From assembly GCF_035594765.1 (NCBI RefSeq), contig NC_085845.1, forward strand, positions 157,868,897-157,932,896: a DNA stretch of 64,000 bases. Reading direction: 5' to 3'. Source of the DNA: Anolis carolinensis. Lineage: Eukaryota. The position numbers were made by a program, and so were the translations under genes. The notes beneath the pieces were generated by a model that was not told the DNA's origin, made no database searches, and saw nothing but the letters and a program-made list of their open reading frames with translations. How positions within the stretch are numbered: position 1 is the first letter of the stretch; each line of letters opens with the position of its first letter. Positions 1-64,000 of the stretch are shown piece by piece.

Positions 1-636
1 AAAATTAAAAATTCAATCATAACCAAGCCCACTTTCTAGCAGGAACAATCACATGACCTGCTGGCCCTTGTTACCTCTCCCCTATCAGTTCGGGGCACTC
101 TTAAATCTTCCCCTAGCTCCAATGTGAAACTACCTATTTTGGATGGCTAGTGGCCACATGATAAAAACGCTAAAACTCATGCCAATCTTTGGCCAGAATG
201 CAGGTGAAAGACTTTTTAAAAAGTGGTTTAAGAACCAACAAGCTGGTTGATATGTGGATTGTATATTGTGATAGCAGCCAATATAAGGTGATAAGACCTT
301 AGTGTCAATTGTAGGTTTATGGTAGCAGGACAAGGTGGCTGTAGGCCCCAGGAGCTCCATCAGGTTACCTTTTCCTTTCCTCTCTTACCAAGGGCAAAAG
401 GCTTTGCATATGACTTCAATGTGTGTCTATAATTGCTGCCACTCTCTTCATCATGGGGTTTTGTGGAGGTGGTACCAGCATCTGGAAATAAGAAATAAGC
501 ATACTTCTTAAGGCAAAATAATATCAAATAAAGATTACATTTTGAGTGGGAATATGCATCTCCATAATCCCGAGAATTCAGAATGTAGGCTGGTCTTCTT
601 TACCTATTAAGCTGCTTCTGCTGAGGAGGTAAATAA

Positions 637-779
637 CATAGAATCATAGAATCATAGAATAATGGAGTTGGAATAGACCACATGGGCCATCTAGTCCAAC
701 CCCCTGCCATGCAAGAAAAACACAATCAAAGTACCCCTGACAGATGGCCATCCAACCTCTGTTCAAACGTTTCCAAGGA
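637..779 (-). mobile_element. CR1 LINE 3' end fragment
   Basis: (CATAGAAT)n, the reverse complement of the ATTCTATG tail, followed by gggccatctagtccaacccc...cagatggccatcca; same family as 23858-24313. Confidence 0.85.
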
Positions 780-859
780 GTATTGGACTATGACTCAGGA
801 GACCAGTGTTTGATTTCCTGCTTGGTTATGGAAATCCTCCTAGGGACATGGAAAACTCA

Positions 860-1009
860 GGCCTCATCAACACTGCCATATAGTCCAGTTTCTGAATCCA
901 GATTATCTCCTTTTAACTGGATTATATGGCAGTGTAGACTCATATAATCTAGTACGAAGCAGATAGTCTGGATTCAGAAGATGGGTTATATAGCAGTGTA
1001 TATGAGGCC
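860..1009. mobile_element. PIF/Harbinger-like MITE
   Basis: TIRs GGCCTCAT..ACACTGC / GCAGTGT..ATGAGGCC; 3-bp TSD TCA at 857-859 and 1010-1012; related copy near 33342-33481. Confidence 0.65.
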
Positions 1010-1764
1010 TCAGACTCTTAACGTCATAGGAAGGCAAACGCTAGCTCCTTTTGAACAAATCTTGTCAAGAAAATCTTGTATGTCTTTACCTTATGGTCTC
1101 CAAAAGTCAGAAATGACATGAAGGCACATAACCATAACATATGACATCCACCAGTTCATCGGATATAGTATTCCTTCTCATCAAAAATATAGACTATACT
1201 ATATGAAGAATAACACTGAACTACAGTAGGATTTGGGTTGAAGAGTTATGAGCATAAGAATTGCTATTTTAACAGGGAAATACAGCTTGCGGTAAAGAAG
1301 TACCACCGATGGAATTTGTAGTAGGTGCAGCATGAGTGACCATTGTTATGTTGTAATAAATGGTTGACATTTGATGTCAAGGTTTGATGGAATATTTTAC
1401 GTTTAACCTGCTGCTTTCCTTTATTTTGTTTTGAGATTGTTCGTGTTTTATATTAGTTTTTGGCAGCTGGTTTGAGAATGTTTTTGTCTTCAAAGTTGAA
1501 CTATGTTATTATTATATACTTTTTTAAATTAAACAAAATGCTCTTCAGGTTCAAGTGAACTATAACTCAGTGGTAGGGAATTTTGTTCTATTTTTATTTA
1601 ATTTTGCAAAGAAAGACTTGTCCCTGAAACTTTGGAGACACAACTCCACTTAGTAGACCCATTTCTGAGCTAGCTGGTATTCATGTAGCTGCTGGGCCAA
1701 TTGTGTGACTTGATACAAGGCACCTGCCTCTTAATTGTTTTTGTTGCAACATACTAACAGTGAT

Positions 1765-1952
1765 GGACAGGTTGCTCACCTGTAACCATGTTTCTTCGAG
1801 TGTACTCTGTGAATTCACACTAATGGAGAAGCTGCGCCTGCGCAGGTTCCGACGGAAACTCTTCCAAGCTGAAGTTCAAATTTTGGCGGTAACCACGCCC
1901 CCCTTCCCAAGGGGCATATAAGGCAGCCCCAGGCGCCCGCTCTCCAGTTCCT
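1765..1952 (-). repeat. DIRS 3' (right) ITR with terminal extension
   Basis: About 1791-1952 is the reverse complement of about 7654-7813; 1765-1790 is the extension found only here and in the ICR. Confidence 0.95.
1917..1949 (+). promoter_or_regulatory. Mirror TATA + initiator in the 3' ITR (antisense to DIRS, sense to OTOGL)
   Basis: TATAAGG at 1917-1923; the A of CCAGTT at 1946. Confidence 0.5.
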
Positions 1953-2011
1953 ACGCCGCCAAGGCAACGAGAAAGGGAGAGGTTTGCCAGAGGGGAAGGA
2001 AGGGCGGGTTT

Positions 2012-2106
2012 GTGTGAATTCACAGAGTACACTCGAAGAAACATGGTTACAGGTGAGCAACCTGTCCTTTTTCTTCGTGTACTCTGTGAATGCACACTAA
2101 TGGAGA
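2012..2106. repeat. DIRS internal complementary region (ICR)
   Basis: 2012-2067 is the exact reverse complement of 1765-1820 (56 bp); 2068-2106 is the exact reverse complement of 7777-7815 (39 bp). Confidence 0.96.
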
Positions 2107-2559
2107 CTAACACGCTAAGGTCCCGGATGGTGGGACAAGGCAAACTCGACAATCAGTGAATGTCCAAACACATGTTTATTAGGACATAGAAAAAATAACC
2201 GTCCCAAGGGACCAGTGCAATAAATTGTCCGAAAGGACCAGTGCAATGCAACATGAGCATCATAGAAGAAGAACATAACATGGAAGGAATTTTTCAATAA
2301 ACATGATAGAGAAAAATACACAATTGCGTAGTGCATATAAACGCTCTCCCAGGGGGAGAGGGACAAACACATCTTGGTCTTTGGCATATCCGCCAGGGCC
2401 AACGAGGCGGTACAAAGCAACAGAGCAACTGCTCAATACAATCATGGGAAAAAAATATATCCCTAGAGGCAGGTATGGGGAAAAAAACCCCGTCCAACTT
2501 GAAGGAGAGGTATAGAGAGTCACCTGTGGGTGAATATGAAGAGAAAAAACGTCTGAGAG

Positions 2560-5412
2560 TCAGGAGAGGCAAGATGAGAGTACTGATCTTGCAAAGGCCG
2601 AGTCTTTAAGGGCCTTACTGTCCAGCCTGTAGTGAGAGACAAACGTGAGAGGGTTTGACCAGATAGCCGCTTTACATATGGAGTCAAGCGGAATACCCCT
2701 AAGGAAGGCGGTCGACGCCGAGAGGCTCCTAGTCGACCTCGGGCGGATGGAAGGAGGGGGAGGTCGCTTGGCTAGTTCATAGGCCAACTCAATGGCCTGA
2801 GCGATCCAGTGGGACAGTCTTTGGGAAGAGATGGGATTACCCAACTTGTCCTGGGCATAGGCGACAAAGAGTCTTTGTGACTTACGAATGTCCTTAGTAC
2901 GGTCCCTGTAGAAAAGAAGTGCTCTCCGAACGTCGAGAAGGTGCAGTTTTTGCTCGAGAGGAGAGGAGGGGTTAGAGAAGAAAGCTGGTAAGACAATGTC
3001 CTGGTTGAGGTGGAAGGCTGACACCACCTTAGGAAGAAAGGTAATGTCCGGGCGAAGAACAGCGCGGTCATGGTGGAAACGAAGATAAGGCTCGTCGACT
3101 CTGAGGGCAGCGAGCTCGGATGGCCGTCGTGCCGACGTGATCGCCACCAGAAAGGCCAACTTCCAGGAGAGCAGGCGTAGATCGGTCGAGGCAAGCGGTT
3201 CGAAGGGAGCAGAAGACAGTTGAGAAAGTACAAGTTCGAGGCTCCAGCCCGGCGTAGGTGGTAGCGACGGCGGGCAGATGTTATTGTAGCCCCGGAGAAA
3301 GGTTTTGATCAGGTGGTGAGAAAAAAGAGATGGCTGGCCGTGGCGCTGAAAAGACCAGGAAAGAGCTGCGAGATAAGCTTTTATAGAGGCAAGAGAAAGT
3401 TTCTTCTCGACGAGAGTCATGAGGAAGTCGAGGACCACCGATACCGAGGTCGGGAAGGTGTCGACGTTACGGGATCGAAGGAAGGCATGAAAGCGAGAGA
3501 GTTTGTAGGAATAAGCCTTGGTAGTAGACGGCTTATGGGCTGCCCGCAGGACGTCTTGCAGATTCTGCGGAAGAGAGGCTAGGTAAGAATCCTCCATGCA
3601 GTGAGATGAAGGGAAGAAAGGTCCGGGTGAAGAATTTTGCCGTCCTCCCGTGAGAGAAGGTGCGGCGAGAGAGGCAGAGGGTGAAACGATCCTCTGGAGA
3701 GGCGAAGAAGGGCTGGATACCACGGTTGGCGGGGCCAGGCCGGAGCTATGAGAATCGCCGTGACCGAGATTGAGAGAAGTTTTTCGAGAACTTTCGGTAT
3801 GAGGGGAATCGGTGGAAAAAGATAAAGCATCTCCGCCGACCAGTCCAGAAGAAAGGCATCCCCTAGGCAGCCGGGGAAAGAGTTCGGGGGGAGCCTCGCT
3901 CCGTAGCGGGGTAGCTGAGCGTTGTGGGGAGACGCGAAGAGATCCAGAGTAGGGCGCCCCCAGAGGCGGAACAGACCGTCGAGGACCTCGGGATTGAGCT
4001 TCCATTCGTGAGAGGAAGAAGTCATCCTGCTGAGGGCATCCGCTAAGCCGTTTTGGGCGCCCGGTAGGTGGATTGCAGAGATCTGTACGCCGTGGGCTAT
4101 GCACCAAATCCAGAGACGAGAGGAGAGGAGCATCAGTTTCCTCGAACCCGTACCACCCTGTTTGTTGATGTAGAATACTGCCACTAGATTGTCCGATTGA
4201 ATGAGGATGGACTTGTGGCGGATGAGGGGGGAGAATGCTTTTAGGGCTTTGAGAATGGCGAGAAGTTCGAGGAAGTTTATGTGGTTGGCCCTCTCTGACG
4301 GGGACCAAAGATTTTGAACCGTTAGACCGTTCATGTGGGCTCCCCAAGCGTAGGTGGAGGAGTCTGTGGTTATGGTTAGCGATGGCGGGGCTGGATGGAA
4401 AGGAAGGCCCTTGCACACGTTTTGGTGAGACATCCACCATGAGAGAGACTGGCGGACGGACGACGGTACCGACAGGTATCTGGAGTTGTGGTGGTGGAAC
4501 GGTTTGAAAGTGTCTATAAACCACCTTTGCAGGGTCCGAAGGCGCAGCCTGGCAAACGGGGTCGTGAGAACCGTGGAGGCCATGTGGCCTAGAAGGACCT
4601 GAATGACACGGGCTCTGACCCTCCGGGCAGATCGACAAAGGGCGATATGGTGGCGGAGAGCCAGGAATCTGTCGAACGGAAGTGACACAGTCTCTGCGAC
4701 GGAGTCGAAGAGGGCCCCGATGAACCGGATTCGGGTTGACGGGGAGAGATTTGACTTCTCGGAATTGAGTTGGAGGCCGAGAGATTTTAGAAGACGCAGC
4801 GTGAAAGAGACGTGATTTTGGAGAAGAACCGGGTCGGGCCCGACGAGAAGCCAGTCGTCCAGATAAGGAAAGACCGTGATGCCATGTAGCCTGAGGTGGG
4901 CCGCTACGGCGGCGACAACCTTGGTGAAGACCCTCGGGGCCGTGACGAGACCGAAGGGCAAAACGGTAAACTGGTAGGTTTGGTCGAGAACTTTGAAGCA
5001 TAGGAACCGTCTGTGCGCCTCTCGTATTGCCACGTGGAAGTAGGCGTCTCGTAAGTCTATGGAGGCAAAGTAGTCTCCCCGCTGCAGCATCGGGAGGATA
5101 GAGGCAATAGAGACCATCCTGAATTTGGAGGGGCGAATGAATATATTGAGTGCCCTTAAGTCCAGAATCGGGCGTAGCCCGCCTCCTCTTTTCGGGACTG
5201 TAAAGTATCTGGAGAAGAAACTTAAAGGGTCCAGTTCGGGAGGGGAGGGACGGATAGCGCCTTTGGCCAGTAGCGCTTCGACTTCGGCCAGTATCTCTGG
5301 GGAAGGGTTTGAGTGGAGAACGTGACCTGTAGGAGGGAGGTCCATGAACTCTAAGGCGTAGCCGTCTTGGACAATGCGGAGAACCCATGCATCTGAAGTA
5401 ATAGAGTCCCAT
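2560..5412 (-). CDS. DIRS ORF3: tyrosine recombinase (C-terminal third) with a long N-terminal region overlapping ORF2
   Basis: 950 aa; ITSARRPSELAAL (catalytic R), HLLDVRRAL, PRSTRS, AAIWS, FVSHYRLD (catalytic Y, codon 2629-2631). Confidence 0.92.
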   Translation of the reverse strand: MGLYYFRCMGSPHCPRRLRLRVHGPPSYRSRSPLKPFPRDTGRSRSATGQRRYPSLPSRTGPFKFLLQILYSPEKRRRATPDSGLKGTQYIHSPLQIQDGLYCLYPPDAAAGRLLCLHRLTRRLLPRGNTRGAQTVPMLQSSRPNLPVYRFALRSRHGPEGLHQGCRRRSGPPQATWHHGLSLSGRLASRRARPGSSPKSRLFHAASSKISRPPTQFREVKSLPVNPNPVHRGPLRLRRRDCVTSVRQIPGSPPPYRPLSICPEGQSPCHSGPSRPHGLHGSHDPVCQAAPSDPAKVVYRHFQTVPPPQLQIPVGTVVRPPVSLMVDVSPKRVQGPSFPSSPAIANHNHRLLHLRLGSPHERSNGSKSLVPVREGQPHKLPRTSRHSQSPKSILPPHPPQVHPHSIGQSSGSILHQQTGWYGFEETDAPLLSSLDLVHSPRRTDLCNPPTGRPKRLSGCPQQDDFFLSRMEAQSRGPRRSVPPLGAPYSGSLRVSPQRSATPLRSEAPPELFPRLPRGCLSSGLVGGDALSFSTDSPHTESSRKTSLNLGHGDSHSSGLAPPTVVSSPSSPLQRIVSPSASLAAPSLTGGRQNSSPGPFFPSSHCMEDSYLASLPQNLQDVLRAAHKPSTTKAYSYKLSRFHAFLRSRNVDTFPTSVSVVLDFLMTLVEKKLSLASIKAYLAALSWSFQRHGQPSLFSHHLIKTFLRGYNNICPPSLPPTPGWSLELVLSQLSSAPFEPLASTDLRLLSWKLAFLVAITSARRPSELAALRVDEPYLRFHHDRAVLRPDITFLPKVVSAFHLNQDIVLPAFFSNPSSPLEQKLHLLDVRRALLFYRDRTKDIRKSQRLFVAYAQDKLGNPISSQRLSHWIAQAIELAYELAKRPPPPSIRPRSTRSLSASTAFLRGIPLDSICKAAIWSNPLTFVSHYRLDSKALKDSAFARSVLSSCLS

Positions 5413-5816
5413 TGATTGTAGAAAGGGGCTAGTCGGTCTGCAAAGATACCGAAGGGACGAGGCAGCGTGGGCTCTACAACGGTAGCGGGCGAGGAGCTTT
5501 GGCAGGGGTTGGCGTCAGGTACGCCGATTAGGCTGCGGAGGAGCAGGGGTGGATCGACCGCGTTGCTTTTGCGGATGAGGTCCCCGGCGAGGTTGGTGAT
5601 GGGCTTGATTGTTCGAGCCCGAAGGCCGCCTGAAAGAATGGTGTCTGAAAGATTGCGGCGGGAAACGGCGGGAACGGTGCGGGAACCAGCGAGTGCGCTG
5701 AGGTTGAGGTTGGTCGCCACATTTAGACGCAAGAATTTTAAAGTCATGATTAGACTTGAGTTTGTCATCGGTACCGGCGTGAAACAGTCCGAGCGCGTCA
5801 AAGGGAAGGTCCTCAA
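3579..5816 (-). CDS. DIRS ORF2: reverse transcriptase + RNase H + Dam-like methyltransferase domain
   Basis: RPILDLR, IDLRDAYFH, LPFGL, YLDD (4854-4865), TDSS..WGAH, HINFLELLA, SDN, ADALSR, DLFAS..YLFPP. The track start is TTG; the first ATG is at 5768. Confidence 0.95.
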   Translation of the reverse strand: MRTFPLTRSDCFTPVPMTNSSLIMTLKFLRLNVATNLNLSALAGSRTVPAVSRRNLSDTILSGGLRARTIKPITNLAGDLIRKSNAVDPPLLLRSLIGVPDANPCQSSSPATVVEPTLPRPFGIFADRLAPFYNQWDSITSDAWVLRIVQDGYALEFMDLPPTGHVLHSNPSPEILAEVEALLAKGAIRPSPPELDPLSFFSRYFTVPKRGGGLRPILDLRALNIFIRPSKFRMVSIASILPMLQRGDYFASIDLRDAYFHVAIREAHRRFLCFKVLDQTYQFTVLPFGLVTAPRVFTKVVAAVAAHLRLHGITVFPYLDDWLLVGPDPVLLQNHVSFTLRLLKSLGLQLNSEKSNLSPSTRIRFIGALFDSVAETVSLPFDRFLALRHHIALCRSARRVRARVIQVLLGHMASTVLTTPFARLRLRTLQRWFIDTFKPFHHHNSRYLSVPSSVRQSLSWWMSHQNVCKGLPFHPAPPSLTITTDSSTYAWGAHMNGLTVQNLWSPSERANHINFLELLAILKALKAFSPLIRHKSILIQSDNLVAVFYINKQGGTGSRKLMLLSSRLWIWCIAHGVQISAIHLPGAQNGLADALSRMTSSSHEWKLNPEVLDGLFRLWGRPTLDLFASPHNAQLPRYGARLPPNSFPGCLGDAFLLDWSAEMLYLFPPIPLIPKVLEKLLSISVTAILIAPAWPRQPWYPALLRLSRGSFHPLPLSPHLLSREDGKILHPDLSSLHLTAWRILT

Positions 5817-7617
5817 TGACCTGTCTAGAAGATGAGGAGAGACCCGAAGACCTCAGCCAGGCGTGGCGGCGAATGGAAATCGCGTGGGCAATCATTTTAC
5901 CCGCAGTATCACCTGTATGCTTCGCCATTTGTTTTTGGTGGTGAGCGAGCGAGTCTGCCTCCTGTTGGAGGGTAGTGAGGACGGAGCGGTCTTCGTCCGA
6001 CATCTTAGCGAAGAAGGGCTGCGCCTTCTCCCAGATAATTTGTTGGTAGGCACCCATGCAGGCTCCATAATTCGCCATGCGGCAAAGCAAAAGGGCTCCG
6101 GAATAAAGTTTTCGACCCACGGCGTCGAAGCGCTTCCCCTCTCTGTCGGCCGGAGTATTCGACTGACGACCTGAGGATTGAGAGGCCTTAACGACCAGGG
6201 AGTTAGGGTCGGGATGGTGTTTGAGCCACTCCAGGGTATCATCGTCGGTACGGTACCAAGTCTCGATCCTCTTCGAGGTCGGAGGAATGGAGGAAGGGTT
6301 TTTCCAGGAGGCCTGGATAACGTCCAACAGATAAGGCAGAAAGGGGAGTAGCGTGGCCGGCGGAGCTTGGGCCTGCACCCTTTTGAAGACTGGGTCAGAC
6401 ACTGCTTTGGAGGTTTGCTTGATCTCCAAACCCAGGGCGTCGGCCATCCTGACCATTTGCTCAGCGAAAGCGCGAACATTGTCAGTAGGAGAAGGCGGGT
6501 CCGCCTCATACGCGTCGTGGGGAGGAGAGAGGTCGAGACCGAGAGAGACCACCGAGGCCGAGAGGACAGAGTCTGGGCGGTCGACATCAACATCTTCCTC
6601 CCCAGCCCCTTGGGGGGACTGAGGGGGAGAAGACAGCACAGTCTCGGGAGGAGGCAAGGCCTCGCGGGAAGAGAGGGCCGGAGGCCGAAGGTCCTTAGAG
6701 GCTGAGGCCTGGGCTGCCCGAGCCAGGCGAGCCGTTTGTCTGCCACGCTCCGGTGTCGAGGTGGGAGGGAAGAGCTGTTGGCGCGACGAGCGAGGCGGCG
6801 CAAGGGGCTCCGGCACCGGCACCCTGACCACCGTTTGGGTAGAGTGGTGGGGTGAGTCCTGCAGCTCCCCATCAGACAGGGGGTGCAATGGAGACTGAGA
6901 AACATCTCTAGGCCTCTGGGCTGGTACAATAGGAGAAGACCTTCTCGAGGAAGTTGTCGAGGAAGATGGCGGGTCTTTCTTTGAGGAGGCCGAGGAGGAG
7001 GAGCGCTGAGTTAGCCGTTTCTTCGCCGGCGGTTGCTTGGATGCAACCCTCAAGGACTTGCCAGGTGTGGGAGGAACCACAGCTGAGTCGGATTGCGCTC
7101 GACGAGACTCCTCGTGAGCCCTTTTAAAGGCTATTTTGATAGCAGAGGAGGACGGAGGGGAACCGATACGAGAGCGGATCGAGGTCACCGAAGCCAGAGA
7201 GCTCGACGTTGAGGAAGGTCCCACCTTTCCGGAGCGGGTCGACACGGTCGCCGTCGTCACAGTACACGGTGGTTTGACCGGTTTAGCGGCCCTGGAGGTC
7301 TTGGACGCTCTGGACGAGACCGAGGAAGCCTTGGCTGCCGGAGGCTTAGTTGGTGGTGCCGACATAGCTCTCAAAGCTGAGGACGCCGACGTACCCGACG
7401 TCGACGGAGTCGGTTCTGGCGCGAGAGATTTTTCGTAGAGCGCCGCTCTAAGCCTAGCGGCTCTGTTCTTTCTGGCCTGAGCCGTGAGAGCTAGGCAAAA
7501 ACGGCAGGTACTGACCACATGAGCCTCGCCAAGACAGAAGAGGCACTTGGCGTGGCCGTCCGAGTCAGGAATTTTAGCAGCACACTGCGTGCAACGCTTG
7601 AAACGAGTAGTAGACAT
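5515..7617 (-). CDS. DIRS ORF1: gag-like protein
   Basis: 700 aa; N-terminal CxxC..H..CxxC..H..CxxC zinc-finger-like motif, S/P-rich linker, helical C-terminal region with RRHAWLR and DLPFD. Confidence 0.88.
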   Translation of the reverse strand: MSTTRFKRCTQCAAKIPDSDGHAKCLFCLGEAHVVSTCRFCLALTAQARKNRAARLRAALYEKSLAPEPTPSTSGTSASSALRAMSAPPTKPPAAKASSVSSRASKTSRAAKPVKPPCTVTTATVSTRSGKVGPSSTSSSLASVTSIRSRIGSPPSSSAIKIAFKRAHEESRRAQSDSAVVPPTPGKSLRVASKQPPAKKRLTQRSSSSASSKKDPPSSSTTSSRRSSPIVPAQRPRDVSQSPLHPLSDGELQDSPHHSTQTVVRVPVPEPLAPPRSSRQQLFPPTSTPERGRQTARLARAAQASASKDLRPPALSSREALPPPETVLSSPPQSPQGAGEEDVDVDRPDSVLSASVVSLGLDLSPPHDAYEADPPSPTDNVRAFAEQMVRMADALGLEIKQTSKAVSDPVFKRVQAQAPPATLLPFLPYLLDVIQASWKNPSSIPPTSKRIETWYRTDDDTLEWLKHHPDPNSLVVKASQSSGRQSNTPADREGKRFDAVGRKLYSGALLLCRMANYGACMGAYQQIIWEKAQPFFAKMSDEDRSVLTTLQQEADSLAHHQKQMAKHTGDTAGKMIAHAISIRRHAWLRSSGLSSSSRQVIEDLPFDALGLFHAGTDDKLKSNHDFKILASKCGDQPQPQRTRWFPHRSRRFPPQSFRHHSFRRPSGSNNQAHHQPRRGPHPQKQRGRSTPAPPQPNRRT

Positions 7618-7653
7618 GCGAAGAGTCCGAAGTGAACCTTGCGGCGGAAAAAA

Positions 7654-7815
7654 AGGAACTGGAGAGCGGGCGCCTGGGGCTGCCTTATATGCCCCTTGGG
7701 AAGGGGGGCGTGGTTACCGCCAAAATTTGAACTTCAGCTTGGAAGAGTTTCCGTCGGAACCTGCGCAGGCGCAGCTTCTCCATTAGTGTGCATTCACAGA
7801 GTACACGAAGAAAAA
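7654..7815 (-). repeat. DIRS 5' (left) ITR
   Basis: Inverted copy of about 1791-1952; begins TTTTTCTTCG on the - strand. Confidence 0.95.
7657..7689 (-). promoter_or_regulatory. Putative TATA box + initiator in the 5' ITR (sense promoter)
   Basis: TATAAGG at 7689-7683; the A of CCAGTT at 7660 is 29 nt downstream; ORF1 ATG at 7617. Confidence 0.6.
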
Positions 7816-8092
7816 AGAGGTTACTCTAACCAGTAACAGCTGCAGAAAATTATTCTGTATATGTCTAAAATGAGTTGATTGAGCAACCATGTAGTAATTA
7901 TTTTTGTCACAAATGTTCTTTCTTCTTCCTGCTGATTGACCTTGTAATCATTTTTTTCCCACTTGTTCCACCTTTCTGCAATAGGCAAAAGATCTCATTA
8001 CATTTGGCAATGGTTTTGCATTTTTCTGGCTGAATCTACTCCAAATCAGCGATTTCAGACTCATTTACCTTTATGTACTAGGCCCCTTCAAA

Positions 8093-8191
8093 ACATTAAA
8101 TAATTGTGAGCATCTCTCCAAGTTTACATTTACTTTTATATTTACGAAGTGTAAAAGTACACTTGGAGAGATGTTCACAATTATTTAATGT
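8093..8191. repeat. Long inverted repeat (probable MITE relic) with an adjacent 25-bp direct duplication
   Basis: acattaaataattgtgagcatctctccaagt ... acttggagagatgttcacaattatttaatgt; caattatttaatgtccccaaaaatg occurs at 8178 and 8207. Confidence 0.75.
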
Positions 8192-8659
8192 CCCCAAAAA
8201 TGTCCCCAATTATTTAATGTCCCCAAAAATGGCTGGAGAAAGGGGGAGTTCTTTGGCAGGTCATGCTACAGACACACAGTAATCTCCATGAAAGCGATCA
8301 ACCTATTCCAACATTATAACAGGTTTTGCAAAAAGAATTCCTTTTGTATATATATACTATTTATTAAAGCTATTTTCTGCAAACTGTTGATATCATTATA
8401 CTGTACTGCAGTGGAGAGAGAGCATACCATTTTACTTTTCTCCCAGCAGTTCCATTCTTTGCCCTCTCATTACAGTCACCTTCTTTCTTTTTGGAGTTTT
8501 TGCATAAATATTGTTTCAGTAAAGGTGCAACATTTGGATCTACTCTGCTCGTGCTGCTTTCTCACAGTTGTTGTATATGAGGATAATGCTACTAGACATA
8601 GTGGTTCATAGGTGCAACAGTTTCTTGCCTTGTACAGGAGTCCATATATTAAACTAACT

Positions 8660-8952
8660 CAGGGCCGGCCCTAGGTATTTTTCAAATGTAGGCGAACAGA
8701 ATTTTGGCACCCCCCCCCCAAAAAAAAACAATCACTGAAAAATAAAAGCGTTGGATAAGCGAAAATGTTGAATAATAAGGAGGGATTAAGGAAAAGCCTC
8801 TTGAACATCAAATTACATTAAGATTTTACAAATTAAGCACCAAAACATCATGTTTTACAACAAATCAACAGAAAAAGCAGTCTCGACTGCGCCCCCGTAT
8901 GTTTCGCGCCCAAAGCGACCGTTTAATTTGCCTCATTGTTGGACTGGCTCTG
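8660..8952. mobile_element. Non-autonomous hAT element
   Basis: CAGGGCCGGCCC ... GGACTGGCTCTG termini; 8-bp TSD AACTAACT at 8652-8659 and 8953-8960. Confidence 0.8.
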
Positions 8953-10605
8953 AACTAACTTTCTTCCATTTAGCATGTAGAGAAGGCTTCCTTGATGTTG
9001 CTTTATTGTAAACTTGGCTAAAATTACAGTGTGTATTACCTCTTGAGCCTGGGATATTCTTAGGGTTCATATTCAAGGACTTGAACCCTTTCAGTTTTAA
9101 AGTTTTCAGTAGTCTTGGATACTGGATTTGGTTTCACCTCCACAACAGTGTGAATCTATTCAGTTTCTGATGGACTTGGCTTGGCATTACTTTAACTATG
9201 TACTTTCAGCATGTACTAGCTTTGTCGCTGGCTACAGTTAAGTGTAATGCAATACAAGCAAGATCTAACATCATACCTATGAGTTAAATGCTATGCGTAT
9301 ATAATATATATGGGATTATCTTTGTCAGTTTCACTGTAACAGTACCGCCATTGAGAGAAATTGCTTCTGTATAGCTATTTTGATTATGTCAAAGGACAAA
9401 ACTCTTTTGAAAACTGAATTTAATTTTAATTTAATCACTTAATCAAAGTTGTAAGCTTGGGCACATTTACCTTCAAATCAGATCCACTTAATCTTTCAGG
9501 GGATACATTTTTAGTAGACATGGATTGCACCTTACTAAAGAATTTCCATTGCTTTTAGAGAAACATTCTTTTACATGTTCATTTAGTAATTTGAGCTCCT
9601 GCTTTCAGAGTTCAAGAATGGAACTTGTTTCAAAGACATATAAAAATGCAGTTTAAAATGTCAATAAAAAGTATATTTTAGATAGTAACATTTCATGTTC
9701 TCATCTATATTCCTTATTTTGTTTTACATGGGGACAAAAACAAAACATTTGTGAGAGAAAAAGCATTAATCTCTTCATAAATGTTTTTTCAGATTTCTAG
9801 TGGTTTCACCTGTTGAACAAGACAGATATGTACTGCAATGCATTGCTAGGGATAATATCACTTGGAAAAGGATACCTGAGCATTCCTCAGCCTTAATCTT
9901 GGAACTATCGTATTTTTAATTAGGAAAGAATTGCTGTAATGTAATCCAATAAAATACCAAATCTGATACTAAGTAGAGGAAAACCAAATAAATTATACAA
10001 AAGACAACTGTTAACTGTGATGTATGTAAAACTAAATATATTCTCCAACTGCACCTTTTATTACTGAAATCAAAGACCATTCAGAAAGGCAGTATTAACT
10101 TGTCTAATTAGCTTTCTGTTTTGATGACATGAGCACACACCCAACCTTAGTACTAAGACTTTGACAGGAGTCACTGATGAATGCCAAATTCTTTGGATGG
10201 ACATACCCTGGAAACTTTTTATAAAGAAAACAAAGGAAATACACACCTGTTCAGCCTGTTTGTATAATTGATATTTACATAAGTCGTTCTTTGCAACTGT
10301 TAGCTAGGTTTTCTAATGCCCCTTTGCTCGATCTAGTCTAGTATATTCATCCTGCACTAGCAGCTCCCATCTTGTTATTGTCATGTGTCTTCCAATCTAT
10401 AGTGGCCCTATCAGAGGGTTTCCGTGGCAAGATTTCTTCACAGGAGTTTTGCTGTTGCCTTAATTTAAGGCTGAGAGAGTATATTTTAAGGTCAAATTAG
10501 CATTTATAAGGCAAACTAGAGGGATTTTAGAAGACTGTTTACTTCATACTCATGTACTCCATAGGTTAAGCTATAATTTCCATAATATCCAGCCAGCATT
10601 ATGAT

Positions 10606-10856
10606 TTTTTTTATCGTGTCAGAAGCGAATTGAGACAAGTTGCTTCTCTTTAAGAGAATCAGCTGTCTTCAAAGACGTTGCCCAGGGGACATCTGGATAT
10701 GTTACCATCCTGAAGGGCTTCTCTCATGTCCCAGCATGGGAAGCTAGGCCTGACAGATGGGAGCTCACCCCATCTTGCAGATTCCAACCGCCAACCCTCA
10801 AGCCAGCAATTCAGCTGGCACAAGGAATTAACCCATTGCACCATCGTGGCTCCTAC
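10606..10856 (-). mobile_element. tRNA-derived SINE
   Basis: Inverted homolog of 31298-31556; poly-T end; 9-bp TSD CATTATGAT. Confidence 0.8.
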
Positions 10857-10895
10857 CATTATGATGGGACTATGGGAGTTAAATACCAATATATC

Positions 10896-11112
10896 TGGAG
10901 GGTATTGGACTTGTGAATTCTCCTGTAGTATTTCTACTTTGCTGACATGTAAATATCAAAATCATTTCAACCAATCTACTTTAGCTTGTCCATTACATTT
11001 TAATTATTAATAAAACATTTGGAGGGTATTGGATTTGGAAATGCTCATGTAGTACTTCTACTTTAGTGATATGGCAAAACCAATCTTCTTTAGCTTGCCC
11101 ATCACATTTTAA
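10896..11112. repeat. Diverged tandem duplication of about 100 bp
   Basis: tggagggtattgga...ttctacttt...accaatct.ctttagcttg.ccat.acattttaa at 10896 and 11020. Confidence 0.7.
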
Positions 11113-12098
11113 GTAGAAATACAAACTTCTGTTGTGAATTTTCCCCCAAAGGGAGTATAATTCATCATTTTACTCAGTATTCTAAAACTGCAAGACCTTT
11201 GCTGAGTTTTGGTCACTTGCCTAGGTTTTTCCTCTTGTTTCTTTATTGCTTAGCAACTGCAAATTATCTCAAAGAAAACTAATACTAAGTTAGAACAGTC
11301 TCATTTTTGGTAACTTCATGGAAAGATAGGAATGAAGGTTACAGGATTGGTGGGTGGGGGATGCATTTTGTGTTTGTTTTCTCTCCGTGTAAGTTGGCTT
11401 CACATGAGAAGCGGTGGTACTTCTTTCCCTGTGTTTTACCTTAAAAGGTAAATGTAGCTGTGTTCCAGGAAGTTATGATGTAAACATTGCATTTTCCTTT
11501 TTAATGGAGTATAGGAGAAAGATAACTTTTTGGTGATGTAACTTTTTTCTTTTGACATTTCTTCCCTGACACAACCAGCAACCAGCTCAAGTGGCTGGCA
11601 GAGCATATGCTTAGGGTAGAGATTTCTGCAGGTTTCTGGTCCAGCATGCACTGTTAAAACATCTTGGGTGACATATTTGCTAGCTTAAGTAGATATAGAT
11701 GGCAGGGTGGATCAATTGGTGGTATAAGAGCTTTATATGTTCATCCTTTAATACATCATTTAATATCATAGGTGATAACTTTCACCTTCAAGTGAAGAAC
11801 AGGATTTTTATACACATCCAAAATAATTGAATTTCTCAAATCTCATTTGTAGTGGACCACATACATGTAGTGGAACCCAATGGATAACATCTGTTCCACT
11901 GACTGCACTCTGGCTCATCTGGGTTGAAATCTAGGTCAGCCTGACATAACTTGACTTAAGACAGCATTAACTTCTCCTGACCCACAAAACAGTCCAAGGT
12001 AGCTGGATTCCACTTAAGGAAGAAGGATGTACTAGTTGACAGGTTGTTGCAGTGCTGTATAATGATATTTGTACATAACAAGCTTTTCATCTCTGCAG

Positions 12099-12233
12099 GG
12101 TGCCAACAGTTCAAACTTGTCTATAATTGTTCAAAACAAGAAGTGCTTTGACAATGACATTGTCTGCTCAAAAAATGTTTTTATTTCTGTTGGAGATGCT
12201 GAGATTTTTTTCAGTGAACCCCTAAGCTTACAG
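12099..12233 (+). CDS. OTOGL: OTOGL exon (VWD)
   Basis: AG/GT bounded, phase 0-0; QNKKCFDNDIVCSK. Confidence 0.92.
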
Positions 12234-12722
12234 GTATGTGCTGTTTTTCCTTTCTTTATTCATTCAACCACAGTATAAGTCAGTATTTGAAATACCCCTA
12301 AGATGTCACTTCTCCAATTCGGAGCTTCCATATATCCATCTTTCCCATTATGGGACAACTGTTGCCTTTAGACAATGAGTAATGTGGTATTTCCATATAT
12401 GCGAAGGAGACAACCTTGTAGAAGACCTCCAAATTCTCTTAACAAAAGCTCTGTTTTTGTTTCCCTGCTTTTTCCTCAATAGACATTTGTATAATTACCA
12501 CATGACCAAACTTCTCAAGAGCCAATAATTTGAATCCATTCCCATTAATTTCCCACCCAAAAAACACAGTGGTTAATAATGTTAAGAGATAGTTAATAAT
12601 GTCAAGAGAAACATAATGATTGCCCTTCCCAAATCTCAAATTGAATAATTCTCAACATTTTGTTTAGAGTGGCTTTAATATTTTGGTGGCAGGAAAATGT
12701 GACTTCTCTTATGCAACTGATC

Positions 12723-12767
<45 letters not shown>
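12723..12767. repeat. (TA)n(CA)n microsatellite
   Basis: Seen directly. Confidence 0.95.
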
Positions 12768-13155
12768 TTTTTTCTTGAAAATTAAAAAAGGTATACATTC
12801 TAATGGTGTACTTTTCACTTTTCCTTTGAATCTGGTCATTTTGTTGCAGCACTTCATATTGGTTATACTCTCATGTTGTTTGTCTCTGATCACAACTATA
12901 CAATGTTAGTTTTCAGTGATGTGGCAAACTAACCATATGGAGGACAGAAGTAATGTAGTTGTTTGAAAGAGACAGCTTGTCTTCCACTAAGAAGAAAGTT
13001 GATAGATTTTGTAATTTTTTAAAAAAGCTCTTCAATTTTGAATAATAATTATTGTTTTAATCAGTCATTCAGCTCTTGCTTTAGTGTTAGTTAAGTGCAC
13101 ATATAAGTTTAGATATCTGTTGTATATTACAGACCTCATATCAATTTCTTCACAG

Positions 13156-13302
13156 AGGACGCCAGGGAAGCCTGAAAACAAATCCAAATATCAGATTTGG
13201 AAGGCTGGGTTTTATACTGCAGTACACTTTCCAGAGCAGGAGATCACAGTTCTATGGGACAGGAAGACAACCATTCATATCAAAGTGGGAGCTAAATGGA
13301 AG
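13156..13302 (+). CDS. OTOGL: OTOGL exon
   Basis: AG/GT; YQIWKAG..WDRKTTIHIKVG. Confidence 0.92.
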
Positions 13303-13852
13303 GTAAATCTATATGAAATTGAGCACCTTGTATTTTACAAAAATGGAGTATTTGTAGAAGGAAATGTGTTCCACAGACCATACCTTGTGGACAGGAGAGC
13401 TCTATTCCAATTAGGACACCCCCTCTGCTCTGATGTGGCTCCATATCCTTTTCTTATGTACTGCCATAGGTGAACATATAAACCCTCCTGCAGGGAAAGG
13501 AGAAGCCAGATACACAGTAGGATAGGGATTATTACTGTCTTATTATGGGAAAACCACTTCCAATATTTTATGTCAGCTATGGCCATTTATGTTAACAGCA
13601 TGTTTTATGTATTACATTTCTGTTAACAGTATGGTTTAAGCAAAGAATTCTAAAAACAGTAGTAATATATTCCTCCCTAGGAAGGAGTCCTATAAATAAA
13701 ATAAGATGTCCATATCAGTATCTTGAGTTGAGCTTCAAAAGAGATTGGAGCCAGTGTTGTTGGTGCATGACTGGTGATATGTGATCCCAAAAGCACATAT
13801 CTGACAACACTCTGATTGCTTTATTACACCTTATCTATATAGTCTGCACAAA

Positions 13853-13897
13853 GAGTCGGAAGCGACTGAACAAATAAACAACAACAACAACAACAAC
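13853..13897 (+). mobile_element. RTE-type LINE 3' tail remnant
   Basis: gagtcggaagcgactgaac followed by (CAA)n. Confidence 0.55.
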
Positions 13898-14174
13898 ATT
13901 TAGTCTCAAAAGACTATTACTGCATTACAGTAATCTAATTTTAATCTTTCAGAAGTTATTTTGTATAGCTAGTATGTTCATAAACCAACACGACATATAG
14001 AAGTTTGTCAGACCTGCAGATTTACTGCTGGATTTTATTTTATTTTATTTTAATTTATTAAAAAACATGCATACTGTGCTTGTCATCAGTCTGATACTTG
14101 CCTTTATAATTTAAAATTGAACAGCACAATGAATGAATGAATCAAGCAGTAAAATAATTCTATTATAATTTCAG

Positions 14175-14294
14175 GGTAAATTGGCAGGCTTGTGTGGAAA
14201 TTTTGACAAATACACTTCAAATGATCTGACTACATCCAACAACATGGAAATAAAAAATGCTCAGCTTTTTGGAGAGAGCTGGGCAATAGGACAG
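14175..14294 (+). CDS. OTOGL: OTOGL exon
   Basis: GKLAGLCGNFD (VWD motif)..FGESWAIGQ. Confidence 0.95.
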
Positions 14295-15294
14295 GTAAGC
14301 ATAGGAGCAGGCCGAATATTATTTCCAGTTTTAGAGCATAAGCATTGGTATTAAGAAAGCAAAAACATTAAATTATTAAAGCTCATCAATTAGATAGTAA
14401 AGATATTTGTTTCTCTTACATTTTTCTCAATTACTTTTTAACCCCTACCATTCATAGCTGGTCATTCCTACATTAATGAAGTGTGAATTTGCAACAGGGT
14501 ATGAATTTGGGAGGCATCACTCACATCTTTTTAAAAAAAGCAAAATAAAAAGACTTTGGTAGACTCAAATGGTGTGCTCAGGACTGCTTGTCTGAGAGGA
14601 GAACTGTAGTTCATCAAATTTCCAGAATAATGGTTCTCCTTTGACGTAAGATCCCTGTTCCCAGAAGACCTTGTTTTCAAATCCAATTCCATTCTGGAGA
14701 AAGAAAAATAGGTTTCTTCCACCTACAGTTGCCTCTGTACCACTTTTTTGGGGGTAAGGGGGAAGGTGACCTGCACTAAGATCCACAGGTGCCAAAATGG
14801 CCTTCTGAAGTTGCTCAGTCTTACTGTATTGATGAGCATTAGCCTCCTAAGTAGTTAGCCAGAATAAATGAACAGTGGAGGCTGGTGTCTCCCATGTTGT
14901 TACATCACTAGGCCAAGTTTTGCTCTAAGAAAAATGGCACTGAACCTATTTTTGGTGTAGGGCTCAGAACCTAGGATAATTCCTTTAAAGTTTGGAGTAA
15001 AACTTGAAGTAGATTCCTCATCCCAGTGATATAGAGGTAACCAGCTTCCATGACTCTGGCAGCTACAATGTGAAACAAGCAAGCAAGGAAGGAAGTATAG
15101 GGGATACAAATTCATCAGAAGTTAATGCTTAATCTTTCTTTTCATTAACACATGTAAGTTTTCATCTCTATAACATCCAACAAATAGTATAACTAGATTA
15201 CCAGAAACAGAAGAAATTCAAACGTAAATGCTAGCTATTTATGTATAAGAGAGTCCTTCCAGATGAGAATGGTCAGATATGGGAGATTTAACAG

Positions 15295-16470
15295 TGTCTT
15301 GGTAGACACTGATTTTCTAGATCTGGCACAGTCTGGCTTCAGGCCGGGGCATGGTACTGAGACAGCCTTGGTCGCATTAGTATATCTACGCTGGGAACTG
15401 GACAGGGGAAGTGTGGCCCTGCTGGTTCTGCTGGACCTCTCAGTGGCCTTCAATACCGTCGATCATGATATCCTTCTGGGGTGCCTTGCCGGGATGGGTC
15501 TCAAAGGTACTGTTTTGCAGTGGCTCCGGTCCTTTCTGGAGGATCGTTCCCAGATGGTGTCACTGGGGGACACCTTCTCAGCCCCACAACCATTGACTTG
15601 TGGGGTCCCACAGGGTTCAGTACTGTCCCTCATGTTGTTTAACATATAGCTCTGTCACTCTTAAGGAGGCTGTTCAGGTCCTGAACCAGTGTCTGGCCAC
15701 TGTGTCAGACTGGATGAGGGTGAACAAATTGAAATTGAATCCAGACAAGACAGAGGTCCTCTTGGTCAGTCGTAGGGCCAAAAAGGGTATAGGGTTACAG
15801 CCTGTGTTGGATGGGGTCACACTCCCCCTGAAGACGCAGGTTCACAGTCTGGGAGTTCTCCTGGACTCATCGCTGAGCCTGGAACCCCAGGTCTCGGCGG
15901 TGGCCAGGGGAGCATTTGCACAATTAAGACTTGTGTGCCAACTGCACCTGTACCTTGGGAAGTCTGAATTGGCCACGGTGGTCCACACTCTGGTTACATC
16001 CCACCTGGATTACTGCAATGTGCTCTACGTGGGGATGCCTTTGAAGATGGCCTGGAAGCTTCAATTAGTACAACGGGTGGCAGCCAGGCTTATAACCAGA
16101 GCGGCATACAGGGAGCAAACCACTCCTCTGTTGCATCAGCTCCACTGGCTGCCAATATGCTACTGAGCCCAATTCAAAGTGCTGGCCTTGGCCTACAAAG
16201 CCCTAAATGGTTCTGGTCCAACTTACCTGTCCGAACGTATCTCCTCCTATGAGCCTATGAGAACTCTACGATCATCTGGGGAGGGCCTGCTCTTGATCCC
16301 ACCTGCCTCGCAAGCGTGGCTTGTGGGGATGAGAGACAGGGCCTTCTCAGTGGTGGCTCCTCAGCTGTGGAATTTCCTCCCTAGTGACATTCAGCAGGCC
16401 CCATCCCTTTTGGGTTTCAGAAAGAAATTGAAGACCTGGCTGTGTGCGCAAGCATTTAAAGAATAAGTTC
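15295..16470 (+). mobile_element. L2-clade LINE, 5'-truncated, with stops and an internal deletion
   Basis: QSGFRPGHGTETAL, LDLSVAFNTVDH, GVPQGSVL, LKLNPDKTE, HLDYCN, LHWLPI, RAFSVVAP; the YADD segment is missing near 15648. Confidence 0.88.
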
Positions 16471-16543
16471 TGCTGGCTTCAGCTCGGTCTAGATTAAGGT
16501 TTATGTACAAGGTTTTGCGGATGAATGGTTCAAGTACTCATAG

Positions 16544-16652
16544 TTAAGAACGGGGATGAGACAACAGGAAGTGAGAGAAATCTACCCCTGGGAAAGGAAA
16601 TTCACCCCTGAAAGAGTTATCATGGGGAAAAGGTGTCTCCACTGAAGCTTTA
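16544..16652. mobile_element. Fragment of the Tc1/mariner-type MITE family seen at 60827-61142
   Basis: aaattcacccctgaaagagttatcatggggaaaaggtg is the inverted match of about 61022-61060. Confidence 0.65.
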
Positions 16653-16744
16653 TGTGGCATGTGTGTATTTTCAGTGACATATGCCATGAAGAGAAAATCA
16701 TAACACCTACTGATAAATGTTGTATTTGCTTTTATATCAATCAG

Positions 16745-16861
16745 TGTGCAAGTCCCAATGAAACCATAAAACTGTGTGAAGTCCATCAGAGCAAGTTCCC
16801 TTATGCCAAAAAGGAATGCTCTTTATTGTACAGTGATGTTTTTGCCCCCTGTCGTAATGTG
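16745..16861 (+). CDS. OTOGL: OTOGL exon (C8)
   Basis: CASPNETIKLCEVHQSKFPYAKKECS. Confidence 0.93.
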
Positions 16862-18100
16862 GTAAGTTAATAATGCATAAACCATCTATGAAGAGCAAGC
16901 ATTTATCAAATGTTTGAGTGCTCACCTTAGATATGAGCTATTGCTCATCTGGGTGCTTATTAAGGAAGCCATTTGTTCACATGCTCTTTCTGGTGTCTGT
17001 GATAAAAATCTACTTACGTGGATACATATGGGTCATCATGCGTAGACTGTTGAAGCACATTGTACATTTTTTCGCCAAGGCTTGTCTAATATATTGTAGC
17101 ACTTTTTGGTAGAATTTGCTATGTGTGAATCTCTCTTTCCAGGACAATACACACAAAGACATTACATCAAGACCAATTACTGACCTACCCAAATATCTGT
17201 AGTAGTGTTATTAGTGTAAATAGTTAGAACATGTTCAATTTATCTACGCAGCAGAGGTCGGAAAACTCATGTTTTTTGGTTCATGGTTAACAGAAATCCC
17301 CAGTCATCATACTAGTTTGCAGATTTACTGCTAAGATTATTTCTGTCTGAATTTGATAGTTGAACTAGCTATTTCAGCAGGTGGCAGTATTTGCTTTCCA
17401 ATGCGAGAAAGTAATGATTGTTTAGCTTTGCTGAAGTGTTTATTATTGTAAACTCTCAAGGGAGAAGTCAAAAAGGTCAGCTCTATGCATTTAACATTCA
17501 TAGGTCAATTGAAGAACATTTACATGCACACCCAGGAATCATAACATATACATTTGATGCAACTGCAACTCCAAGGCATTGTAGCACAATGAAATGGTCA
17601 CTTCTTATTCTGGAAACAGATGTGGGTATTTGTTCAATGTTTTAATCCCATAATGATTGGTTTCTTGTTCCTGGTGTCTTGGTTTTAGTAATTTCCCACT
17701 TAACATCTTTCCTCACATGCCTTGTCTTCAACTTATTTAGCTTTACCACAGTTTATGCTATATTTTATTTTTTACTTTCTCATTTTCCATTGGCTTCCAT
17801 TGTTACAAAGAATCCTTATTGCCTTTTATGAGTTTGTGGCTTTCCTGATACTTCTGTTTAACCTGGGTAAATCATCTTCAATATTTTACAGGGAGGCAAA
17901 CATAGATTTGTTCAGATTAGCTTTTGGCATCTAAATTCAATAAGTTCAAACAGGTTATTGTTTTAATACATTGTTGTGATTTAATTTTGTGCTTCACCTG
18001 CTTGTACATTGTATGTCATAGGGGAGATAATTCCATAACTACATATTATAGATGAATTTATCTAGATTATAATATTCCACATGTATTTATATAAACCTCA

Positions 18101-18406
18101 CAGGTTGAGTATCACTAATCTGAAATGATTGAGACCAGAAGTGTTTGGGATTTTGGAGTATTTGGATATATATAATGTGATATCATGGAGATGGAAACAC
18201 AACATTCATTTATGTTTCATAGAACCACCATACTTATTTGGCCTGTGGGTAGTTTTATACTTAATACTTTCAACAATTTTGTGCATGAAACAAGTTTGTG
18301 TACACTGAACCATCAAAAAGTGAAGGTGTTACTATCTCAGCCTTCCATGTGGATGATTTTGGAGTATTCTGGATTTCAGAATTCCAGATAAGGGGTTCTC
18401 AGCCTG
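18101..18406. mobile_element. Tigger/mariner-like MITE
   Basis: CAGGTTGAGTATC ... GGTTCTCAGCCTG(TA); inverted homolog at 54155-54491. Confidence 0.7.
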
Positions 18407-18525
18407 TAGTAAGTTGAAATAATTGTCCAAGTTTCCCTGAAGTATTTTGACACTTTGTACTTCAATTTTGTTTCATCTAGTCCTCTCACTATTCAGAAAT
18501 ATTGACTCTACTTCATATTTTTCAG

Positions 18526-18682
18526 ATTGATGTGACATCATTTGTCAAAAACTGCCATACTGACACGTGCAATTGTAATCTTGGTGCAGACTGCGAATGT
18601 CTGTGTACAAGTATTGCAGCGTATGCACATAAGTGCTGCCAGGAGGGTGCAGTGATTCACTGGAGATCGCCATTTCTCTGTC
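18526..18682 (+). CDS. OTOGL: OTOGL exon (C8)
   Basis: DTCNCNLGADCECLCTSIAAYAHKCCQEG. Confidence 0.95.
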
Positions 18683-19372
18683 GTACGTATGGTATTCGTG
18701 CCCATTAACATCATTGGTACAGAGAAAGTTGATTATTCAGCTGTTTGCTTAAATTGCAGAGATTGGAAGTGCTAATGTTGATAAGCACTGATATATGATA
18801 TTTTAACTATAGCTAGAGTGGACAATTTCAGTATGTTGGAATACCAAAATTCTGACAGTGGAAGTCTCTGAGATTTCCCCATTGCCAGCCAAGTCCCTGA
18901 AAGTTGATGGAAGTTTGCTTCTGCTATTTAAAATAGATATTTATTCATGTTAAGTAGTGCAGTGGTATGTGCACTCTATTGAAAGCTGAATACTGGAGGA
19001 TTCATTCTTTTTTGCATACAAAATAAACTGAGGAATCTAGAATGACCTAAGTCAATGAAAATGTCTTGGGGTGCCCTTCATCCCCAAACAAAATCTGTTC
19101 TATCATGATCTATATTTCTAAAAACTAGATCTTATGTCACAGTCTATACTTTCTCAGGCTATCCGAGAGATAAAAATCTTTTTCTCTTTCTTCATTCATT
19201 TTAATTATAGTGTTCTTAAATTGACCTTTGTAATAGCATTACCTTTGAAAAAGTATCAGTGATTTAAAAAGAAATTGGAAAGATTGTTCTATTGCATTTA
19301 CAGTGTGAGTAAAAGCCCATCTTAAACATGTAAGGTGGCAATAAAACTTCAAATCACTGAATTCCTTACCTA

Positions 19373-19702
19373 CAGTAGAGTCTCACTTATCCAACATTCT
19401 GGATTATCCAATGCAATCAGCCTTTTAGTAGTCAATGTTTTTGTAGTCAATGTTTTCAATACATTGTGATGTTTTGGTGCTAAATTCGTAAATACAGTAA
19501 TTACTACGTAGCATTACTGCGTATTGAACTACTTTTTCTGTCAAATTTGTTGTTAAACATGATGATTTGGTGCTTAATTTGTAAAATCATAACCTAATTT
19601 GATGTTTAATAGGCTTTTCTTTAACCCCTCCTTATTATCCAACATATTCGCTTATTCAATGTTCTGCCGGCCCATTTATGTTGGATAAGTGAGACTCTAC
19701 TG
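19373..19702. mobile_element. Young Tc1/mariner MITE
   Basis: Perfect TIR CAGTAGAGTCTCACTTATCCAACAT; TA duplicated on both sides. Confidence 0.9.
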
Positions 19703-19873
19703 TACTAAGATAATTCCAGAAAATGAGGCTTTTGATTAAAAGATATAGAAAGACATCTTTTTGTAAACTAGATTTTACTTCCTATGAAATTGCTTTTGAG
19801 CTATTGCTAATAATGAATTCTCCAGTTAGATTTTGCTCTGGAGGCTTCTAACAGTGTGCCTTTTTTCTTTTAG

Positions 19874-19900
19874 CTTATGACTGTGATTATTACAACCAAG
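19874..19900 (+). CDS. OTOGL: OTOGL 27-nt microexon
   Basis: tttag|CT TAT GAC TGT GAT TAT TAC AAC CAA G|gtatgt; phase 1-1 fits both neighbours. Confidence 0.88.
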
Positions 19901-20447
19901 GTATGTAGTAATTTTATGGATTAATAAAATGCAAACAGTCTCCCAAGTACTGATCCTTCTTATTCAAGAAGTAGATGCGTATTTAGAAATTGCTTAACAC
20001 ATGTTTTTAAATGCTCTTATTTACATGATGGGAACACTATCTGAGATACAACAACAACATTATAATTATTTTGTATAGAAAGCAACTTTAAGAGAATCTA
20101 ACACCCCAATGCTCTGCTTTCTATTACATTTTGTGATACAATTGTGTCCAGAAACAGTTGTAGTCCAAGATAGGCTGCAAGGAAAATGTTAAGTGGGGCA
20201 GTTAGTCTAATAATAGCATGGTAAAATTTGAAGTGGGCTGATCAAGTCTCAATTATGAGGCAGAAATGGACCAAATATGGACAAGTGGCAACTGACAAAC
20301 TGCAGGTAGAACTAGTGTTCAAAATGTAGTATAATAGAGGACAGTGATTCATACACTGATACTTAAACTGGAAGAAACCATCAAGAAAACACAGGTAGTG
20401 TTTGTATATGTGTTTTGATGTGTGTGTGAAGGGACTACTGTAATTGG

Positions 20448-20448
<1 letters not shown>

Positions 20449-20490
<42 letters not shown>
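20449..20490. repeat. (TAA)n microsatellite
   Basis: Seen directly. Confidence 0.95.
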
Positions 20491-20735
20491 TGTATTACCC
20501 GTCTCTCCTTGTTGCTCGAGGTGGAATGAAGAGGCAGAACCCACTACAAGTGAATATTATGATATCTCACAGAACCTTTGTAGCTTCCAGCATAGTCTTT
20601 CCTCTGTAGTTATCATCCTTTGCTTCTTCGTGTTTTGTGTAAACAACCCTAAGGGCATTGTCATGTTGAACAGTATAGTCATATTAAATAACAAACAAAT
20701 AAGGAGATAATATTACTGCCAGCCTAGGCCATTCT

Positions 20736-21058
20736 ACAGTCAACCTTCCACATTCTCTGTGCTACAGGCATAGGACCCCTATGAAAGTAAAAAAACAAAC
20801 AAAACCCATGACATTGCAATTTTTTTCCTGACTCTATGGTCAACTTGTGCTGGAAAATGACCACAGAATTGCATTTGACCATCTAGAGATTCCTAGAGAA
20901 GTATTCTCTCTAGAAGTTTCTTGGTTATCCAGCACAACTGGAGGAAGTTGTCCATAGTCACACTGGAGGAGCTCAAGATTTCTAGAAAGATCATTTAAAT
21001 CAAATCTGTCAATAATGAAACACAGAAAACTCAAGTTGCAAAGGTAGAGGGATTATTA
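20736..21058. mobile_element. Degenerate mariner-like MITE; related inverted copy at about 55630-55925
   Basis: TA-CAGTC start; shares an internal ctggagga..t.aga.t.cta.a block with about 55745-55770 in inverted orientation. Confidence 0.45.
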
Positions 21059-21722
21059 TAGTACACTCTCTATTATACTTTCATGGTTGTGGTGATTTTT
21101 GTAACAAAAGGCAGACACAGTCTCATCTATATAAAAAACCAAAATTCTAATTATTCAATTGTGCTTTGAGTGAATGAACAGAGATTAATTGCCTCTCAGA
21201 TACCATCCCTTTTTGTAGTGTTTCTCTTCCCAAACGTGTGTGCATGTATGAAAAAAGGAGGCTTTAATTACTAATTTCCTCTAATTTTATTCAATTAAAA
21301 ACGGAAAATAGTACATTTTTTACAAAAGAAAAATGTTAAATTGTTATTTCCCTTTAGAACAGAAACTAAAATTGAGATTTTTTTTGGGCATAGTTAATGA
21401 CTGTTCATCCATAATAACAAATCCTCTCCTGTTACGATTTTCAAGCAATGTAATAGGATAACCCTACAAGGAGGAAAATAGAATTAAGGCAATCACTGCT
21501 GAACAGGACGTGCTTGCCATTTAATATGTAATATTAGGGAAGGATCTTGGTTCTGATCTAGTCATAGTAAATGCTTCGGTAGATCTTCCATTTTACTTAT
21601 TCTTCCAGAGTTAGAAATCTATACCTCACTTGCACTAAAAGGCTGTACTGTGGTAAGTGCTTTTTTTTCTAGTTTGCTTTTCTTATTTCTATTTAACATT
21701 TGACTGTCATTTCTCTTTCCAG

Positions 21723-21890
21723 GGCTTGGAGAAGGACCATATATTTTGGCCAGCTATGGTCAGAATGACACTGTGATAGGAGTCAATATCACTAGCAAGA
21801 AGATCTTTCCTTTGCCAAGAATCAGTATCAGTGGAAGTGTCTATTTTAATTTTATGTTAACTCCTGGACTTGTGAAAGACAAGATACTAT
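21723..21890 (+). CDS. OTOGL: OTOGL exon (AbfB-like)
   Basis: GLGEGPYILASYGQ..FMLTPGL. Confidence 0.93.
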
Positions 21891-22606
21891 GTAAGTTTTA
21901 TCTTCAGAATTTAGCATTTAGTATGAACAAACCTGTTTTAAGATTTAGGAAGAAAAATACTAGCTTTTCTATACCAGAGAATGCTTTAATAACAGTTTCC
22001 AAAATATGAATAAGTCTGGTAATGTTATAAAAGAGATTTTTTTACAACTAAAAGGGTGGGGAGATTTGGTTTTTAATTTTTTTTTTTACAAAGTCCTGAG
22101 CTCCAGCTGTCACTATATCTTCTGTCTGTACCCGTTGCAAACAAGCAAGCCATAGACATTTTAGACTGGATCTACCTTGTGTCTCTTCCATGACCTCTCA
22201 TCCCATTTAGAATAGCCTTAAGATTTTAGGATTTATTTTGTTTCTATTGACATTTTGGGGAAATTGGAGAGAGGAGGGTAATGCTCACAAAGTCTAGATG
22301 AGGATGAAAAGACACCCAGAACCTCAGAAGTTTCCCATTCTTTCTAATCTTCTGATTTGTTTAAATGCTTGATTATAAACTCAGGTGTTAGGATCTTTCC
22401 CCAGTATGTAAAAATAATAATTTGTAAGCTACAAGAATAATTATGATGGAATTGAACCCTTTTAAATATTGCTAATATATTTTAGTATAATCTTACAAGG
22501 ATTGGTTTATAAATAAATAGGCTTTTAGTTGAAGAGTATCATATTCAACACTTAGGTTTGGGTAGTTGATGCTTACTGTTTATTGCTATGGATTTATTTG
22601 TTGCAG

Positions 22607-22885
22607 CTCCTTCTCTGGTTTCACTTGAATCTGCTGAAAGACCAAACTATTTCCTATTTGTTCATGATGACAGAAGTGTTTCCTTAGAACAGTGGGTTGC
22701 AAGCTCAGCGTTTCGTAGAAGAGCAACTTTCTTTCATCACCAAGGTCTTTGGATCCCAGGTTACAGTGCATTCGAACTACATCGCAAGAAAGGTTTCTTC
22801 ATTATACTCACCATCTCTGCTGTCAAAGTGGCAAAGTATGACAATTCCGAAGAATTTAAACGTGCCAGCAGCTTCAGTATAGAGG
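22607..22885 (+). CDS. OTOGL: OTOGL exon (AbfB-like)
   Basis: VSLESAERPNYFL..ATFFHHQGLWIPGYSAFEL. Confidence 0.95.
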
Positions 22886-23712
22886 GTGAGTAATACATGA
22901 TAACTAGGCAGGATGAGTCAATGTGATCCTGTCACATGGAGTTCTTGATGGGTTGTTGCTTGAAATGCCGTTTTTGGACTTTAATCTGAGACATGATACT
23001 GATATACCATTTACCACATTATAGTAACAGTATGGTGTTGTTTACAACCATCCAAGTGTAGCCATACACTGCCTTTTTTCCTTTGAGATCTCAAAAGGAC
23101 CTTCATGGTGTAACATCTGAGATGAAGAGTTCCCTTCCTATTTGCATGTCTTTGTGACTGAGGCTTCTCTACATTGTAGAAAAATGTGTGCTCACTTTTG
23201 CTCATAGGCAATGCAATTCTGAGACACAAAGTTCTTGATGATTTGCTTGAAATGCAGATTTTAATCTGATTCAAAGCGCCTTGTCTTCTATTTCACAGTT
23301 TTATAGAGAATCTGGATTTTTTACATGTAGCATTGCTTCAGGTGGCATTGCTTGAATGTGTAATTGTGGGAAGGAGTTAGTAATGGGCAGAACTGGTTGG
23401 TAGGAAATGATTATTTCTTCCAGGATATAATTTCCCAGATATAATAAAAAAAAAAGAGAGGTGCATGTGTAAGTCAGTAAGTCAGAATATCAGTATTAGT
23501 GCTCCCACACTTAACAGAAAATATGTATGTCCGCATGCATGATGGGGGAAGATAATAAGCTACAGCCATGTGGCCGAATATAACACAAAAGGTTGGAAAT
23601 GGGGACGATTCCCTAACAGTGAGGTGAATTTACTGCCAGTTGTGACAATCTCAACACGATATGTGTGGTATTAACAGCGTCACTTTTAAAATATGTTTTT
23701 GATGTTTCTTAG

Positions 23713-23830
23713 AACTGCGTGCAGCAGTTCCTTACAGGAGGATGTGTGAATGGAGATATGAGCCTTGCACGAGTCCTTGTGTTAAAACCTGCAGTGATCC
23801 TGAAGGAATGGCATGTACATTTCTTCCACC
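23713..23830 (+). CDS. OTOGL: OTOGL exon (TIL-like)
   Basis: MCEWRYEPCTSPCVKTCSDP. Confidence 0.94.
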
Positions 23831-23857
23831 GTGAGTAGACTTTGTTATTTTGTATAG

Positions 23858-24313
23858 AATCATAGAATCATAGAATCATAGAATAGTAGAGTTGGAAGAG
23901 ACCTCATGGGCCATCTAGTCCAACCCCCTGCTAAGAAGCAGGAAATCGCATTCAAAGCACCCCTGACAGATGGCCATCCAGCCTCTGCTTAAAAGCTTCC
24001 AAAGAAGGAGCCTCCACCACAGTCTGGGGGAGAGAGTGCCACTGCCGAACAGCTCTCACAGTGAGGAAGTTCTTCCTGATGTTCAGGTGGAATCTCCTTT
24101 CCTGTAGTTTGAAGCCATTGTTCCGTGTCCTAGTCTGCAGGGCAGCAGAAAACAAGCTTGCTCCCTCCTGCCTATGACTTCCCCTCACGTATTTGTACAT
24201 GGCTATCATGTCTCCTCTCAGCCTTCTCTTCTGCAGGCTAAACATGCCCAGCTCTTTAAGCCGCTCCTCATAGGGCTTGTTCTCCAGACCCTTAATCATT
24301 TTAGTCGCCCTCC
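23858..24313 (-). mobile_element. Young 5'-truncated CR1 LINE
   Basis: Open ORF2 C-terminus YEERLKELGMFSLQKRRLRGD; (ATTCTATG)n tail; TATAG on both sides. Confidence 0.93.
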
Positions 24314-24879
24314 TATAGTAATGTAGTAAGCTCTTAACTTATTTAGTCCATTACTCTTATGGGGAGACCTAATGGCATTTTTTTTAAAGCTGGATTATTG
24401 TTAATTATAATGTAATACAGTTTATAATTCCTGTAATGGAAATAGGATCCCATTGTGTAGAGCTAGGGTAGGAATACCTTAGCTTCAGTTCCTATATGCT
24501 GCACGCATAATGGCCAGTAGGAAGCGACTGTAGAAAATGTAGCCGCAAATATATAAAAGGCTCTCCTGCATCCTTGAAGCAGCATAGATGCAGTAAAGGG
24601 ATGGGCATAAGATACATTGGTCTACATTTTGCATTTTCTCAAACATATGTTATATTTTGGAAATATACAGTAATGTAAAAAGATTTTAAAGAATAAAATG
24701 TAAGTATAAAAAAAGATCAGATTTCATCTACATTTTATAAATACAAATATTTATTTATTTACAGTATTTATTCCATCTGCAATTTGAATTCTGTGTTGTT
24801 TACAGCCATGGAAACATCAGATTTTTAAAAAAGCAGTAAAATAATTATAGTGTATTTTCTCTCCGAACTTTATTTGTAG

Positions 24880-24959
24880 TGTTGAAGGATGCTTACCATA
24901 TTGCCCTAAAGATATGATTCTTGATGAAATCACACTTAAATGTGTTTATCCAGAAGACT
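24880..24959 (+). CDS. OTOGL: OTOGL exon
   Basis: VEGCLPYCPKDMILDEITLKCVYPEDC; phase 2-1. Confidence 0.94.
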
Positions 24960-26922
24960 GTAAGTATCCCTATATATTCTTCCTAGATTACTGCAGTAAT
25001 ATCGTATACATTGGTTATCAACAATATAATTCCATGTTACAGTCATATTGGCTTCTTTTAATAAAAGGTGCTGTGTTTGCATATACACACTGTAATCTAA
25101 CACATTCTTTCTGGTTAGTAAAAGCAAGAGTGTGGGTGGATCCTAGTGAATATTTGAGGAGAGGGATGGACGCTTCCTGCTATTTCCCAGCAGCAGTTCT
25201 GTGTAGAAGTCATGGGTGAGTGATCTCAGCTGGGTGAATGTCTGTAATGTTGGCTTTGGACCGAGCAGGAAAGGGGCTATGAAATGTGCATGAAGATTAG
25301 AGACCCGGGAAGGGTTTTTTTTTCCTATTTGTATCCCTACTTCCCTACCTGACATTACATGGGCTGGAAAGAGAGTGTAGAAACTTGCTGTTTATAGCAT
25401 ATGGAGGTTGGAGTTGTGCAGGATGGGACATGATGGCATGGGGAATTAGGCAGCCATTTAATTCAATGGGCACATTAGAGGAAGAAATATTAGCCTTCAA
25501 GCATAACACTTGCCTACCAGGATAAATGCTTTTGCTATAGAACCCTGGTCTGTAGCACTTGATATTACAGATGTACTAATGGATCAGTCTTCTAGTAAAG
25601 TTGATTAGAGTTTGCTAGCAGAAAAGCCCTGGAAAAGTTAGAGAAGGAGGGAGGGGCGGGTGGAGCCTCATCATTCCAAATTCAAACCTCTTTCATCCAT
25701 GAGACACAGACCATATGCTGATGCAAGGGCAAAGGCTAAGATAAGTAATTGCCAGCATCTTTAATCTGAGAAGGTTTTGAATTCAGCACAGCTTCAATAT
25801 TGACTTACTTGTTCTTGCTTAACATGGTACTTAGCTAGATGGGAATATGCCTTGAGCCTTATTTATTACAGTGGGATTTATTTCTGAACATAAAAACATA
25901 TGAGATTGCACTCTTCATAATGACTGTAGGCTTTAATGCAAATTAGATTGCTATGGTTCTGAAAACTGCTTTTTTATAAAACTGAATTTTCTGACAATGG
26001 AAAATAATGTAAATTAATAGTAGACCCAGTGCTACTCCTGATAAGAACTGGGATGTCACCATACCTATGGTTTTCAGAAGCAGTGAAGATTTTCACAGGA
26101 AAAAAATCACAGAAGCTAAAGGTCACCAGCTAAAATCCCAAATAGACTGGCCGGCAAGACAGTGGAATTAGCGTAGTTGAGGGCAAGTGTGGAGAGAAAA
26201 AGAAAGCAGGATGGAATATCCTGCAAAAGCATGTGACTGATTGTCGACAACATTGAAAATGAGCACTCTATACTGCAATGTTTTGCATACTGTATGCTCC
26301 ACTTCTTTTGACTAATACCCTTCCAATACAAGTAGTTCAGGTAGTTATTTTATGCAGCACCAAAAATTAAATCCCACCAATCTAAATGAAACCTCTGAGT
26401 AAAGATACAAATAATTTCTCTAGTAATTTAAACATCGAAAGTACAAACTGTATATGTAAAAATCTTTGTTTTATTTTTGACATGCACTGGTTCCACATTT
26501 TTCAAAATATTACCCCAATGTTTGTTGATGAAGTGAATTGGTAGACCCAACTTTCTTTACAGATCTTGTTACTGCTTGTACACATATAATTTTGTAATAA
26601 CAAAAATTAGTTTCTCTGCTAATAATTCTGGTCTAGCAAGGATCAAATTTGGTTTTAACCCATATATCCTTTGGGGAAGTAGAAATTATGTGCAGAATAT
26701 CCAGTTACTAGACATACTTTCATCATGTACAAGGGGCTATGCAGGCAGTTGTCATGACACTTTCTTCCTAGCTGTGGAGCTTGACATAGCTACTCTCTCT
26801 CCTCCCTGACTTTATTGTGAAGAATCCTTCCTGATGCGAACACATCTAAAGAGAACCAGACTGGAAGAAACAGCTATGGATTGTTGTTTATGCTGTTGCT
26901 TATCAATCTCTTTTTTTTGCAG

Positions 26923-29486
26923 GCATACCTGTGAAATCTACAGAATCATCGGGGACAAAGCCTACCTTACTAAGTACTCAACTAGTAGACACAATAGAAA
27001 CATTTTCTCAAGTGCCTCCACAATTTGTTACTGAAGGGGTTGAACTAACATATATTAACCTGACTACCAAAACAACTGAAAAAGTAACGACTAAAGAGCA
27101 AATGCTTCTAGGTTTTTATTCAACAGCATCTCATGCAAGTACAGCTTTATCTGACAACTTCAGTACACCATCTGCTTTATTTGGATCTTCATCCCCATCA
27201 ACTCCCCCAACTAGTTCAAGAATCTCAACAACTAATGTTAAAACAACATCCTACAGTACAAGTCCCACTTTTGTTATACCATTGCCGTCTGAAACTACAG
27301 CTATGACACCATTGACAGCCTTTCTTCTAACAACCACATCCACAAAACCATTAGGATCCACAGCCACTTCTGCCACACTAGCTACATTAACTGTTGAACA
27401 AGGTTTTGCCTCTACTGAAATACCTAAAAGCACCTTAATGACCAGAAATCTTTCCACAAGTCCTTCCCAAGTGTCAATAGGTGTAGCAACACAATCCTTA
27501 TTAACTGAACAACAATCTCTTCCAAGCCCCATATTGTTTACACATTCACCATTAACACATGCATTTACTGTGACTTCAAAAAGTAAATCCTTTTTGTCTC
27601 CATCTCCCACAACTGTGTCTTCAGTTCCCTTTTTTACTTCTAGACCTACTGTTGCTACAAGATCTCTGCATAGTACCTCACCTTCATATGTAATGACAAT
27701 TCAACCTGATTTAAAGACAGAAACTGAAACACTTCTAACCCCTAAAGTTCTCTTAACTACAAAACATTTTTCTATAACTTCAGATATACATAGTGGAATA
27801 TCATCTTCAGTTGCTACTCAAAGACCTACAACAATACTATCTTCATTGGGTTTGAATGTCACACATGCAATGTCTACATTAGTGCGGCCTCCAATTACAT
27901 CTCTGAGCTCTAAAGCAACTGGGGAAGTTACCATTGCCTCAAAACGTTTTCATATAGAACCCTTCACAGATTCTCTTCCAAGTGTTCCTCAAGCTTCCAA
28001 ACCATTTTTGTCAAGTATAGTTTCAACAGAAAGTAAACCTGCACTCCATTCAGATTCATCTCCAGTGCCAATTACTTCTACAAGTACATCGGAATTTGTT
28101 GAGACCAGGACTTTGTCTAGTTATATTTCCATTTCACCTATAAAAAGGCCATATGATATATTACAAACAACTTCCACAGCCAGTATGGATATGCTTGTCC
28201 CAAACACAGAATTAAAAACTTCATCTTTAGTTCACAGTGTAGGTACATTTACTGCTTCTGCAGAGTTTCCAGGAACGTCATCTTTTACAAGCCCATTGGT
28301 TTCATTCCCAGTGTTAACACAGTCTTCTGTTCCCCAGATCTCTGTTTCAGCACCTCATTCTGAACGTTCATCAGTAATTCCCCAAACTGGTACCACTCCT
28401 GGTCTGATACCAACTATCACTCCAATACAGATGCCAGTGGTATCACTTGGTGATAAAACTACCTCAAGAAGCCCAGATTCATATCTTGCAGCATTGCCTT
28501 CAGCGGATCCTTTGTTGGCATCAAGTGTGGATGTTTCCACAATACATGCTACATCTTTAACTCCTTTGAAGGTCTCAGAAGTAGTTATGCCATCTTGGGT
28601 AGCTACAAGTTTGATGACTACTCCAATGGATCATAGAACATTGACTTCATTACAAAGTACATTCAGTACTCAGTTTGCAGAGCCAGCAAAACAGCCAGCA
28701 TTTACGGTGGGTGCACTTTCAAATATTACATCAATTCTGGAGGCTGTTACTGAAAAGTATTCACTTAGCCCCTCAGTTAGTTTACTGCTTTCATCTGTGG
28801 GCACAATAGAGCCTCCCAAAGATCCACAAGTTACAGAATTCTCTTCTGCCAGTTTCAAAGTTCACACAGATGCTGCATCAGTCCCAATTCCTGCTACCTT
28901 TCAAACAACTATATATGTTCCAAATATTACCTTGATTACATCCAGACCTTCCGCAGAAGCCTTCAGAACAACGCCCATTAAAATAGAAGTAGTAACTACC
29001 TCAGGCGGGGTAGAACCGAGTATGACAGAGACCTCTGAACTTCAAAATGCAACTTCTGCTGCAGAAACTATTCATGCTCTAGCACGTAACCAAACCTCAA
29101 AAATACAGGCAAGTGCAAGCACAGAAGAACCATCACCACTCCCAATTCAGGTGACTCCATCTATAGGTGAAGGCAGCACAGTGCCTGTGAAAACAGTCTC
29201 TCTCTCAGATGTGACAGATATAACTGTATCTGATTGGTCTCCACCAAAATCAGTTCCTCCACCAAAATCAGTTAGACCTTACTACAGTGTAACTGAACCA
29301 CAGCAAAAAAGGATTACCAGCATACCAAATGTCACAATAACAGATTCATCACACTCTTCTGCAGTGTCTCTGGGAACACAACCATCACAGGTGGAAATGG
29401 GAGTAATGACAACAGAAAGTGCAGAATTTGCTTCCTTTGGCACAATGGTTCATTCCTTTATGTCTGCAACATATCCAGAATGCACG
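26923..29486 (+). CDS. OTOGL: OTOGL 2564-nt Ser/Thr/Pro-rich (mucin-like) exon
   Basis: ttttgcag|GC ATA CCT...GAA TGC ACG|gtgag; open throughout; phase 1-0 fits both neighbours. Confidence 0.88.
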
Positions 29487-30076
29487 GTGAGAGCAGATTT
29501 GCCTACTTATCTGTTTTGCTGTTTATTCTAATTAGTATTTTAATTTTATTCTGGTCTTTTTTCCTCTTTGCATTTTTTACTTCTTGAAATGTCTCTGTCT
29601 TTATACACATTCTGCAGTTCTGTTGCTTCAGTGGCCAGTTCTTTCCAAATAATTCCTGCATATCTGCACTCTTTACTTTGTTTAGTTATAATCCTCACTG
29701 AGACAAACTATGTTATTTATTATTATTTTTATTAAGGTTATTTGCTTGCACTTCAATCATATTATCTATAACAGGTTTACTAGCACATCCAGTAATCAAA
29801 ATGTATTTATTTATTTGCCAAATTTGTACCCTGCCCTTCTCAACCCGGAGGGGGACTCAGAGCAGCCTCACATATCGGCAACAATTCAATGCCTTAAAAT
29901 AACATACAATTGGTAAACATCTACATTAAAACCAGAGAATTAAAACATCTAAAAACCGTTACATCAATTATTAAAATCACACAATCCATTTGAAGTAATG
30001 ATGAAACTGTGCTCAAAAAAATAAAATAATGATTTTAATGACACCAGCTTTTCTCTTTCTCTTTGCCATGGAACAG

Positions 30077-30254
30077 CCACGGTATCTTGATCCAGTAGAC
30101 CAATGTTCTCAGTATGTGTGCATTAATATGGGATGGATGCTCTACAACCTTTCAAGGAACTGTCATAGAAATGTAGAGAAACCAAACTGTGGTTTTCGAG
30201 GGATGCCAGTTCAAATTAACAGTGACAGCTGCTGTCCAGAATGGGAATGTCCTT
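30077..30254 (+). CDS. OTOGL: OTOGL exon
   Basis: DPVDQCSQYVC..CGFRGMPVQINSDSCCPEWECPC. Confidence 0.93.
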
Positions 30255-30911
30255 GTAAGTCTTTGCATAGATTACATAAATGTCTGAAAATTATGAAATA
30301 TGTATACAACTTTTTATAATTTGGAATGATGGGATTATAAGAAACCCATAGAGTCAGGGGCAAAGATAGGTATCAATTCCATGGACTAATCAGAAGCAAT
30401 AGTATTTGTAATAACCTGTATCACATTTAATTTTGAGAGTGCCGGGTTTTTGTTTTTTTTGTCTTTGTGGGAATAAGTATTCAGTAAGTTCTCTTATCTG
30501 GAATTGGAATTTGTGAATATCAGTCACAAGTGTGCCACTACAGGGAAAAGTGAACCCTGAGATGACCATTCATGTCTATTCATTCATCATCATTGCAGCT
30601 ACCCATTCTTCTTCTACAAGTAATTGCAAATCTATGTGAAATTTCTTGGGAATAATTACCATTGAAAAAAGTGGGACTTAATTCCATTTTGAACAGGCAT
30701 AGGATTGCATTGTTAATATAACTATGTTTGCTGCTGGAAAGTAGTCTTTATTATTTCTCTGTTCAGTGAAATGTTCACATTTTAATATAAGAAGTACGCA
30801 TTATATATCCCAAATAAGACTTATTGCTAATATAATGGTTCCTGGATTTAATACAAACACCTGTATTGTTATGTTTAATGATGATATCATTAACTATCAG
30901 CTCTTTCCTAG

Positions 30912-31054
30912 GTCAGTGCTCTGTCCTTTCTGAATTGAGCATTATTACATTTGATGGAAATAACCTTGCACTGTATAAAGTAGCCTCTTATATTTTGGTC
31001 AAGTTACCCACGGAAATTATTGTGGCTCATATTGAAAAGTGTCCCACTAATCAG
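30912..31054 (+). CDS. OTOGL: OTOGL exon (start of last VWD)
   Basis: CSVLSELSIITFDGNN. Confidence 0.94.
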
Positions 31055-31297
31055 GTAGGAAACTTGTGTGGCATTATACAATATTATGGGTCTTAGATTA
31101 AGACAATAACTTTATAGAGAGTGTTCATATTTCAGTGCTGATAATAAAATAAAATGCCTCAATTATGTTTTACAATTGATATGGAATCCATAAAGCTAGT
31201 GTCTGTGATTTTGGAGGAATTTTGACAGCAGATTAAAAAGCAAAGCTTTGGTATTTAAAATGCAAATTGCATAAATACTCAACATTAATTGTACAAT

Positions 31298-31556
31298 AAA
31301 GGGGCGTGGTGGAGCAATGGGTTAAACTCTTGTGTTGGTTGAACTGCTGACCTGAAGGTTGGCGGTTCGAATCCATGAGACAGAGTGAGCTCCCGTCTGT
31401 CAGCCCTAGCTTTCCATGTGGGGACATGAGAGAAGCCTCCCAGCAGGATGGTAATACATCTGGGCACCCCCTGGGTAATGTCTTTGTAGATGGCAGATTC
31501 TCTCACACCAGAAGCGACTTGCAGTATGTTTTCAATTTGCTTCTGATGCGACAAAA
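31298..31556 (+). mobile_element. tRNA-derived SINE
   Basis: A-box-like TGGAGCAATGG, B box GGTTCGAATCC, A tail; 11-bp TSD AATTGTACAAT. Confidence 0.85.
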
Positions 31557-31804
31557 AATTGTACAATCTCATGAAATAAGTACAAAACATGGGGCTCATT
31601 CCAAGTATGCATGCAGCTGGAGGGCTTTTAGTACAATCAGTGAAGTAATCTGTTTTGCAGCAATATTTATTTACATTCATTAATTAAGTTTACTTGTGCA
31701 AAAGACTTTATATTGAATTATAAGTAGCAGTATTTATAGTATTTCTGGAATTATGCCACTGTTTGCAACTGGAATTCTAACCCACTTTTAAAACTATTTT
31801 TCAG

Positions 31805-31828
31805 AGTGCTAATTCCATAAGAAAACTA
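31805..31828 (+). CDS. OTOGL: OTOGL 24-nt microexon
   Basis: tttcag|SANSIRKL|gtgagt; phase 0-0. Confidence 0.85.
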
Positions 31829-31962
31829 GTGAGTATTTTTCCAAGAATATTATTATTTATTAATATTTTATATAATTTTAATATAATTTTAAACAATCCG
31901 TACAATTTGTGGTGACTACATTATGACCATTCCAAAAATGTTTTCTATCTTTTTAATTCAAG

Positions 31963-32055
31963 GCTCTGCCTGGAAGTGCTTCAGGTCTCTGTTTTAAGAA
32001 ACTCAATGTAACAACACTGTTATATACAGTACTTATCAATCGTTTAGCAAGAAAG
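31963..32055 (+). CDS. OTOGL: OTOGL exon
   Basis: SGLCFKKLNVTT..NRLARK. Confidence 0.92.
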
Positions 32056-32809
32056 GTGAGTTGCATGTTAATAAAACATAAGCTGTAGAACGTTTCTACT
32101 AAAAATGAAATTGGAGACATAGACAAATAACTCTGAAATATTTTGGGATTAATTAATTTGAAGGAAGATTCCTTTTATCGCTCCTTGGTTTATCAATAGG
32201 AACCAGAAATGGGGAGATGAACAATGTTGAGCTTTCTGCTCCTAAAATACTTACACATAAATAGCACTAATTTCTATGGTTGTGACATTTTAACTTCTTG
32301 GGTATATGAATGTGTATGCATTCTTTTACAGGAGCAAAAGGGAAAATCAGTTGTTCCCAGTTTTGGTTGTGGAAAGACTCTGATAGATCCAAGCCATTGC
32401 TATGTATACTTGATGCTTTGTATTAATAATAGCTTTTAGAGAAGTACAGCAATAGGACAGTTCTAACTTTTGAATTCAAGCTATATTTATTGTTGCCCAG
32501 AAAGTCCTAAATATTGCACTTAGCTATTTAAAATTTGCAATTCTACTTTATTTTTTGTGCCAATCTTATTTCACTTTGAATATAAACCAGCTTCTCAGCA
32601 AAAGAGACCTCCCTGCAAGTCACATTACTTTAGAAAACAGAACTTGGTAAAGGGAACTTAATATGCTACCTTGTTTTTAAAAAAGCAGTCATGCCTTTGT
32701 CGTTCAATATGTTGCAAAGAGTCCCTAAAGAGGAACACTACCACTTCTGGTCCTCATGTGCATGATATCAAAACTCAGTAATACAGGTGTTTTTTAAACC
32801 TTATTTTAG

Positions 32810-32999
32810 GTTGTTGTGGATGCAATGATTCAGTCTTTGCCCTTCTCGAAAAATGGCTTATGCATTCAAGACACAGGTGCTATGTATGTAATCAATACGC
32901 CAGCTGGTATCAATATTAAATGGGCCCATGTTACAGGCATTATAGATATCCAGTATGGCTTTCACTCGAATATATCTACCAAAGCAGAAGGACTCTGTG
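32810..32999 (+). CDS. OTOGL: OTOGL exon
   Basis: TPAGINIKWAHVTGIIDI..EGLCG. Confidence 0.94.
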
Positions 33000-33521
33000 G
33001 TAAGAATAATAATTATTACTATAATTATAACCCTATAGTTATAACCCTACACTGATCCTATTTTGAAAAAGCATGTCTAAAGAGTTCATGAATGTATACT
33101 TTTCAGTGCAGGATGTTTGCAGCTGCCTGATATTGTGTCAGAGTAATGTCCCATCCACCACAGTATTTTACTGTGACTGGCAGTAGTTTCTTAGAACATC
33201 AGACACTTTATTCTTTTTATCCTTACATATCAAAAGTTATAGAATTCAAGAAAAAGGGCTAATAAGAATAAGAAGATAGTGATTGTCTCTCAAACAGAAG
33301 TTTCAGAGGATAATTTCTGCCTTTCTGTCTAGTGCCACTGTTACACTGCTATATAAAATCCAGATCTGCTATATAAAATCCAGATTATATGGAAGTGTAG
33401 ATTCATATAATTCAGTTCAAGGCAGATAATGTGGATTCCCTGATTTGATAATCTGGATTATATGGCAGTGTAGAAGGGGCCTAGCATATTTAATGACTTG
33501 AATTTATTTGTTGACATTAAG

Positions 33522-33736
33522 GTGTCTGTAATGGGGATCCAGTTGATGACTTGAAAATGCAGAACAGAACAGTGATCACGAATATGGAACACATTGAAGC
33601 TTTCATAAAGAGCTGGCAAATTGAGAAGTCAATTGATGTAACAACAAGAAGACTTGTAAGAAATTGTACAGAAGATAATTGTACGTATTGTATGGAACTC
33701 TTGAACAGATGGGTTTTTGCTCCTTGTCACAAAAAA
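33522..33736 (+). CDS. OTOGL: OTOGL exon
   Basis: CNGDPVDDLKMQN..SWQIEKS..PCHKK. Confidence 0.94.
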
Positions 33737-35771
33737 GTAAGTACAAAAAAGCAAACAAGTTTATATCTAGAAGATCAATGCTTACAATTTACAAGACAGT
33801 AATAATGGATTGAATATGTAAACAACTTTTGTATACATGTGTTACAGTTCTACTTATCCGTTTCACCACTTAAAAGAACTCTATATTGGGGTGATTACTT
33901 AGATGACTGGGCAACACACATTTTGGTGCTTCAAATGTTAGACCTGTTTCTGGGTATGTTTGACCTGCTGATTCCAAAAATGGCACTACTTTTCCAATAT
34001 TAACTCTAGATTTTTGAGATATGGAACATATGCCATATACCAGTCTGCTTGCCCATAGAAAATAATGATAACCACATCCAAGAAACTAAAGTTGATGCAG
34101 TCTATCCAGTGTCCTTTTCTGAACTAGCGCCTCAAATAATGCCATGAACAGACCTAAAAATTGAGATAACATATTTTTTTGACTGTGTAATTATTTGGAG
34201 TGGTGTCTTGTTATGAACTGAATAAAAGCAAAACAAATATACTCTTATAAATAGAATCAAAAGACAAGCTTATTTTTTTATGGGAAAGGGGGTTATGATT
34301 TTAAAAATATACAGAAACAAAAACATTCTTTTTGAATGCATAGCTTAATGTAGTAAAGGGTTTTGTGTATGTCAGGAAAACTCAGAATAATACTGTCCAG
34401 AGACTAAACACCATTAAGAGCCTATACTCCCAAAAGTATAATCTATTGTGTTGCACTCCAAGAGATGATGTGCTCATCTCTCTTCAGGGAGTAATGGCTT
34501 TAAGCAAGGAAACACTGATCTGTTAAGCAGATACTTGGGCTCAGCCACTTGGTATTCAGGCCAAGGGCTTTGCTGTGTTTTTGTTGGCTGTACTTCAGCC
34601 ATTGTGAGCATAGTCACCAGGTGTGTCTTTTTAGCAATATCCCAGAGACAAGAAAGCACCAAGAAGAAAAGCAGGTTGTTCTCTTGTAACTGTGGTTCTT
34701 TGAGTGGTCATCTGTGGACTCATACAAAACCTGCCCACCTCCCCTCTCTCACTGTGCTTTAAGTTCTTGGTTGTTGGCCTTGCTGGTGGACATGGAACAA
34801 AGGGTGCATCCAGACAGCCCCTTAAAAGTGTGAGCACCCACATTTTTACATGGGCACCCAAACAACATCCCACGTAAAAGTGAATGCATTTGGCACAAAG
34901 CAAGAAAAACTCTGCTTTGTGCTGAATTAACCTGATACTGGAAAGACCTGGGTCTTTCTAAAAGCAAAGTAAAAGGCAAGTAAAATAACTTACCCAGCTG
35001 CAAATCTCCTTTTTCTGGTGCGTAGAAATGATGTACCAGGAGGAGGAAAATAGCTTTTGCCCCCTTCTCCTGGCATGTCATTTCTACATGCCAGGAGAGT
35101 TCCGGAGAAGGAGGAATGGTGGCCAGATAAGTTATTTTACTCCCCCCCCCACCATTTTAAGAGGTTTTGGGGAGAGGGTGTTAGTGTCTCCCTGTCCTCT
35201 CAGAAGGTTCTGGAAGGGCATGTGGACACTCCCCCCAAAGCAAACAGTTTCTGCAGCGTGTGTGGATTTTAATCCAAGTACAATGATGTTTAATCCGATT
35301 GCTCCCAGATTAAAGTGTTGTGCAGAATTTACAGACCAAATAAAGAGCAGCTTTGCACCATTAAACCCAAGGGATCAGGGATCACAAAACAATCTAGACT
35401 GAGACCAAAAACATTATTAAGAATGACAATGCTTATAGCTTTTTTAAAAAGCCTAACTGGCTGAAAAATGGAATTCTTCAAAACATTAGACAACAGTGAA
35501 GATAAATTAAAATAAATGTTGAGATGTTTACATTAAAATGAAGAACTTGGTAGGAGAGCTTTGTAATTTTACTGTTTTGGATTACAAATCCTAGAATAGC
35601 TTGCATGGCCAGTGACCATTTTGGGGGTGATTCTGGAATTTATAATATGTTTCTCTCTTTACTTTTGTTTCATTTTTGTTGTAATTTATTCAAGTGAAGG
35701 TTGAAGAAAACCTATATAATGAAATGTTAATAGATATATTTATGTTTGTCTCTGTGTTTGATATAATTTAG

Positions 35772-35913
35772 GTTTCACCACAAGACTTCTGTGAGAAAAT
35801 GTGGATCAATAATACCTACTTTTGGAATTATGAGTGTGATGCACTTTCTGCATATGTAGCATTGTGTAACAAACATAATATTTGCATTAAATGGAGAACA
35901 CCAGATTACTGTT
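35772..35913 (+). CDS. OTOGL: OTOGL exon (C8)
   Basis: DFCEKMWINNTYFWNYECDALSAYVALC..WRTPDYC. Confidence 0.95.
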
Positions 35914-35996
35914 GTAAGTGTGGGACTGTTTTCTCTGGGCACGAATTTTCTTTTTCTTAAATATGATTGAAACCTGTGATATAGTTATGTGAAAGG

Positions 35997-36317
35997 CCCT
36001 AGGTATTTTTCAAGTGTAGGCGAACAGAATTTTGGCACCCCCCCCCCCCCAAACCAATCACTGAAAAATAAAAGTGTTGGATATGCGAAAATGTTTGATA
36101 ATAAGGAGGGATTAAGGAAAAGCCTATTAAACATCAAATTACATTAAGATTGTACAAATTAAGCACCAACAAATCAATTTACAACAAATCAACAGAAAAA
36201 ACAGTTCAGTACCTTGCGGAGGCAGGCCGCAGGAGACAGGAGTTGGCTCGATGGCGCCCCCAACAAGATGGCACCACAGGCAACTGCCTAGTTGGCCTGG
36301 TGATTGAACTGTCTCTG
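35997..36317. mobile_element. Non-autonomous hAT element related to 8660-8952
   Basis: Shared 5' region of about 200 bp; 8-bp TSD GTGAAAGG at 35989-35996 and 36318-36325; left TIR partly lost. Confidence 0.75.
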
Positions 36318-37495
36318 GTGAAAGGGTTAGGAAAACATAACTTTTTTGAAATTTATAGTGGCATCTAATTAAAATGTGTGAATGAGTGATGTTGTTTTAC
36401 TCAGTCCTAACTTAACCATGGCAGCTTTTCTTTCCTTGGACCTTTGTACTATTAGTGTGCATGTCTAATTACATTCGTTGTCAGAACAGATTTGGGTACA
36501 AACTAAGATTCTTTTAATTATGAGGAATAGCTATTCTCACCACTGCTAGTGCACAATTGTAGATTTATTATGGTATTACAAATAGATAAATAGATGGGTT
36601 AAATTATTTTAAAAAACTCTTCTGCTTTAGAAAAAAAGTCCAAAGTTAAAGCTTAGCCAATTTTATCCAGAGCTTCACAAAGCTAGAAAATTGGAACCCA
36701 CAGCAACTCTTGAGGGAGAAAAATGGTTGTGATTCAGTCTAGCAAGAGAGCAAAGAGCTAAAGCCCTCATATGCCATAATAAGTATGTTTCTTATCTCTG
36801 TGTTAAATGTTCCCAGAAACGGGAAAATAGTGTGGTATTCAGGATGCTCAAGCCCTCTAAGACTAAGGTAATGGGGATTGAGCCTCCTGCAAATGATCGG
36901 ACAAAACTGGACCACCAAGATGCCATTTTAGTTGACCCTCCTCAGACCTAATAAGTCAGAAGTATCTCAGTGACAAAACACTACAAAATAATAAGGTGGC
37001 TATTACTGTTTAGTCTTCCAAGAAAGTAAAAGTTGTCTTCCATCTGTGGACTCTTACTTGAGTGTAAGCTACATGGAACAAATGAAGTCTTTCTAAATAC
37101 ACATTGTGCTTTTAAGATTCACCACATTTCAGAATGTTTCCTTGATAATAAATTAGAAAAGTAATGTACCACCTGCAGGTAGGTAGAAATAATAGCTGTA
37201 AGATGCATGTTGCATGTATGGTAACATGTAGCTTATTCCTGACAAGTCAGATTAAACAACTAAAGGAATTGCATTGAATGTATACTCTCTGCAATGCAAA
37301 GTCTTCCTTTAGAATAAAACCTTGCATACACAGCCAGCACCGACTTTCTTGGGGTTTCATGATTCGAATGCTTAGTAACTTTAGAGCAGCATTTTACTTT
37401 AGGAAATCAGTAGCTTTCAAAATGTGAGTGCAGTGGGACCTGCGATGCTTCCGCTGTTGGCATTACTTATGTTCCTCTATATGTGTGATATTTAG

Positions 37496-37681
37496 CACTC
37501 AATTGTCCTGAGGGGAAAGAATACCAGCCTTGTGTGCAACCCTGTGCTGCCAAAACATGTCTAAATAAGTGGTTTTATGAAGAATCGCCATGTTCCTACT
37601 TAAGAGAAGACTGTGTTTGTAAAAATGGGACCATTCTTCATAGAACAGCCTCTGACCTCTGCATTCCAGAAGAAAAATGTG
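37496..37681 (+). CDS. OTOGL: OTOGL exon (TIL)
   Basis: CPEGKEYQPCVQPCAAKTC..EDCVCKNGTILHR. Confidence 0.94.
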
Positions 37682-38703
37682 GTGAGTAAATCTATAACTA
37701 TGTAAGCAAAATTTTCTCCTATTAAGCCCAAGCATGCTTTATTTTCTTGTGGGACAGAGGCATGGTTTCTATCTCTGTCTTCTTTTTCCAAATAGTGTGA
37801 AATTATTCAACGGTTCAGTATATCTCCAGTTTTTGTATTCACTGTGAGGGGTATAGTTTCAGATCTGAGACTAAAATTACAATCTATGCTAATTTATTCC
37901 ACATAAATATCAATAACATTGAAGATTGTCTATTTTCAGTTTGTAATATTATTTTTGCAAGAGTCTTTGATTCATGCTGTGAACCAAGTTGAAACTTTAT
38001 TGATGTATTAATAGAAGACTGAATGAAGGACACGGAACACTACACGGTGTTATTATTTCTACAGTCTTTTTGTTGCTTAGGGAGCAGTTATTGTCAGTAC
38101 AGGCTTCCCAATTTTCATATTTTCTTTCCTAAAGTCTGTTGTATTAACAAAAGTTGAGTACATTTTATTAGAAATCAAACTCTGTTTTATTAATCTGTCT
38201 GTCACAGAGATATGTTTTAGAGTAATGTTGACCTTGTTGGCCTATAGCTTCCATCATCCTTTACCTTTGCAGGCTGAGACTTCTTTGAATTCAAATTTAA
38301 AATATATGGAAGACGAAAGCCTCCCCGCTTCTTTCTTAGTCATCATATTCTTTTGAATACCAGATGAATACTAGATGGTATTAATTTAGTATGATCCTTC
38401 TTAATTTTCACAATAATATAAAGATATTGATTCTTTTTATTACACTGCATATCAAATGGGTGATTCAACAAATGATATACTATTAACCATCTCTAGTCTG
38501 CAAAATAGATTGTTACATTTTGGATAATTTTCAAAGATAAAATTCCTCCTTATTATAGGAAAAATGCAAAGCCTTTGACTGGAGACTTCATATGGAAGTT
38601 TTCTGACATTTTGAAACAGATATGTATCACATGAAAATTATTTTTATATCATCTTTTTGTCTTGTGAATACTGACGGGATGTCATTATGTTTTGCATCCA
38701 TAG

Positions 38704-38916
38704 CCTGTACTGATAATGAAGGGCATCCTCACTCTGCTGGAGAGGTTTGGAATGGCTCCAAAAAAGGATGCTGCATGTACAAATGTTTGGAAAATGGGAG
38801 CATTATTTCTATAGAGCCTGAATGCAAAAAAGAGCCATCCCCAATATGTCAGCGGGAAGGAGAAGTGATTATTAATATAATCGAAGAAGGAGCTTGCTGT
38901 CCAAAGAAAATCTGTG
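38704..38916 (+). CDS. OTOGL: OTOGL exon
   Basis: CTDNEGHPHSAGEVWNG..CCPKKIC. Confidence 0.94.
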
Positions 38917-39473
38917 GTAGGTAATATTTATGAGCTGGTGTAACCTTCCAGAATTGATCTCTATGCAGAATGCAGTGAAACCTAAACTATTTGGCATGTT
39001 GCTTATGTTAAAGGAAAAATAATTTCTCATGGGTAAATTCATTTCTGAAGCTTTAGAGGGGGTGGGAAACTCTTTTGATGAGCTATGAAAATACTCCCCT
39101 GTGATGTCTTGGCCTTACCTTTTCCCTCCTCTGCTTCATTTCCTTGTTCAGTCTTCCCTTTAGTGTAGACTTCTCCATTTCTAGTTAGTTTGGGGGGTGG
39201 AGCTTCAAAGCCCCCCTAGAGTGCTGTCTCAGTTGGTTTGGCCCTTTTGCCTCAGAGCCTGCCTGAAAGGCTTTTCCCTCCCTTTTCTTTCGTATCAGAG
39301 ATTTAGAGGAGAAAGCCAGGATTTGTCTGGGTTCCTTGGCAATCCAGTCAGGTATTCTCAGCACTTACTACCAGTATTACCTGTACTACCATTATAGTTG
39401 AGACCAGTATTACCAATATAGTTAAAACTTGTACTACCTGTACTATCATAGCAAAGCACGTATTTTACCACCA

Positions 39474-39800
39474 ATTTATTTATTTATTTATTAGACTTGT
39501 ATACCGCTACTCCCAGTTTGGCTCGGAGCGGTTTACAGAAATAGATTAAAACAATCCACTTAGCTTTAAAATAACAATAAAAACAACAATAAAAGCAACA
39601 ATAAAAACAGACATAGCCCCGAGTTTTTCACCCATTGAAAGCTTGTTGGAAGAGCAAGGTTTGCAGGCTTTCCGAAAGGCAGGTAGGTCTCGGATAGTTC
39701 GAGTTTCAACTGGCAAGGCATTCCATAAATGAGGGGCTACAATCGAGAAGGCTCTCTGCCTAGTAGAAGACAAATGATAAGTCCGTATGTTAGGGACTTC
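39474..39800 (-). mobile_element. L2-clade LINE 3' fragment
   Basis: RAFSIVAPHLWNALP..FRK; (TAAA)n tail. Confidence 0.75.
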
Positions 39801-40112
39801 AAGAAAATAGTTTTATATTATTTTCATTTGCCTTTAAAGAGCCCTGGGTGGAGTTGACCTTTTGCCTTTTTGTTTCCAGTAAACTTGTTTTGGTTAACTT
39901 TACTCCTGTCTCAAGAGCCTTTATTTTCAGAACTAGATTTCATCAGAGGGTAACCGATAGCCACCGGGTATAGCCAGACATCATAGTTTTCCTTTTAACC
40001 CCGGCGTGCCATCACATCCCCTCATTCACCATTGAGGAGAGAAATAGTTGTTGAAGGAAGCACAAAATCAAACACCAATTTGATCATACTTGCTCATTGT
40101 GAGGGACTAGGT

Positions 40113-40247
40113 CAGTAGTTCTCAATCTGGGGTCTCAAGATGTTTTTGGCCTTCAACTCCCAGAAATCCCAACATCTGGTAATCTGGCTGGGATTTCTGG
40201 GAGTTGTAGCCCAAAAACATCTGCGCACCCCAGATTGAGAACCACTG
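40113..40247. mobile_element. hAT (Charlie-like) palindromic MITE
   Basis: CAGTAGTTCTCAA...TTGAGAACCACTG; TSD GACTAGGT/GACTAGAT. Confidence 0.85.
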
Positions 40248-40987
40248 GACTAGATAGAACTAGAACACATATGCAGATATGCAAAATGAAGGACATAAAT
40301 AGGCTGATCAAGGCCTGCTAGGACTTTCTTACCAAATTCTCTAGGATGCTTAAAATAGAATATGGAGAAGTCATTTGGCATTGCAAACCAACTTCTTAGA
40401 AGTGTGTGCAGAGATTATTTGGGATTTGGAGGTAAAGGTTTGGTTTCTCATTGTGCTATGACATTCACTGGGTAATGCTACACAAAACACTTCCTCTTAG
40501 CCTGATTTATCTCAAAATGGTGTTGTATGGTGAAGGTGAGGATGAAAACAGACAGGTATGGTGGAATGAAGGAAGGGGGAAGGAGTTATTACAAAGCATT
40601 CCAGAAAATAACAAGTGAACAGCCTAACCTTTGGCTTTCTAGCTGTGCACTGAGTTTCCAGCAATGGAGGAAGCTTTCCTAAGCATTTTTATGATTCTGC
40701 ACTACACTCACAGTTTTTTTTGTTGCTTCCATTGCAATGTGATCTGTAATATCTTAATTAGTTCTTCATGATATTGGCTGGCAATTTGAAATGATATCAC
40801 CATAATTGGTTCATGTCCTACATTTATTTTGTGTAAATACAAATTGCTTCAATATGCAACAAGACTGAATCCTGAAGTTTATTAAATCTATATTAAAATC
40901 TTTCATTTTCCTTTGAAAAATTTTCATTTACAGAAGAGTGTTGGGTATGATTGCACTTAAAGACCCGGTCTTTGTTTTTATTTTTAG

Positions 40988-41092
40988 AATGCAACATGAC
41001 CTTGTGTGACTCTATCATACCAAAGTGCAAAAGTACAGAAAAACTGACAGCTGTGTACAGACCATATTACTGTTGTCCTCAGTACAGATGTG
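40988..41092 (+). CDS. OTOGL: OTOGL exon
   Basis: CNMTLCDSIIPKC..CCPQYRC. Confidence 0.92.
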
Positions 41093-41204
41093 GTAAGTGA
41101 CAAATTGAAAGTATTATTTGAGAAATATTGTTTATCTAAACATGCAGAATGCTTTTGAACACAAATTAATATACTGCATTTTACAAGAGATTTTTTTGGT
41201 TCAG

Positions 41205-41312
41205 ATTGTGACCCATCAGCATGCCCAAATGCTTCCCGCCCAGAATGCAGAGAAGATCAGTTTATTGTTGAAGCAAAACAGGAAGATCCTTGCTGTTTCT
41301 CCTATTTGTGTG
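41205..41312 (+). CDS. OTOGL: OTOGL exon
   Basis: CDPSACP..PECREDQF..PCCFSYLC. Confidence 0.92.
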
Positions 41313-41687
41313 GTAAGAAGCCTTTCCTTTCTTGACAGTTTTCTGAATAAACAAGGAATGGTAGAATATCAATGAATAAAGCAAATGTAGACTTTACTGT
41401 GTCAAATGGATTACAAAATATCATTGCAGGTGGAATGCTGGTGCTTTTAACAGTGTGCACACATTTGTTTTCTTCTGTGCCCCACAAAAGTTGTGATTTT
41501 TAAGTCTGTTTTGGACAATTTAGCTATTTAAACACTTCTAGTTGTGAAATAAATGGGATTTATGTAAGGCTCATTAATTTCAGTACTCTGTTTGGTACTA
41601 AAATTGGATTTGATTTGTGGTAGCCTGATTGATTGCTAAGTGGCAGTTCAGAGGAATATTAAGTAAATGGGTTCCTGGTTATACACC

Positions 41688-41784
41688 AAACTAATAAATA
41701 TCCTGAAGTACAATGATATGCACTGGTAAGTGCATTGACCATTTACCAGTGCGTATCGTTGTACTTCAGGGTATATATTAGTTT
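41688..41784. repeat. 97-nt inverted repeat (45-bp stem, 7-nt loop)
   Basis: aaactaataaatatcctgaagtacaatgatatgcactggtaagtg / catttaccagtgcgtatcgttgtacttcagggtatatattagttt. Confidence 0.9.
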
Positions 41785-42739
41785 GCAGTTCAGGGGAAGC
41801 CAGAAGTACTTGGTCTCTCATCAGAACAATGGAACATCATTTTGCTTTCCTCCTTCTGTCCTGCAGCCTAAAGGAATGGCTGCCACTGCCTGACATTTGG
41901 AGATAACCAAAGAAATTTGATCTATTAGGAGAGTCTCACTTATCTTCTCCATCTTTCTTCTGCACCCTGAGTGGCTATTGCTAGGTAACAGACATGGGAA
42001 GCCAGAGATAACTGCACCTATCAGCAGAGGGGATAAAGTGTCCTGCTGCTCTTTGCTTCATCTATCCTGAAGCCAGTGGAAATGGCTTGGAGACCAATAG
42101 AAATTGTGATGGCCACAAAATGCATGCCACCAAATGTGTGCTGCAGCACACATTTTAGGGTATAAAATGCATTTTAAAAGTTGCAGGAAATTCCAAACTC
42201 AACTAAATAATGCACTGCAGCAGTATTTCTCATATCCGAGGTGAAAGTGATTATCTCCACTCCTACCTGTCACTTTCCCTTTTTTCCCTATCCCATATGC
42301 CTCCAATGAGGGGCGGGCTGCTTCCTAGAAGCCCTGCCTCCCAGTGAGTCTCCCTTCTGGAGGGAGGTGGCAAAGCCACTTCCCTCCCCCTGCTCCGTGG
42401 AGGGGGGAGGGGGTTGATTAAAAGAGAAAAAACCTTACTGTGCCATGATTAAGCCTCTCTGGACTAAGGAGTGATTCCCCCCACCTCCTGGTGCATCATT
42501 GGTACAGTCTAGGAAGCTCCAGAGAGGCCTAATAGTGGCACAGTAAGGTTTTCTTCTCTTTCAAGGCTTTGGGGGGGGGCTGGGGGTGCCCTCTTAGCTT
42601 CTCTGGTCTCATGGAATCCAAAGAAGCGAATTGGGCTGTGGGGACAGACTACTGGAATTGCAGAAGCAGCCCCAGTAGTCTGTCCCCACAAGGCCCATAT
42701 CTCATTAGAACTGGGCCTTTCAGAAAGACCCGGATCTAA

Positions 42740-43326
42740 TGGGCTATCTAACTCATTCAGCACAAAGCATAGCTATTCAAAGACACGCATCACTTCAGGC
42801 CTCTCCACTCAGACTAGGGCATCCTCTTAAAGGCCGTCAGGATCTAGCTTCAGGAATAGGCAGCAGGGTAAGCCCAAACTCCCTGTTCATGACACATTAC
42901 AAGATGGATGTGGCATACCGGAAGGGTACGACCTTTGGAAAAATTGTCTTCCTGTTGTTGGTGGCATGACACTCGCCATCCAAGGTCATTGGCTTGCTAG
43001 TCTACCATGTGTGCAAGTTTCACAGAGACCACAACGACAAATGTATGGTTTCTTACCTGTATCCGTGTTTCTTTGAGTGATCATCTGAAATTCACACAGC
43101 CCTGCCTATCCTCCCTGCTTCCAGTCATGCCTTCGTCCTTGGCTGCTATAGGCGGCAAAGGAACTGAGGCTACAACCCCTTCCACCAGCTATATGCATGA
43201 TGGGGAGAGTTGGCAGCACCATAGGCTTAAAGGGATTCTGAGGCTTACTTCACAGGCAAGTACCATATGTGCAAATTTCACAGATGACCACTCAAAGAAA
43301 AACAGTTACAGGTAAGCAACCATACA
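42740..43326 (+). mobile_element. Decayed DIRS 3' remnant (YR C-terminus, ICR, right ITR)
   Basis: THSAQS..FMTHYKMDV..TFGKIV resembles RSTRS..FVSHYRLDS..AFARSV; 43042-43098 is complementary to 43268-43326, which ends GTTACAGGTAAGCAACCATACA. Confidence 0.8.
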
Positions 43327-43640
43327 TTACTTTTGTTCAGAAACTGCAGATTGGAAAATCAGTAAAGTGACTATGGATGGACAGATATAAATGTAATTGC
43401 AAATTGAAAAGTGGCTTTCAGGAATAGGGCAGAGAAGTAAATGGAATTTCAAAAAATTAATAAAAGACATATAATTAAATATTAGTATAAAGTTGATGTA
43501 CCTGCAAAATATGTTTGAAGTATTCAGTAAAAAAGAAGCCAATTTGTAAATGATGGTGACCAATTGGGAAGATAAACAGAGACGTTATAGAACTATCAAG
43601 AAACAAATGTTACATATGTTTAAATTATATTATCTTGCAG

Positions 43641-43742
43641 TTTGTGAATCCTGCATCGAACCTATCCCACTATGTAATGAAGGAGAAATTATCACTGTAG
43701 ATCGTAGCACTACACACTATTGTTGCCCTCACTACCACTGTG
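43641..43742 (+). CDS. OTOGL: OTOGL exon
   Basis: CESCIEPIPLCNEGE..CCPHYHC. Confidence 0.93.
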
Positions 43743-44547
43743 GTATGGTTTGCTTTGTTTAAATTCTAAATCTATGTTTTAAATTTTATGAAGAGATGAA
43801 AATGACTGTTGTTCTTTTTTGGGAGGGTGGCAGGGGGAAGATAGCATTCACTGAATGATACCAACTGCTATGGTACTTGCTTTTTTGTAGAATATAAAAA
43901 GAATGACATTTTGGGAAGAATTGAAAGGCATAGTCATGCTAGTATGGAATATCAGTGTGCAAAAGGGTCATGTAGCACCTTAGAGAGAACAAAGTTGGTA
44001 GCAAAAGCTTTTGTAGATTATGTGTGCTTCCTCAAATGCATGTAACAACATGTCTAATAGAAACAGACCTTTATGGGCAGGCTGTGTCTGAATAACCTAA
44101 AGACAACATCTTTATTTCTGTCTTGTTCCCCCAACAGCCGTCATTACTATTGAACTTGTCCATAAATGTGTGTTTTACATTTCTATGATCACACATACAC
44201 AGCATCCGAAGAACAAAAAACCCCACAATATCCACATCAGCAGAGTTTTTCAGTTTTTATATCTGAAACAACTGTCTCCTATGTTACCCAGCATGAATCT
44301 GTATGTGAAGGGATATTTTAACAGTAATTTTTTGTTATGACCGAGAAAGAGGGTTTTTCATGTAAAAAAGCCCCCCCCCCCAAAAATCCACCAGGGATAT
44401 CAAATCTCTTAGGTGTGGTTAAAACAGCTCTTTTAGTTTTTAAGGCAACTAAAATAACAAAAACATAGGGGAAATTTGGGTGCTAAATTAATTTTCCATT
44501 TGAAACCATGAGAATAATCTCAAAGTACTCCATTTCTCTTCCTGTAG

Positions 44548-44652
44548 TCTGTGATGAAGCTCTCTGTCGCTTACCTCTGCTGAATTGTTCTGCTGATATG
44601 AAACTGGTGAAGAAAAGAGTACCTGGACAGTGTTGCCCAGACTGGACCTGTG
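44548..44652 (+). CDS. OTOGL: OTOGL exon
   Basis: LPLLNCSADMKLVK..GQCCPDWTC. Confidence 0.92.
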
Positions 44653-44768
44653 GTACCATTTCTTTCTCTCCCAATTACTTGAATTATCCATTTATGACAT
44701 ATTTTTAATCTTATATGGTTATATTGATCTACTATTTTTCTCCTACCCATGCTCCTTTCTTTATGAAG

Positions 44769-44809
44769 ATTGTGACTGTGAAAATTTTACTGTACCAGCT
44801 TGCAAAGTG
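44769..44809 (+). CDS. OTOGL: OTOGL 41-nt exon
   Basis: CDCENFTVPACKV; phase 1-0. Confidence 0.88.
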
Positions 44810-44994
44810 GTAAGAAATGTTTGGTTTGGTTATTACTAAATTATATCCTTGCTTTTTTATTTTGCAGTTTTTTTGAGGCTGCATTTAATGTTAGATATGT
44901 GATTGTGTCATCGGATTATGCAGAATAAGTGATTGTGCACTCCCTCAAACCTAGACAGGATATATAAACAATGCATACACAACCTTTAATGCCT

Positions 44995-45895
44995 ACGAAA
45001 ATACGAGGCCGCTGACGCGGCCGCCTCGGGCGCTGGCCGCTAGGGGCGATGTCGAGGCGTCGACAGCGGCCCGTAGCGCCACCGACGCCTCCGGTGTTGG
45101 CGCGGCCGCGCGGGGCTTCAATCCCCGCGCCCGCGCCAAACCGCTGAAAACAGTATGCCATTTTGCCCTTAGTTGACAAACTAAGGGCAAAATGGCATAT
45201 CTGTGCTGTGCGCATGCGCACAGCACAGATAGGCCAGTTGGCCCTTACTTCCTGGTCGCGGCCGCCGATCGCCCGGGCGATCGGCGGCCGCGACCAGGAA
45301 GTAAGGGCCAAATGGGCTATCTGTGCTGTGCGCATGCGCACTGCCAGATAGGCCATTTTGCCCTTAGTCGACAAACTAAGGGCAAAATGGCCTACCTGGC
45401 AGTGCGCATGCGCACAGCACAGATAGCCCATTTGGCCCTTACTTCCTGGTCACGGCCGCCGATCGCCCAGCGGCCGCGACCAGGAAGTAAGGGCCAAATG
45501 GGCTATCTGTGCTGTGCGCATGCGCACAGCCAGATAGGCCATTTTGCCCTTAGTTTGTAGACTAAGGGCAAAATGGCCTATCTGTGCTGTGGGCGATCGG
45601 CGGCCGCGACCAGGAAGTAAGGGCAAAAAGGCCTATCTGGCTGTGCGCATGCGCACAGCACAGATAGGCCATTTTGCCCTTACTTCCTGGTCGCGGCCAG
45701 GGCACGCTGGACGGGGGGCGGGGCCAACTCTGGCCCCGCCCCCAGCACTATTCGCCCTGGCCCCGCCTCCCACGCAGCATGGGAGGCGGGGCCATTGCAT
45801 GCTGGGCGGGGCCAGGGCGTGGGAGGCGGGGCCGGTGGCGGGGGCGCTTTTTAGCACCCCCGCTTAACATTTAAAAATATCTCCGGCCGGCCCTG
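44995..45895. mobile_element. GC/CpG-rich insertion containing a nested palindrome array; hAT-like right end
   Basis: Ends GGCCGGCCCTG, the reverse complement of the CAGGGCCGGCC hAT end at 8660; no left TIR or TSD found. Confidence 0.6.
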
Positions 45896-46166
45896 TTTGA
45901 TATTGTTGTAGTTTGCTTATCTTGGCCAAAATACATCAGGGGATATCTGTTGATGAAACCACTTCCATCAGCAAACGTGTGTGTCGGGAGGATCATCCCT
46001 GTCTATTCACCCCCAAACCCCCAGGAGCTGCTTTCATTTGTACTAGTATGTGTCTTTGGCCTTTAGAGTTGGTTAAGCATTTTTCTTTTGGGTGAAATTA
46101 CAGTTTTGTGCTTATATAGGATTGGACATACTGCACATAATGCTAAAATATTTTTAAATGTTGCAG

Positions 46167-46230
46167 GGAGAAATTCAGAAAATAGATTCTAATGTTTCTG
46201 GCATGTGTGGATGCCCTCAGTACATTTGTG
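46167..46230 (+). CDS. OTOGL: OTOGL exon
   Basis: GEIQKIDSNVSGMCGCPQYIC. Confidence 0.88.
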
Positions 46231-46833
46231 GTAAATAATATATTACTTTCATATAATTTCTATTTAGTTTGATTAAATCTTTCTTTCTACTTTAAAACCA
46301 TTTCTTGTATTCTTTATAATCTTAAAAATGCATTTAAATGAGAAGATGACAAAGACTTAGAAGAAAAATATTTCAAATCAGTTGTATCTTCTGTTTTTCA
46401 GGCAAGTTATGTTATCTAAGTGGTTAACAAATGCTATTCCACATATATCCCACTGGGGCAAAAGCTGTGATATTCATTAGAAAATAAATAAACTATCTTC
46501 ACGATTGTGTTACAGTGTTAGTCATGTTAAGTAAGGAAATCCATCTACTCCTGTATCGAGTGGAAAATACAGATGTACTTAAAATTTATTTTCTAGAGTC
46601 AAGCACATTTTAGTGGTATTTATATATTATGTAATGCAGTGAGATTTATGTCTAATTGTACATAAGTGTTTTTTCACTTTGTATCTGTGTGTATGTGAGA
46701 GAGAATAATGTATTTATGTGGTAGTCGTGTTATGAAAAGCAACCTATAAATGGCAGTTCCTTTTTAGTATGGTATGTTTCTACAGTTTTAAATGTGTAAC
46801 ATATTTTGACAAAAGTCTTATTTTTCACATTAG

Positions 46834-47012
46834 AAAAGGACAATGTCTGTGTATTCCAAGAAGTAACCATTCTGAGCCCTGGTCAAGCCATGATTCAATA
46901 TTTGGATGGAGATCTTTGTTACACGGCAAAATGTTCACAGGAGAAAGATCCCAGCACAGGATTTCATGCTCTGGATCTGATAGTAGTAAACTGCTCCCAA
47001 AAATGTGAAGAT
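46834..47012 (+). CDS. OTOGL: OTOGL exon
   Basis: KDNVCVFQEVTILSPGQAMI..NCSQKCED. Confidence 0.93.
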
Positions 47013-47477
47013 GTAAGTTTTGCTAATGTACAAGAGTGAAATTATTTTTTAGTAAACTGCAGCTGTCTTTGAAATCCATTCAAAAAGGATAGTAATATTA
47101 TGACAGGCAGCTCCACGCAGTCACAGCAGAGGTAGAAGGAGCCCTGCTGTACACATTGTTGTGAAAGTAAACTACAATTTTATGAAGTTTTAAATCAACC
47201 CAATGAATACATAAGGTGAATGACAAAAGTCATTGTCTTAATTTTTCTACTGCCTAATGGCAGTAGGTTTCGTATAGGGTGGCTGCATATTTTATCTTAT
47301 GTATAGTTGTGTGGCCTTAAAGCAATTCTCAAACAATATTCATGTAAAACAATATAGTTGCCATCTCAGCTCTTAAATTTTGATAAAAATAATTTGTTTC
47401 AAATTAGCTATATGTATTTGAAAACAACAGTGTAGATAGATATTAAAATCACATGTTTTTTTCTCTGTTTTTAACAG

Positions 47478-47582
47478 CACCAAGTATACATTCCTTCTCT
47501 TAGTCAGCACTCTTGTTGCGGTTCTTGCATAAATGTATCCTGTCTCTTCGATTTTGACAATGGAACTCTAGTCGTTTATGAA
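47478..47582 (+). CDS. OTOGL: OTOGL exon
   Basis: HQVYIPS..CCGSCINVSC..NGTLVVYE. Confidence 0.92.
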
Positions 47583-48313
47583 GTAAGTCTGTCTACAAAA
47601 ATCTTTTTAAAAATAGTAAATGAGAATCATGACTATGTAATTCTTACTCTATATGTCTTTTAATATCAAAGTTGTTTTATACATTATATTTCTATACCTA
47701 ATTCAGACTATCTTTGATTCCAAGTTGTTTTATATAGTCAGTATACTTGTATTCAAAGGATAGTTGTCACAGATCAGCAAATATTTAGAGCTGCTACCTG
47801 CATTCGCTCTTAGGTGATAAATGTCATCCCAAACAGACCAAAACAAGAAAGAAAATACTTCTTAGATTAATCTGTTTGATTTCCAGTGCCTGTCTCTCTT
47901 CTAAAGTTAGCATCAAGTAATCCCCGAGTCTAAAACTGGCTACATTCCTAATGGAACAAGAAATGTGAAGAAATGTGGCTTCTTGCGCAGAGCAGTATTG
48001 CTTGAGTTTTCCTGCTAATCTAATTGGCTAAATTAACCTGGGTTTGTTCTTAATATTTGAATCTTGTTTTATAGGGGTGCGATAAACCAATAAACACTGG
48101 GAAGTTGCTCCAGTTTGGAGAATTCTGTGTTACAGAAAATGTTCTTACTTTGCAAAGGGATCTTGTAGCACACTTGAAACTGAAAGAAGTGGGTAGAATA
48201 AGCTTTCACAGACCAAGTTTACTTCACCAGAATTTGCACAGTAATAGAAAATGTTTCTTTTATCTTCTGGCTAACAGTTCTAGAAGAATAACCCTTTGCC
48301 TTTAACTTTTTAG

Positions 48314-48433
48314 GATGGAAGCACATGGGTCTCAAAATGTATTAAATATGAGTGTACAAAGACTGCTATAGGTGCAATAGTACTTGGATCCAGCATCATT
48401 TGCCCACCTTTTAATGAGACTGAGTGTACTAAG
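48314..48433 (+). CDS. OTOGL: OTOGL exon
   Basis: GSTWVSKCIKYEC..CPPFNETECTK. Confidence 0.93.
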
Positions 48434-49002
48434 GTTTGTACTCATATAAAATGGGAACAATAATTGAAAATACATTTTTATTTATGATTTTAATTTAATT
48501 TAATAATCATATGCACCAATTTTCCATTGTTTTCATTAGGCTAAATCCCATGTCAATCTCAATTAGAGTAAACTGATTGAAATCAATAGAACCTTCATAT
48601 GTGGAGACGAACAGTTTCATTTATTTCACTGGTTATACTCTAATTGAAACAAATACTGAATTTAGTCCAATATGAATTATGCCATAAATAACACTGTTTA
48701 ACATTTCATGTAATTGTGTTGTTCCTAATAGATTGATAAGTAATGCTACATAATTTGTCTGAGTAGGGCTTTGATCCCAAGCATACCTATATGGAAGCAA
48801 ATATCTTTATCTAGAGCCCATAAAGTTTATTGTTGCACAGAAGGAAACCTTGATCGTGTTATAGGCTATTCCACTACATTTTCAAAGATAATAAACCTAT
48901 TTACACAAAGTAATTATTGATAAATCTGCTTCTTCTCTTGGAAAAATGATTACCAAAACATATCATTGGATAAGAGAAATCATGGTCAGGATTATATGTA
49001 AA

Positions 49003-50689
49003 CTAGCTGTGCCCGGCCATGCGTTGCTGTGGCTTAGTCTGGTGGTGTTGGTCAATCTACATTAGGTTGTATTTATGCTGTGACCTCCACCCTTCTTTAT
49101 ACTCACATTAGCAGTAGTATTTGAAGTCTGTTACCTTCTTCAATTTTTGTGTTGATTGATAATTGCTTGAGATCCCTGTTGTCTTTGGTTTGTTGTTAAT
49201 TGTGATGTCTGATTCTGCTGAGTGCGGTTTACATCTTATTGTGGTACAATAGTCTTTTTTTTTTGTTTTGCCTGTGTAGGTGTTTATTATTGTTGTTGTT
49301 GTAGTGGTCATGAAGGCTGGATAAGTTAGATGCTACTGTATTGTTTTTTGGAGGCCCAGTGTAGCACTGACTGGCCTCTCAGCCTCAGTGCCTGGCTGCT
49401 TCTTGCCTGTGATGGTGTAGATTCTTATTGTTGTTGTTGTCATTGCTATTATTGTAATGGTTTTTTTGGAGGCCAAGTGTGAATGTAGGGATTGGGGAGG
49501 TGGATGAGCACTGAATGGCCTTGTAGACTCAGTGCATGGCTGATTCTTGCCTGTGTAGATGTTTATTATTAGTGGGTGAGTGGATGGATAGATGAGTGGA
49601 TGGATAGATAGAGTGGGTGCTCTCCTTGTTTCCTTTATTCCTATGCTGTTCCTTTTCTCTGCTCCGATCCTGAGCTCGCTGATAAGAACACACTGGTCAG
49701 AAAGGAGGGTAAATATAACCGGATCAATGGTCTTTCTCTCCCTTTTGCTCTTGGCCTTCCGGGCAGAGAGGGAGGGCTCTTGTACTTGGCGTTCCTTCGC
49801 TTCCCTTCCCTCCCTCCTTCCTTCGTTCTATCCGTCCCAGCCTTTCCTGCCTGCGGAGCCATGGAACTGGGTCAATGGGTTGGATGGCGAGGAAAGGGAA
49901 AAGGAAGAGGCCTCTAATTGAAATGCATGGACTCCATGCCATGGGGTGCTAGGATTTGTAGTTTGCATCCAGTCCAACCCCTTTCTTTCTTTTTGTCATG
50001 GAGGAAGAACCCACCCAAACCCCTCAGACAGATGGCCATCCGGTTTAGTTGTGTTGTTATAGTCACAATGCGTTGTTGTGAGTTTTTTGGGTCCAAATTG
50101 TGGTTTTGTGGTGTGGTTGTGTTGTTACAACCGGAAGGGAAGGCTTTTGTGTTGTGTTGCCAAGTTTCGTATTTCTGGGGCGTTTAATTGTGTTGTTATA
50201 GTCACGATGCGTTGTTGTGAGTTTTCTGGGTCCGGATTGTGGTTTTGTGGTGTGGTTGTGTTGTTACAACCGGGAGGCAAGGCTTTTGCATTGTGTTGTC
50301 AAGTTTTGTATTTCTGGGGCGTTTAGTTGTGTGCCAAGTTTCATATTTCTGGGGCGTTTAGTTGTGTTGTTATAGTCACGATGCGTTGTTGTGAGTTTTG
50401 TGGGTCCAGTGTGGCTTTGTGGTGTGATTGTGTTGTTACAACCGGGAGGGAAGGCTTTTGCGTTGTGTTGCCAAGTTTTGTATTTCTAGGGTGTTTAGTT
50501 GTGTTGTTATAGTCATGCTGTGTTGTTGTGAGTTTTGTGGGTCTGGATTGTGCTTTTGTGGTGTGGTTGTGTTGTTGTAACCGGGAGGCAAGGCTTTTGC
50601 ATTGTGTTGCCAAGTTTCGTATTTCTGGGATGTTTAGTTTTGTTGTTATAGTCACTGCGCCCGCAACTTTATCCTTTTATATATATAGA
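49003..50689 (-). mobile_element. Non-autonomous Helitron
   Basis: On the - strand it starts TC-TATATATATAAAA and ends with the hairpin GCCACAGCAACGCATGGC plus CGGGCACAGCTAG before a T; no TSD. Confidence 0.8.
50044..50655. repeat. GT-rich minisatellite of about 139 bp inside the Helitron
   Basis: Unit starts at 50044, 50183, 50357, 50494 and 50633. Confidence 0.9.
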
Positions 50690-50823
50690 CAGCAAAGGTT
50701 TCAACTAATAATGCCCTTAAAATTGAATGAAAATTACATAATTCAGGCTATGTTCAATGTATGACTGAATACAAACCAGAGATGTTAGTAGACCAATAGG
50801 TATTGTTAGGTCTGTAGATTAAA

Positions 50824-51138
50824 CCGGTGGTGCAGCAGGTAAACTGCTGCGCTACTGAACTTGCTGACTGAAAAGTCGGTGGTTTGAATCCGGGGAGCGG
50901 TGTGAGCTCCTACTGTTAGCCCCAGCTTCTGCCAACCTAGCAGTTCAAAAACATGTAAATGCGAGTAGCTCAATAGGTACAGCTCCAGTGGGAAGGTAAC
51001 AATGCTCCATGCAATCATGCCTGCCATATGATCTTGGAGGTGTCTACAGACAACATTGGCTTTTCGGCTTGGAAACGGAGATGAGCACCAACCCCCAGAG
51101 TTGGACTTAATGCCAGGGGAAAACCTTTACCTTTATCT
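50824..51138 (+). mobile_element. Sauria SINE
   Basis: tRNA-like head (GGTTTGAATCC), core gttagccccagcttctgccaacctagcagttc, (ACCTTT)n tail. Confidence 0.88.
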
Positions 51139-51885
51139 AGATAAAATTCCTGCAATTTATTTAGAATTTATTCTGGACTTATTAAAAACCCAGAACCAAA
51201 GATTTATATGATTAATTCTGCAAGTGCCTTTTACAAGTGCTTGGTCTTAGACTATGATTTCTGGATGGCCTGCATTTAATATTGAATGTAATGCTTTTAA
51301 ATGTTTAATATTTATTAATTTTAATTAAATCTATTTTAAGCTTAGGTTTTATATGTGTTTAAGAATAGGTCACTTTAAACACACACCAAAAGTCAGAATT
51401 AAAAAAAAATTAGACGAACTAGATATTCACAGTATATTAGTTCAATCAAAAAGGTCAACATGGGATAGAGAGAGGAGGTTCACGTTGTTACCATCACACT
51501 GTTGGTGCAACATTTCCAGTTAATATGGCATTTGAGAAGGTTCAAAAACAGTTTGTTTTGTGCATATTGATTGTCTGCATACAGCATGACATGCAATTTG
51601 CAATTATTAGTGAACTATAACACCTAAGGCTAATTTTGTAGCTTATATTAGAGCACCAAGATTTCCACTGATGATTTATGACAAGAAATCAGTGCCTTTA
51701 TATGTTACAGTTGTTGTGAGACTCAATTTTCTTATAATGTGAACTATTAATATAGCTAACTTAAGTAAATGGATGCACTAGCTTCTAATTTAGCTGTCCT
51801 CTTTCTTTAGATCTATTATATAAATATATCAAAATGTTTCTTTGGACACAGTCTTTTTTGAAATATTCTCTTTACATTTTTCTAG

Positions 51886-51931
51886 AATGGAGGCACAATA
51901 CAGACATTTAATGATGGCTGCTGCAAGACCT
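51886..51931 (+). CDS. OTOGL: OTOGL exon
   Basis: NGGTIQTFNDGCCKTC. Confidence 0.9.
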
Positions 51932-54154
51932 GTAAGTGAAGAAAGCTGCATTCAGTGCTAGTTGTTTGCTAGTCTTGCTCTTGATTTTGGATAGCTCCGT
52001 GTTCTTAACTATTCTAATATGGACATTTGGAAAAAAAAGCATGCTGCCCCCAAATCATGTCAAATATATTTTTTTTAACAAATGTCATTGATAAACCTTG
52101 CTTCATTTGGCTGCTCACATGATGATTTTGGATTGTTTCAACCTTTCCTTCTGGAGTATAACTGATCTCTCCAAATATAGTATATGTCCAATTTAAATCT
52201 AGGTTAAATATAACCCCCCCCCCCCCAAATTATATACATATTATTACCAAAAATGAGATACACACATCCGTTCAAAAGAAAAGTTTAAACCAAGACATGT
52301 GATGTGTGTTATGTACTGGAAGAAATTATTATATGATTGTCATAACTTTTTCTATCACATGGTAGAGTACTTTAGTTATTAAAAGTGAGCCAGCACTGTA
52401 TGCTAGGACTAACAGTAAACCCTAGTATAAGGTGCTAACTTAATTGCGTGCATATAGACTCAATATGAATACATTTTCCCCTTTCCAGTTTAGTCCAGAT
52501 ATGAAAAGAGATTTCAGTGAGTAATAACTTTCTATGGGACAATGTTGGATTTTAAGAACTGCATTTTAAGAATTTTGTTAGTGTAAATGCATGAGTACAT
52601 ACTCATTTACACATGATTAAAAGGCATATTATAGTTTCAAGAACTGTTCAGTAAAGTACTCCAAACTTATGTATGTCATACATTACAATTCTTAGTGTAG
52701 AGAAGGATATTAAACATTTGAATTTTTTAGAAGTCCCAAAAATCTGGACATTTTATCTGAGAATCAATCAACTGGCGGAATCTAGAAAGCACAAAAATAT
52801 GATGTATCAAATATATATGAAAGGAAAGAGCAAAGGAAAAAGAAAAAAGAAAGGAAAGGAAAAAAGAAATGGAAAAGACTGGCCATTCCTAACATTTTTT
52901 TGGGGAGGTGGGAGGAGTCTTTCTCAAAGGAAGTTTGTTGATACTTTTTATTCAAGTTCATTCCGCACTGCAGGTTAGCAAATCAAATCAAACTGTATTC
53001 AATTCCACACAGCATATATTCGATAGTGTCCTAGCAGACTTCTGTCTTTATATTTTTCACATCCTGTCGGGAACTACCAACATGTTATTTCTTATTAATT
53101 CAGAATGCCCCTTGTGTGGATTATTTCCTTTCTAAGTCCTCTTTCCAGAAAACAAACGTACATATGTGTTCTATATGCTGCGTTCCAGTCTATTCCAGAG
53201 AATTTATAAATGTTATGTCCTCTAAATCTATGTTAATAAGCAACACATATTTTGATCTTGCCTGTTGATGTACCTGTACAAAAACGTTCATTGATGAGGG
53301 CAAGTCCCTTCCAGTTCAATAGGCAATAGCATCAGTTATTCAGATCCTACTGCACAACGTATATAATTATAGACTGTGTGTTAACATTAAAGAGACATGT
53401 GGTAGAACATGGAATTGTGGATTGTTCCTTGTTAATAGAAGGGCTGACACTCAGCAAAGGCTCTCTAGGGGCGTTTCCACACATGGTTAAAACCCAGATG
53501 GGTTAAAATAACCCGCTTCAGTGAGTACTCTGGTCCATTTCACCCAACCCAAACTCTGGATTTTCCCTTAAGGGTAAATAAAGTCTATCCTGAGTGAAAT
53601 CGGGATAGCATGAAGTCACCCAGAAGCCCCCCATTTGGGCCCCAAAATTTACCAAGAGGCCAAAAGTGCGAGATGGCTATGTGTACTGACCCCTGGAATG
53701 TGACCCCAGAAGTCAGTCTCCACATGCACAATACCTCATTAGACCTGGATCTTTCAGGAAGGCTCAGATCTAATAAGTATTTAATTAATACACAACAAAC
53801 CAAGGAAACCTTGCTTTATTTTGCATTAATTTGCTTTTATCAGAGGTATTGTTTCGATGCCTCCGGTAAAACTGAGACAGATCCCGCATTTTGGGGCAGT
53901 CTGGATAGGCTCTGGGTTTGGGGGCAGAGGACCTTTTATCCATTCTGCCTTCTCTAGAGCTTTCATTAATGTTTTTAGTGCCCAGAGAAAGAAACCTTTG
54001 TGGAGGATTTAGTGTGCTTCAAAGGAAAAGAATACAATAAAAATTGACTTTCTTCTTTTTTCCAGTAGGACTGTCTTCTGAGTGGATTTCCACTCAAAGA
54101 AAGATATATATCTGCTGTCTATGACAGTCTATGTCACTGTCTATGTCTTTAATA

Positions 54155-54491
54155 CAGATTGAGCATCCCTTAACTGGAATTCTGAAATCTGAAAGACTTC
54201 TAAATCCATAATGGTCCAAATGGATGTCTAAGATGGTGATATCTTTGATTTCCAATGGTTCAGTGTACACAAACTTTGTTTCATGCCCCACATTATTAGA
54301 AGTGTTGTATAACATTATCTTCAGGTTATGTGTGCAAGGTGTATATGAAAGATTGATTAATTTTGAATTCAGACTTGGGTCCTATCCTCAAGACATCTCA
54401 TTATAACGATTTACAAATTCAGGTACTCCAAAATATGGTGAGAGAGAGAAACCCAAACATCCAAATTAGGGAAAAAGAGAGACTCAATCTG
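54155..54491. mobile_element. Tigger/mariner-like MITE
   Basis: TA-CAGATTGAG ... CTCAATCTG-TA; homolog of 18101-18406. Confidence 0.72.
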
Positions 54492-56518
54492 TATCATAAT
54501 TGAAGCTTGGGGATAATTTTAACTGTAAAAAAATTAGCATGAATCGGACTGCTAAACATTTAAGAAAAATATTGAAGAAAATTATTTCCTTAAGTGTATA
54601 GGCCAGGTTTAATCTCTGTTATATAGTACATACGTCATCTATTTAGTTATATGATCCACAAATCTAAAAACTTCAGTGTTAACTGCATTGTTTACAGTGC
54701 TGTGTAGTATTAGGAAAGTGTTATACTTCAGAACTATTTGCTTGAGATGGCTTCTAAGAAAAAATGTGTAACAGAAATGCTTTAAAAATGCTAATAGTAT
54801 TTTTTAAAAAGAAAAGCATGTGCATTTATTGTAAAGCAGATGGAAAGTTATCTACAAAAATAGCTTGCAACTCTTTGGGTTTTAATGGGGACCAATAATC
54901 TTTAATTTTTAAAGGAAAATGATTCAATGCATGCTTGAGTTGAGTTCATACATTTAATTCTTACCTTGCCAGAATCATAACATTCTCTAGATTTTTTTTA
55001 TAAACACTGCAGTTCTGATATCTTCACAAGTATTAAAGTATAGGTTCATCAATAATTTAGAAAAATAGGAAGACGTGTTACCTTTTGCAAAAAGAAAAAA
55101 TGCAGTTGGCAGTGTAAGAATTAATGCCATATTGTTTATGTAAAAATGTTTTTATATTACAAGAAACTTATGTTCCCAATAATTCTGCCAGGTTCTGGAA
55201 GGGGTGTATTACCATTTGCCATTAGCCCTGTAGTCTCTACTGGTAGTATTAATTGTGAACCAGGTATTATTATTTTTAATAATGTATTTTCTTTCCTTTG
55301 AATGAACTTTATGATGTTATTACTTTTTATAGAAATGTCCATATTTAATCATGTCACTTAGAAGAGGCTATGAAAGGAAATGATAGTCTTCAAGTTACTC
55401 TCTGCCACATCAGAAACAGTTGGCTGAACTAGAATTAATTAATTGAAAGGCCTGGGATGGGCATCGTGTGACCTACAGATGCTGTTGGATGGTGGTTCCT
55501 ATTATCTTTCACTGGTGGTTTTCAAGGGCTTATGAGTGTTGCCATCCAGCATCTGAATGGTCACAAGTTGCCCATCCCATATGTGTGTGTATTTTCTTCC
55601 TTCCCACTTCAATGAGACAATTTATAGTACAGTTGCCCACATTTGCTGGCTTATGGTGGTTTATTCATGGATTTGATTAATTTCCAAGAAGTTGACCACA
55701 GAATCATGTGGAAAAAAACAGAGATTTCTAGAAAGAACACACCTGTAGGAATGTCTAAGTCCTCCAGTGTAATTGTATGGTCAGCTTCCAGTAGAAGTTG
55801 ACAATAGAATTGCGCAGAGATATCTGGAAATTCCCAGAGAAGTGTTATTCTGGGTAAAACCAAGTTTTGGTTCACAGTTTTTCACCTTCACTGGCATTCT
55901 GTGCCCCTTACCCTAGCAAATATTTATTACAGAAGGCAATGAGTAAATTTTTTGAGGAAGACAGGCTACTTTAACTGGTTAGTATTATGATATGGTGGGG
56001 GCAAGATACAATAGTGGAATGGATACAAATAGTCATGTGATATGGATCTTTCAGCATCCATTAGCTTCGGTGTGTACTAGCTTCAACTGGGTGTTCCATA
56101 ATATAATAAACATCTGAAAAGGAGGAGTGTGGAAACTCTATTCTTTCCGTCATACTCTACACACAGAGAGTTAATCTTTGAATAGGAGAGCCTGCTCTGT
56201 CTATGGAGATTCTTCCCACAACTGCAGGAAAGTTGGTTTTACTATCCAGAACCATATGGACAGTCATCATCCTTAGAGGAGGCTCTCCCCTTCACATGAG
56301 GAGAGTGGAAGGGGCAGGCTCTAATTTTTGATCTCCACATGTTTGTTTTCTGTTATTACAGGGCATCTGAAAAATGTTAATGTGATTGCTGTATATGACC
56401 ATTTATATATGTATGATTCACCTTTATATAAAAAGCTTTATATAAGATCAACTGGAAGTTCATTAATAACTATCCTTGACACTGCATTTGATGGAAGCAC
56501 CATGGACATGGACTAGGC

Positions 56519-56653
56519 CAGTGGTTCTCCACCTGTGGGTCCTCAGGTGTTTTGGCCTACAATTCCCAGAAATCCCAACCAGTTTACCAGCTGTTAGGAT
56601 TTCTGAAAGTTGAGGGCCAAAACATCTAGGGACACACAGGCTGAGAACCAGTG
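56519..56653. mobile_element. hAT (Charlie-like) palindromic MITE
   Basis: Same family as 40113-40247; TSD GACTAGGC/GACTGGGC. Confidence 0.85.
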
Positions 56654-58201
56654 GACTGGGCAAATAGTAATTTTCCTAAATACCGATTTTAGAAACATGT
56701 ATTAGAAAGAGAACCAGTGGAGCAGAACTTCTGTTTAATTGATTTGGACCAAGACTTTCCTTTCAGATTTAATCATAGACAACTGAAAGGCTTTTATATT
56801 CTGAACACATCCACACTAATCTTAAGACAGACACTTTTTCAATTTGTTACGATTGTTGATGACTTAAAAGAACAGTCATCTGATTTAAGTAATGCAAATG
56901 TCTAAATTTCTGCAAAGGTGTTCTCTGTAGATAAACATTTTTCCTTTCTTGATTCTTTAGGTAAAAAGGTTATTATGTGGATAAAATTCATTAAGTACTT
57001 ACCCTTGGTTGGGTTGAGGCTTTATAAAAGTATAAGATGAAAAGATCACTTGTGAGAGCCATCACAAAGTTATAGTTTACACCAATATTCATTTAGATTA
57101 TTTCAGGGGAAAATTTGTTTCCACTGAGGTTTTATCACCAATCCTTGTTTTCACAACAAGTCACATTTTTCAAAGGTGAAAAAAACCTTATGAGCAGGGG
57201 CACAGACAGCAAACAAACAAACACCATAGGGGTTTTAATCCTTCCCTATATAATTAAGGGCCCTCAAATAATATGCAATATGTATCAGAAAATGTTTTGT
57301 GTTCCTCTGTCTAATTATTGTCTTAGGGGCTCCAGTCCAAATATAACTCCCCAAATGCAGATTGTTCCTGCAGGCAGAGAACAGAAGAAAGCTTGGATTC
57401 CATGTTCTGCCCATTATTTGTTAACTGAGGCTAGTGTACATAAATATCTGTGTGGTCTGTCTGCTGTAAAAGAAATGGGACATATCATGTGCATTCAGAA
57501 GAATACTGTACAGGCCCTTTTCACACTTTGTGTGATTCAGTTGCTCAACAAATCTGCCAGTCTTTACTTGGACAGAAGAATATTTCAGATTGCTTTAAGT
57601 ATGCATATGTAAAAGAGTAGGCTCCTTTGCTCCATTGCATATAAAACTTATACATTGAACCCTTGAAAGCTAAATGTACATGTCATATTTGTTGCATTCA
57701 GTGGGAAATAGTATTTTAGTCTGTTCTCCTACTTGATTGTTATAATGGGAATTCAGATTTTATCAGCTTGAGCTTCAAATCTCCAAACCTCTAGTGAATA
57801 CTGGGCACTTGTTGATGCTCAAGTATATATATTCACACAGAGAACATGAATAATGACAGGAATGTTACTAAATCACAAATTAATGAATGAACTGACATAA
57901 CTATAAACTAAGGCCATAATCCACAGGCCCACAAGGAAGATTAACAGCTGCAGTATGATGTCTTGAGTTTACCACATTTGAAAATGGTCATATAATAGGA
58001 CGAACTCTCCAGGCTGAACTCTCCAGGCTGAACTACTTCAGATTTTGGTATCTAAGTACAGAGAACAAGTGGGCAAATAGGAAAGATGGGATACCTGGAC
58101 GTTTGCCTAAAATCACACACCTATAAATGTTATTTTCAATATTTTCACCTTATGTCTGAATTAATAAATGAGTGAATAGAGGTTATTTTATATTTCACCA
58201 G

Positions 58202-58281
58202 GCAAAAGAGATGATAGAATTTGCCAAAAGGTGACAGTCAGAACAACTATACGGAAACATGACTGCATAAGTCGGAGTCCT
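58202..58281 (+). CDS. OTOGL: OTOGL exon (cystine knot, first part)
   Basis: KRDDRICQKVTVRTTIRKHDCISRSP. Confidence 0.93.
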
Positions 58282-60097
58282 GTAAGTATGAGCAGCTAAT
58301 TTTGTTTTGTACTTTCTAATTGTGAGCATTGTAATGTTCACAGCATTAAAAGATATCCATAATCAATGTGCTAAATAAACACAAAAAGGAGAAAGGAGGG
58401 GAGAGGGGGAGGAAATGTAGAAAAAAAAGACTATATGTTTTTATTTCAGCTTGAGCTTTCATATATAGATATAAACTCAGTCGTACAGTGGGAATGGGAT
58501 GGAGTGTAATAAGACTGAGAAAGATGCAGATCATATTAAAGATATGAATACAATTCAATTCAACTGTTTCTCATTCTAGTCTTCCTTTGCAATTTCTTTG
58601 TTCAAGGACCACAACTTTTAAATCCCATGCTGTATGTCCAGGGATATTGAAATATTCTGCAACTGGTTTTTGTATATTGCCACTTTCTGATTTGTGTCCA
58701 TTCATCCTCTTGTGTAGAGATTGACCTGTCTGACCAGTGTAGCATGTGGAGGGCTATTACTGGCACATAGTAGAATTGCATGTATTATGTTTGAGGAAAA
58801 AGAAATGCATGTACCTCTGATGTTATGGGTAATGTTTTAGCCTCTGTAATATTGCTTCCAGAGGAGATGTGTTGGCAGAGTTGGCCTCTGGGTTTGTGGT
58901 AGGGTCCTTTCCCTTTATTTCCCTTTTATCCATGTTATGCATCTTTTTGCTCATATTACATTGCATCCCAAGGCTAGGATATCACTCAATCCTGCATCTG
59001 AAGAAATCAGTTTATATCAATGAAAGCTCAAGATATAATTTTTTTAAAATTCTTAAATGTGCAGTTACACCCCCACCCTAATTCTACATTTGTATATTGG
59101 AAAAAATAGCACAGTTACTTCTTTGAAAGCTAAATAAACACATGCCTCTAAATAGGACCTGCTTCTTTCCTGACACCTGGAAGATGTCTTATCTTGCAAA
59201 TATTCTCCCACTCATAAATTAATTACTTCTACGAAACATGACAGAAATGCTGAATCCTTCTGTTTAAAATAACACCTTCCTCCAGATGAGCTGTATACTA
59301 TGTAATTGCTTACAGCAGACAAATAACTTCGATATTATTATATTCCTTCCTTACTCTAAATGAAGGGTGATGGAAAACAAATATGCATGTAACATGATTT
59401 TAAAACACTCTGACCTATGACTTCTCACCATACATATGCTTTTCGAAAACTTAGACACTTAAATCCTTTTAAGGGATTTTAATTTGTGAGATTGAGATGG
59501 TAATCAGAATAGAACATTTTTTGCATGTGTGGGTGTGTTTAAAGTTTTCGATTCTCATGGAAATGTGAAAAATATGATGAAAATGGAAAGGAGTGAAGAA
59601 ACTATTAATGAATTTCTCTTGCATGCATTCTCCTGACAATTAAACTACATATCTTGCCAGAAATATCCTTAATGGCAGTATCATGATCCATTGCCTCACA
59701 ATCTATTGTCTCTAGAAGTTTCACTCTATGGGTCAGGTCTGCAAGCATTTGCTTTGTTTTGTTTTGCTCTTAGGGCTTAGATAAAAGGAACCTATTGTAA
59801 ACATAAAATAGGCATCAGTGGTAGCTCAGGCAACCAGCTAAACCTTAGCTGTATACTTGACGGAGAGCTGGGGAGGGTGGGGTTGTCTTCCCATTTTCCC
59901 ACATCTTAGATCTTACAATATAGACAGTCATGGATTACCCTCTATGAGAAACTGCCCTCTGGAGCTCATAGAGAAGGCCTATGGGGATAGTAGATTTCTA
60001 AATGGTTTCTTATACATATACATACTTAAATATATACTTTGTAAATGGATAAAACCTTAAGTGATTAATGACTTTCTTTCCTTCCTTTCCCTAACAG

Positions 60098-60298
60098 ATC
60101 GATGTATCTTCTTGCGATGGAAAATGTCCCTCTGCCACAATTTTTAATGTCAACATTGATAGCCATTTAAGATTCTGCAAATGCTGTCGTGAAAACGGAG
60201 TGCAGAATCTAACTGTGCCACTCTACTGCTCAGGAAATGGCACTGAAATTATGTATATGATCCAGGAGCCTACAGACTGTTCATGTCAGTGGAGCTGA
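60098..60298 (+). CDS. OTOGL: OTOGL last coding exon (C-terminal cystine knot)
   Basis: SCDGKCPSATIFN..FCKCCRENG..YCSGNGTEIMYMIQEPTDCSCQWS*. Confidence 0.96.
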   Translation: MDVSSCDGKCPSATIFNVNIDSHLRFCKCCRENGVQNLTVPLYCSGNGTEIMYMIQEPTDCSCQWS

Positions 60299-60803
60299 GA
60301 ATTATAAGGATAATGCAGACAAATGCATTCAAATGGAAATATATGTTTATTATTATATTCACATTTTATAAACAGTTTATTAATATATACATATTAAGAA
60401 ATGTATTAGCATATTATATTAAAAATAGTACATGTTGTCATATATACAAGTTAATTCCTCTTTCAGTAATCTATTTATGACAAATTTGTGAATTAACTTG
60501 CTACAGAGTTGTTTAATCTCAAAACCCATCTGCAGCTTCTTAGAACTTGCATGTGCATCATTCATTTGTGCTCAAAGTAAAACACACTGTGCAATGTAAT
60601 GTTTTGTGTTTTCTTACTGATTATTTTTACAATCTGTGACACATCAATATTAATTGTTTTTATGGTGTGTGTTTCAGGACACTTTACATTTTTGTATTCT
60701 TTATGTATATTTAGAAACTTCTAAATAACTCCGTATAACATTATTCTCCATTACAAGATTTATTTTAACAGAGAGGAAATTGGCATTTTATATGATAGCC
60801 TTC

Positions 60804-60809
60804 AATAAA
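60804..60809 (+). terminator. Candidate OTOGL polyadenylation signal
   Basis: AATAAA about 500 nt after the stop, in AT-rich UTR-like sequence. Confidence 0.5.
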
Positions 60810-60826
60810 AAAGGTGATGTAAACTA

Positions 60827-61142
60827 CAATCAGTCCCCAAGTTACAAACAAGATAGAGCTTTAAATAGCAAAGGGAAGCATTAACACCCCGTGGTGTTTG
60901 TTTTGCTGTCTGTACACCTGTTCAGAAGATTTCACCTCACTTTCTGTTTCTGTAATAATTGAGTTTTGAAAAAAAAAATGGCTTGTGGAAACAAGGATTG
61001 GCGAGAAAGCTTCCTTTGAGCCACCTTTTCCTCATGATAACTCTTTCAGGAGTGAATTTCCCTCCTTACTTCTTGTTGTGTCACCCCATTCTTAACTATA
61101 AGTTATTTGTAAGTCTGATGTTTGTAACTCATGGATTGCCTG
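60827..61142. mobile_element. Tc1/mariner-type MITE
   Basis: TA-CAATCAGTCCCCAAGTTACAAACA ... TGTTTGTAACTCATGGATTGCCTG-TA. Confidence 0.7.
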
Positions 61143-62929
61143 TACTGTGGCTGCAACCACATATCTACCACATAGCTACAATGCTCTAGCAAGTCTTTAA
61201 CTTCTCACCCAACCCCTGAAAACCACCTCAAAAACTAATCAGCCATTCAGAGAGATAGTGGTTTATTCTGCTGGTGGGTCGAGCACAGTGGGATGATGTA
61301 AACACTTCCCTCCCACCTACTTCTGCTCCTTGCACTTTTGTTTAAAGGCAGGAAGAGGGCTAGTCACACCATCCTGTAGTGCTTATCTTGTGAGCAAAAC
61401 AGTCCTTCTTCACTTCAGCTGGATTATTGGCTTTTAAAGTGGGTTTCAGTCATTTGTGGTTGTGGCAATAGTGCCATGACTGAAAACTAGAACACGATGA
61501 AAGTTGCAGTATCCTAAATCTAACTTATGACACCATAACTGATTAACAATATCTCAAACTGTGAATATATATAGATATTTTTAAAGAAGAGGAAAATGCA
61601 CCTTTACTTTGGGGAGAGGGTTGTTTTTAATAACTTAAATAATTTTATTATATTCTTGTCACTATTTTGATGATAATATGAGAGAACTTTTGTTACAAAG
61701 ATATGCAATTCTATAGTAAACATATTCTAGCATAATGCATATTATATTGAATAATACTCAGACTAGCAATAATATCTGGAGGAACAATGCAATGTATTGT
61801 AATTGACAAAATTAAATTCCTCTGTTTCATAAGTAAAATCTGAATCGTCTGCTGTAAGATAAGTTTTTAAAGACTGTTTGTGAACAAACAGTTCTCATAT
61901 AAAAGATTATTTTAGCCAGTGAAAGAGCTATACTTTGTCACAGAATAAGTGTCTGAAATAATACTGGCTTTGAGGTTCGAAACCTCCTGTGCCAGATCAT
62001 GTGACGATATGGACTGTACAAAACCATATACTGTATAGTATTCTCAGACAAAAATATAATTATCTAAATCTGTTTTGTGAACCATGGAACATTATTGAGT
62101 TAGTAACATGCTTGCTATTTCTTAGCACAATATTTTTGCCACATATATCACTATAATAAAATATATTTAAAATTTCTCATAGATTTTTGGCATACTAAGA
62201 CTGGGATTCTTACTGGGCACATGCTGGGGGTGGGAAATGGTTTTTCAAGAACTTTAGCATATTTCAGAATGATTTAATTATTTTTTTAGGGTATCTTTAT
62301 AATTTTGAATTTGTCAGGAAATTATTTTGTTCCTCTTTCCCCATCATATGGGAGGGACAGGACAAGGCCCGAATTGCTGCATTGCCCTTTCCCCCATCAG
62401 ATGGAGGAAATGTACGAAAAATGTGCGTAGCTCTGTTGGAGCTACCCAAACCTTCTCATCGTGGAGCAACCCAAAAAACACCTTCCCATCATGGAGCTAC
62501 CTGAAAAACATTTATCTTCCCATCGTGACCAAGGAAGTGTCTTGTGATGCTTCCTTGCCACTTCGGGGATCCATGGGGCAGGGCCTGCTGACTCGAGCAT
62601 CATGTGATGGCTCTGGATGGGCCCTATCCCCAAAGTGTTGCAAGGAGCCAATTTGCCTCTGTGTGATAAGGTCCCTAGTGATGAACTGATCATGCCATGA
62701 ACACAACAACAGTGGTGAAGTGTTCCAATCTGCATTGATGAAGAGAATATACACTCTGATTCTTCAAGATGTTCAATGTAATGGCAAACCTCCTTACTAT
62801 TCTGCTGTTCCCCTGAAAGAATGTGATTTAAAGAAAAATGTGTGTCGAAAGAAAGAAAAGTTGACTTGACTTCTTATGGCTTCTTATTCCAAATTGCCCT
62901 CCAAACTGCTTTGCATATATTCGGCTATA

Positions 62930-63269
62930 GGTAAAGGTAAAGATTTTTCCCTGACATTAAGTCCAGTCGTGTCCGACTCTGGGGGTTGGTGCTCATCTTC
63001 ATTTCTAAGCCAAAGAGCTGGTGTTATCCGTAGACACCCCAAGGTCATTTGGCCGACATGACTGCGTGGAGCGCCATTACCTTCCCGCAGGAGCGGTACC
63101 TACCTACCTATTGATCTACTCATATTTGCATGTTTTCGAACTGTTAGGTTGGCAGAAGCTGGGGCTAACAGCAGGGCTCACTCCGTTCCCCGGATTTGAA
63201 CCTGCGATCTTTTGGTCAGCAAGTTCAGCAGCTCAGCGTTTTAACATGTTGCACCACCAGGGGGCCTTG
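62930..63269 (-). mobile_element. Sauria SINE
   Basis: (GGTAAA)n tail; inverted homolog of 50824-51138; near-perfect 12-bp TSD TATTCGGCTATA/TATTTGGCTATA. Confidence 0.9.
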
Positions 63270-64000
63270 TATTTGGCTATATTTAGAGAGAATGCTACTG
63301 AAAAGCCTTTTAGAGCTGTCACTTTCCATTCAAAAGGGAAGCTCCCAATGCCATCTTTTCATGACTAGTGGATATCAGGTTGCAATTCACACACTTGTGT
63401 GTAATGTGTAATTTTGCCTATGTTTTAACTTTGTGGAAATAGCTATGAAACAGCAAAACAAAACTTCCTTTAGGGAGTATCTAATTAGAAGAAAATGTGC
63501 TATGTCAATACAAAACTTGGTTGGCTTGTTTTTGAATGAGCACTTCTACTGATTATATATGACTGGACTGTTTTTACAGTTTACACGCAGAAGCTGACAG
63601 TTGCAAACTTCTGTTGGCTTCATTCCAGGACTAAATAGCTAGTAAATGGGCATCCTAGGCAGATTTTAAGGCCCACTACCAGTTGAGTGTTGGAGAACGA
63701 AAAGCCCGGGGCAAAGGAAACATCGCTAAAACAATGTTCACACTTTATTTAAACACAAAATAATATGCTTATAAAATGCAGGAAATTGGTGTGTGATGAA
63801 ATAGATCTAGTAGCATTAACATCAAGAACAATAAATTTTGTAGAGTAGCTTCACTTATATTTATCACACAACCAATTGTCCTGTAGCAATCACATTATTT
63901 CAGCAATTAGAAACATCATGATATGTAGAAAATAACCTTCGTACCATCTCTCTAATAGTGCACATTCCCACAGTCTTCCACACCTCTTTACTTGACTCCA

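What the first reader, a model, noticed from the sequence alone, without database searches (positions are those of the whole stretch)
45154..45850. Nested palindrome array dense in NRF1, ETS, YY1 and Sp motifs: a portable CpG-island promoter-like cassette
Seen: three self-complementary modules. A is CCATTTTGCCCTTAGT..ACTAAGGGCAAAATGG; B is the 34-bp perfect palindrome TATCTGTGCTGTGCGCATGCGCACAGCACAGATA (45198-45231); C is a 74-bp perfect palindrome (45238-45311). They run A-B-C-B-A-B-C'-B-A..., so the array is palindromic at several scales. TGCGCATGCGCA occurs five times (45209, 45329, 45403, 45515, 45644), CAGGAAGT and CAAAATGGC recur, and GC boxes cluster at about 45712-45845 before a hAT-like end. 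Known: these match NRF1, ETS/GABP, YY1 and Sp/KLF consensus sites, the usual set at CpG-island promoters. Inference: fold-back or template-switch amplification inside a DNA transposon built a bidirectional promoter- or enhancer-like, cruciform-prone element in an OTOGL intron. Its transcript would be largely double-stranded.
Basis: partly seen in the sequence, partly recalled or inferred. Interest (0 to 1): 0.7.

Follow-up and report, generated by a model that had tools for sequence, protein, structure and literature searches.

The report
Lizard transposon's self-rearranging promoter-like array
This hairpin array is the variable middle of a young jumping-DNA copy in a green anole gene intron; full-length relatives carry the same array in front of their transposase gene, where it likely serves as the promoter, while this damaged copy, missing from other anoles' sequence data, is likely a silenced passenger.

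Summary
The palindromes and motifs are real. They are the interior of an 895-bp non-autonomous hAT element (45001-45895) in an OTOGL intron. The family has at least 245 copies; 126 of 129 examined have 8-bp target duplications, and they show 107 different module orders. This copy has lost its left terminus, and 3 of 4 DNA runs show the site empty. New here: the likely parent, a 6.8-7.5-kb Tip-like hAT with an 869-aa transposase, carries the same array at its 5' end. A sister family keeps the YY1/NRF1 cores but changes the spacers, so a transposase-promoter role is plausible; ETS and GC boxes are not kept. CpG transitions run 4-7 times the background, implying methylation rather than a protected island. 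This copy equals a longer relative minus five blocks. Three copies carry their own flank inside, so rearrangement happens in place. The scan has noted similar arrays in other anole hAT families, but none like this sequence. No activity was measured.

The parts
45001..45895 (+). Non-autonomous hAT (Tip-like) element, 895 bp, left terminus missing
   Evidence: Family matches span query 52-946; flanks of other copies; empty allele joins 45001 to 45896 with 48 other letters
45001..45153 (+). Left end without its first 15 bp (TIR lost); shared with the transposase-bearing element
   Evidence: 1 mismatch in 153 to the closest copy
45157..45196 (.). Module A1: YY1-like arms around a short asymmetric loop
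45198..45231 (.). Module B1: perfect 34-bp palindrome centred on the NRF1-like 12-mer
45238..45311 (.). Module C1: perfect 74-bp palindrome with ETS-like CAGGAAGT on each arm
45316..45577 (.). Modules B2, A2 (45352-45391), B3, shortened C2 (45437-45492), B4, A3 (45538-45577)
45578..45700 (.). B/C fusion left by a 140-bp deletion, module B5 (45632-45666) and the half C that ends most arrays
45701..45895 (+). Right end with seven GC boxes and the right TIR; outside the TIR it does not align to the right end of the three transposase-bearing copies checked
   Evidence: 245 exact matches to its last 25 bp
45896..45903 (+). Likely surviving copy of the 8-bp target duplication; no partner copy in 44801-45001
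   Evidence: inference from 126 of 129 relatives
44769..44809 (+). OTOGL exon upstream of the host intron (44810-46166)
   Evidence: Splice signals; translation
46167..46230 (+). OTOGL exon downstream of the host intron
   Evidence: the next exon (46839-47012) matches Otogelin-like proteins

Best explanation
The array is the variable interior of a young non-autonomous hAT transposon, inherited from the 5' end of a transposase-bearing relative where it likely acts as the promoter region, and in this intron it is likely a methylated, immobile passenger. Shown: family, target duplications, the same array in front of the transposase gene, the lost left terminus, the empty allele, the CpG decay. 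Inferred mechanism: (1) one YY1-NRF1-YY1 hairpin (a'-B-a) is old in this lineage; (2) because B and its neighbours A and C are self-complementary, a DNA strand being made folds back or switches template at their centres and writes inverted copies, giving the order left end-(A or C, B)n-half C-right end; A is likely a C with a collapsed tip; (3) slippage between direct copies then adds or removes whole modules, and this copy lost five blocks; (4) some events likely happen at the insertion site during or soon after integration; (5) a roughly 72-bp deletion removed the left TIR, one target copy and 48 bp of intron, so this copy would no longer jump.
For: TIRs and 8-bp TSDs in 126 of 129 copies, 107 module orders, 1479 of 1659 module junctions are regular B-A or B-C joins. 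Partner: 6.8-7.5 kb, same TIR, TSD, copies 98-99% alike; DUF4371 plus hAT dimer domains; 21 matches at 94% or more, 15 in a 759-aa open frame. 21 of 30 loci had the anchor, all 21 with left TIR and array modules; 20 of these 21 have a transposase match downstream on the same strand (places). Footprint: 22 of 24 motif positions against 8 of 26 spacer positions invariant over 5 sequences of 3 lineages (p 1e-5, or 0.004 with mirrored arms halved). Last B intact in 20 of 20 long copies, inner B in 62 of 79. A loops face opposite ways around B in 122 of 158 cases. Window copy matches L021 at 884 of 895 letters with five block gaps; 21 other copies over 1300 bp reach at most 856. Internal termini carrying 10, 13 and 32 letters of their own flank in 3 of 129 copies. 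CpG columns hit by transitions: 25 of 29 against 27 of 96 in right ends, 34 of 54 against 12 of 60 in left ends of this copy's type; C modules 52/4812 against 9/5492. Empty allele in 3 of 4 runs of different studies.
Against: No transcript start, chromatin or reporter data. The footprint rests on three related lineages, was anchored on the motif, and self-copying palindromes can keep their centres without selection. The array lies about 3.1 kb upstream of the start codon, so a non-coding first exon has to be assumed. An older subfamily has CGAAATGG in place of CAAAATGG in its hairpin, and more distant relatives have neither motif in their 5' ends. Common B variants break the NRF1 core (139 of 413 inner modules in short copies). 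Copies share ancestry, so counts are not independent. The CpG test is indirect, is not significant in the youngest subfamily (6 of 49 against 3 of 63, p 0.18) nor with singletons only (p 0.34), and says nothing on this copy's own methylation. Long copies' C modules decay too (7/814 against 1/969), so most are probably silenced as well.
Confidence: 0.62

Rival explanations
1. The motifs are incidental. The array is only a self-amplifying hairpin structure; the NRF1-like core persists because it is the fold-back centre that gets copied from arm to arm.
For: Shared variants often change both arms together (50 mirrored against 83 one-arm positions in 24 shared B types, some inflated by indels). 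ETS is not kept in older relatives. Core-breaking B variants spread to many copies. Distant relatives do without the motifs.
Against: The YY1-like arms are far from the fold-back centre and are still kept while the spacers between change. Further non-hairpin GCGCATG-type and CAAAATGG motifs follow the array in long copies. The position is just inside the 5' end, in the sense of the transposase.
Confidence: 0.25
2. One reading: a portable CpG-island promoter or enhancer acting on OTOGL or making bidirectional transcripts at this site.
For: 44990-45900 has GC 0.63 and CpG o/e 0.89. NRF1, ETS, YY1 and Sp1 are among the commonest promoter motifs (PMC3820735, passages). The GCCAT YY1 core (PMC11602158, passages) is present.
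Against: Recent insertion with an empty allele in 3 of 4 runs. CpG richness is shared with another young element in the window (3000-8000, o/e 0.93). Family-wide CpG decay; NRF1 occupancy depends on DNA methylation in mouse ES cells (PMC7605266, passages). The site is a mid-gene intron, not a host gene start.
Confidence: 0.06
3. The repeats are subterminal binding sites for the element's own transposase rather than for host factors.
For: hAT elements commonly use short subterminal repeats (own knowledge). The array is within 170 bp of the left TIR and is kept in non-autonomous copies.
Against: The core is found in the last 190 bp of only 3 of 129 copies and not in the printed right end of the autonomous copy. 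4 of 129 copies have no intact core, though they may have lost it after insertion.
Confidence: 0.08
4. On timing only: all array changes are ordinary replication errors at hairpins, spread over time and unrelated to transposition, like small inverted triplications.
For: Inverted triplications of about 150 bp arise from replication errors and are removed by slippage over their hairpins (PMC13334657, abstract). Tandem runs of identical blocks occur (L160, L147; L213).
Against: In the 3 of 129 copies where the copied tract crosses a terminus it stops 2, 5 and 24 letters beyond the target duplication, close to where repair synthesis of an integration gap would begin. n is small.
Confidence: 0.45
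5. Assembly artefact.
For: No listed contig spans the filled allele; three runs show only the empty site.
Against: The same modules are in contigs of all 4 DNA runs and in 129 copies with distinct flanks; the window's order is a clean subset of another copy.
Confidence: 0.03

Closest known systems
hAT Tip group, e.g. Drosophila BuT2 (PMC3942097; passages)
   Same: Short TIRs, 8-bp TSD, transposase with DUF4371 plus the hAT dimerisation domain, MITE-like derivatives.
   Different: Longer element (6.8-7.5 kb) and protein (869 aa against 643); variable palindrome array at the 5' end. Tree placement in Tip was not tested.
Anole hAT families of Novick et al. 2010 (PMC3014272; parts 2 and 3 of 6 read, plus a term search)
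   Same: Same host, young non-autonomous hATs, 8-bp TSD, chimeric ends and fast structural change as in hobo_AC.
   Different: No family in its Table 1 has the TIR CAGGGCCGG; the nearest, orphan hAT-N6 to N8, have CAGAGSCGGYCC. The text holds neither 'palindrom' nor 'promoter'. Repbase and Dfam could not be checked and may hold this family.
Mouse L1 Tf 5' UTR monomer arrays (PMC11602158; passages)
   Same: Variable number of YY1-bearing units at the 5' end of an autonomous element; the closest functional model.
   Different: L1 is a retrotransposon with head-to-tail monomers and proven promoter activity; here units are self-complementary, alternate in direction, carry NRF1-like cores, and activity is untested.
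Xenopus Xstir repeats in the Xmix MITE (seen only as cited in the review PMC9659126; passages)
   Same: A repeat array riding inside a non-autonomous vertebrate DNA transposon.
   Different: Other transposon group; no link to a transposase promoter in the passages seen.
Tol2 internal inverted repeats (bioRxiv 10.64898/2026.01.12.699174; passages)
   Same: An autonomous vertebrate hAT with a long internal hairpin.
   Different: One fixed 302/303-bp pair from an inserted Angel MITE, described there as unique to Tol2 among hATs; here the array is copy-specific and has homologues in sister families.
ProtoRAG regulation by YY1 (PMC7481187; abstract)
   Same: A DNA transposon whose ends carry a YY1 element affecting transposase transcription.
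   Different: Other superfamily; single element in the TIR region, no array.

Membership tests
hAT superfamily | 8-bp target site duplication | tested here: met
   126 of 129 family copies, at most 1 mismatch; three long copies. The window copy has none; the empty allele points to a deletion.
hAT superfamily | Short terminal inverted repeats | tested here: met
   CAGGGCCGG at both ends of relatives; only the right one survives in the window.
hAT superfamily | Partner transposase with hAT dimerisation domain | tested here: met
   PF05699 above cut-off; D377, D447, C475, H478, E812 invariant over 12 homologues (their catalytic labels are recalled).
hAT superfamily | The partner mobilises the short copies | not testable with these tools
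   Left end and TIR shared; right end differs outside the TIR.
Tip group of hAT | DUF4371 plus hATC architecture as in BuT2 | tested here: met
Tip group of hAT | Falls in the Tip clade of a transposase tree | not tested
   No named Tip, Ac or Buster reference proteins were fetched.
MITE | Short, non-coding, TIRs, many copies | tested here: met
   895 bp; 245 exact right-end matches.
MITE | Uniform size, AT-rich interior | tested here: not met
   269-3033 bp, median 957; GC 0.63.
hAT-N6/N7/N8_AC | TIR CAGAGSCGGYCC | tested here: not met
   Table 1.
CpG-island promoter | Over 500 bp, high GC, high CpG o/e (thresholds recalled) | tested here: met
   911 bp, GC 0.634, o/e 0.89.
CpG-island promoter | Protected from germline methylation | tested here: not met
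   Indirect and family-wide: CpG transitions 4-7 times other G/C transitions; this copy's own state unknown.
CpG-island promoter | Lies at a transcription start and drives transcription | not testable with these tools
   Mid-gene intron for OTOGL; 5' position in the transposase-bearing element; contigs cannot show starts.

The most novel reading that the evidence does not exclude
A recently active vertebrate hAT carries a self-rewriting promoter: a variable-number array of self-complementary NRF1/YY1 modules, the DNA-transposon counterpart of mouse L1 monomers, which is re-dealt at each jump when repair synthesis at the target gap runs into the hairpins and folds back. Each new copy would then get its own dose and order of sites, letting transposase expression be tuned copy by copy.
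Probability: 0.15. Interest if true: 0.75.

Novelty: new variant of a known kind. Interest (0 to 1): 0.43.

Why it matters
If right, it ties a hypervariable palindrome array to the likely promoter of a young anole hAT family with about 15 copies in a full open frame, not in the 2010 anole catalogue. It offers a natural series of over a hundred promoter-dose variants and three dated in-place rearrangements, which make two questions testable: how DNA transposons build and replace promoters, and whether integration repair itself rewrites the element. For OTOGL it probably matters little.

Tried and rejected
RNA: no RNA holder listed. Four runs guessed to be RNA were laid on a long copy: contigs cover the transposase region, one runs unspliced through the coding intron, nested repeats swamped the joint table, and no joint from the array to the coding exons was among those shown; no conclusion drawn. 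ESM Atlas gave no answer for the exon. Genome-wide patterns for further internal inverted termini returned only the two known cases plus six hits read as ordinary flanks. Two of four internal TIR-like hits were point changes in the GC-box region. A parent with this copy's right end was not found among 13 transposase loci checked. Mirror copying after insertion is rare: 4 of 95 rare changes in C modules. The CpG control from long-copy interiors was noisy (2.3-fold) and is not relied on. The first tokeniser was too strict and was replaced; alignment had wrong coordinates and was redone. A checkpoint note says 22 of 30 long loci; the call shows 21. Thirteen right ends without a left end in the fetched DNA (including this copy, several with too little flank) are outside the 129. 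Not in print, as far as searched: searches showed no paper on this family; Repbase, Dfam and subscription journals were not searchable, and no supplements were read (those of PMC3014272 and PMC7561263 may list the family).

Full report
Observation. The stated palindromes and motif positions are exact, far beyond chance as sequence, and the stretch folds almost wholly on itself as RNA. But they are copies of three modules, so they count as one event repeated.

What it is. A search of the own genome found 215 matches among 40 scored of 2338 candidates, sharing the limits 45001 and 45895. Other copies begin and end with CAGGGCCGG and are flanked by 8-bp duplications. The last 25 bp occur exactly 245 times. 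Of 129 copies with both ends in the DNA fetched, 126 have the duplication; lengths run from 269 to 3033 bp, and there are 107 different module orders. The window copy lacks the first 15 bp and has no duplication. In 3 of 4 DNA runs, from different studies, one contig crosses the site without the element and with 48 other letters; in the fourth the flanking contigs stop at the same two places. I infer a recent insertion that is not fixed, followed or accompanied by a deletion of about 72 bp. The host gene is OTOGL-like. The host is the green anole by the name given to the partner protein. Polymorphic hAT insertions are common in this species (PMC7561263, passages).

The partner. Three left ends without a nearby right end led to 6.8-7.5-kb elements with the same TIR, 8-bp duplications and 98-99% identity. 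Their two coding exons give 869 aa, matching P0001, with DUF4371 and the hAT dimer domain, as in BuT2 of the Tip group (PMC3942097, passages). Of 49 matches to a 200-aa piece, 21 are at 94% or more and 15 of those lie in a 759-aa open frame. In 21 of 30 loci holding the sequence that follows the array, the array or its modules sit between the left TIR and that sequence; the other nine are truncated, more diverged or older. The window-type copy is thus the partner's left end and array joined to a different, GC-box-rich right end. No family with this TIR is in Table 1 of Novick et al. (PMC3014272, parts 2-3 read).

How the array changes. B alternates with A or C in 1479 of 1659 junctions; 170 are irregular and 10 lack B. 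Because all three modules are self-complementary, any such string is a nested palindrome. The asymmetric A loop records direction: around B it is inverted in 122 of 158 cases, and around BCB in 19 of 34, so both inversion and direct duplication have acted. Older copies show intermediates between C and A, so A is likely a collapsed C. The window copy equals L021 minus blocks of 120, 112, 149, 75 and 140 bp, with 884 of 895 letters matching; 21 other long copies reach at most 856 and a flipped-array control 822. The extra modules of L021 recur in the same order in other copies, so loss is the simpler direction. Three copies hold an inner copy of a whole terminus together with 10, 13 or 32 letters of their own flank, target duplication included (two inverted, one direct). 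These events happened at the insertion site. That they stop so close to the duplication suggests, on three cases, a link to repair of the integration gap. Ordinary replication errors can make similar structures (PMC13334657, abstract).

Do the motifs mean anything? A sister family, 90% alike in the transposase gene, has a 5' end that hardly aligns, yet keeps a single hairpin with the AAATGG arms and the TGCGCATGCG core around different spacers. Over five sequences of three lineages, 22 of 24 motif positions and 8 of 26 spacer positions are invariant. The B nearest the transposase is intact in 20 of 20 long copies, against 62 of 79 inner ones (copies are related). Against: ETS is not kept, one older subfamily alters the YY1-like arm, more distant relatives have GC-box or other GC-rich repeats instead, and a self-copying palindrome can preserve itself. 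NRF1 and YY1 are common promoter motifs (PMC3820735, passages), and YY1-bearing monomer arrays drive mouse L1 (PMC11602158, passages). I put a promoter role for the transposase at about even to slightly better odds; nothing was measured. The NRF1 and ETS consensus forms used are recalled; the YY1 core is.

Is it a CpG island here? By composition yes, but so is another young element in the window. Transitions at CpG are 4.4 times the other G/C transitions in right ends, 4.8 times in left ends of this copy's type and 6.6 times in C modules, which is what germline methylation produces (own knowledge). The youngest subfamily and a singleton-only count were not significant. NRF1 occupancy is limited by methylation (PMC7605266, passages). 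A working enhancer or promoter for OTOGL is therefore unlikely.

Earlier notes of this scan describe hairpin arrays and promoter-like blocks in other anole hAT families; they are unchecked and not used as support. None matched this sequence.

Verdict. Real, and a new variant of a known kind: a damaged, unfixed, non-autonomous copy of a young Tip-like hAT whose 5' region is a hypervariable palindrome array. Interest 0.43; 0.75 if the array proves to be a promoter rewritten at each jump.

Noticed in passing
L192 (G000:C3, about 110.035-110.040 Mb, minus) and L195 (G000:C2, about 283.137-283.144 Mb, minus): Two older, broken transposase-bearing elements (5.3 and 7.4 kb, each with an 8-bp duplication, about 72-78% aa to P0001) start with CAGAGGCGGTCC, the TIR given for the orphan hAT-N6 to N8 families; a candidate for their missing parent.
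   Followed up: partly
L197:2470-2720: The 5' region of another older relative carries GC-box repeats about 73% alike to those in the window's right end; 5' regulatory regions seem to be swapped between families.
   Followed up: partly
window 2560-7713, minus strand: Young CpG-rich retroelement with three long overlapping open frames: reverse transcriptase (PF00078) and a weak integrase SAM-like hit; DIRS-like by recall.
   Followed up: partly
window 26850-29531: An 893-aa Ser/Thr/Pro-rich open frame, likely one large mucin-like OTOGL exon; mammalian OTOGL is recalled as lacking such a region, not checked.
   Followed up: no
window 45298, 45484, 45614: Each C arm gives GAAGTAAGG on the OTOGL sense strand, a possible weak splice donor inside hairpins.
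   Followed up: no
L091-L092 (G000:C2:24.098-24.118 Mb): Three left ends with short arrays repeat at about 6.47-kb spacing, a tandem duplication that includes retroelement fragments.
   Followed up: no
L094 and L100: Copies with the family's left end and a short array followed by a different GC-rich tandem repeat of up to 2.6 kb and a diverged right end.
   Followed up: no
G000:C2, about 17.88-18.01 Mb; P0005: A cluster of four 65-69% relatives with long open frames; P0005 carries PF01352 (KRAB by recall) beside the transposase domains, a possible domesticated fusion.
   Followed up: no
window 50043-50655: Complex tandem repeat with periods 35, 139 and 172 bp, G/T-skewed.
   Followed up: no
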